Source: Ylistrum balloti (taxonomy: Eukaryota). Taken from it: a stretch of DNA of 64,000 bases. This document shows positions 1 to 64,000 of the stretch, piece by piece. Within the stretch, counting starts at the first letter, position 1; every line of letters begins with the position of its first letter. The stretch is from the NCBI RefSeq assembly GCF_031769215.1, contig NW_026782248.1, positions 62,001-126,000 of the forward strand. The letters are read 5' to 3'. The position numbers and the translations under genes are program-made. The notes beneath the pieces are model-generated. The model did no database searches. It worked only from the letters and a program-made list of their open reading frames with translations, and was not told the origin of the DNA.

Positions 1-95
1 AAAGACTGTTGTTTTAGATATAGTTTATTTTACAAGGTTATCTGATTTAGGCAGCAATCTCGATTCGATTCCATCATATTTTGGGATACGATAAA

Positions 96-412
96 TCATG
101 TTTTGTGATACGTTACATCATGTTTTGTGACACGTTACATCATGTTTTGTGATACATTACATTATGTTTTGTGATATGTTTTGCGATACGTTACATCATG
201 TTTTGTGATATATGACATCATGTTTTGTGATATGTTTTGCGATACGTTACATCATGTTTTGTGATATGTTTTGCGATACGTTACATCATGTTTTGTGATA
301 TATTGCATCATGTTTTGTGATATGTTTGCGATACGTTACATCATGTTTTGTGACAAGTCACATCATGTTTTGTGATAAATTACATCGTGTTTTGTGATAC
401 GTAACATTATGT
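96..412. repeat. Tandem minisatellite, ~22-bp unit ATCATGTTTTGTGATACGTTAC with ~11-bp partial units
   Basis: Unit read directly, repeated more than 10 times with variants. Confidence 0.9.
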
Positions 413-829
413 CTTGACGGAATCCTTTTATATTGTAGTAACATATATATTTAGTATAATGGCATGAACGGTGCCACCATATCCTACAATGTTAAATATG
501 TGAATGAAAGATATTCATGCAATCGTTCTGTAATAATCAGTGGATTATCACTACAAACGTTCACAAAAGACGCATAAGTGAATAGCTCCTTTCCATACAA
601 ATTAATAATAATAACCGTATCGTCAAACAATTACATTAACTACATCCTACAGCAACTAAGGCCTTCTGGATCTCGTAATTGATGCGCAGTCCGAAGATGT
701 TAAAATCTAAGGGAATACATTTGTACCCAAAAAATGTCTATATATAAACGACAAAGTGTACTAACCCAAGAATTCAAATATAAATGTAATAAGTGCTCAT
801 AAGGGGTTTTAATTGTATCGTGTTGTTTA

Positions 830-960
830 TTGTATTAGTTTGGGTCAGTGTTTATTCTCCGTCCGGAATCTCCTACTTTCCTCCACCATCCGAACCAGAC
901 ACGTCTTTAAATGACCCCGGGTTTTATTGGGACGTTAAGTAACATTAAACCAAAATCAAG
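830..960 (+). mobile_element. SINE-like 3' fragment; related copy in opposite orientation at ~22470-22630
   Basis: The reverse complement (cccggggtcatttaaagacgtgtctggttcggatggtggagg) matches ccagggtcatttaaggatgtgccaggtttaggtggtgaag at ~22500. Both lie next to AAAC-type tails. Confidence 0.5.
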
Positions 961-1093
961 TATTAACTGAGAAAATTTCTCGAGGAAGTATGTTATTTGT
1001 CTCCCTTCTCCCAGTCTTTGTTTAAAAATATACCCATTCTAATGTCTAGTTCGCAATACGTACGGTAATTTTAAAGTTTAGTTAATTACAAAC

Positions 1094-4000
1094 CAGTACA
1101 ATTTCCTCATAAGATGAAAGTAGAATTTTTTCACGGATAAATTGCATCGTGGATTCCTCATCATACGCTTCAGGGATCGGAACCAAAGGAACACAGACAA
1201 ACTCGTCATCAGGATTGGCTGCTGTTAGCCATGCGCAGTAGAACAGTTTGGCTCCAAGGATTGACTGTCCAAGGATTCGTCCATAGCCAGAACTGTGTAG
1301 ACCGATCACCTTCAGGGTTGAATATTACAGATTGTAGAATGAGATTATAAGACAAAGCCGTTAATGTTGTATATAGATTCTTAAGGCTTTACTATTTCTG
1401 AAGACTGAAGTGAATCTATCCTCTTAAGTCTAGACGGAGGTAAAATATAAGTATATAATTTTTTTAAAAGATACAAAATGTGACCACACGCTCAAGGAAT
1501 TGTTTTTCTGGAATGTTATTACCATAATTTATCACACTACCTCCTCCTATGACTATAATTTAACTATGGGATGGTTGTTTTGAAATTGCACCATTTCAGG
1601 CATCATTAACGGTGATATTACCTTGTGTGCTAGGTACACTCCTGCCGCCGCTGCTCCTGGTTTTGATGTCTCCAGTCCTAAACAATTGACAGTTACGTAA
1701 CCAGTACTGTTCAGCATATCAGTGGAAAAGGCCAGAAAAGACTTCATTTGTCCATTCCTTTAGTTAAACACAATAAGTCATTATTTCAAGTTATATGTCT
1801 AGTCTAAACTCTTACGTCCCCCCTTTTGATGGTGGGATTAAAATACAGGACAGAGGCCTCATTGAAAAACATTTTCCAAAACTGAATTGGTTCGGGTAGT
1901 GAAACATTAACATGTTATTTAAGAAATGATAAATATGCCATCATAATTATCATTCTCACTCAAAATCAATAAAACATAGGCAAAACATGAACAAAAGAAA
2001 GATGTACACGGTTACAAAAGTACAAAGTATAAACTAGGTGTTCCGGAGGAGTACGCATTTTCTGATCCATCGACGACACTCGCTATGTAAATATTGGTAT
2101 CTGCCACGCTCGTTGAGCAAGCACTTGTACATAGAAAGGAACTTCCGATATGTCCAGGGATGAAATAATTTACTTACTTCTTTCAAACTAGGATGGCTCT
2201 AAACATCGCAAGAAGGACATGGCAAATCTCGGGGACTAAAAGTCTACCGTTTTTAAATCTCAAAGACTGACTAGAAGACGCATCGGGAATAAACGTCACA
2301 ATTTCAAATTCATAACTCGATATTAGTTAAACTGTATCGTACAGTTGTTTAATCCTTGAAGGAAATGTTGACCTTTTGACCTTTTGGACTTTCAATTTCA
2401 TAATAAAAACGTGTCCGAACAACAAAGAGTCAAGAGGAACTGTTCTAAAGAATTTAATTAAAATTTCTATGGAATAAGTAACTTATAAAATCATCAGGAA
2501 ACTTTTGATTTTGCTGCAAGTCTGTATAAGCATAATGGTGATTTATTTATTTGTAGAAACATCGACAACAACTTACAGCTTACATCTTACCTATAGCACA
2601 GAAATCCTGCCGGATAGGGACAATATCCCGCTTTGTGTGGATCAATGGTTACTGTGTCTACATCCTTTAAGAAAGACAATTGTTTTCTAACGTAGTCACT
2701 CAGAGGAAAGGCTGGCAACAACTTGTCTTTCTCCTCAGGCTTTCTTATCATGGTCGTGTAATAACCACCCCAGGCTCCATCAACAAGCAGGAAGAAACTG
2801 AGGCCCTGTAACACGTGTAAGGTTGTTGTTTGTTAAAATGCGGTACAATATGAAGATGTTTAGATATTTCAAATATCATAATAAAACAGAGAGGCCAAGC
2901 TGTTTTCAGATAAGCACCTTTGAATGACATTATCATTCCTGGATAACTAGCTGTGACGATAATATACGACACCAAAGGAAAGGAGGAGCAACATTCGTAC
3001 ACTGATATACCCTTTAAAACATATTTGACATATATATTTAGTATCAATCCTTAAAACTTGTTATTTCTGAAGTGCTTCACTTCTTGCCTTGGTCCTATAC
3101 TCTGCTCTCAAGTGAAGAATATCTTCAATTGAATCCACAGATCCATGCTCTGTCGTACCGATGATACATACAATGGCAATAACCGGGACTTTTTTCACTA
3201 GACATCCGTCAAGAAGTCTGCGCAATGCTGAAGAGAAAAGTATTTCAGTGCGATTTCAACTTCCCTCGGATTTAAAAAAAATAAAACACAGATGAATTGC
3301 ACCTTTCAATACAACAAATGCATGTATATATCGTATAACCAAACATTGAATACAACTACAACAAACAAATAGTCCGCCTTTGCAGTATACTTTGGTGTTG
3401 TATTCCACCTTTGCAAAATACTTAAGTGTTCGAAAGGGCTTCAGTATTGGGAATTTGAGTCAGTGATGAATCTAACAATCACTCACAGTCGTTTTGGAAA
3501 ATGCTCTTCATTAAATCTTCTTTTTGTTAACACAAAATAATTCCAAAAGGGAGACAAATCAAATACACAAAATAAGTACACATGGATGATTTACATAAAA
3601 ATTGTATCTTTATATATGCTTATACATATGACATCAGGTATTGAAACATAGTTAGCGATAACAGGAATGAAAAGTTGGGATTTCAGGTTAGAATTCAATA
3701 TATGATGCCGGGGACAATACGATTGTATTTAATACCGTTTGTATTACTCCAATGACATCACTCACCAACAACATCTGTCCTTGCAGAATGATCGAAAGGG
3801 ACACATATTAAATTGCGTCCTCCGATCCCCATAAGGGTTGCAGCCTTCTCCCAGGTAAAGTGTTTGGCAGCGGAAGTCATAACCACTGGCTCGATTGTCA
3901 ACCCGTGCATTCGATAAAATTTGACAAATCCGTTGTGCTCGATAGAGTACCTTAAAGTAGATAAAGATTTTAAGAACAGTGAACGTTTATATATAACCAA

Positions 4001-6601
4001 TACATAAACTTATAGTATCTATGACATATTAAAATAAATGAAACTAACAAATACAAGGTGAGTTGAAAGGATATTCATGACAAGTCTTATGTGGATATGT
4101 GCGCTTCATTAAAGACATAACGAAATTGATTATTATTTACATAACACTTGACGAAACCAGTAAAGACAGCAAAGAGTGAAATATTATCTAAATGGTAAGT
4201 AAATGAGTAAAGCATTGATGCTATTATGTGGTCAGTCAGTGTTAAGTCAATAATGTACTGAAAGAGATTCAATAAATGTCAACTGTATAAAGATATGGTA
4301 TTTATTCTATGCCAGATGCAAGAAACAAAGTCAGGATTAACCAAATAGTTAAAAATGTATTCTTAAGTGTTTTATCAATCGAATAATATAGTCTAGATAC
4401 TCTTTTTTAAATGTTCTGTAAAATTTAGTTGAATTAATTTATGTTAATGGACAAAATGATCAAAACCTTATGAATTTGGTCAATGACTGATGTTTACACA
4501 TCAGCACTGTAAAAGTATTACTGAAAGAATGGCTAAATGTGGCACTTCTTGTAGCAGTCATTGAATTGTATTATCGATTAATATTAATATCAAACAATTG
4601 AAGATTAAGTGAATAGTTTTTCATACGTTTTCAGCTTGGAATCTGAACTGTTCGAATGCTGCAAGCGTATCGATTGTAAGGAATTTCCGTTTTAGATGCG
4701 CATGTCCATACCGGTTCCGTACATTTTTTTCCAACGGTTCTCAAAATAAAAAATAAACCCAATTGGTAAAATATTGTCTTCAAATTTACGGAGGTTTTCT
4801 TTTTTTCTTTTTAGGGAACGAACTATTTGCAAATTCTATTCAAGTGGTATGGTTAGTATTGAAGATTTATTCCAGAACAGCTCACATATAATTACGTCAC
4901 ATATGATTTAGGTAACTGGTTTTAGAGTAGGGTCTTCATGTCGTATTCGGTCACAGAAAGAGGGTTTTTTTCTATAAATTTAGTTGGGACAAGTGTTCAT
5001 CTGCTAGATATAAATGCACCGGAGCGTTCCACCTTTTCTCCTATATGCCTAGCATTAAGATCGCCTCTCAAAAAAGACCATCCACGACATGTATATTGTA
5101 ATAAAAGCAAATCTATCCTGATTCGTCTAATCACAGACCTTGATATCGCCTACGGCCAAAACTTTTTTTTTCAAATTGATTTTTAGAAATATGTTCTGAA
5201 AATAAATCTCAAGGTCTTAAGTCTTAAGGTCACCTGAAGTATTTTCGTCGGACAAAATGAGTGGAACAGTCAACGTATTCAAATCTCTTAAATGATAGGT
5301 TCCGAATTTCTTACTTGTTGATAACTTTTCTGAAATCAATGTTGTCATCTTTGATCAATTGACTAATTTCTTGTGGTAAAGATATGACGTCATCAAGGTT
5401 AAGGTTCAGAAGGTCCCATGTAGAGGAGGATATCAACTTCTGTTTTCTATCCAGTCTGGGAATATACACCCTTAGATCCTTTACGTCTGCTAACGTTGGT
5501 TCTTCCCGAATAGCTTTTTGGACTGCCAAAGGAAAGAACTTTACATTTCTAGATGCCCACAAAGCTTCGATATTGGAAGATGATCCACCATTGGTAATGT
5601 ACCCCCGTGGATTGCTTCTCTTATTAAAGCCAAGCAAGTCACACAACTGTTTTCCGACCTCTATCTCAAGTTGTGTTGTCACTGGACCACCCTCTTTGCC
5701 CGCATTGTTCGCATTGGTCATCCATGCGGCGAGAAATCCCAATCTTGCCGCTGTTGCCGTATCAGCCAACATGTGGCCCTAAAATACATATTGTAAACAC
5801 GACATTTTTTAATGATATTTCAAACATATTATAAGCGTGTTATGTATTTTGCTACTGTGTCCAGGTGATGGTGCGGTGCAATTATAATCTAATCATCTAT
5901 CGATTACTTCCTATGATGTCTTTCTTTGTTGTAAACACTCTCAATCTCCCAAAAGTAAATAATGCATCTTTGATTTATATCTTCTAAAATGCTTCTAATG
6001 ACAATGATGCGAATAATGTTTCATTTATCATTTCAATTGAAATAGATATGATTTTAATGTCAAAACGTACTTTACTTCCAAAGTATTGTATACTGAAACA
6101 CACATGGTAAACACCGGCTAGAGTAAAATAAGCCGATGATTCAGAATGTAACATGATATGAGTAACTGGTTCATCTCTCTACCGATCAAGTTAAAAGGAA
6201 ATTCCTTCTAGCTTGAAGCAAGAAGGCGATCGTTACTGTTAAGACAAATATAAAATGTCAAAAATATTTTATCCTACCTGATATCTGACATTCGCAAATG
6301 GAATTGACTCCGACAGTGTATCGTTCAGCGATTTTAATTCTGTTTCAAGCTTAGACATCTCCTTTTTGTAATTTGGTGATGCTTTCACTTCGGACGTGAT
6401 ATACAGACTATCCTCCTGGAAATAACTTTTGGGTTTGGCATTTTGTCGAATTGCTTCTATCGCAAGACCGCAGAATTCATCTATGTTTTCAGCTGACGGT
6501 CCAATAAACCAAGATCCTAATTTCTCCCATTGAGTTTTACAGATGTCGGAAGTCATCCTCTGATCACAACCGTTATTTTCGCCTCCGCCGGAACAAGCCA
6601 T
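1094..6601 (-). CDS. Group II PLP-dependent amino-acid decarboxylase, bacterial/fungal tyrosine-decarboxylase-like; 3' end unresolved
   Basis: Phase-consistent exons 6601-6278, 5778-5315, 3950-3766, 3227-3088, 2805-2591, 1757-1622, 1309-1094 (560 codons). Motifs in order: YQGHM, NANNAGKEGGPVTTQLE, GYITNGGSSSNIEALW, KHFTWEKAA, IIGTTEHGSVD, VDGAWGGY, TIDPHK (PLP lysine), LETSKPGA, GYGRILG. Confidence 0.88.
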
Positions 6602-6879
6602 TTCCCCCTATGAGATGAGACGGGGTTTGTTTTTAGAAAACCTAAGGACAATATTAGACAATCATATAATAGTGATTTAGATCTACTGAAATGGATTATT
6701 CATTAGAAATCATTTTAAAAATCCATAATTCCTTGTCTAAAACAACTTCACTGCTTCGTCGTGCGATATGTCTGAGTTTGAAATATTTCTTTCCTTCGCT
6801 GAACACATGCCATTAACAAACACATGACACATATACAAAACACCCAGGACACCAACCGCTTGAATTCACAATGTAGGTC

Positions 6880-8480
6880 AATCCAGAAAACGTTTCATAG
6901 TAAATGACTTAAATTTCTGCTTCATCCCACGAAATCTAAGCAACGCAGAATTGGTACAGGATATGGATTGCTTCTACAAACGACTCCGTCTTTGCGTACA
7001 CTTTACCAAAGACGAAAAAAAGACGGATTACTATGCCACAGATGTCCCGATCAACTCATTTTATAAAAAAAATACAAGGAAGTCGCCATCTAAGGTTCAA
7101 GCACTGGAAGCCTTTATAGACGCGGTAAAACAGGAAATATCCGAACACTATACCAAAACTCAAACCCAAAGAGATAGCCTTGGGAAAGGAGAACGGAAGG
7201 CCTTGCAAGCCTTAAAACAGAACACCGATGTTGTGATCAAACCAGCTGACAAATGCTCCGCAGTGGTTGTCATGAACAGAGATGATAACGTTAAAGAGGT
7301 CAGTTGCCAGTTATCAAATGAGACATTCTATCACAAAGTCGATCATGACTTTGACGTTAGAACATGCTCAAAAGGTCGACGCTACCATCAACATGATATT
7401 AAAGAGAAGAGATATAAATACAGAAACAACAGAATTTTGACGCTGCGATTCCCCAAGGGCAGAAAATTCAAAGTTCACTGACTTCCACCTTATGTGGAAA
7501 ACCTGCCATCTTACTTGAATGATACCACAGACTACCGAAAAAAAGACACCATGTAGCGATCTACCTAAAGACACGTTCTTGGTTACTATGAATGTACTCT
7601 TCCTGTTCACTACTATCCCACACGTGGGTGGCAACTTAGCTTGCCGTGCAGCATAGGACACCAGGGAGTACAAACATCCCGAAAAAGATAGTCTGATAGA
7701 CCTTCTAAACTTAGTGCTCCAAGATGGCACCATCATATGCAAAATATTTATGGGCATCTTGAGTCTAGGCTACATGCTACAGCCCTATTGAAACCTCTCA
7801 GCTGCTTTAGATTCATTGACGACATTGAGATCAAGTGGGCACCCGTCAAACATCTCTCGTGCATTTCATTTGTTTTCCAAACGAATTCCACATGACCATT
7901 AAGTTTACTGCTGACATGTCCGGCGAGAAAATCACTTTCTTGGCCACTTGTTCAAAACTCACCAACGGATAAATAAGCACGGGTGCATACAGTAAACCCA
8001 TAGACACTCACCAGTACCTTCGCCCATCTAGCTGTCACCCACCTCATACCACAAGCGTTGAGAATCAAACATATTGTTTCTGACAACGATGTCTTTACAC
8101 GCCGTTGCTTAGAACTGAAGTCCCACCTTCTCAACAGTGGATATAAGGCAGCTCTGATCAACCGCGAAATCTGAGGATCAACAATGACCGATGATCTATG
8201 AAAGAGAAACGCCCGGAACTACTTTTTTGCCTGTAGTAAGACCTTTCAACATGCCAAGCCATTCGTGGCATGACATGCAGGTGGTACCCATAACCAATGC
8301 AGGAGTTGGAGTGACCAGCAACGCCCAAATAAGGAACGATACTTGATCAACCTACTCCAAACCTGCTACCCACTCGTCATGAATGAGAGATAATCTTGTT
8401 ACTACATACAGATCCGGTCAATCATTCTTGGCAGTCGGTACATCTCAAGCTACCACTGAGGCAACTAGTATAATATCACC
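6880..8480 (+). mobile_element. Decayed Penelope-like retroelement (RT plus GIY-YIG tail), frameshifted and internally deleted
   Basis: ORF 6951-7481 (FYKRLRL, VIKPADK, VVVMNRDD). Further RT motifs in shifting frames: LFTTIPH, ANIFMG, RFIDDI. GIY-YIG-type C-terminal region from ~8168. Confidence 0.8.
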
Positions 8481-10849
8481 CACCTATCCGCCCCCTTAAA
8501 AATACATATATATATATATGATAAACTTACTAGCTCTATTTATTGCACTTTTTATTTAGTCACCACACCAGCATTTTTTTCCTTTTTGAGACTGGCACCA
8601 TTTGTAAAATCTAACCCGGAAGAAGAATTTTTCAGTTTGTTGAGGCGACTTTTTTGGGCTAGTTGACGATTTTGGGGACTATTTGACCATATTCAAAATT
8701 ATATTTTAAATATAGATATATATTTTTTTTTTGCATTTAACTAGTTTTTTAATCAAATTACTTTTGTAACTGTACAGTTCTTGTATTTAAACAATTTATC
8801 GGAAGACACACAGACAGACGTCGTACTAATTAAAATATGAACAACCTACGATACAGACTAGACCAACATATAGCGACTAGACTGATCACACTTACATTAC
8901 AGGATATTACAGTAACGACACATACATTTAACATTTTTACAATAGATGTTCTTATGTTGAATCAAACAATTCCGCATTTAGAATGTGATCGAGATGTACC
9001 GGTAGACTACTTTCCTCGGAGTGTGACGGCTAATGTTTCCATTGCGATCACATGTTCAGTGTCTAGAGTGCAAAACATACCTAGATTTATGTAAATATTT
9101 TCGATAATGTCTTACATACAACAACTTGGAATGGTTTTTTGTCCGCTATAAAGGGCATTTGGGGTCCATCGGCCGAAAGGATTATCGAGACACCTAAATT
9201 TACACAACTGCTCTCGAATAATTTTTTTTTATAACTTTGTATTTGTTTTATGTTCAGTGTATATGATGTAATTTATGTAATATATCTGTCTTGATAAAAG
9301 GGCAAGTTGCCTCGAACAATTGACAATTTGCTTGTCCGTACTGTTCCTATTACTTCATTGATCATATATATGTGTGTAAATATGGTGAAAATATGGAAAA
9401 TTCTGCGTGTCCAGAAAACATATAAAAACTTTAAAAACTGGAATCACTATGTATACAATGTAAAACATCTGAAGAAGAAACGAAAGCGCTTATATTTTAC
9501 AGCTCATCGTGTTTTCCAGTTTTTAAAGTTTTTATATGTAAATATATGTATGTAAATAGACATATAGTAATCCTTATTAGTATGAACTTATATCAGCAAG
9601 GGATGAATATCCCTAATAATTAAGTTTCCGCGATATCCTCTTTCGTTTAACATCGGAACTGATTTTATTGGTGTGATGAAAGTCTTTGCGCATGATAAAC
9701 ACTTGTCAATACTCGTCACATTTAATCACTGCCGCTCTTATTATAGTCAACACATATCAATATCTCTGACTGAATATTTGGAACTCCAGGCCACAACCAA
9801 TTAATAACTAGTTTGTCAGGAATTTCGAGAATAAAAAACACCGGTACCAAAAAAGTAAACAAATTGAGATAAAATTAATGGAGACGATATAACCCGACGT
9901 TAGAAACTGATATTCACCTATCAGAACGGATAAAGTGATTTCGGAAAACGTCACATTTGATCACAACGTCAAAAATGTGTAAGATACGTCGTGAGAAAGT
10001 TATTTTTCAAACATTTAAGTCACGTTCGCGGAGTTGCATTCATGTTGTTGTCCATGTCACGTCGGACCAGTTCGGCTACATACCATACATTCCAGAGAAC
10101 ATATACACACCGTCCTGTAATCAATACGTCATGCACGGTTACTTCACATACACGTAAACAAAATACATTCACGTAAACAGATATACAAAATATATACATC
10201 TAACCGTAAGCACTGTAGGGGCACCTGGGTGACCACTCCAAGGTTAAATGATTGTAGAGGACAACCTGGGATTGTAATCCCTGATATAACAACAGCTTCT
10301 ATGGCTTCACCAACTTAACAGGCATTATCCCCACATTAGGGATGCTCCGGGTGGTCACAACCATACAATCTGCGTTACACCCGAATGAAACATTTAAAGT
10401 AAAAAAATAATTTTGTGAATAATATCTTAAACAAAAAATTCACCATAGGTCCCTAACTAATATGCAGTGACATAACCCATTCCCGTAGCTGTCCAGGGGT
10501 GTACAGGACGTATTTTCCACTCTGGACCCCTGGGAGATTCCGGAACCTCACCAAGCTCAGAACATGATCATCCCTATGGGATACTGCAGAGGCAGCTCTG
10601 AATTCATCAGCAACTCTGTTAATTGACCTTGAGCTAATTTTTTTTCTAAGCTATGGTACCATCTAGAAGGAAAATCAGACAACGAGGAATTCTGTGGAAT
10701 AATATACTGCCCACTACAACTAACAAGTGAACTAGTACTTGGCTGGTTTACCTTTTTGACCGAATAACGGGAGTCGTGGGGGCTTTGTAACTCGTCTGCT
10801 CCTCTACATCATTGGGCAGTGTAGTAAATGGCAACAACATATTCTGGCG

Positions 10850-11500
10850 CAGTGTACGAAGGGGATAGTTATCTCATCGTCATTAACGCTTCCCTTCCTA
10901 TGTGGATCATGTTTCCATCTGCCAGTTAATTTGTGTTTCTCTTGGAAACCCACTTTTCTGGACCAGCATCTGATCCCCCTACATCAATGTTACACTCCCT
11001 AACCTTCGTATCATACCTAGCCTTGTTTTGACAGGCTTTTTATTGGCTTTGTTAGCTGCAGCATGGTATGTATTCTCAAAGTTTCTTTTCAAGTTTGTTG
11101 ACGTAAGTGACATGTCATCCCATTGCTGTCTGAAGCAACACCTAGAAAGCCATCTACATCAAATCTGGGGTGTCATCCAGGCATTAGAAAGTGATGGAAG
11201 TGGAGGAACCATAGATGGGACATACGACTTCCAATCTACTTTTTTCCCTCTGCAAGTGTGGCAAGCACGTCAAGGATAGACTGATTGAACCTCTCTGCAG
11301 AACCATTCCCCAATGGGCGGTATGGAGTAGTTCTAGGTTTCTTTACCCCTGCGAGCTTACAAGGCTCCTTTAACATCTTGCTTTCGAAGTTACGACCCTG
11401 GTCGCTATGAAGCTTCTCTGGGAACTCATAATGAACATTTAAGTTCTTGTAGAGAACCTTGGTGACCCACCTCATCGTGGACACCGTTTAAAGCTTAGGC
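10850..11500 (-). mobile_element. Gypsy LTR-retrotransposon integrase remnant
   Basis: ORF 11236-11484 has LHSDQGRNFES and TTPYRPLGNGSAERFNQS (DDE integrase core). Degenerate post-integrase sequence follows. Confidence 0.85.
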
Positions 11501-12854
11501 CCTGTGAGCTGTTGGTACTAACAGCTGCTTGACCCGAGTACCATCTACCGTAACTGTCCTTTAAAGAACTCCTTGGTTCACAGAAATGCGCCGACGCTCC
11601 GTATGATACCTACGTACCTCAGACAATGTGTTTGCTTAAACTTTTTCAATACAAACCAAACGTTGCACGTGCGTTTTAGAGACGTTAAATGTCGAACGTC
11701 CTGCAAACTTTAGTTTTTTCTCTGAATGTTGTGTATAATAGAAATGAATGATGAATTATTTTTACTTAAAAACACTTATTACAATCCAAATTATTGTGCA
11801 GCATTTATGAGAAGGGTTTCTCTTATGTAAATCTATATTTAGTGAACGTATTTGAGATTTATATAAAAATCAATGTTTTGTTAAAGAAAAGTACATTCTC
11901 TCCTTATATAGTGATAGATACAGCGTAAATGTACAAGTGGCATCAAGTAGCCTCAGAGAGGCGTAAAACTATTAAAAGATATTTACCTTGGTCCTCTTTC
12001 CCCACGAACACTTTGTCCCTCTTGATAGGCTTGACTTTGAGTTGAATGTTCGCCCAGGAGAGACAGTTTATGTGACCATGGGTGCACAAGGACTTAACAT
12101 TATAGTGAATCAATAGGTGAAAAGGTTCGGCCTAGCTTGAGCTTAGTTTACATGTCATGTCAAGATGTTTTTATGCTTATTCATACCGATATCTGATTTC
12201 CGTCAAATGAGTAGCTGTCTAACTGAAAACTGACAATTTTATGGGTATCCGATGAAGTATATCACGTTTAGAAATGTATTGTGTGGAATAGTGATAACAG
12301 ATAACAGTGTTTTCGAGTTTTTGTTCTTTTCTTTTTACTTTTATACAAGATTTACTATTTATACCAGTAATCAGTTACCTATGTTTGAGATCAACTTAGG
12401 AGCCCCTAACAATTTCGGAACTACACGCTTGTCTGTTCCAACAGACAAGTGTCCTTTATTCGTGTTGGTCGTCCGAGTAATCCGAGATCCCTTCAACGAA
12501 GTTGAGGGGTATACTGATGTATTTTTCAAAGCATATAAGTAAGTTTTTCTAGTTAAGTTTCTGCGGAAACAACATTGAGGAATGGAAATGCATTATTTTA
12601 TTGTTGAATTTAATATTGATTAGTTTTTTGTATGTATTTAATGCCATGTTTAAAAACCCTTTTTGAAACTTGCGATTTGTAAAAATTCTACCTTAATTAA
12701 CAGATGTTGGTCTATATAATAGAATATGCCGTACCATTTTAAGATTTTGTGTTGATATACCCATTTAAGACTTTTATCATTTATCTTTTTACGTTTTGGT
12801 TTGTTTAATGTTATTCCCTTTTGGAATGTTGATAACGTGACATTACTTACTTGG

Positions 12855-12990
12855 ATTGACCAAGGTTTACATGGCGGGTGTCGTCAATGAAGCAGAAGAT
12901 GCTTACTCTTCCGAAACACCTGGTCTTATTCTCTCTCCTCGTATTTTTTTCAGGAGTCGCGGTGTAAATCTTTCTTTTGTTCATAGTTCA
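12855..12990 (+). mobile_element. Interspersed repeat fragment, homologous to the reverse complement of ~54655-54770
   Basis: acatggcgggtgtcgtcaatgaagcagaagatgcttactcttccgaaacacctggtcttattctc matches acatggagggtatcgtcgatgaagcagaagacgcttacacttcatgaacacctggtcttattctc. Confidence 0.7.
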
Positions 12991-15615
12991 CCCTAGTTTC
13001 ATTGAATTTGAGTTTTGATTATAATTATGCTGACATTATGGTATTTTCTTGATATGTTTAGTAGTTGTAAAATAAATAATCAAAATATTTCAGTAATAGT
13101 CTTCATTTACTGATAGAGATTGTACAGGGAACTCGACAAACTCATGATTTCATCGAGAGGGGAGGGAACCTGCATATTTGGCACGAACTCTAACACTGCA
13201 CGCATTTTGAATAACACTACACCTATATAGTATACCCTAATACTGACATGTTTCATTTATTGAGCCTCTCATTTGACATTCAAATCAGATATCCGTATGA
13301 ATAAGAATAAAACATATGAACTGAGCCCCAGCTCGGGCCGAACCGATTCACACATTATCACACTGTAATGACAAGTCCGTGTGCAATGTTACGCAACGAT
13401 CTGAAACACCATTTTATCATATTTTTGGCATATCCCAGCTTTGTGTCCGGACACATAAACTTTCTCTCCTGGCGGTCACTCAACTCAATCTCAGGACTGT
13501 CAACGGTGACAAAGAGTTCGTAGGAAAAGGAGAAAAAAGGTAAAGATTTATCTCTTAATCGCGTGCATATACCTCTATGGCGGGCACCTGGTTTTATCTG
13601 CACGCTGTATGTGTATTTAAATAAAACATTGTAGTTTAAACAATGTCTCAACTGCGGTCACTAAATATTCAGATTACATAATCCATACTTGTAAATGCTA
13701 CACAATAATTTGGATTGAAATTAGCATTTTACATTGTTGAAATTTCTTTATATTTAAACAATTCATATAACATTCCCACAACGTCTGTGAACAACTGTTC
13801 TGACGTTTTAAAAAGGCTGATTGGTAAGTTATGAGCCTTGAATTAAAGAAGTTCTGTTAGCTCAACTATTATATGACTATTTAAAGCTGTGTACCCGAAG
13901 ACTGGTTTCATTTGGCCTTTTTATGTCGAAAAGGTGGCACTCTAAATCATACAAGGCAAGTGATTTTTTGCAAAATGACAAAATCGCTGAAAGAATAGTG
14001 ATTCAATATTTGCATAAGAAAGGTCTAGGATATCCATACTGATAAGGTAGCAACATTTGGGAATGGTTAAGGTTATGGCCTCGATTTTCTAGTATCGCTC
14101 CGTTAGACAGCAAAACACGGATAAGTCGAAGTCGCTGGAACCAAATGAAATATTCGACTTATCTGATGATTCGACTTGTTTCTATTAACAGAGCCATATT
14201 GCATCGAAGATTGACCCTATTTTCATCGGTCGTTGACCTGTCTCATAACATGGCGTGACAGTAATGAATTAGTAACCTATACAAAAGAAATATTTCGTTT
14301 ATTCTATACGCTGGCGATATCTTTTATTCCAATAAACAAATGTACGAAAACATGAAACAAAAATGTGATGTGAAACGCGTGGATACGTACCCACTCTCAT
14401 ACACATAACTTAGTGAAATTTATACCTAAAGTAATACAAATATTGTACTTACATTTATACCCTAAGAGTAACAAGTCCCGTCAACAATACTTTAAAATAA
14501 AACTCACTTAATACGTACTCATTAACATTCTACATTGATATTTCAAATCATGAAAAAATGTGTCAATGACAAACTATTATTTTTTTAATCTGCGTCGGCG
14601 AGGTAGTTATCGCTTTTTTCCCGTTGGTTTTCGGCAGCCATGCGCTTAAAATGTAAACAAAACACAGTAAACTTACGGTTAATATAATAGTGAATTTCTT
14701 TCTAAGTTTGGTGGCCTAATTCTGTATAAATCATAACTTTTACTTGTGCACCAGTGTAAACACAGGGATTAATGTTCGATCGAAAATTACAGATTTCAGA
14801 TTGTATTTTTCACTCAGACATACATAGTATGTTACAAGAGGTCAACATTAAGAGTAATTCTTCACACGGCGGAAAAGTATCATGAAACAATTAAATACGT
14901 GTATCTAGATATTTGTCAAGTTTTTTCAATAAATTTTCTTATATTAGATAAAACTTTGACATAACAAATTGATAATAATTAATGTATTTTACTTAGACTA
15001 GGATTCACACAATAATAATTTGGAATAAATTCACATTCAAATAGATAATGAAATTCATCACCAATATTGTTACTACAACATAGAGTACAAGTTCTGCTTT
15101 CCTTAGGTATTTATATCAATCTTCCAGTTTCCACGGGTAGTTTTGCATTTGACGTCAATTTATCAATTATCTGCCTTGTTTTGGTTTTAGTTTCGAAAAG
15201 TATTTTTCAATCTCGAAATATTTCATTATAGAATATATACTTCCACGAGAGTATTTTAAACATTAAACCATTTTTTTAATAAACTGATCTTGTAATCGTT
15301 GCTTTTCAACAAATTCTTTATAATTTCACTTTAATGTACGTGTTTTAGTATAATCCCAGAGAAAATTTATACCGGTTTCTATTGTGCGTACGTTATTTAA
15401 CCAAGAGTGCTCGTTAACACAAATACGGCTGACTGATCAAACTCAGTTGTACAGACCGAAGCCAATAATTTTTTAGTACCCGAGACAAGGTGACGTCTGA
15501 ATGTTCGACACTAGGACAAAATTTTGGTTGAAGGGATGGATAACAAGATATATTGGACACAAACGCAGTACATTCGACTTATCCGATGTATTAGATTCAA
15601 GAGTGTTCGACACAA

Positions 15616-15839
15616 GTGAGTTTTATTGAGGTCATTCCCGGTGTCCACTTTCGGTCAAATGATCATGTAATACATGCAATGGAGGACTTTCTGAACGGCC
15701 AAGAAAATTACTTCTTTAAAATTGACATTGAGTCCCTTAAACATTGTTTGCAAAAGTGTATATGTACAGAAGGGGATTATGTTAAAAACAAATCAAAGCC
15801 TTCAATATGATGCTCACAACTTATCAATCAGCCCTCGTA
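15616..15839 (+). mobile_element. Mariner transposase C-terminal remnant with right TIR
   Basis: GVHFRSNDHVIHAMEDFLNGQENYFFKIDIESLKHCLQKCICTEGDYV resembles the mariner C-terminus. It ends in AACTTATCAATCAGCCCTCGTA, whose reverse complement starts TACGAGGG, a mariner-type terminus with TA. Confidence 0.75.
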
Positions 15840-16720
15840 TTTATGTTGTACAGTCGATGTTACAAAGTTATTTTGATTTCATGATAATGAACCATATTTC
15901 ATGCCATATATTACATCATCCTTTTGGCACTTCACCTGGCATTGTATGAGTTTCCGTATCTGTAAACAGAATGTCTAGTGTTCTTGAATATAATCATAAA
16001 CGCAGATAAACGCAAGTATGTTTTGCATACAATGTGGTTATACCAACTATAGAAAAGTTTAGACCGAAATGGCGACCCTGTTTTGTGTTAGTTTCAATGA
16101 GCACAGCCTAGCAGAGAAGTGTTTTAACTAAGACAGGAAAAAACCCAATCTAATTTTAAAGACTGCTGCCCTCAAACGGACAACTTTTTACGTCAAGGGA
16201 GATAAATCCAGAAATCACAATACTGCTTTCGTAAAGATGTTTTGATATGAGTGGGTTGAGTATTGGTTCACAAACTGTTTGTATATTATTATATACACTA
16301 AACCAATCGATTCTTTTTTTTTTTTTTTTTTTTTGAAGTAAAAACGAACGTTATCTTTCACAGTAAACTAGCTTTTTTGGCAGTAATTCATGAATTTGTC
16401 ATTTTCGTATTAAAAAAATCCTGCTTGTATCAAGCAATCGTCTCGTTATCAGATGATGTATTTGGAAATATAAAATGATTTGATGGAATTTCGATAACAA
16501 TAAAGATGACAGGAACATATTGACATAAACGTTTGATGTTGATATAGACAACGATGATATCAGTGTAACGATAAATGAAATAAAGCATATCTGTAATATT
16601 GACAATGACAATTCTAATGGCAAACACGACTGATATCCACCTTTCCAAATGGACTTAGTACGTCCGGAGAATATCCGGAAAAGTCACATTTTGTTCACAA
16701 CGCTGCAATGTATTAGCAAT

Positions 16721-19106
16721 TATTGTATAGATATCACATCTGTACGTATTGTATAGTAATCACATCTGTATGTATTGTATAATTATCACATCTGTATGTA
16801 TTGTATAGTTATCACATCTGTATGTATTGTATAGTTATCACATCTGTATGTATTGTATAGTTATCACATCTGTATGTATTGTATAGTTATCACATCTGTA
16901 TGTATTGTATTGTATAGTTATCACATCTGTTTGTATTGTATAGTTATCACATCTGTATTTATTGTATAGTTATCACATCTGTATGTATTGTATAATTATC
17001 ACATCTGTTTGTATTGTATAGTTATCTCATCTGTATGTATTGTATAGTTATCACATCTGTATGTATTGTATGTATCTGTTTGTATTGTATAGTTATATTG
17101 TATGTATTGTATAGTTATCACATCTGTATTTATTGTATAGTTATCACATCTGTATTTATTGTACAGTTATCACATCTGTATGTATTGTACAGTTATCACA
17201 TCTGTATGTATTGTATAGTTATCACATCTGTATGTATTGTATAGTAATCACATCTGTATGTGTTGTATAGTAATCACATCTGTATGTATTGTATAGTTAT
17301 CACATCTGTATGTATTGTATAGATATCACATCTGTATGTATTGTATAGATATCACATCTGTACGTATTGTATAGTAATCACATCTGTATGTATTGTACAG
17401 TTATCACATCTGTATGTATTGTATAGTTATCACATCTGTATGTATTGTATAGTTATCACATCTGTATGTATTGTATAGATATCACATCTGTACGTATTGT
17501 ATAGTAATCACATCTGTATGTATTGTATAGTTATCACATCTGTACGTATTTAGATGATGTTCAATGTTATGTTTGTATTGTATAGTTATCACATCTGTTT
17601 GTACTGTATAGTTATCACATCTGTATGGATTGTATAGTTATCACATCTGTTTGTATTGTATAGTTATCACTTCTGTATTTATTGTATAGTTATCACACCT
17701 GTATGTATTGTATAGTTATCACATCTGTATGTATTGTATAATTATCACATCTGTATGTATTGTATAGTTATCACATCTGTATGTATTTAGATGATGTTCT
17801 ATATTATGTATGTATTGTATAGTTATCACATCTGTTTGTATTGTATTGTATAGTTATCACATCTGTATGTATTGTATAGTTATCACATCTGTATGTATTG
17901 TATTGTATAGTTATCACATCGGTATGTATTGTATAGTTATCACATCTGTATGTATTGTATAGTTATCACATCTGTATGTATTGTATTGTATAGTTATCAC
18001 ATCTGTATGTATTGTATAGTTATCACATCTGTATGTATTATATAGTTATCACATCTGTATGTATTGTATAGTTATCACATCTGCATGTATTGTATAATTA
18101 TCACATCTGTATGTATTGTATAATTATCACATCTGTATGTATTGTATAGTTATCACATCTGTATGTATTGTCTAGTTATCACATCTGTATGTATTGTATT
18201 GTATAGTTATCACATCGGTATGTATTGTATAGTTATCACATCTGTATGTATTGTATAGTTATCACATCTGTATGTATTGTTATCACATTGTATGTATTGT
18301 ATAGTTATCACATCTGTATGTATTGTATAGTTATCACATCTGTATGTATTGTATAGTTATCTTATCTGTATGTATTGTATAGTTATCACATCTGTATGTA
18401 TTGTATTGTATAGTTATCACATCTGTATGTATTGTATAGTTATCACATCTGTATGTATTGTATTGTATAGTTATCACATCTGTATGTATTGTATAATTAT
18501 CACATCTGTATGTATTGTATAGTTATCACATCTGTATGTATTGTATAGTTATCACATCTGTATGTATTGTATTGTATAGTTATCACATCGGTATGTATTG
18601 TATAGTTATCACATCTGTATGTATTGTATAGTTATCACATCTGTATGTATTGTATTGTATAGTTATCACATCGGTATGTATTGTATAGTTATCACATCTG
18701 TATGTATTGTATAGTTATCACATCTGTATGTATTGTATAGTTATCTCATCTGTATGTATTGTATAGTTATCACATCTGTATGTATTGTATTGTATAGTTA
18801 TCACATCTGTATGTATTGTATAGTTATCACATCTGTATGTATTGTATTGTATAGTTATCACATCGGTATGTATTGTATAGTTATCACATCTGTATGTATT
18901 GTATAGTTATCACACCTGTATGTATTGTATAGTTATCACATCGGTATGTATTGTATAGTTATCACATCTGTATGTATTGTATAGTTATCACTTCTGTATG
19001 TATTGTATAGTTATCACATCTGTATGTATTGTATAGTTATCACATCTGTATGTATTGTATAGTTATCACACCTGTATGTATTTAGATGATGTTCTATGTT
19101 ATGTAT
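16721..19106. repeat. ~2.4 kb tandem array, 26-bp unit TATAGTTATCACATCTGTATGTATTG
   Basis: Period of 26 read directly (e.g. 16801 to 16827). Includes 31-bp variants (+TATTG) and three TTTAGATGATGTTC interruptions. Confidence 0.97.
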
Positions 19107-19837
19107 GAACATTTTAGAGATTTATTTTATCTGAATATTTATTTAGAAATTTTCAAAACATTGATCAAAATAAAGGAGTATCTTGTGGTTATAGTTTTCT
19201 TCGGGAATCGATCAGGTCATGATTTGGCCAATATCAGGTGACTTGATGAAATCAGTTGAGTTAGCAATACTAAAAGATCAATTCTGTAATTATCATTGAA
19301 AAAAGAAAAACAGGAATTGTTTTTGAATGACAATGAGACACAGACACACACCAATTTGAACCTGTGATGATTTCAGATGACCTGAAATGGATGTTATTAA
19401 TCAACAGAATGCAGACTTCAAAAGACAGGAATACAAGTATTGAGATTTAATAGTTTATGTAGCAAAGCTTAAAGGGAGATAACCCTTACAAGATCACTAA
19501 AGCATGCTTTGAATATAAAATGCTTGTAAATAGGCAATTCTCAATGATTCACCTTCCAGTGAGTATCATACTTTGGTAAAGGTTTGTATCTTTACTCATG
19601 TTTTGAACATGAATTGACCCTCCTAAGGGACGGGACCAGCCCAAACATGAACACATGCTGTATATGGCAGGTCATCACAGGTCCAACATAGATACCAATA
19701 CTTTGGATGTCAATGTATTCATAACTCAATTCAACCCATCTTCACAGTGACATGGATGAATAAAATAAAAGCTTTGTTTAATTGCCAGCAAATCTAAGCA
19801 TATTCACTAGAACATAACAAACACTGTTGATTGATTT

Positions 19838-22800
19838 TCAGGCTCCATCTACTGGTTTGAAATCTTTCCAGTTCGAGTAATAATCGTCAATTGATTTCAG
19901 CTGTTTATCCCGTAACCATATATGACTCCGCTTCGTTTTTATGAATTCTACAGCTTCTTCTGGTGTCCATCCATTTATCTGTTAACAAAATTACAAGAAA
20001 ATTGAGAAAAGACAAAACCTCTATTTGACAATGACACAAAGAATGTAGAAATACTTTACATTGTTCGCGAAGATTTTCTTGTTTGAAAAGATAATCAGAG
20101 TATAAGGAAAAGATGTGATGTCAATACCCTCTCCCTCTTGTTGACCTACTGACAAAGTATTTCATGGTTTGAAAAAGTGAAAAAAGAAAGATTTATTATC
20201 TTAACTTATACAAAGTCATCTCTCTCAAAGCTGATACTTATAAAATAAAAGGCCCATATGGCCTTATCACTCACTTGGTTTATTATACAGATTTCTAATT
20301 ATTCATTTATTATCTTAACCAATGGAAAAATGTGCATCTGATATTTATCAGGCTCCATCCTTCTCCCCAAAGGGGTTAGATACATCATTTATACAAAACT
20401 AAGTTCTTTTCACCCAAGGTTGCTTCAGATCAAATTTGGACAAAGCTGAATAATTCAAACACTGCTGGGGATCAAACTAGCCACTTTTCGATATCTAGCT
20501 GGATACTCTATCACTTGACTAAAGGGAAATTTCACTTGCCAGGCTATTAAGGTGATCTGTACTCTCAACTTCAACATTAGATTACACAATGTATCTAAGT
20601 GCCACAAAAATAACATTATAAACAGTTATGCACCAGACAATGTAATACTAATTTCATTCAATAACTAGTTTATGTTAAGGTAAAATTTCATAAAGAAAAT
20701 TGTCCTGGTAAAATAATCAGTTTATTTTGTGGTATGTGTAATGTCACTACTTCAGCACGGGAAAGTTTGTGATATCAGCTTCCTGGAGAAACATAAACAT
20801 TTCCATGTAGGTAGATTAAACTACGGGTAGTAAATCACACACCTTGAATCCTCAACTGAGATCGCTAAGTCTGATCTATCACCTACAGTAAGCCAAACGA
20901 GCATACAAAACATCTTTATCAAAGTCTGGAAATGAGATAATATAAAAATAATGTTGTATATAACTTACTGCAATTTACCCATCTGTAACAGATGTCAGTA
21001 TTTATTTCAATGTCTTCGCTAAGATTCGAACTCGGGACCCTTGGCTTACTAGTCTGATGCTCAACCGATCAAGCTAAAGAGAAATTCTCTCTAGCTGAGC
21101 AGTATATTGCTGGCTAGTATTCACCAGGTTTACAAATCATACACAAATGTAATCATATATAAGGGAAGATAACTCCCACCAACCTTGATGAGATAACAGG
21201 CAACTATTGTAGCACTCCTGGTGCGGCCTGCCTTACAATGGACATAAACACTCTCTCGACGCTCTCTGTGCTGTAGGATAAAGTTGACAGCTCGGTGAAT
21301 GTTTTCCTGTGAAGGAGTTCCCACATAATCAACTGTCTGTAGTCGAAGTTGTTTAATGCCCACATTTAACCACTCCTGAAAAGACGAATGTCATTTTACT
21401 TTTAATTTGCCTTTGATAAATCAATCCAGAAAATAATTCTAAATATCAATAATTGACTTAAACACAATAGATGTATAGTAAAATTATGATGTTGTCAGAG
21501 TCCAACTTTGCAACTAGATTTTAAAACCACCTGAATACTACTGTTGATATTTCCTGTAGCCCCTAAAATTATCATGATGTTCAATCAACTTTTACTTAGA
21601 CAAAAGGTTATTTTCAATCAACTATTCAAAATATACTTCAATTCATATATGCTATATCTATCCTGCTAATATTAATACCCAGCCTCTCCTACCTTGGCTG
21701 AACAACACAATGCTACAGTTACAACAATGAAAGAGTAATCACTAGTTTTCCATCTGAGAGTGTTGATTAAAAAGAAGACAAAAATAAATTGAGACCCCAT
21801 TATTGTCCACAAGGTACATGCATATATTGCACTAGATGATCAGATGAAGTTTAAATTTTTCCCATTCTTCTTGAAGAGTAATGCATGTATTAATCATAGG
21901 TCAGTCTCCACACTCCATTTCATATATCATTTGCTTTTTTTTTTTCATTATTTACAATAATCGCTTTCGGAAGATTCTCTCCTGACAAAAATGTCTCTTT
22001 TGTCAATTCTTGATATGAGAATATGTCCAGAATCATGCTCATTACATGACCAATTCTTTTGGAACATGGTGTACATGATCTGTAGCAAAAGTAATTTGGC
22101 CTTTCGATTTACTTTAAATGTTGATGACTTCCCTCGAAGTTATTCCCCTTTTTGACAATTTTTTATTTCCATAAGAGAACACAAAGTACTATATCACCCA
22201 TATATATGGCCCGTTTGTTTGCAATATTCTAGAATAGAGAGTACAGATGTGAACCTGGGAAATGTGTTACCATCTACAAATTTGTGTGGTGGTAATAATG
22301 TTTATATTAAATAAACTAGTCTTAGCTAAATACCTTGTACTAATAGGCCTACTAACAAATTGATTTGAAATTCCAAAAAGTGTTTCTATTATAGGCCAGT
22401 AATTTTGAAGCCTATCTCCCAACCTTTTGGTCACACTTGAGATTAACATGTTTGTTTATTGTGTTTTCTTGTTGTTTGTTGTTTTTTGTCCTATTAGCAA
22501 CCAGGGTCATTTAAGGATGTGCCAGGTTTAGGTGGTGAAGATAAGTTAGAGTTTCAAAAGAAAAGCCACTGACCTGCAACCAGTACCTGGCAACTGCCGT
22601 ACCAGGAGACAGGCCCAGAACCTTCCACATAAATTTATTAAATTTATTTCTTTTTAATTTATTAAAAATTTAAACCTTAATATGTTATCAAATCCATCGA
22701 AAAATATTTACCCCTAGCCAAATTTGGAAACTAGGTGCAATACAATTTGGTCGTATAATTGATATGACAGAATTACAGGGGAAAAAACATAACCTTACTT

Positions 22801-23679
22801 CCTCAGAATTCACAAACTGGCTCATCTCAAAATCCTCTGTCATAGATACCAGGCCCCGTACATTCTCTTCCTCCACCAACTGGAAAAAGAAAAGATTGCA
22901 AAGAAAAAAATGAGACAATAGGTAACAGAATTTGACTACATAATTACTTTAAAAGATTTAAGTTTTAATATAATTTCAGTTTTTACAGAAAATTAGAAGG
23001 AAAGTAGCAACATTCTCTTATAGTATATATTCAACAAAATGTTTTTTGTCATGAAGAAAGCTATAATTCATGTTGGCAAGAAATGGTCTGATTTTGATAT
23101 GCATTGACTTTGAATTTTGATCAACTGATGTATCGCTACATTTTGCCAACATTGCTTAAATAATGTCAGAAGTAAATGCTCATCGATGATATCAACAAAA
23201 ATTTGACCTTGACTTTTGACTTTTAAAAGTTATCAGCTAAGCCGTTCATTTGTGGACAGACAACCAGGTCCATGACTATAGGGCACCTGTATCTCTAATA
23301 CAAGACCCGAATAAGACGTTTTGATTTTAAAATCTTTTAAAATCTTATTTTGTCTAAAACGCAAAAAAAAATCTTTTTTTCTTTCTTTTCTTTTCTTCAT
23401 TTTTTAAATATTAGATGTCTTACGGTCAGGCCTGACAACGTGCTGTGTAATATATTAATTGGGTACCTATAAAAGGTATGATATAATTTGCATGCCCTGT
23501 TGAAAATAATGTTCAGTGGAAGAAGTTTGTACCTGTTTGGTGATTCCTCTGAGTGGTAGAGCACCTAGTAGAACTGTTTCATCAATACGGTCATACCAAT
23601 TCCTACTAGTGACCTTGGATAAAAAGATGTTATAAACCAAGGTTGGGTAGAAAGCAACTTTAGAAAAAAGACTTGACAT
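19838..23679 (-). CDS. PTPMT1: Mitochondrial phosphatidylglycerophosphatase / protein-tyrosine phosphatase 1, 186 aa
   Basis: Exons 23679-23533, 22879-22799, 21375-21184, 19978-19838 (561 nt, all phase 0). Motifs [25 protein letters not shown], and catalytic [14 protein letters not shown]. Confidence 0.95.
20248..20285 (-). mobile_element. Probable Helentron/HINE-type 3' terminus
   Basis: Reverse complement aaccaagtgagtgataaggccatatgggccttttat: a short GC hairpin near the end. Family assignment is from recollection, not a search. Confidence 0.4.
21010..21125 (-). mobile_element. tRNA(Thr-AGT)-derived SINE head in PTPMT1 intron 3; a more decayed tRNA-like head at ~20460-20545
   Basis: Minus strand has A-box-like TAGCTTGATCGG, loop CTAGTAA and B-box GTTCGAATC. 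The stems do not pair, so it is not a functional tRNA. Confidence 0.6.
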
Positions 23680-24292
23680 GTTGAACTGTTTGAATTTAAT
23701 GGTCCATGTCACCAATCTGTAAAAGAAAAAAAAACAGATCATCTCAGTGAAAATGTATCAAACATAATTACTGTCACAATGTGGAAGAATTGGTCAAAAA
23801 ATATTTCTGTTGAGCATTCTGACAGAAATCTAAAACTTGTCTCTCATGTGATTATTGCATGGCTTGGCTAACTGAGCTAAAAAGACTTTACATGTATATC
23901 GTATGTTCTGTCAGCTGAGTGATATATCTTTATTGCACAATATGCTAACAACAAAGTTCAACTTGACACTCAAGTTTTACATCCAATTCCATAAATCTTG
24001 AACTGACTGGTGAGATAACTGTCTGGATATAAGCACATGTACAATTGCTTTAAAATAACAAACAAGCCCCTCCCACAGAGGCTGAAGTTGAATGCTGGCT
24101 GTCTGGGCACATTACAGTAAGAATATATACAAAATAGGCTAGATGCTTTCTATATCATACCAATTTATATTTGAATTTGATACACTAGGATTTGATTGAG
24201 ATGTGAAGTTTAGTCCCTTGTGTATGAAGGCTCCAAGCCACATGTTAAAAATCTTAAATGGGTATTTTAACACAAAATATTAAAATGGTACA

Positions 24293-24949
24293 TCATAGTC
24301 TATTGTATAGATCAACAGCTTCAAAAAGGGATTTTAGACCTGTAATGTTACGATAAAAATCGTCTCGAGTAGACAGAAGGTCACTGCAGTCCAATAAAAA
24401 ATGTTTAACAGTGAATGGCTCATCACATCCTATGCACCGAGGATTATCTTCGCCTTTCAACATATATGAATGTGTAAGGTATGTATGACCCATCCGAAGA
24501 CGGGTAAGGACAACTTCGTCTCGGTGGTTGTCTCTATAGTCTGGAGACCATTCACCGATAATAGGTTTAACGGAGTGCAATTTGTTATTGGTATAGGTAT
24601 TCCAATCCTCCTGCCACTGAGCTTTTAAAATTTGTTTGATAAATGGTTTAAAAGCGGTAAAATGAAGTTTAAAAACAACAGGTGGTAGCAATAAAGCTTC
24701 CTTTGCGGCACGATCTGCTTTTTCATTGCCTGGTATTCCCATGTGCCCAGGAACCCAGCAAAAAGCATTACGAAAGTTAAAAGCAAGTTTATGATTTAGT
24801 ATGAAGGTATTACGAATGAAAATGTTTTCGATATTTCTATTGCTAAGACTTTGTATAGCAGAAAGAGAGTCTGAATGGATAACAGCTCTCATTACGTTGT
24901 TTCTTTGAATATACTCAAGGGCGAGGTAGTTAGCTCGCGCTTCTGCCAA
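24293..24949 (-). mobile_element. 5'-truncated RNase H-containing non-LTR retrotransposon (I/Nimb-like) ORF2 C-terminus
   Basis: Open 218 aa with IHSDSLSA, WVPGHMGIPGNEKADRAAK (RNase H), RLRMGHTYLTH and a C-x2-C...H...C zinc knuckle. Confidence 0.88.
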
Positions 24950-25149
24950 GTATGTAAATTACATGCAAATGTCCCTAAACAAGACAATAGACTGGCGAGT
25001 GTGAAAATGATTATGTTTTCTTCCACTTCAATTAAGCACATTCAATAAAAATTACCATAAATATCTTCATCAAGTACAGTTAGAATAAAAAAAGATAGCG
25101 AAAAACCCCTATTGGAGGCTGTCTCGGATCGTCTGCATGCAGGAGTTGT

Positions 25150-25491
25150 GTAGTGTACGACGTCATGTACACGCTTACCAATAAAGGTGGAGTGCCCGTC
25201 TAATTAAAGCGTTTATAGTGTAAGAGCTCTTTTTTCTAGAAAGTATATTAACTCAATGGAGGGTAAATTATTTACAACTAATTTTAAAATAAAATACGTA
25301 CCAATATCAGCTATATGAATCGTTAGTATATCCCTTTCTAAACATTCATAAGATATTTTTATGAAGGAAAAATATTTTTATACAAAAGTTTTTTATCAAA
25401 ATATTTAATATTTTCGAATATTGATATCACAATAATGGTATGTCCCTTCCTCAGAACAAAGGTCACACTCATTGCCGACCGATCTGCAAAG
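25150..25491. promoter_or_regulatory. Candidate bidirectional promoter PTPMT1/ETFB
   Basis: Minus-strand donor GTAAGC at 25178 and acceptor at 23717 imply a non-coding PTPMT1 exon 1 at 25179 and above. ETFB ATG is at 25492. CRE-like CGACGTCA near 25158. Confidence 0.55.
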
Positions 25492-29402
<3,911 letters not shown>

Positions 29403-29489
29403 GAGTAGGTGGACAATAGTTAGGTTAGTATGATAGCAACTATGGATGGTGTGTCGTCTTTTAGATTAGGTAGCTAGGTGGAGATCACA

Positions 29490-30185
29490 TAGCAGTAGGT
29501 AGATAGTCATTGTAATGTAAACTAGAGGGCCTGGTACATAATCTAAAGGATTTGTATAGGAGTAGGTAGTTAGTTGGTGTAATGTAAACTAGAGGACCTG
29601 GTACATAATCTAAAGGATTTGTATAGGAGTAGGTAGTTAAGTTGGTATAATGTAAACTAGACGGCCTGGTACATAATCTAAAGGATTTGTATAGGAGTAG
29701 GTAGTTAGTTGGTATAATGTAAACTAGAGGGCCTGGTACATAATCTAAAGGATTTGTATAGGAGTAGGTAGTTAGTTGGTATAATGTAAACTCGAGGACC
29801 TGGTACATAATCTCATGGATTTGTATAGGAGTAGGTAGTTAGTTGGTGTAATGTAAACTAGAGGACCTGGTATATATTCTAAAGGAGTTGTATAGTAGGT
29901 AGTTAGTTGGTATAATGTAAACTCGAGGACCTGGTACATAATCTCATGGATTTGTATAGGAGTAGGTAGTTAGTTGGTGTAATGTAAACTAGAGGGCCTG
30001 GTACATAATCTAAAGGATTTGTATAGGAGTAGGTAGTTAGGATTTGTATATATAAAGGAGTTGAGTAGGTAGTTAGTTGGTGTAATGTAAACTAGAGGGC
30101 CTGGTACATAATCTAAAGGATTTGAATAAGAGTAGGTAGTTAGTTGGTATAATGTAAATTAGATGGCCTAATACATAATCTACAG
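29490..30185. repeat. Tandem array, ~67-bp unit, just downstream of the ETFB stop
   Basis: AATGTAAACT recurs at 29581, 29649, 29716, 29783 and onward. Confidence 0.95.
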
Positions 30186-30570
30186 GATTTGTGTAGGAGT
30201 AGGTTGTTAGGTAGACATTATTTGTATAGGAGTGGGTTGTTAGGTAGACATTATTTGTATAGGAGTGGGTTGTTAGGTAGACATTATTTGTATAGGAGTA
30301 GGTTGTTAGGTAGACATTATTTGTGTAGGAGGAGGTTGTTAGGTAGACATTATTTGTATAGGAGTGGGTTGTTAGGTAGACATTATTTGTATAGGAGTGG
30401 GTTGTTAGGTAGACATTATTTGTATAGGAGTGGGTTGTTAGGTAGACATTATTTGTGTAGGAGTAGGTTGTTAGGTAGACATTATTTGTATAGGAGTGGG
30501 TTGTTAGGTAGACATTATTTGTATAGGAGTGGGTTGTTAGGTAGACATTATTTGTATAGGAGTGGGTATT
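30186..30570. repeat. Tandem array, 33-bp unit ATTTGTATAGGAGTGGGTTGTTAGGTAGACATT
   Basis: Unit read directly. It produces the 11-aa periodic ORF at 30189-30587. Confidence 0.95.
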
Positions 30571-33500
30571 ATAGTTGGTTTGTATAACATAAACTACAGA
30601 ACAAATTTGATAAAACTTAAGGATGAGGGATTTGTTTACAAGTTGGAAATAAGGTTGGTATTATACAAACTAAAGGACCCTGAGTGTACAAAAAAGGATT
30701 GAGGATTTGTGTAGGAGGAAGTTGTTAGACGGCTGTTTTATAAACTAGGGGACCTGTAAGGAGAATTAATTTCTGATTAACCATTATAAGTTTCTTGTTA
30801 CCGAAAAGCAAGTCTACAAAGTACTGAAATAATTCTGAAACAAAATTTATTTAATTCTCTTTCTCAAAAGATTTATCGAATTTCGTGCAGAATTTGGGAC
30901 TGATATTTCTGATTGTATTCTAAAAATTGTTTTTGTTTGTATTTTGTTCCATTGTAGATTTCTGAAGACAAAAGCAATTCTGATGTTTAGTGGATGTGAT
31001 TGAGTTGACGAATTTGTTGGTGATACTGATTTACTGGACACTTCATTGTTTGATACCGGGGAGGTGAAAACTCTCTAATCAGACTCCATGATCTTTGTAC
31101 ATAATGATTCTGTGTAACAGACACATTACCAAATCATATTTAAATTATCAAAAACCTCAACGTTGTTATGTTTTTATTTTTTCAATATCTACGTGCCATG
31201 ATGGCTCATGATGCCATGACAGAAGATTGATCTACATAGCCCCAGATAAAATCCAAGATGCGTGATTTAACACCCAATCCCATTGCAATTTTTTTTTTCT
31301 CAAGAAGCTGAGAAACTGACTGGTCTCTGTTGTGGTTGTGTCTTTGAATTAGACATTTTTGCTCTGAATAGTATGCAATGGACTTCCTTTATGTTGTTAA
31401 GTGAGGTCGCTACGAACTACTACACAGAGAATCCTCCCTTCAACTGATCCTGGCAGTTAATGGGGTAATGAAATGCAGAGAGCAAATAAACTAATGTCAA
31501 AAATTTCTGGGTATCTTGGATTACCTCCCCTGGTATCTTCTCCGTGTTATATACACCATTGTCTCCATTGGTTGCTAGGGAGATAAGTCCAGCATACTGC
31601 ATTTATAACTCTCAACAAACAAGAGTTTAACATTTCTTGACTCTATAATTTTGAAATGAGTTTATATCAATAACATGTTTACACTTTTTACTGTGCAAAT
31701 CTTGTTTTGTTTTAACATTTCCTCAAATGCAATATTTCATCATTTTTATTTCCAAACCCTTTCATTTTGTGTCATATTTCATTACTTTTATGCTGATATT
31801 CATCTAGCCTGATGAAATACATTTCAGCAGCAAAGTCCTGAAATATTTTTCAAACATTGAACATTTTGGAGACAAAATCATTTGTTCTACACAACTTTGA
31901 TCTATCACTATTACAAACGTTTAGTTATTTTACAACAATTTTGAAAGGCACTTTACATCAATGTTGGCCCAGGTGTGCGGGCAAGGAGAACATGACCACA
32001 GGAGGAATGGTCAGATAATCAGATTAATGATTCCGTACCTTTTCCTGTCTTGATTCAAGATGTGAACCCAAGTTGCCAAAGGCAGTACACTCTTCAGCAA
32101 CTGCTTCATCTGACAACCAATTTGGATGACAAGGGCATGAAATTGTTTACATTTTGTGTACCGTTTCAATATCTACTGACAAGTTCAATATCACCAACAT
32201 TACTTAAAATATTTTCACCAGGTAACCATTAAAATGACCGTAGTTTTTTTTCAAGTTGTCTTTCTCTAAATGTAGTGGAAATGATGTACAATGCAAAACT
32301 AGGAATTTTGTTTTTTTTTTTTAACAGAAACAAATATGTCTTCCCCTATTTGCGGAAAGAATATTTCCTGTTTTTAAATTGAAAAAAATTATAAGGAACA
32401 ATCTTGAAAGTACATATAAGATTTAGGACTCATCATTAAACTCCAACCACATGTAATTTATTTTATAATAGCAAATTATTTATCAGTTGAAGGATACAAA
32501 AGTTGATCTCTTACCTCAGAGCATGCACTAATTTTATTATGGACAGGTTTCTTAATAATTCTACAACACAATATCTTATACGATTATGTGATCTGGCTTT
32601 TATCACTTTAATTGTGTTAAAAAGTTGAGTGACTTTTCAACTGAATTTGATGAGTTTTACTTCACAATTTATTATTAAATATTGACATACCAGTGTAAAA
32701 AATATATTTGACCTTGACCTCTGACCTGATGATCAGGTGACTTGTCTTAAGACTTTTGTCAGAAAAAATGCCTCTATTTTTATAATTTGAACAGCTGAAG
32801 GTCACTGTGACTTAACAGTGTAATAAGCAATGCCTGCTAGTGATAAAATGTTTCTATATTAGATTCAGCACCAGTATCTTAAACTGGTTAAAAAAAATTC
32901 AGGGAAAGAAAATTTGATCTTGAGATGAATGGTAGGGTGATGTGACATCTTATCAGTGGACTGCACATGCATTTAGATGTGTTGTGTGTTGTGTTGATAT
33001 TTCAAGCTCATTAATATATTTCTTGCACAAATTCTTATAAATTCCAATTATACCCTAAGGTGTAGGTTATGGTGACCTCGTTTTAGTGCAGCACACACTG
33101 TCTATTGGGGATGAAATTTAAATTCAAAGCTTCAGGGCACCTTTGACATTTTATAATTCTGAAAATCACACTTCTTGAGATAAATGTCACAGGGACCTCA
33201 TTTAAGTGCACTGTGCAACACCTGTGGGTGATACAGTCATGTGTTGTGTATTTTTCCTTCTTATATTTCTGAACAAAATGCATTTTCAATCCAAAAATAT
33301 CAAAAAGGCAATCCATCTAAAATAAATCTACAACACTGTCTTATAAATCAACTTTATAAATATTTTTATCTCAAGTATTTGAATAGATACATTATTCTTG
33401 GTACTTCCAGATACCTGGGGTAGCTTCTGCCAAAAATTGAAAACTAGAAATACAATTTTTATTTAATTCACACAGAGCAGTCCATATAAACTTTTTTACA

Positions 33501-34929
33501 CAGCTGAATCTGAGCTTCACTGACCTATTAACAATCAGTATCCATTAGTTAAACCATTGAAAATTTACATTTGAAATTAAAAAAATACGGGTATATATCA
33601 TTTCGGAATGCAATGTTCCAAATACAATATGATCCTGTTGAAATATTTATATTGTGTTGATAATAATGAGGAATTACTTATCAATTAATTGATAAAGATG
33701 AATGTAGTTTTTAAGAAAAATGTGCTTGTGAAAAATCAATTGACAGTCTGTACAAAGTTGTTTGGATATCACCTGTTTGGCCCTTAACCCTTTCCAAACC
33801 TGTCTGGTAACTGGATTTGAAATTGTAAAACAGGGTACAAGTTCCAATTCAATTTTTCAAGCCCTTCAAAAATTTTTACAATACCTACATGAACAACAAC
33901 TAAATGTTCTGCATGGATAAAAATGCTCTATTTCTACCCTGCGGATCACTAACTCAACTTTAACTGCGAGATAAATAAATTAAAAAACCATGAATAACAA
34001 GTTTTAATGTATCGTTTATCAAACAAATCAAATTAAAAAAATATATATATATAATTTTCTTTTAAAATCATCAATATGTTTATCAATAATATCAAATTGA
34101 TTTACAATGTCCTGTAAGTTAATTTAATCATGTGCCTGTTGATATGTGTTTTTATTATTATCATTTATATGATATAAAATATTTCAAGTTAATTGAGAAT
34201 AAACAATTGGGTTGTTATTGTTGGTGTTTGACTTAATTAACTTGTTTATTCTCCACTAACTTATCATAATTTATTTTCTCTTTTAAAATCACATAAATGT
34301 CCAACAGCTCCTGTGAGTTGAAGAAATAAATAGTAGAATTACTGTTTTGTAAATAAACAACTAATGCTCTAGTCAACGTGGAGTTTTCCCCCCAACATTG
34401 GCTGGAATTCCCCCATTTGAGGGCCCCAAAAAATAGGGCAGTCTCTTGATCGATCATATTGTCATCATTTGTCATAAATCAATGGGTTGGTACCCTCCTC
34501 AGCGGGTCTACAGGACACTTGTCATTGGATTAAGATTAAAGTTGATATTATCTAAACCCGAAAACTCAAAATATTCTGAAAATAATACAGATCCGTCGTC
34601 CCAGTCTATAACATTAAAGCTCGGCTACATGTTTTCCGACCCAATTTGCCCCCATTCTGTCGGCAGACAGAAATGTCTATCTCCCGTCTCGTCAGGTGAT
34701 CGGTGAACTGTCAGAGTTCAGGGGCAGGACACAGCGATCGGTCTCCCGTCAGCAGTTATCGACGCTTTTCGTCCAAATGTGACTAAATTTGCACTGATTA
34801 TTAATAAATTAATAGCCGGGCATCATCACTTAAAAGTTTATAACCAACCTAGCTGCAAAAATACAAAAAATTGCAGCGAGAATTGCTTATAATCGGACAG
34901 AAGAAGCTCGCACCTTGCAGGCTGTAAGC

Positions 34930-35020
34930 TGAGTGACGTCATAACTCACGTGACTGGGTGGGCAGTATTCCTAATTGATGCCCGCCATTTTGACGAAGAG
35001 TGACACTGTCTGCGAGCAAG
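34930..35020 (+). promoter_or_regulatory. Probable PKNOX promoter and non-coding exon 1
   Basis: TGACGTCA (34934), TCACGTGA (34946), CCGCCATTTT (YY1-like, ~34982), then donor AG|GTAAGC at 35021. Confidence 0.55.
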
Positions 35021-36769
35021 GTAAGCTGTCAATAACGTGTCTGCGCGGTTTGACGGGGAAACAAATACCGCAGGATGTTCATATTCGAAATTTAGATTTA
35101 CTCCCCAATTCAATAATGACAGGATATTTGAAATGCTGCGTAGCTTTCATATGACATTTTAAGAACTAATTTATGTTTTGTTTCGCGGTGGAAATGTTCA
35201 AGTCGAATTAGACTTCCGTTTATAAATTGATGGGTTTAGAATCCGACTGGGCGATCCTGTTCGTTATTGGCACATCCCCAAATGCGACTTGTTACAGTAC
35301 AGGATTGATGTCTTCAGAACATGATGTAAATGGTTTCAGTACGCCCCAAAACAATGAATTTATCAGGCAAAGTAGATAAGCATTGCTGCAGTGTTTATTT
35401 ATGGCCCGATTTACGTTGCCGTCTCATTGTGCATAGCTTGGGCTAAGGGTGTTGGAATTGACCTAGTAAACTACTTTGGATGACGGACGTCTTCATATTA
35501 ATATTATATCATGTATTTCTCGTCGTGATTGTCGATTAATGTCGAGTCTTGGGCCAATGTATAATTTATTGAAGTCTATTTTTACAGATTAGGTCATGTG
35601 ACTTGTGTGATAGACTAGGCCTATTTTTTAAAAAAAATATTTGTAAAACTAGATCTATGTATAGTTCAAACATCAAACTTACATGATCCATATTAATTAA
35701 AAGATCTTTTCAAATTTATTACCTATTTATGAGGTAACTCATTTTTGAGGTAGCTTGAATTTTGAAATTCATCTTTGTTGTTTATCTGATATAAAAATTA
35801 AATCAACATTGAATATACTTGTGTATTTTCACTGAAGTGTAACAATAGATTTTATTTCCGCTCTATTTATTATTAAATTCTGTATCATGAATAATTATAA
35901 TAACTACACTAATATGTAACAAAATTAATTTTGGTTTTTATTTCTGATTATTGCTATCAGAACTGATTTTATTGAGTTTTTTGTTAACTTTCCTCATGAA
36001 AATATATTCGGCCAAAATGTTAAGCTTTTCTCGGATGCTTTGATTGATTTTCAAAATTCAGTTTAATTTATAGCATGTTTAAATATAACCCTTATAGCAT
36101 TTAAATCAACATTAGGCATTTGGAAAAAAAAATGCAAATTTAAACAGTATTTATGTGTAAACATACACATAGGCCAATATCACAGATATATAATAAATTT
36201 GTGTCTCTCTATACATATATGTCATTCTTAGAAATATTTTGGATTTCTAAATTTGGATGTACTACTAAAAAATAAAGATTAGTGTTTTAAAAAAAAAATC
36301 CTGAAATACTGTTACCAAAATGAAACTATATGTGTTTTTCTTTATTTTCAAGTATTAATATCATTTTTTTAAAACCTGCATGCTGTATGACCACATAAAT
36401 GAGACTTTATTGGACTGAATAATTTTAGTAAAAATTACTTTTTCATAAAGACAAATATTCCGCTAATCGAGGGGTTACGTTAACTATCACTCCTTTTACT
36501 TGAGGCATCATTCTTGATACTCCACGGGTTACAGTTACTTTTGCTCGCAGCACCTCTGAAACATTTCCGAACAATATTTGAAGCATTTGCAATTGAAGTT
36601 ATTTAATTGGTCGAGAGCAGATTTCAAGAGAGAAAAAAAATCAGACAGATATCCTTCTTTTGAGATTACAGAAAGGTTACATCCAAATTCAAAGGCTGTA
36701 CAACATAGCGCTATGTGATCTCGAAATTTGTTTATGTACATGAAGGGATCCAAATAATCCCTTCATCTT

Positions 36770-36983
36770 TTTTTTTTTTTTTTTCAAACATTTTATTGAC
36801 TAAGACGAGACATACATAAGATTACAAATGTGTCCTCACACAGGAGGGCTCTCATACTTTCACACATCATTCAGACTTCTCATATTCCAGACTATGAAAT
36901 ACATGTACACACACCTACACACATACGTTTAGTCTTAAATGTTCATACTAACATTCCTTACATTCAACATTACGACTGCTAAC
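36770..36983 (-). mobile_element. Short retroposed insertion with AATAAA, poly(A) tail and 14-bp TSD
   Basis: AATCCCTTCATCTT at 36756-36769 and 36984-36997 flanks the insert. A T-run at the left end is a minus-strand poly(A) tail preceded by AATAAA. Confidence 0.85.
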
Positions 36984-37638
36984 AATCCCTTCATCTTATC
37001 CACAAGGTGCCGCACATGAGATTTGATTTTGTCCTGAAATAGCTTTCAAGAGCGCACGTGCATAGAACAATAGTGAGCGTAACCATGCAGTTGATGAAAG
37101 ACAATAATCTGAAGTCTTCAATATTCAGACTGATGGGAATAACAATAATATCATTATCAATTTTTAAATATGGATTATCCTTCAAGTTGGATAATATATG
37201 AAACTGCAGTAATGATGATTCTGGAATGAGATTGATGAATACTTTGAAATTCTGAGCAGGGTTTTCCATAATTTTGTTAGTAGTAGGCTGTGTAGTGAAA
37301 GTAGTAGGCTGACCTGCCGTGTACGGAACATTATTACGGAACTGGATTGGTGTAGGCAGCCAAATGATCAAAGTAGCCGATCAAATTGGCTGGCGACCGG
37401 CTCTTATAGAAAACCCTGTCTGAGGATATGCTGTATATGTGATAAAAAAATTCATCTACCTTTTTAATCTTGAAAGTTTCAGAAAGCATTAATGACTTAG
37501 AATCACTGCTGGTGAAAACAGCGTACAGCCATGACTTAATGCTATTAAATCAGTGTTACTATATAGGACTATGTAGGACTAATACGTTTGTTTATGTTGA
37601 TTCATCTGTAGAGACCAGAGAGAGGGATGTGAGAAGCC

Positions 37639-40600
37639 ATGTCTGTCGTACAGCCAGGACTGGTGCCATCCTTCACAGACGTTCAGGTTCTTGGCACAAT
37701 TGTCTCCTCAGCTCCTTCAGACAGTAACAAGTAAGTGGCTATTTACTGGTTATTGGTCTAACCTTTTAACATGTTACATAAGACAGTCATTTATATTGTA
37801 TTATATCATGTTTTAACTGGGGTTTTGTCAACGTAAATCATACCTGTATAGAAATTCTCTAAAGAAATCCTGAAGCATGTTTTTGTGTGCACAATTGCAA
37901 TTTATTTTATACATATAAATGTACTGGTAACTATATATTCATATTACGAAATGCATTCCTTTTTCTTGTCAACAGCCCTGCGGTCATTACAAAGGAAGGA
38001 GATGTCAACTCGGAAGGTGAAAAACGTGCTATTTATGGGTAGGTATCTAAACTACAAACACAATAATCTTCATACTCAAAATCCAAGTGTTTCAATATAA
38101 ATTCTACATCTAGAGTAAATATTCTCACAAATTTCGAGACTCAAAACATAAAGTCAGGCCTCAAAAAACTAAAAACCATGAAGGAAAAATGTAGGGTAGG
38201 TTGGTTGACGAATGTTTACATTTCTGTTTTCTTGTTAGTATTTACAAAGTAAAAAGAAAAAGTCATGGCTTAAATAGTCTTTAGTAGTAAGAAAATTGAA
38301 CAACCAGGTAACAATATTTTGTTTTAAAATCTACTTTCAAGTTCTCAATGATTACATTCATGGCATGCCAGACATAAATAGTATGAATGGACTACAACTG
38401 GAAAGATTGTATATAACTAGATGTATATCATGGAGTTATCCCCCTTTCGCCACAAGTATATCTTGAAAGAATTGTATAATATATCTTGTGTTGCACCCTT
38501 CAGGCACCCCTTGTTTCCTTTGATGGCATTGTTATTTGAGAAATGTGAGCAAGCATCACAGACATCTGACTGTCCTAGTTCAGACAGCTTTGATGTTGAT
38601 ATTCAAGCCTTTGTTCACCACCAGGAAAAAGATCGCAAGCCTTTCTTTAGCGAGGACCCTGAACTTGATGCTCTGGTTAGTAAATAGGTTTGGAAAATCA
38701 GATCTCAAAAAGTAAAATGTGAACGATATAAGACTGAATTTGTTGGCAAATAGCAAGTGATATTTCAAATATAAAATCACTATTTGAAAAAAGTTCTTTA
38801 TGACAGAAATGACATCATATAATAATCTTGATTTTGTTTGGTGATCTGAAAGCAATTTATTCCTTTTCATAAGGGTCTGCTGTGTAATTACATTGGCCGC
38901 ATTTGTTTACACTGGATATTAAATGTGATATTTACACAATATTTGCTTCATGTTTGAGCCATGATATTTTCTGGTTTCAGACATAATTTCTTTTGTTTGT
39001 GTGATATTTGTTATGTATATTTCTTTGCATGTTTCAAACTGATGTTTGATGTTTCTTTAAATACTCCAGACATGATATGTGCCAGCATGTTTTGAAGTTG
39101 ACGTTTCACACTTGTTGTTTGTTACAGATGGTGAAGGCTATACAGGTATTAAGAATACATCTACTAGAACTGGAGAAAGTGACAGAATTGTGTAAAGACT
39201 TTTGCAATCGTTACATTGCCTGTTTGAAAGGTAAACTACAGAGTGAGCAGTTGTTACGCATAGACTCAGACTTTGATGACCCTCCTCCAGAGGAGTTATC
39301 TCCCCCTGGACAAGCTTCAGTACCTATGCAACAAGTTATGTCTTCCGGTGTGGTGAACTCGGCTAACAATTTGACAATGATACAACCTGGCATGGCACAA
39401 CCTGCCATGGCGACCTTGAACCAAGGTCAAATAGTGTCTGGTGGGACAGTTTACCAGATGGTACAGACTCCACAGGGACTTGTAGCCCAACCCATACAGG
39501 TACACAATTTTAACTTCTCTTGTCAATATAGGCAGGGGCCTTTCTGTTTCATTTTGTGAGAAAATTTGACCCATATGAGCAGCATATTTTAATGATTAAA
39601 CTGAAGGTTTAAGAATAATGGAAGTTCCATATATAATTTTATAATGCAGTTTTAAGAAGACAAAAGAGGAACATTTTAGAAATTTCATGATCAGTCAGGT
39701 GTAAATGCCAAATTGGTTTGTTTTCTTAATTCAAATAAAGAATGAGGTTAAATACATATTTTTACAGATCCATACTGCACCAGTACAGCCACAAATTACA
39801 GCCACACCTGTCATTCATGGCAGTACACCACTGTCACAGATAGGCATGGTCAGTTCACCAGTCACTCAGGCCCAGACAGGTAAGTTAGGAAGATAATGGT
39901 GGTCGTCAGTTTGACAGTCACTTGATTTGCTGTGGTTTAGAAAGAAAAGATATTCTTAATCATTGCCATAAAGAAAATTTGTACTGAAAACTAATAATTT
40001 TTTGTGGGGTTAAATTTTCCTGTTTTCTTTGTTTTAAAAAATGTGGACATTTATGAATTCATGGATGAAAATTAGCCATGAAAGCAAGGAGAGTAATTCT
40101 CTTGTATCATATTAAAGATTTTCCATTTAAGTGAATATTGAAAAGAGTAAAATTGTGATAAAATGTAAGGTGTGTTTGCTCACAGTTTCTTCACAACAAT
40201 CCTCAATGCAGTCAGCATTGCTAAGTGATTCTGATGGAGATGACATTTTGGGAAAGAAGAAAAATAAACGTGGAGTTTTACCAAAATCTGCAACACAGAT
40301 CATGAAATCCTGGCTTTTTCAACATATAGTGGTAAGTTTTAGATTAGCATATGATGGGAAATGGAGGGAATTATATATGGACAATTTGATAAGATGGTCA
40401 AGATAGCTGTCATTAGAGCTGTGGATACATATTATCTAAAGTACATTCAGGGGTGCAGATTAACTCTTTAATGCTGGGGGCCAGCTGGGCCCCTAAGATA
40501 AAAAAGTTAGTAGCCCAATCATAATTTCAGGAGCCCAGATGGCTGGTCTGCACACCATTTTTCATTGAAAGATCTGGAATGCTTGTTTTTGTTGTAGTTC

Positions 40601-41492
40601 AGATAATATTTATGTTTCTCTCCCACAGTTTGTGATTTTTGGGGGTTTGAAACCCCCTTTAGATACCGCCACATTCCGGATCACGACCTTAGTATTAGAC
40701 CGGCATGAAAACAACCATCAAATGCCATGTTTACAAATGGCGTGGATTCTAATCGGTGTCAGCATGGTGCTTTATCATAATATGAGGAATCTGAGTCACT
40801 GCAATGTTTACGCTTCCCGGTTTGAAATAGCATGATACGACTGTGATTATTGCCGTTTAACTAGGCTAAATACTTCGTAAATAATTTCTGATTGTGATGA
40901 GATCACTTGAATTAACTTTTCAGAAACAGAAACATAGATAATTAAATTGAAAATCCAATCACCAAGTGGGCGAATGAGGTAATAACATTCAGTAGCCAAC
41001 CTAATGATTTGGTCGCATTAGGCGACTGGGCGACTGTTAATCTGCACCCCTAACAATGAGTTCACAGACTTTCCTGTGCTGGAGTGATTATATCCTTCGG
41101 AAAGACAACACAATAACTATGTATGGCATATCAGAAGCCCCTCATATTTTGTTCAGTGAGGTAGCTTCTAAATTCTGAAAAGAACACTCAAGGTGACTCG
41201 TGGTGTTTAAAGGATGGTAATCTGATTTTGTTTCAAATTAACATAAGTAAACATTGTAAAACAGCATGCTTAAATCCCCAGATTTAGATCTTTCATCTTT
41301 TAGGTTTTGGATTCAAGCAACACCTGTGCTTTTCTGTTTAGGCTGAAAATTTCTAACTATTGCAAAAGAAATACTGTTTCAATTAACAAAAGGGTTTGTT
41401 TTACAGCAACAGAAGGGAAAAAAAGAGATAACATATATATCAGGAATGTATTTGTTACAGCAACCCCTACCCAAAACAGGATGAGGTAAGGC

Positions 41493-41528
<36 letters not shown>

Positions 41529-44500
41529 TATTTTTTATGTTACAGCACCCTTACCCAACAGAAGATGAGAAAAGACAGATAGCAGCTCAGACAAACTTAA
41601 CCCTCCTACAAGTCAACAACTGGTAAAAGCCTTTCTATTAATTTTAGTAATAGATTAATTTTGGTCAAATATCACAGGGCTCCTATATAGTGATAGGTAA
41701 TGATTGTATGTCTGTCCAATATCACAGGGCCCCTACATAGTGATAGGTAATGTTTGTCCAATATCACAGGGCCCCTACATAGTGATAGGTAATGTTTGTC
41801 CAATATCACAGGGCCCCTACATAGTGATAGGTAATGTTTGTCCAATATCACAGGGCCCCTACATAGTGATAGGTAATGTTTGTCCAATATCACAGGGCCT
41901 TTACATGGTGATAGGTAATGATTTTATGTCTGTCAAATATCACAGGGCCCCTACATAGTGATAGGTAATGTTTGTCCATTATCACAGGGCCCCTACATAG
42001 TGATAGGTAATGTTTGTCCAATATCACAGGGCCCCTACATAGTGGTAGTTAATGATTTTATGTCTGTCCAATATCACAGGGCCCCTACATAGTGATAGGT
42101 AATGTTTGTCCAATATCACAGGGCCCCTATATAATGATAGGTAATGTTTGTCCAATATCACAGGGCCCCTACATAGTGATGGGTAATGTTTGTCCAATAT
42201 CACAGGGCCCCTACATAGTGATAGGTAATGTTTGTCCAATATCACAGGGCCCCTACATAGTGATAGGTAATGTTTGTCCAATATCACAGGGCCCCTATAT
42301 AATGATAGGTAATGTTTGTCCAATATCACAGGGCCTCTACATAGTGATAGGTAATGTTTGTCCAATATCACAGGGCCCCTACATAGTGATGGGTAATGTT
42401 TGTCCAATATCACAGGGCCTCTACATAGTGATAGGTAATGTTTGTCCAATATCACAGGGCCCCTACATAGTGATAGGTAATGATTTTATGTTTGTATTTT
42501 ACACTGGAAACATGTTAGATTGACTCAAAGGGAGCATCGCTTCATTCAAGCTTCATAATCTGGTAATTTGAATAAATTTGATGACTTGTACACTTCCTAT
42601 TTAACGATTAAAATACTGATTTTTTAATATGAGGTGAAAATTGAATTAGGAAACAGTAGTTTTGATATTTAAATTTTAACCACAGTTTTCCAAATATGTA
42701 CAGTAATTCTCAATATTATGATGCAATTTTCCAAAAAATAACAACTTTGAGGTAATTCATAAATAAAAATATTCTGAGTTTTGATCACTAAAGCATGAAT
42801 TAATTCTAATTTCATATTTTAGGTTTATAAATGCGAGACGAAGAATTTTACAACCAATGTTAGATGCTAGTAATCCTGAGCAGGGAAAGGCTAAAAAACC
42901 AAAGACCCAACACCGACCAGTTCAGCAAAGATTCTGGCCTGACAGTATTGCAAACATCCAACCACAGTTCCCAGGTGGTGCTTCACAGGCCAAAGGCGAG
43001 ATAACTTCAGAAAATCAACTTGTCTTTAATGAATCATGTAAGTTTTATTTAAGCTTGCTATTTTGGTGCCTGGAAGATCTATAATGATGTAAAAAAAAAA
43101 ATTCTGAAACAATAAAAAATTAATCATGACAGATAAAAGGACATGCACTGTGATAGAAGATACAGGTATATTCAGGTTACTAAATAAATTGACATATACT
43201 TTCAACCTCCAGTCCAAAAAAAAAATAGGCCGGTAATTCAAAAGTGTTATTTTCAATGATGACTATTTTCTGTCCAGTGGTAGTTCAAACTTTTCTATTC
43301 TTAAGAGATCATGCATTTTTCTATTGTTGTTATGAGTGATCTTGGTGACACAATAGATGCTCTTTATAGTTACTATTCATTTTGACAGTAAATTTTTTAG
43401 AAAAAAATTGTGAATGACCATAGTTAGGTGTTGTCAAATCACATACCTATATGTTATTTAAGTAGCATTGATTCAGTGTTTTTTCTTTCCTGTCAGGCTC
43501 TCACAACATCAGGTGACAGGGGCCTTAACTCTGTATTATTGGCCATTAGTAGTGACAAGAATCAGTTTCTAAATCGATAATTCATATATTCAGTCAGTTT
43601 GGTTGGTTCCTTCTGACACAAACTAACTTGAGTTGTCTGTGTCTTAGTTTAGAAACATGTAAATTTTTTAAATCGCTCTTTTATTATGACTACTGGAGTA
43701 AAATCTCTATCCCACCCTTGGGTTTCAGGTTTTGGTGTAGAGGTATCAGGGGTAGAAATTAATTAATAGTTTGCTTAGAAGCAATAAGGCAGGATACCAC
43801 ACCAGGGATAGAACTGTCTTATTTAGAGTCCTGGGGTCAGATGAATGTTTTACTTGAATAGCTCATAGAAATTTTTAATCGGTCACTATACCTGGTACTT
43901 GTATTCCGTTAATGAATACCACTGATATATACCTTTCAAAACTCCTAGTTTTAAATCACCTGAAAAGGAACAACAGTTGTTACAGCTTCACACAAGGAAA
44001 TATACTTTGTCTCATTCCTGAGATCCGAGTAATTCCTGAACGCTAACAATCAGTCACCTCTGCAATTTTGGCATCAATAAGTTGCTCTCATTTCCTAAAT
44101 CAGTGAATTTTGTATTATTTTTGGTCTTCTGTGGCCACTGTGGTTCAGGAATATATCTATGAGAGCTCTAACTCACCATGTTTCTTCATTCTAATGTCTG
44201 TTTAAACATTGATTTGGTGACCAATGTCTTTGATTGGTCATTTATAGAACATCTATTTATAGAACGATTTCTTCATGTTTTGTGAACAGATTTAGATGGA
44301 AAACATTAATTTTATAAGTGCTTGATATCCTCATTAAAAATATCTTCACTCATCTCCTTACTTTGTTTTCAGTGTCAAGTGAAGGTATGGTGTTAAATTC
44401 TGACACCAATCTCCATAGCAACAGTCAATCAGCACATAATGAACAGGACTCACAATCTTCCCTAAAAATAGACAGTGATGCTGACGATGAAAATTCAGAT

Positions 44501-44557
44501 GACAATAGAGAGGAAGACGATAAGTTGTTAGAAAGTGATTCATCATCGCTTGGATGA
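37639..44557 (+). CDS. PKNOX: PKNOX/PREP TALE homeobox transcription factor, ~477 aa
   Basis: Phase-consistent exons 37639-37730, 37976-38038, 38504-38675, 39128-39499, 39768-39879, 40186-40331, 41546-41622, 42823-43037, 44373-44557 (1434 nt). MEINOX motifs [18 protein letters not shown] and [18 protein letters not shown]. Homeodomain [60 protein letters not shown] is PREP-type rather than MEIS-type. Confidence 0.93.
40448..41052. mobile_element. Non-autonomous DNA transposon (MITE-like) with 16-17 bp TIRs in a PKNOX intron
   Basis: CAGGGGTGCAGATTAAC at 40448 and GTTAATCTGCACCCCT at 41036-41051 are reverse complements. No clear TSD. Confidence 0.75.
41665..42491. repeat. Tandem array, 42-bp unit AATGTTTGTCCAATATCACAGGGCCCCTACATAGTGATAGGT, in the intron splitting homeodomain helix 3
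   Basis: About 19 near-identical units. Produces 14-aa periodic ORFs on both strands. Confidence 0.97.
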
Positions 44558-45559
44558 TGTGTTTGCAGCGTCATTGTGATAAATTGTGATTCTAAGAGGA
44601 AGTTTACCAACATGTCTGACAGAAGGATATTTCCACCAGTTGTAGTTGGAATTCAATTTTAGTTATCTATGACTTCTATCTACAAAATTGCTTTTGATTT
44701 TTTTTAAGTGATCATAAAAGTTATGTCATATATTATTCAAAATATGGTGGCACTATAAATCACTATGGGGTGAAATAGGATGGTAAGTATAGCCTTTCTA
44801 ACTACAAGTGAAGGACAGAGATGTAGGGTTTAACACTCCCAGCCCATGTTTTTACAGGTAAAACTGACTAAGTTCACCAACAGTGTATTTAAGAAAATAA
44901 AGTTCTGCATATCTTGTCTGTAACAGAAAGTAACAGGAAAAAGGTTTTCAGAAATTTGGTCCATGCTCCCTGCCCATGGCAGATCGTTTTCACAGATAAA
45001 GCAAACTGACCAAGTTCATCAACAATGTTTTTTTTTTTTTTTTTTTTTTTTAAAAGGCTCTGCATACCTTGTCTGTTAGAAAGGAAATCTCAGAAAACAG
45101 GTTCAGAAATTTGATCTTGAATTTGTGTTAAAATAATGATTTTATGCAGAATCATTGTAGATGTATGTTTACTGCTCTTGAATTAGCACAATGACTTCAG
45201 CACAGAAGTTATTGATATTAAGATACTGTTCAATTAAGAGCACATACAGTTGTAATGGATGCCAAGTTTTACAACTGATATTTGAACATTATTTGTTTAT
45301 TTTCTATTGGAAAGAGTTCAAACATGAATATATATTATTATTTAAGGTGACAGTTTAATGAGAGGCACACATTGACCTCAACTGACCCCCAGGGACTGTT
45401 GGATGCGGCCAAAAATAGGGAAAATTGACTGAAATTTCAAAAATCTTCTTTACAAAACCCAGGAATGATAGAAACAAATTCTATTCATATATGGAAAGGT
45501 CATAAGATGCTTTACCAGATTTGTATAATTTATGACCACATGGTCTCACATTTCCTCCT

Positions 45560-45930
45560 TTGGAGGGGGGAAATTTTTCCTGTGCAATACCTATTTCAAA
45601 CTTCTTCTCACGAATCACCAGTGGGATTGAGCTCTAACTTGCTTGAAATGATCCTGAGGTGGTTCTGACCAAGTATTGTTATTTTTTGGGTATATCCGAA
45701 TCCCGAGATGGTCGTCATGGCTGCCATCTTGAAAAACATATTTTAAACTTCTTCTCCAGTTCCACTGGTGCCATCGAGCTAAAAATTAGCGGGAAGTTTA
45801 AGAAAACGAAGCCAACAAAGTGTTGTTATTTTTCAACCTTGTCAAAACTTCGATATGGCAGCTAGGGAGACCATTTTCCTGAGCAACACCTATTTCAAAC
45901 TTCTCATGTTTTACCAGTTGGATTGATCTC
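45560..45930. repeat. Degenerate ~150-bp tandem monomers, possibly Helentron-associated satellite; similar-style segment at ~59200-59460
   Basis: tttcaaacttcttctc-like blocks recur at ~45595, ~45745 and ~45895. Confidence 0.45.
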
Positions 45931-48900
45931 CAACTTTACTGTCAAAAATAGGTAACACTTGTTACAGTTACCTACTCCTCACCATCTGCATCATGGAAAA
46001 CAGCTCCTTAGTAACATTTCATTCAAAGCGGAAAACAACAATCCTTTTCCTTGCTGAGAGTTTTAGTCCGATGATCTTAACGGCCTATTGACAATTCAAC
46101 AACGTATTGGAAATTATTCACCCCATTTTTTCTTCGCCTGTATATTTTGAATGACCTAAAAATACAATCAACAGCTCTGCTTCAGCTTTAACATCTTGGT
46201 TTAAACTGTATTTCATTTTCAATTCAGTCACAAAATACAGTATGGATAAAAAAAGAAGTATTAGAAACAAGTTCAGGGTTAGTGATATTTTTTGGGTCTT
46301 GCGATTTTAATCTAGAAGTTATGTACATGTTTGTCTGTATGATACAAGAGTAAGTTCACACAGTCTCCACCTTATACACATTGGTGTGGAAAGGAAAATT
46401 ATTCTCAATAAACTTGAAAATTGAAGTAGAAAATACCAGCTATAACATCAAATGCATTCTTTCACTTGATAATGGGACTCTATATAAATTTTGTAAAGGT
46501 GCTTTGTAATAGCTTGGAATTAAAATCTGTTTCACTTAATTTAATCTATAGAGTTATAACTTTTAGAAAAGCTCTTTTTGTAGATGGTGGTTACTGTCGC
46601 TGTTTATTAAGGCAGGATTATTTTAGCTGTAATGTGATGAATTATATAAACTGCCATGTCTTCACGTGATTTTGGGAGTTTGTGACAATTCTAAAGATGT
46701 CAAAATCTCTTTTGTGATGTCTGATTAGGGTAATGCTGTTTGATAGAATTGTTTTGTGTGTGTGAAGAGCGGTGAATGTCAAATGGTGCTGTTGTTATTG
46801 TTGATTCTTCCCTGTGGAGAACTGTATTTGTTATTTTGTATACTTTGTACTTGACTTGAAAGCCGTCACTGTGGTGAATGCAATAAACTACTGACACAAA
46901 CATCCGATTTTCTGTGCTATTTAAACACACTATATCATAAAATTGTCTTTTATTATCAGTTCATCCATGAATCATTCTTGTAATAGCCATTTCTTAAAGG
47001 TATCTGGATTGATTATATAGTTTTTTATGCTCCCAAAACTTTTGTGTGCGCATATACTCTGCGTTGTCCATCGGCCTGTCCATCTTTACATCCATTCTTT
47101 TGTGACCAGAGCAAAACCTTGAATAGAGTTCAGCAATTATCATCATACTTTGTGTATACATTGGTCATAACTACACAATGTTTGACATGTAACTCCTCAT
47201 TTGCAGAATTATGACCCTTTGATTAAAATGAGAGTTTTGAGCATAGTTTTGCTTGCATTTAAACTAAGATGATGAAACTTGGTGCGTATATGTGTACCAA
47301 ATTCAGGGCCCACAACTCCTGAATTACAGAGTTATTGTCCTTTATAACACAAATTAGTCCAGAGCATAACTTTCCTTTCCTTTCAGCAAGGATAATGAAA
47401 CTTTGTGTTGAAATATCATGAAACGATTAGCATTGTATCAAATTTAGGGCATGGAACCCCTTCATTTAAGAGTTAGTGCCCATTCCGAAGACTGTAGAAT
47501 AGCTTTGCTTTCATATAATCTAGGACGATAAACCTTAATGTATGCTTTGGCCTTGGAACTAGGATGTTCAGTGCTCCATATTCACTGCTGCAATTACAGA
47601 ATTATTCTCTTTTGTTGAAATATTGTTTCCAACACCGTGGATTTTGGTGAGCATTCGTCAGTTTCACTCTCGTGTTTGCAGGTTCTCATTGGCTCATGGG
47701 AGTGTATTGTCATTCCAGAAACTATCCAAATACAACATTATGGGCGATCATCATCAGACGCGGATATTTTTACAGTTAAATTCCTTTTTCTTGACCAGTA
47801 CAGGATGTATTGTTCTTAAAGTTCTTACGCATGCTCCCAATGTCTCCTAGTTGTGTATTGGACTGGTCAGAAAGGGATTTTGACAGTTTTTTTTTTTATC
47901 ACTTCCATGAAAAAATACAAAGGAATCGTTCTCAAATTTCATGTGTTGGTTGCCTAGGTCTCGGATTGGTCGCTTTTGAATTCAGGACTGATTATAACAA
48001 ATCGAAATGGCTATCGGGCGACCATATTGGAATATTACATTGAAAGTACTGTACAAATCTCAAATCTAGAGTATAATGTCACATTTCGACGGATGTTAAA
48101 TGGTAGGAAGTCGCCTACACAACCAGTAATACCATCTGCTTGCTCCCATCCTTGCCATCGAGCGTGATAAGTATGTTATGCCTTTCGAATAGTGCCAAGG
48201 TCAGAAAATACGCATTAACTTAAAATTATCCGATATATGAAAATTTTGAAATTTATTTAATCATGGGACAGCTGCACCTCTAGATTTTATATTTCATTTC
48301 GATCACTTTGGATTTCCCTTAATCTCCTCTTAAGCTTCAAAATTAAGGCCCTTAACACCATTGACTAGACCTAGGACAAAATCGCTGTATTGTGCTGTTT
48401 AATTCATTGTTTGACTCTACTGTATCTAACTCTTAATCATTGTAAGGTGCTATTCACTTGCGTGTCTTTTGTACAACCTTTATTACACATTTATTATACT
48501 GATAAGACGGGCGTAGGTTCAGAAACGTGTTACAAAAGATAAGAGTACATAAACAGAGAACATCCGGGTACTTATTTGCCTTTACATTACATAATTGCAT
48601 TCAGACAAGAAAATGTTGAAAAAGAATCCTACATGAGGTTCCATTTGATATGCCTGTGGTTTATAAGACGAGTCTTAGTCTGTTTGATGGGTGAGATAAT
48701 ATGAAAAACGTGATTAGTGACAAATCGCATATACAAGATGGAAGCTTATGTAAACCACAGTCATATAAGGAAGGAAAATCAAATTACTACATTATAACCG
48801 TATATACACAAATAAGAAATTTATCTTAGTTCATAGTGGCAGACGTCACTGTAAGCATCTTCTTGATGCTGTTTGACGGTCTGCTTTTGTATACTTAGTC

Positions 48901-49039
48901 ACATTAAGTTTCACAAATTAATTTCTCTAAAAGTAAACATAAACAGATCATGAGGAATTTCACTGCTGGGTTTATCATCCCATGAACACCCAGGGCCATT
49001 TGCTTGTTAAGTTTCTTAAATAACAGTTACATTTACATG

Positions 49040-49745
49040 TGTTCAAATGTTTGAAGGCTTGTCGTACTGAGGAGTTGTCCTATGGTGTTGCTTTAATGTA
49101 TACTTGTTGTATACACATAATTCCTTTGAAGACATATTTATTTCGATAAGATATATCTTTGATAAACATTTTACTTTCTGAAGTGGAAATACACACAGCC
49201 ACGTTACAAGAACATCACCAGCTCCACCAAGCAAACATCACAAGGGCAAAAAACTTCGTCGTACTGAAGTCTTTACAGTGAAACTTAAGGTTGAGGTGTT
49301 TATCCATCACGATGACGTACGGTTGTTTGTCTGGTTCCTTACCCGCCATGTGGTTATCATACGACACGCCATCACTATCAGCTACGTCATCGGTCTGTTT
49401 ATATGACGTCATGTGATGAGGATTTAAGGCAACTTGTCTACAAAGACCTCCCGCTCCAGCTGACACCGCTCGTCTGCTCATTGACAACGTCACAATTCTC
49501 TTTGATTTCCGGGACACTGGTCGTCACACACACAGAACCAAACCCTGTACGTGGTTAGGGAAACGGAGGTCGATAGGACTTTGACCTCTCGTACACGCTG
49601 CCTCTTGTAACAGTACGATAACCAAGTCTCGTCACCAGTAAGACCTGTACGACATGTAGAGCAAAAAAATGACGTAAACTCGTTCAGAATCACAGTGGTT
49701 GGAATCTGTTTGCCTGATATTCGTCGTCGACCAGAGGGCAGCTTT
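49040..49745 (-). pseudogene. Frameshifted partial copy of the neighbouring TRIM-like NHL propeller
   Basis: Pieces LTGDETWLS, RVWFCVCDD, SDGVSYDNHMAGKEPDKQPYVIVMDKHLNLKFHCKD and GAGDVLVT match ORF 49798-51306 but lie in different frames with deletions. Confidence 0.85.
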
Positions 49746-49797
49746 ATTGTATAATACACCGGTATATTAATGTAAAAACATATTACACATAAGTTAT

Positions 49798-51306
49798 TTA
49801 GACGGTAACTTGTCTTATATACTGGAAAATCTTTATTTTCCTGTCCCTGTGTCCTACCCAGAAGGTACCGTCCTCATGTAGACTGATACACAAAGGTTCT
49901 ACTCCGTCAGATGTATAAACAGTCCTCATACAGTGTCCAGTGTTCCTGTCAATCAGTAGTACTGACTTGGTGATCCATTCCGTTACAAGGACATCACCGG
50001 CTCCATCAAAACAAACATCGTACGGATAAAACTTTGATGACTGAGTAGAACTTCGGATTGGATTGGTCGCACTGATGTCTTTACAGTGAAACTTTAGGTT
50101 GAGGTGTTTATCCATCACGATGACGTACGGTTGTTTGTCTGGTCCTTTACCAGCCATGTAGCTATCATACGACACGCCATCACTGTCAACAACAGCTACG
50201 TCACCGGTCTGTTTACATGACGTTATCTGATGAGGAAGAACTGCTACCTGTCTACAAGGACCTCCCGCTCTAGATGATACCACCCGTCCGTCTGTAGTGA
50301 ACAGCTGTATTCCTCCCTCCATCCCAACCACTACCATGTCATCACTGGTCATACAAAGAGAACGTGGCGTGTCGGTGACGTTAAATCGTTTAACATTATC
50401 ACCACCTGTCGTGATTTCCCGGATACTTCTGTCATCACACACACAGAACCACACCCTGCCCGTGGTCGGGGATATGGATATCGAATCGACTTTAACCTTA
50501 CACTGTATCTTCTCCTTCACTCTGCCTTTTGTATCCACTCGGTACACTCTATCACTGTCCCAGAACGATAGCCACGCCTCGTCACCAGTAAGATGTGCCT
50601 GACACGTATTGTAATCAAATGACGGTGTAATTTTGTTCAGAATCACAGGAGCAGTTATCGGTTTGCAAGACTGATCCTCTCCGTCGACTAGTATCTTACC
50701 GAGCATATGTTCCAGCAGTTCTTTGGAGATGGTCCCGGATTTGAATTCCACTTTCTGCAACTTTCTGAGAGTAGGTGGTACAATGGATGTATTCCTAATT
50801 TCCCGCGCTAAAATTGTGACGTCAGCGGTGGTACCAGATGCCAGAACCCCACGAGTTCTGTGTAGTTTTGGTTTCAAGTCCTTGTTCAGATGTTTGTTTA
50901 ATGCTGTTTTATTTTTCTCAGAAATAGTTGCATTTAATTTTTCTAACTCGGTACACATGTTCACTAACATATCGATATTTCTGTCGATATCGTCTTTCAT
51001 CTTTTCCCCCTGACGTTTAATGTCTCTGATAGCTGCCTGATATTGTCCACCGTTTGTCTCATTCTCCCGAATATCTTCCTCAACTTTCGGAATGTCGACC
51101 TTGGAGAGTTTGTCAACATACTGTTGTATTTCCCGTTTCTGGCTCTCCACGTATTCAGTAAGTTTTCCCAATGTGTGACCGTTGTGACTGCCTGTAACAC
51201 ACTCCATACAAATCAACTGGTCGTTACACGATTTACAGACGTATACAAATCCTTTCCCCTGATGACGGGGACAACCAGGTACTGGAGCCTGGGCCAGGGC
51301 AGCCAT
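49798..51306 (-). CDS. RING-less TRIM-like protein: B-box2, coiled coil, NHL-like beta-propeller; intronless CDS, 502 aa
   Basis: B-box CPRH-x7-CKSC-x5-CMECVTGSHNGH, a heptad-rich region, and propeller repeats (RVWFCVCDD, PRSLCMTSDDMVVV, PYDVCFDGAGDVLVTE). Confidence 0.9.
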   Translation of the reverse strand: MAALAQAPVPGCPRHQGKGFVYVCKSCNDQLICMECVTGSHNGHTLGKLTEYVESQKREIQQYVDKLSKVDIPKVEEDIRENETNGGQYQAAIRDIKRQGEKMKDDIDRNIDMLVNMCTELEKLNATISEKNKTALNKHLNKDLKPKLHRTRGVLASGTTADVTILAREIRNTSIVPPTLRKLQKVEFKSGTISKELLEHMLGKILVDGEDQSCKPITAPVILNKITPSFDYNTCQAHLTGDEAWLSFWDSDRVYRVDTKGRVKEKIQCKVKVDSISISPTTGRVWFCVCDDRSIREITTGGDNVKRFNVTDTPRSLCMTSDDMVVVGMEGGIQLFTTDGRVVSSRAGGPCRQVAVLPHQITSCKQTGDVAVVDSDGVSYDSYMAGKGPDKQPYVIVMDKHLNLKFHCKDISATNPIRSSTQSSKFYPYDVCFDGAGDVLVTEWITKSVLLIDRNTGHCMRTVYTSDGVEPLCISLHEDGTFWVGHRDRKIKIFQYIRQVTV

Positions 51307-51939
51307 GTCGTCAATGGTGGCTGTTGGGGACTTTGTACCCCTGTCACAAGTTTGTCAATACTACGGCGACGCTTTTTGTTCGAGGCATTGAGTCTATTTA
51401 AAGTAACACCTGTGGATTTTCCAATTGATCAAGTTACGATTACACCCGAATATCCTGGCAGAAACATACCGGTGTCGATGAAACAAACAGTATGCATGAA
51501 ATTGTCATTCGCCACCTGTTTTAGAGAGAGTATTAAAGATTTATAAAGATTTTGAAAATTTCTACAATTTCTGATATAGCGGGAGGGTCAAATTTTGCTA
51601 GATAATCTAGGCTGAATATATGTTTATGTAGGGTAGGGTTATATCACTTTCCTATACACTAAAACATGTGATACAACCCCCGGAAATCCTCACGTGTTAT
51701 CATTTTGTGACTCTCATGTGAAATATCCCTTTTCTACTTTCAAACATAATAAGGAATCTTATATTAAAATTTACATTATAGCAAGCGACACAAAGTGAAA
51801 TATCGTGTCCTTCATTATCAAAATAGCACAATACATATTTTTACGAAGGGAATTTTCCATACGTCGATAGCAGGTATGAAATCAACACTTGTTGTTAGGG
51901 ACAAATCTTACAGTGACATCATGGTAAAACGACTTAAAT

Positions 51940-53100
51940 GACAAGCGAATTGTCAAATTTGCGAGGCAACCTTTTCCTTTATCAAGACACCGACATTTCA
52001 CAAATTACATCACCTACATAGAACATAAAGAAAATACAAAGTTATCAATCTAAATCGAGAGCGATTGTGTAAATTTAGGTGTCTCGATAATCCCTTCAGC
52101 CGATGGACACAGAAAGCCGTTTATAGCGGACACAAAACCATCCGAAATTGTCGTATGTAAGATGGTGATGAAAATATCAAAAATGTTTTACATAAAGCCA
52201 GGCATGCTTTGCACTCTAGACACTGAGCGTATATGTGATCGCGACGAAAATTATTGCACGTCACTCTCCGAGGAAAGTAGTCTACAGTCTCGGCCACATT
52301 CTAAATTAGGAATTGTAAGTAAATAAGACAATTTATTGTAAAATAATGTTAATGTATGTGTATTTACAATAAAAAGGAATTTGTTTTTAAAAAACTCTAG
52401 TTAAATGCATAATATATATATATATAATTTTGAATATGGTTAAATAATCCCCAGAATCGTCAACTCGCCCATTGAAAAGTCGCCCCATAAAATTGAAAAA
52501 TTCTACTTCTGGACTAGAAATAAACGGCGCCAATCTCAAGTAGGAAGAAAGTAGATGTAGTAACTAAGTAAAACGTGCAATAAGTAGAACAAGTCTGTTT
52601 ATTTGAATTTTTTTAAAGGTGCGGATAGGTAGGTAATATGATACTAGTTGCCTCAGTGGTAGCTTGAAATGTACCGGCTGCCAGGTATGTATGACCGAAC
52701 CTGTATGTAGTAACAAGATCATCTCTCGTTCATTCCAAGTAGGTAGCAGGTTTGGAGGTGGTCAATCCAGTGTCGTTTTTACTGAGGCGTTGCTGGTCAC
52801 CCAAACTCATGCAGTGGTCAATGGGTACTACCTGCATGTCATGAAAAGAAAGATTTGGTATGTTGAAATGTCTTGCTACAGGCAGATCCGAGTGTTTCTG
52901 TTTGATAGAACATCTGTGATTTTTTATCCTGAGATTAGGTAGTGTTTTGACTTGCTCCACATACTGCAAATGAAACTTGGTAAACGTTATCAAGTGTATT
53001 ACATTGGCCGATATGCAGGATACCGACTGGAGGATGTGGTAGTTCTAGCCGATGATGTGTGCCAAGTGCCATTTGCAGTATGTAGGGAGATCAAAACACT
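51940..53100 (-). mobile_element. Penelope-like GIY-YIG endonuclease remnant plus downstream tail, homologous to 8168-9336
   Basis: ANVIHLITFTKFHLQYVEQ...LRIKNHRCSIK...LPVARHFN is a GIY-YIG-type pattern. It aligns colinearly with the left-hand copy. Confidence 0.8.
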
Positions 53101-54654
53101 ACTTAATCTCAGGATGGAACATGTACATATCAATGAAAATTTCTTTCCGCTGAAATCTGCAAATAATAATGTTACTAAATAATTATAAAAAGAAAATCAC
53201 ACGCCGTTGATTAACAGTTTGTAAATGTATTTTTTACGTCATATAACCTGACATGTGCACAGAACACCACATCAGTAAACAAGAATACGACTTCCAGCGA
53301 GAATCGGTTGCGTTTGAAAAATGCTACAAGGTTATTCACAAAGCGAAGAATGGCCTGGCTAAATAGGCAGAAGAAAAACACCAGAATTAGAATGAAAATT
53401 GATGTTATGCTAACTACAGATTTCCGTCAGAAAAACAAAAATCATGTGAGCAATCTGCATACTCAAATGTACTGACGTAAAAGGTACATTTACAGGTAAA
53501 GTGCAATGCCGCACGTGCTGTGCGCTTTTCGTGACGTCAAATCACAGGTAGAATGCAGCCATGCAGCATTCGATGGCCCGCCGTGTAGTCTGAATAGGGC
53601 GTATACGTATTTAAAGTAAATACCGACCTCTTGTGGAAACGTGCATTTGGGCGTTAAACGTAATGACTGGTCTAAACTATTTCCCATAAAACACTTTATC
53701 AAATAAAAACACAAATGCCAGGTATGCATTTAGCCTGCTGAACAGCTAGAAAGCCGGCGTTTATTAATATTTGACACATATTTTGTTTTATTGTATTATT
53801 CATATAAAATTACTTGAAATACATACTCCGAAATATTTTGATCATATCTACTAATAACTCTTGTTTCTAAACTTCCATTTCCATACAATACAGCCCAGGG
53901 TTGATAAACTCTATGAGCTAAATGGAAAACCTTCGTACCTACACTGACAACTTTGTCATGTCCGAGTTACCTCCCATAGATAAAAAATTCTATTTTTACT
54001 AAATCTAAATTCTGACATTAAAAAATAAAAAACAGCCTGTACGATACAAGGCTAGAATGACCCCACCTATACAATACACCTGTATACCTGACTCAGTACA
54101 ACGAAAAATGCAAAATGCCTTACTCGCCTATTTGGCCTAATGCATATTCATCAGCCTACGCCTATACTATATATGGCAATAAAAACTTACAGACAATATT
54201 TTTCTGCTATACTAACGAAACGCAGAAAAAGTTACTTCTATTGATTATAGAGGTACATGTTTTCGTATTTTTTTTCATAATTTTCTTCCCTGTTATATCG
54301 TTCTTTTTTCTGTATGCCCACGTTTTTAATACGGAAATAAGATTATGAGAAAATAAGTGGCGCTTCGATCCTGATTGGTTGAAATCTACTCATTTGCTTA
54401 GTAACTCATCAAAGCCATAAATTTACGGTTTTGTTCGAACATATCTATGCAATATGTTTAGCTCGTGTCAAAACCTTCAATAATAATTGCAGTAAATATT
54501 TACTGATAATTTCAGGGATTGTTTATATGGCATCAAAATAATTCAATATCATTTATACTTAAACAACAAAAGCATATTAAGAAAATACCAACATTGCAAC
54601 ATAATGATAATTCAAACTAAAATTCCATAAAATTAGTGCAAAAGAAAGATTTAC

Positions 54655-55480
54655 ACGAAGACTCTTGAAAAAGTACAAGGAGAATAAGACCAGGTGTTCA
54701 TGAAGTGTAAGCGTCTTCTGCTTCATCGACGATACCCTCCATGTAAACATTGGTCAATCCAAGTAAGAAATGTCACGTTCTCAAATGAGAACAAGGTATA
54801 CAATAACGAAACCAACAGGCAAACTAACGAGCATCAGATACGTCCAGCTTCACATCACACAAAGAAATAGAATATTTCTCAATGAGATCATTATGCCGAC
54901 CATAAAGCTTCCCCATAATTATCATCAATCTGCATCTTTTAAATCCTTGTGTTACGAGTTTGTCAGTCAGTTGACGACATGTAGCACGAAAATTGTGTTA
55001 ATGGGAACAGGTCATTGAATATCGAATCATTTTAAATACCGTAAGTTGAAGACGCAGGGATATAGCTATCCAGAAATGGAAAATGCACTATAGGGAAATT
55101 AAAGTCATCACGTTTATCATGCAGCTTGATGGAAAGTTGTCTATTTTGGTTTCGTTGACGGAAACGCGATAACCAACTGATGTATATGAGCCTGTCATAT
55201 CTAATTTTCTAGTTCTATTGGGAATATACGATGGACGTAGTCAATGAATTTCTTCTTATTTAAAGACAAGACGTCATCAACATATCAGAAAATGAAATTA
55301 AACAACTTCAGCCTCTTATGGAAACAATAACAAGTCAGCCAACAAAGGGGCGCAGTTGGTTCCCATAGGTATGCCAATAGTCTGTTGGAAGATATTACCA
55401 AAAAACTCGACGAAGATGTTGTCAACTAAAAACTCGATCATCTTTATGATTACGTCCTCCGGATAAAGAAGCTTTAAATA
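54655..55480 (-). mobile_element. Decayed Penelope-like RT fragment (second family) with 3' tail
   Basis: Minus frame reads MIEFLVDNIFVEFFGNIFQQTIGIPMGTNCAPLLADL, followed by a YVDDVLSLN-like motif with stops. Confidence 0.75.
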
Positions 55481-56433
55481 ATACCGAGAAAATAAAGAAA
55501 GAAAATCTTCCGGAAGATAAAGCGTATTGGAAGTTAAACATGTGGTTTCTACAAAGGTTTCTTCAATCCCCTGTTAAAGGGACGTTGAAGAAAGAAAGTG
55601 GAACACTATTACAAGCTCGTCCTCTCCATCACAACATTTGCAACTTTGATCTTTTCGCTCGCCTTTTCTCTCTGAGAAATGAAGTTATTTAAATTTCTAT
55701 TTCTGTGAGAATGAAAAAAAAAACATTCTATCAAACCGTGGACTTTTAGTATGTAGACACCGTAACATTTAAATTGTACAGAAAATACCGATTTTCCGTG
55801 TTTATCAATTAATACTAGAATCAAGGAGTAGGGGCAGGAGGGTAGGGATCATGCAGGCCAGGATTTCTTCCTTTTGTTATGAATAAAGCGATAACACAGA
55901 GAATGCAAATAACATATATAATTGTCGCCCTGCGAGATAAAATATATGTTGTGCTAAAATTTCAATGATCCCCGCCCAGCTATCAACCTTCGCATATATA
56001 TATATATATATATCTGTACGCTAAATTGCAACTTTGAAGACACATTTGTTTATCCTAAACTAAATATAACACCTTTTAGACAAAATCATGACCCATATGT
56101 TTATTATGTGACAAATCATGACATCTCAAGTGAATTCATGAAAGCGAGATTTTTTATTTGGTTATGAAACACATAATTATTCTACCTCACATGACAAAGG
56201 AGAAATACTTTATAAAGAAATTAGTAGGTTAAGTTACTCTTTAAGCATGAAGTCTCCCTGGAAAACACATGCGATGTTGAAGATAACTGCACCGATTAAA
56301 CTGCTTTGTTAAGCAGATTTCATAATGTTTCTGCTCACACTTTCGGGTTAAGTCAACATCCAATCTAAATTTTTTGCATTCTGAAAATAATATTTTTTAA
56401 TCGACCCGAAAATTTTAACAATTTAGGCCCCTG

Positions 56434-56477
56434 ACATAACAGACGAGTCTTGGAAGGACGAAACATTCGTCTGATGC
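56434..56477 (+). ncRNA. Degenerate minimal type I hammerhead ribozyme motif
   Basis: C-A-GACGA (consensus CUGANGA), stem II GTCT/AGGAC, GAAAC, ATTC loop, GTC cleavage triplet; stem I pairs 4 of 6. Confidence 0.45.
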
Positions 56478-57066
56478 AATTTAACTTAATATTTGGCGCT
56501 ATTGTATCGAAGTTTGTTTGTTTGCTGAAATTTGAAATTTCCTAATGCATGTTTTGTACTGCTTTGATATAAAATGTTATCATTGAAAAATAAATGAAAA
56601 AGTTCTTTTGGATTCAGGTGATAGACTCCTGGTGGACCTAAGTATCCGAGATTTAGAATAACCCTGTCAGAAATAGCTGCACGGTTCAGAACACACGTCA
56701 ACACACGTAAATTGTTTCCGACTCGAACTGCCCATCACACTAACTACTTAGTTTCGTTCTGTTCTATATACTTATCTAATGTTGTGTTTTTGAAGAAATT
56801 GTAATATACTTCCTATCTAACATACAAAAATGGGCAATCCTACAGCTACTCATTTATAAGTATATTGAATTTTTTAATAAGATAATGTATTATGTTCAGC
56901 ATGTATGAAAATTTCATAATCGTGTCGGGAACAATCAGTGTTTTAATATATACCATGTTTTACTAACAAGAGGGCACTGTTTTTACAAAATCCGGATATA
57001 TAAACCGGCGGCCGTTTTAGTTCTTACATGGAGCTTTGTATTTCCGGATAATTTTCATGCGGCAGA

Positions 57067-60000
57067 ATGCATAACGGAATTGTTAGATCTCCGCTGTTTA
57101 CGACAAGTCGACAGCTTCAATCAGTTTTCTTATGTCGCAAGTACGCTACTAGGAGGAAGGACAAACTCCCAGTTCTTCGTGAATTAACAGAAGTGAAAAA
57201 AAAGGCATCTGCTCATGTTACGAACCCAAAGCAGGTGTCGTTTGGAAAACGCGGAGGATCACACGAGATCGCAGCAAAGGTCCAATACCCTATTTATGAG
57301 CGTGAGTTTTATAACTATACTTGTAACAGTTTTACATCATCAAAATGAAATGAAAATGACTTCATGTTACATTCATCGTTTGGGCACCTGCTTGTCTCGG
57401 GGAGGAAGTTAAGGGGAGGGGGGAGTGGGTCAGCGTTATCAGGTCGGATTGCTTATAATACATAGTTACTGGAGCACCGGCAAATCTGGCCATATTATCT
57501 TCACATCAGTTCCGGACCGTTATGTTTTTCGGAATGGCTTTTTGTCGAGTCCAATCATATAAAGTATTGACCTTCGTGACCTTGCACCCAGATAATGTTG
57601 GTTGTTGTAACATGTCACGCTTCCAGAAAGACTAAAAAAAGTGATTTAAACCATACACATGACAAACATCCTCCTAGATATGAAATAACCAATCAGTCCA
57701 TCCTTGGATGTCAGTGTTTTGTTGTCGTCTGCCAATTTAATAAAAATCGACCATGAATAATAGGTCACGCCTTCTGGCATTTTTTTGGCTGCAGAAGTCC
57801 AAAAGTATTGCTTTGTTCTGTAATGACATAAATAGGGTATACATGGTCAGTGTCTTAAAATATAAGCTGTATTTTGTCTGTCCTGAGCCAAAATACAGCT
57901 TACATTCTGAGACACTGACCATGCCATCAAAACTTCAAAAGTTTTGTCCACTCTGTGTTTGTTTACCTGACAATGATGTTACACTGAGTTTTTCCCGATA
58001 ACATATGCTGAAATGATTGCTCCACACAGATATATCATTCTAAATTTCACTGGACATCACACCAATGGAGTGAATTTTCATAAATGAACATGTTCATTAC
58101 AACATATAAAACAAAATTTTTAAGTGAATTTAGAGAGAAATTTTGTCAAATTAACACATATGCTAAAATACATATGTTTTCCATCATTTCTGAATACAGA
58201 AAAAATATGTGGCAGGTGTATTACTACAATGGTAGACCCAGTTGTAGGATAAATATGAATAATATTATTTTTTACCTTCAGGAGTTGCTGAGACTGGAAA
58301 GTATGATGAAAACGTGAAGAAGTATAGACATATTAAAGAGATGGTACCAGAATTCATAGTTCCTGATCTGAAAGACTTTAAGGTATTAGTATTTACTTTT
58401 GGAATCTACCACTATAGGTTTTGTCTGACTAGCTCCAGTGTTCTATCTTGTTTGGTAGGTTAATGGGCCTATGAACAGATAGGGTCTCTTTTAAGTAGGT
58501 TTTCTTGTAGTAGTTGATTGCTACCTGAATTATTAAAATCATTTGACATCCCGAGTAATATTAGGGTTAAATGTCTTGCCCCTGGACACAAACCTATTAG
58601 TGTAGACTTGTGTGTTTGTCAGCATTCTGAGGATCACCAATCACCACAGGTAGGTAATGTCAGATATGTAGGTAATGTCAGAATACACACCTCAGATTTT
58701 TACATGTAGGTCAGTATTCTAGTGTAGCTGGGCTATTGCAGCCCTAGATTCATCCAAAGTGGTTTTAGGCAAGGTCTCCTTTTAAAAGCTGTAGTTGGTG
58801 ACTTCCTCTCTGAATAACATACAGGAGGTCCTTCACATTTGTCCATGAAAAATTTTAACTTTAATACCGTAATTCACTTAATATATAGCTAACATACTTA
58901 TAAAATAAATCTGATTTTGAACAGGATACCATAAAATAAATCTTTCATCTGTGATATTGAAGGCTTTCTTCAGTATTTTTCATCCATAGGTATATACAAC
59001 TCGTGTAATATTTCTTCGATAATCAGTGTTTGACATGTTCCTGTGATAAACTGAAGTAAAATATAAGTCAATCAGTTGGAGTTGAAAAAATTGTGCACAG
59101 GTGAATACTTATTTCCCAACATTAGAATAGTGAAATAGTATTTGAATACATTTGCTACAATTAACTTATGACAAATGACTTCTCAAAAACAAATTAGTTC
59201 AGAGTGCTGTTTTTTGGCCTGTAGCATATAGGGATGAAGGGCTTCAAGGTTTGTCAAAACGAATGATCTTTATCCACTTTCAAGGTCACAGGGGTCAAAT
59301 GTATTGAAATCTTTAAACAAATTCTTCTCAATAACCAAAAGGCCCAGGGTGCTGTCATTGGGGCTGTAGCATGCTGGGATGAGCGTGATTTGTTTATTTT
59401 CTATTGGAAATATTTTGAAAATAGATCAAACTCTGTTAGAATCATTAGTGTAGGATGACATTTCAATGTTATACACTTATTGACCCTGGGCAAAATTTCT
59501 AAAATCTTATCAATAACCGAATATGTTAGTATCAATACTCGCTCTGAATGAAAGGGATTATAAATGGCTTTACCAAAAGTGTAAATTTCATGACCTCGGG
59601 TGCAACTTCAGTAAAACTCTTCTTTTCCTTTGCAAATTACTTTTCCCATTTTCTCTTCTCTATACAACACATATATTCCAATTGTTGCTGTTTTTAAGTT
59701 TGTTCAAGTTTAGACCCCTTGTCGAAATTTAACATGAAAATTCCGACATAAAGTACTCAGATAACTAGTATCAATCAACATTTCCATCAGAATGAAAAAC
59801 ATTGAACAAATATTCAAGTATTAAAATCTGCTTTTCATTTCAACTCTAAAATCAGACTGATTATTTTATTTCATATTCTCAAGAAATGAAAAAGATATTG
59901 ACATTTGTGATTACAGTTGAAGGCGTACGTGCCATGGGGAACAGAAGAGATTAACCAGGCAGAGTTTACACCCAGGGATCTCTTTTTCGCAACATATGCA

Positions 60001-60069
60001 AAGGACTTGGAGAAAGACTTTTCAGAAAACAAAACTGAACTCGAAGATTCAGGAAAAGAAAACATTTGA
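57067..60069 (+). CDS. MRPL41: Mitochondrial ribosomal protein mL41, 162 aa
   Basis: Exons 57067-57301 (GTGAGT donor), 58282-58382, 59917-60069; phase consistent (489 nt). HIKEMVPEFIVPDLKDFKLKAYV matches the mL41 signature. Confidence 0.88.
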
Positions 60070-62029
60070 TGTCAATATACATCACATTACATAAAAAATA
60101 ACTGATGTTTTGTACGTGTGCCAAGTCAGAAAACTCTCAAAAACCTTATTAATTCCTACATGTATCTCCAGAAATCAGCAGGATAGTCGATATGAACTGA
60201 TTTCATTGTCATGTTAAAACAATAATAGTCATGCACCATAACTTAATGATGTTGAATTTTAATCTGCTGTTTGGTATATAGAGACATCTTTTTGATGTTT
60301 GGCATGGAAATTTTGAGATATGATAATACTTCGGCTATACATTGTCTGATATGATATTGTACACAAAACACTTAATGGAAGAAAATTATCACAACTTTTA
60401 GGTCATTGCTTCTAAAATGGTTAAAATGCTGTCTGTCAAACTTTGTGTTCGTACTAACAGGTTTTAACACAGAACAGTGTATCAACTAGATAATGGAATG
60501 GCACATCCAATACTCGGCTACATACAGAATTACCATCTGGCTCATTGATAAGTTTATCTGCGAGTCCTTAGTCCTTTACTCAATGAATTTGTTAAGAGAC
60601 TGAAAGAAATTAGTAAATTTTAAATTATTTGACCCATAGTTTTTAGCTATCAATTTGAAAAGATTTCTTGAAACTCTGCTACATACAGAGTTACTTCCCT
60701 TTGTTTACCATTTGCCATTTTCTTCTGAAACACTTGCAGAAACAACTGTTAGATAATGATCTATTTCATTTTATTTTTTCCCTTATGTTTGAAGAAAGAA
60801 GTTAGTTTCGACAGGTTAGTGTGTGCGGTGTGGGTAAGACTGTTGGAAGTTAGTGTTGACATGTTACTGTGTGGAGAGTGGATTAAGACTGGCGTCAGTA
60901 TGTGGAATGTGGATTTATAACCACATGATCATAATGCATTAAAATTAATCTTGTTGGTGTTTACAAAGTATATCTATGAGTCTTGTAATTACTTATTCAT
61001 CTTAATAAAAAAAGGGACAGTCATGCCTAAGTGTGAACAATGCACGTGTGTGCATTCTGTGCTCCATTTACGGATCACTTGCAATACAGAGTTGGGGCCT
61101 CATTTTTCAGCTGGTGACAGCAAGCCACATGAATGAAAACTACTCACAGATTGTATTTACCCAGTTTTGTCTTTAAGGAAATAGATAATTACTTTCATCT
61201 GTGATTACAACACTGAACACTATTGATTAGGTCAAGTGTGAGGGAAAATGTTTGTATACATAAGAGTAATCAAGGTTGATTGGATAGGCATAACATGTCA
61301 AATGACAAAGAAAACAAACAAAAAATTCACAAATTAGATTCATTTTTCTTTATTTGTACTGAAGCTATAATTAAAGTGAGAAAAACTTTTTTTAAAATTC
61401 AAATGAAAACAGTATTTGAAGAGAATACTTTCAAGTCGTTGGTCTGACGTGTTAGTGAAATATTCTGAGATTGATTTCTGAACTCCTGAATAATGAACAA
61501 ATTATATAAGTAGAAGCATATTTTCACCATTTTTACTCCCAAAAATGCCTGCAAAAATTCTATATTTTCACAAATTACTTGACTATTTAAAATACAATGT
61601 ACTCCGCATTTCTCCTGTCTAGATGGTACAGATTGTAAAGCCTGGACAAGAACAGTTTCTAAAATTTCTTTCTTATTGTTCATCCTCTATTGGCACTGGT
61701 ATTTACACTCCAAACCACCAGGATGCACTACTGTTGTTCTTGGTAAAAAAGAAGACGGAAATATCATTGTTCAATTCTGTTTAATATGTCAATTTCCAGA
61801 GGAAGGGGAACTATTTGAAGTTCATGAGCGTAACTCTGCCTTATGTTTACATTCTGTGTACAGTAGGACCTTTTTTCCTGGAAGCGATGATTTTGCGAAA
61901 ATTACAAAAGCCAGCATTGATAGTCTTTTCTGGAGAAAGATGAAGTCATCGTTGATCGAGGGGTTAGGGGTGTTTTGTCAGATTTGGAATCGTATGGTTA
62001 AATAAAAAATATCTAAAACCAAGGCAGAC

Positions 62030-62700
62030 TCGACATGGCGACCTACAAGCTAATCTTGATAGATCTATAACTAAATACAGATGGATAGTGGAATCATATC
62101 ACGGACGATTCAAGCAATGGCTGTTTTTCAAAACACAACTTGTCTCCAACTATTTCGTTGATGTCATCGAGGCACTCGTAACGGCCTGTAACATAAGAAT
62201 CAGAGGACCAATATATGTTGGAACACAAGAGCAGAGGAGCCACAATGAAGACGCGCCTTAGTGTTCACCAAAACTCGGCTCATCTTGTGAAAAATGAGCC
62301 ACATCTTACCAAGTCACTCTTTGTCACCAAACTAAATGCTACTGCAGATAATTGTGACTTTCCAAAGTTAGACATGACAATATCCTGTGGCACATACCTA
62401 ATGTCATTGACAACTGGCTACATAAGTGAGCACCTCAGTGATGATGGGGACTACGAGATCTGGATCCATAGGCATTCATTGTATGACGTCAGATCCACTC
62501 GAGACATAAGAGCAGAGTAAAGTACAATGTTTGGATCCAGCATGACAGCTCCGTCTCCATTTAAGGATTATTATTGCTAGTGGCATACTGGACAGATAAC
62601 CTTGGGAATATTTGTCCATGTATGCAGTATCCTGCACTTTTAGGATACTTCATGCATTTGGAAACCAGTAAGCCTTTGCATTCAAAAGACAAACGTTTAA
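62030..62700 (+). mobile_element. Decayed ISL2EU/Harbinger-like transposase
   Basis: ANLDRSITKYRWIVESYHGRFKQWLFF, FPKLD...GTYLMSLTTGYISEHLSDDGDYEI, and a degenerate SWIM-like C/H region. Confidence 0.6.
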
Positions 62701-64000
62701 GACAGACTTCAAGTAAGGTTGATTTCGCCACGAATCGTCATCTTCAAGGCATTATATATGGGCGATATAGACTAACAATGACATCGCGATCAGATTCTAG
62801 GACGAAGAACCCATATTGGATTCCAGATTAGGGTGTTTAATGTGTAAACCAACTTAAATCTATCATTGAGCATTCTTGTTAGAATATAGAACAAGTAGTT
62901 GTAAGAACATTTATCAGGGAACATGACGACTATTTGAAAGTTTAAATTTCACTGTAATGGATTATTCGTGAAGGTGACAGTCCTTTTGTATTAATAAAAC
63001 CAAGTGTAAACATTTTATTTCGGTTCACTATACTTCAGAAATAACATATTTATCATGTTATTATCAGGAGGTTCATGATTAGTTTTCATAAAAGAATGAA
63101 GAAATATTGTGGCGTTTTCCCCAAAAGCATACTTTTTTCATTTTTGGCACAAAAGGGCACTATACCCTCCGTATGTAAAAGTTTGGATTCCAATGCCTAT
63201 TTGTAAACGTACGACTATAGAGGCTACCAGTAGCACATACAATCTTGTATTTGCTTCTATGACGATATTGTGTACTTAGATTTATTCACCTTCGACTTGC
63301 CTTCGTGACAAATGACATAGCGAGTTTTGTGACTTTTTGACGAAAAAATCACTAATTTTAATATGCCAAGAGTTATTCCTTTATGTAAAACTGGCTGTCT
63401 TGTTACCTTATTCAGGTTAATTCACAGTCGAATCAATTATTGTCTTGTCATGACCAAGAATCCCCCCACCGACAGGTTCCAGGCAATGGCTAGGTGTGTT
63501 CATTCATTATATATTTAACTTGAAGCCTTACAGCTCATAAACAGCATATAATTTATACATTAATAATGTGAATTTCAAAGTACTCACAGGTATCCCAATT
63601 CTATAATTAAATCCGCTTTCTATGGAATTTTAATTACCAGAACGGATCTACGGAAGGACTGTTTTTACCGTAATTTTTCTTTCTTTAACCAAATGCTAGC
63701 ACCGAATGGTTCACATTCTGAACATGGACCGACCTCTTATCAAACATAGCATGATCTCTATATAACGGGTAAGGATGAGCATCAGGTCATGACCTCTCTA
63801 CTGAATAATCGATCCACTAGGGCAAACACGTTTTGTGTATCCAGTCTTGAACGAGCCATGCACTACCTACACATTGTGTTTTAAAGTATTCTCTGCAATG
63901 GAAACAGGAAACAACAGAAAAAAGAACGCACAAATAACACAGTTGTTTATTTACATTCATGCTCATTTGTCTTTATTTCTGGCTTTTAATTAAGGGGCTC

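Follow-up and report, generated by a model that had tools for sequence, protein, structure and literature searches.

The window analysed here, a 64-kb stretch of the genome of the saucer scallop Ylistrum balloti, hosts on its minus strand, at positions 6601..1095, seven exons of a noncanonical aromatic amino-acid decarboxylase (ncAAAD) family gene that is real, intron-bearing and already annotated in the public genome. When rebuilt from the raw sequence, these exons chain without a stop in the phases 0, 0, 2, 1, 0, 2 and 0 and encode 560 aa with an intact PLP lysine, exactly matching residues 1-560 of P0001, the 692-aa RefSeq protein 'L-tyrosine decarboxylase-like [Ylistrum balloti]'; likewise, these seven exons are recovered when P0001 is placed on the window by an exact spliced alignment. 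The splice donors in the window comprise five GT and one GC (intron 4, AAG/gcaaga), and the acceptors are AG throughout. The seven phase-consistent exons with their DPHK lysine had been described in an earlier note on this DNA, the 560-aa gene of which proves exact in sequence but incomplete, as the window edge cuts the gene before exons 8-10 (132 aa), found 64-912 bp past window position 1. The gene thereby totals ten exons, with the frame intact throughout and usable splice sites, establishing its structure.

Exon 1 (6278..6601, minus strand, as are all those that follow) begins with the ATG at 6601 and encodes aa 1-108, identical to P0001, ending in phase 0 at a GT donor. Exon 2 (5315..5778; aa 109-262 plus 2 nt) starts with the GHM motif, covers the rim helix region and includes the PLP phosphate-binding stretch RGYITNGGSSSN, the exon alone matching the structure 6EBN with an E value of 3e-24. 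Exon 3 (3766..3950) extends to aa 324, ends in phase 1 and carries KHFTW with the PLP-stacking histidine His293, while the 140-nt exon 4 (3088..3227; aa 325-371) contains GTTEHGSVD and precedes the GC donor, at which the tandem paralogue P0151 has GT. Asp380, in LLVDGAWGGY, and the Schiff-base lysine Lys429, in TIDPHK, are both encoded by exon 5 (2591..2805; aa 372-442), and a diverged catalytic loop, STDMLNSTGY, is followed by LETSKPGAAA in exon 6 (1622..1757; aa 443-488). Exon 7 (1095..1309; aa 489-560) contains GYGRILGQ; its open frame continues to a stop at 1082-1084, but P0001 and its homologues instead splice at 1095/1094 (donor CTG/gtttgt). Of the 1,156 nt of intron 7, the initial 1,094 occupy 1..1094 on the minus strand and include a tandem array of 22-nt period at 72-416. 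The motif series on which the earlier note had relied (GHM, KHFTWEKAA, GTTEHGSVD, DGAWGGY, TIDPHKAGYCPYPAG, LETSKPGAAA and SGYGRILG) was found in its entirety. A second paralogue was sought within the 64-kb window and not found. Pfam searches of the neighbouring ORFs detected an RNase H fragment at 24293-24949 and nothing else.

The encoded protein is a group II PLP decarboxylase: full-length P0001 scores 54.3 bits against Pfam PF00282, for which the cut-off is 27, although scans of single exons give sub-threshold matches only. Canonical animal DDC/TDC/HDC, GAD and CSAD/GADL1 share PF00282 and PLP chemistry with P0001 but constitute another subfamily, with GAD65/67 matching at 32-34 bits and GADL1 at 21 bits, over ~100 residues, which agrees with the earlier separation of this gene from the animal enzymes. 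Its proposed affinity to bacterial tyrosine decarboxylase (TyrDC) fares differently. The Enterococcus-type TyrDC equivalog TIGR03811 is, as had been suggested, the best NCBIfam model, but the score of 247.9 bits falls below the cut-off of 905.3, and the description 'bacterial TyrDC-type' does not hold. The characterised enzyme closest to P0001 is PcncAAAD of Psilocybe cubensis (458 bits, versus 206 for TyrDC), one of the 'related fungal enzymes' already suspected. Searches of the PDB with P0001 match PcncAAAD (6EBN) with an E value of 4e-136 and 36% identity, aligning residues 25-683 with 20-707, whereas the TyrDC structures 7CWX and 5HSI are recovered at about 1e-59. Similarly, an AlphaFold2 model of P0001 (pLDDT 88.3, with residues 455-464 below 50) has 6EBN as its top Foldseek match (TMq 0.91, 36% identity), compared to a TMq of 0.77 and 24% identity for TyrDC. 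The Enterococcus/Lactobacillus enzymes have the same three-part fold, and P0001 matches their C-terminal small domain, PF21391, at 22.9 bits, slightly below the cut-off. Over the whole catalytic domain, P0001 nevertheless resembles PcncAAAD more than it does the other solved decarboxylases, both in sequence and in fold; PcncAAAD is the prototype of its family, with bacterial TyrDC as a sister family at a greater distance.

The catalytic N-terminal domain of PcncAAAD aligns end to end with P0001, and the two proteins have in common the PLP lysine, the histidine just before it, the stacking histidine and the aspartate. Lys429, His293 (KHF) and Asp380 (VDGAW) occupy columns that are invariant in a 41-sequence alignment (A1), and of the 82 family columns conserved at a level of at least 90%, 71 are kept, including those of His293, Asp380, His428 and Lys429. 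A dN/dS of 0.23-0.28 relative to P0151 indicates, at the level of sequence, that the window gene is under purifying selection. We infer enzymatic activity, substrate and biological role as follows: the product would be a homodimer-type group II PLP-dependent amino-acid decarboxylase in which PLP is held as an internal aldimine on Lys429, with His293 stacking and Asp380 pairing with the ring nitrogen, such that an L-amino acid, most likely an aromatic one, would be decarboxylated to an amine.

Other positions have diverged. In group II decarboxylases, a tyrosine of the catalytic loop (Tyr471 in PcncAAAD) protonates the carbanion, and this residue aligns with Met457 of P0001, loop alignments being unreliable; Tyr463 lies six residues further on, in the low-confidence loop, and is present in three of nine short scallop copies, among which no loop tyrosine is conserved. 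The WGH motif, two residues of which are conserved in at least 90% of 67 other family members, is RGY in the window protein, a feature of its subclade, whereas the short copy P0154 retains WGH, and KHY and EGSK are replaced by KHF and ETSK. As a consequence of the loop and WGH changes, activity or chemistry may differ from simple decarboxylation. The substitutions previously taken to hint at a changed substrate (DGAW, L for H before that motif and ETSK) are real but are weak evidence of one: DGAW and the leucine recur in copies from ctenophores and in further scallop copies, and ETSK recurs within the clade of short scallop forms; the bigger changes, namely the loss of the C-terminal domain, the remodelled catalytic loop and the replacement of WGH by RGY, had been overlooked.

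Scallops harbour two forms of the protein. The long form consists of an N-terminal beta/gamma-crystallin domain, the core and a C-terminal domain, the last of which is missing from the short form. PcncAAAD is 1013 aa long, whereas P0001 ends at residue 692, where the C-terminal domain would start and just five residues past a conserved intron at the border between the core and this domain; the calcium-site domain is absent, and the site-A ligand Glu638 of PcncAAAD is replaced by Gln. The C-terminal domain is present in the long scallop paralogue P0159 and in Mactra, cnidarian and ctenophore proteins. A phmmer search with the Mactra domain against 6EBN gave no more than a suggestive match (E value of 0.23), and homology between the domain of the long animal forms and that of the fungal enzyme was established by profile-profile comparison (hhalign probability 98.6%, E value of 1e-15). 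This homology implies that the architecture of core plus C-terminal domain either is older than the divergence of animals and fungi or was shared by the two groups. PcncAAAD is activated by calcium via its C-terminal domain, and removal of this domain abolishes all activity (PMC13062060); activation of this kind cannot apply to P0001, which lacks the domain. The short form is conserved in four scallop genera, and three short copies, one of them the window gene, lie within 65 kb on one contig. The long scallop form would have given rise to the short form, which then multiplied.

Animal homologues form one clade (FastTree support 99; SH-aLRT 98 under IQ-TREE LG+C20), the members of which come from ctenophores, hydrozoans, a scyphozoan, corals, an octocoral, bivalves and a copepod transcriptome; within it, the bivalve sequences form a clade of their own (98). 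In the IQ-TREE analysis, the window protein falls together with the fungal clade in a group of 51 rows (SH-aLRT 99), the outgroup being a separate bacterial clade that scores 381-625 bits on TIGR03811, still under the cut-off. The mixture-model tree does not settle the branch order of the animal, fungal and amoebozoan-type clades and one bacterial clade, and the whole eukaryotic group may have an ancient bacterial origin. In word-based searches with 120 matches listed each, bivalves and the copepod transcriptome were the only bilaterians among the named matches listed.

Introns are also extensively shared. Six of the nine introns in the window gene coincide with those of the Hydractinia gene, which served as the cnidarian intron map, in both codon and phase (chance about 2e-12), and identical positions and phases are found for seven of the nine in Mactra and eight of the nine in the long scallop form. 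All three of these genes have the intron after aa 108, and in each of them exon 4 is likewise 140 nt with the same phases; the intron after exon 3 is common to every animal gene compared, and the phase 2 intron after exon 2 is confined to the short scallop copies. None of eight intron positions is shared with a basidiomycete homologue. Together, the single animal clade and the shared introns support patchy vertical retention, as judged from sequence comparison, against transfer into molluscs. The earlier note had offered a patchily retained lineage as one option and horizontal acquisition as the other; the former is favoured, and the grouping within a metazoan clade, named in that note as the refuting outcome, counts against the latter. 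The window gene is probably a vertically inherited animal member of the ncAAAD family, a scallop short form and one of three clustered copies, which would have descended from at least the cnidarian-bilaterian ancestor and been lost from most bilaterians.

Transfer from bacteria to molluscs, or to scallops, with introns gained later on domestication, is highly improbable. It would suit the patchy bilaterian distribution, as well as the bacterial homologues in Paenibacillus, Flammeovirga and Aquimarina, which at 36-38% identity equal the non-bivalve animal ones, and a clade of bacterial S10-peptidase fusions (e.g. that of Desulfatibacillum) adjoins the animals in the FastTree tree (support 94). 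However, this last placement collapses into a polytomy in the mixture-model tree, the bivalves nest among cnidarians and ctenophores, and the introns matching Hydractinia and the C-terminal domain that the long scallop and Mactra forms share with fungi both argue against it; none of the bacterial homologues examined is known to possess this domain, as judged from a length of ~690-800 aa or an S10 peptidase domain in its place. Less improbable, though still unlikely, is either transfer between animals, for instance from a cnidarian to a bivalve, or acquisition from bacteria very early, on the animal or opisthokont stem, as this would account for the shared introns and patchy distribution alike, and the deep order of eukaryotic and bacterial clades is not settled. 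The branching within the animal clade departs from the species tree, with ctenophores joining hydrozoans and the octocoral while stony corals lie outside, but old paralogy and loss fit this equally well; also on the side of transfer, the ctenophore genes are intronless and are situated within the range of other genes. The copepod transcriptome means that transfers would be needed in at least two bilaterian superphyla, and the C-terminal domain common to animals and fungi fits common descent in opisthokonts.

Two further readings concern the fate of the copy in the window. It is distinctly unlikely that this duplicate is decaying or has lost catalysis, as either a pseudo-enzyme or a young pseudogene within the tandem family: it lacks the domain that PcncAAAD needs for activity (PMC13062060), has Met at the catalytic-tyrosine position and altered WGH, KHY and EGSK motifs, and includes one GC donor, but the frame is open across all ten exons with usable splice sites, the dN/dS is low, the PLP lysine, histidine and aspartate are retained along with most conserved columns, the structural model is confident, the short form persists in four scallop genera, and the bacterial relatives likewise appear to lack a C-terminal domain. 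In plant AAADs, replacement of the loop tyrosine results in aldehyde synthase chemistry. It is conceivable, albeit rather unlikely, that the scallop short forms constitute a neofunctionalised subfamily that shed the C-terminal domain and rebuilt the loop, adopting either aldehyde-synthase chemistry or a non-aromatic substrate; by analogy, these proteins may carry out decarboxylation-dependent oxidative deamination and perhaps no longer make simple amines. Were this so, the tandemly expanded cluster would feed a scallop-specific metabolite pathway.

The ncAAAD family was first studied in a psilocybin mushroom, and studies of the origin of monoamine signalling have focused on the canonical DDC/TDC/HDC family. 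In a 2026 preprint, ctenophores are described as lacking the canonical family and having kept a mushroom-type noncanonical decarboxylase, directly orthologous to the Psilocybe enzyme; its bilaterian sample consisted of mammals and Drosophila only, leaving bivalve copies outside it (bioRxiv 10.64898/2026.10.09.757917). The ctenophore proteins (Bolinopsis and Mnemiopsis) belong to the same animal clade as P0001 but, unlike the window gene, are encoded without introns and keep the C-terminal domain. Literature searches via TyrDC, scallop, cnidaria and horizontal transfer returned nothing on this family in molluscs. The window gene shows that the family survives in bilaterians too, in bivalves and apparently copepods, where it is a candidate for another, independent way of making trace amines in certain species, and that in scallops it has been expanded and remodelled while retaining introns common with cnidarians. 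The short forms also represent a natural experiment on the function of the family without its calcium-sensing domain, and the locus a case study of bacterial-looking motifs being compatible with an ancient, vertically inherited gene.

One public DNA run evenly covers the exons and introns of the window gene, with scattered SNPs and no splice joints at exon borders. Small joints do occur in this run at two places, 2010-2069 and 2171-2173, both within intron 5.

The earlier note had read an intron-containing gene of seven exons, and this observation was correct. Seven open stretches on the minus strand, read from window positions 1-6900 (6601-6278, 5778-5315, 3950-3766, 3227-3088, 2805-2591, 1757-1622 and 1309-1095), join in frame to give a 560 aa product; the introns between them have five GT donors and one GC donor (intron 4, AAG followed by gcaaga), and all acceptors are AG. 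When exon 2 alone was searched against 1.84 billion representative proteins, it retrieved at 100% identity P0001, a 692 aa protein named 'L-tyrosine decarboxylase-like [Ylistrum balloti]' at NCBI (word-indexed search), and the gene is already annotated in the public record. All 560 model residues are identical to P0001, the exact spliced alignment of which recovers the same seven exons, GC donor included. The last 132 residues lie outside the window: exons 8-10 begin 64 bp past window position 1 and the gene ends 912 bp past it (locus L006), hence the gene is cut by the window edge and 1094, the lower bound originally proposed, is a true exon-intron border. The sole sequencing run found for the species is of DNA, and covers the locus, introns included, at ordinary depth with scattered SNPs. 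Intron 7 contains a tandem array at window 72-416 with a 22-nt period (CATCATGTTTTGTGATACGTTA) and higher-order periods of 34, 56 and 90 nt. Upstream of the gene, broken open frames at 6951-8000 and 24293-24949 resemble retroelement remains; one of them matches RNase H at 27 bits, and Pfam gives no match for the frame at 6951-7481.

Taken singly, the exons score highest on the Enterococcus-type tyrosine decarboxylase (TyrDC) model, yet fall far under its threshold, and the complete P0001 reaches 248 bits against an equivalog cut-off of 905 (TIGR03811). It scores 54 bits against PF00282 (cut-off 27), and slightly below the cut-off of PF21391, the TyrDC C-terminal small domain. Among solved structures, the clear top match is PDB 6EBN, the noncanonical aromatic amino-acid decarboxylase of Psilocybe cubensis (PcncAAAD; E 4e-136, residues 25-683), followed by Enterococcus and Lactobacillus TyrDC at about 1e-59, with animal GAD and GADL1 marginal. 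A confident AlphaFold2 model built from a 41-sequence alignment (pLDDT 88.3, pTM 0.88) gave the same order in Foldseek, with 6EBN at the top (TMq 0.91 at 36% identity) and TyrDC next (TMq 0.77 at 24% identity). The original placement with TyrDC and related fungal enzymes, rather than animal DDC or GAD, therefore holds at the superfamily level, although the specific home of the gene is the PcncAAAD-like clade. Earlier work describes this family from the mushroom enzyme (PMC13062060 and papers cited there), and a preprint of October 2026, with mammals and Drosophila as its only bilaterians, reports that an orthologue persists in ctenophores (10.64898/2026.10.09.757917). A large survey of canonical AADC evolution leaves the family untreated (PMC10244343), and our literature search retrieved nothing published on the copies in bivalves or on the short form described below. 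The window gene is a member of a known enzyme family, with a derived architecture that lacks the C-terminal domain.

Homologues, named here from the matches listed in three word-indexed searches (best 120 each) and cluster look-ups, were found in scallops (Ylistrum, Pecten, Argopecten, Mizuhopecten), other bivalves (Mactra, Mytilus), cnidarians (Hydra, Hydractinia, Clytia, Rhopilema, Acropora, Montipora, Oculina, Orbicella, Dendronephthya, Nematostella), ctenophores (Bolinopsis, Mnemiopsis), a copepod transcriptome (Neocalanus), the amoebozoan Phalansterium, many fungi (~1000 aa; Rhizoctonia, Paramarasmius, Obba, Ascobolus, Trichoderma and others) and many bacteria (~690-800 aa, some with fused EF-hands or S10 peptidase). 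The copepod sequence could be contamination, although related marine sequences group with it in the IQ-TREE tree. Ctenophore homologues are single-exon (Bolinopsis L001:301-3156, 951 aa; Mnemiopsis L005:301-3549, 1082 aa), each sitting inside the range of another called gene; retroposition or a wholesale loss of introns in ctenophores could explain the contrast with cnidarian and bivalve homologues, which have 9-14 introns. In one bacterial clade (P0225 and about 15 relatives, such as P0189, P0194 and P0203) the decarboxylase is fused to an S10 serine carboxypeptidase (PF00450); this clade sides with the eukaryotic clades rather than other bacteria, which could indicate transfer between domains in either direction. 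EF-hand domains on cyanobacterial-type homologues (P0205, P0208, P0215, P0263 and others) may be a second, independent attachment of calcium control to the family.

Two origins had been envisaged for the gene: horizontal acquisition followed by domestication with introns, or patchy retention of an old lineage. In trees of 205 sequences (FastTree) and 75 sequences (IQ-TREE, mixture model), both rooted on the clade with the top TyrDC-model scores, all animal sequences, the window protein among them, form a single clade (support 99 and 98 respectively) and all bivalves one clade within both (98). A larger group (99) unites the animal, fungal, Phalansterium and S10-fusion bacterial clades, with no settled order among the four. 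By exact spliced alignment, introns 1-5 of the window gene follow residues 108 (phase 0), 262 (2), 324 (1), 371 (0) and 442 (2), and introns 6-9 residues 488, 560, 643 and 687 (all phase 0). Identical codon and phase were found for eight of these nine in the long scallop paralogue, seven in Mactra and six in Hydractinia, versus none of eight in the basidiomycete Paramarasmius; a 140-nt exon whose phases agree recurs in the window gene and its three animal counterparts. At least six of nine coincidences would arise by chance with a probability of ~2e-12 (11 Hydractinia introns, ~2,076 possible sites). Additionally, C-terminal domain profiles of animal long forms and fungal proteins match over 221 columns (98.6% probability, E 1e-15). 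Intron positions and C-terminal domain are two independent structural characters that support common descent, and together place an already intron-bearing gene in the cnidarian-bilaterian ancestor, with an architecture common to animals and fungi. Bacterial acquisition by molluscs was accordingly rejected, given the animal clade, the introns shared with Hydractinia and the fungal-type C-terminal domain of the long forms, and vertical inheritance with patchy retention is the reading that the sequence comparisons support.

Scallop long forms (1062-1098 aa) have a beta/gamma-crystallin domain (PF00030) at the N terminus, followed by the catalytic core and then the C-terminal domain. The crystallin domain (63 bits) precedes the core in P0159 (the long scallop paralogue), P0160, P0161 and transcript P0006. 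Such domains often bind calcium; PcncAAAD is calcium-activated via a different domain. Short forms (689-717 aa, one of 801 aa) make up a clade (support 100, IQ-TREE) sister to the long form, and stop five residues past the phase-0 intron dividing core from C-terminal domain in long forms, so the domain was lost at an exon boundary. At least five short copies occur in Y. balloti, including three on contig JAUZWB010000874.1, at 3.8-11.3 kb (plus strand), 41.7-49.5 kb (minus) and 61.1-68.6 kb (minus; the window gene). Exon lengths are the same in the window gene and its neighbour P0151; the two are 74% identical, with a dN/dS of 0.23-0.28 that indicates purifying selection. For the remaining copy of the cluster, P0152 (717 aa; L008), exact spliced alignment stops at residue 396 and the KHY region reads SHLRTSNKP in place of NHFSWDKAA; the public model may contain a mis-called exon or represent a damaged copy.

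The window protein keeps the conserved residue at 71 of the 82 columns on which at least 90% of the 67 other compared members of the family agree. Among these are the PLP lysine Lys429 with His428 just before it, the stacking His293, and Asp380, making a PLP-bound decarboxylase the default reading. The departures concentrate in functionally sensitive places: in the window gene's subclade RGY replaces the WGH that directly precedes the phosphate-binding GGSxAN; KHF stands in place of KHY, and ETSKPG in place of EGSKPG. The DGAW and L-for-H substitutions, previously taken to hint at a changed substrate, are real, but say little alone because ctenophore proteins and other scallop copies have them too. 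All short forms have a rewritten catalytic loop, with no loop tyrosine conserved among them; Met457 aligns to Tyr471, named as a catalytic residue of PcncAAAD (PMC13062060). Removal of the C-terminal domain abolishes PcncAAAD activity, as the active site is covered by a lid that this domain keeps in place together with a calcium site (PMC13062060). The glutamate of site A in PcncAAAD aligns to glutamine in the window protein. The bacterial relatives are not known to carry a C-terminal domain of this type either, however, so losing it is not necessarily fatal. Regulation, substrate or even the type of reaction may nonetheless have changed in the short forms. In bacterial proteins and the long animal forms alike, the loop (P0001 residues 452-470 in the 41-sequence alignment) reads VV(Y/F)HGG, and close relatives differ in whether they have Tyr or Phe. 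A Tyr/Phe switch on this loop divides decarboxylases from aldehyde synthases among plant AAADs, and by analogy both chemistries may occur in this family.
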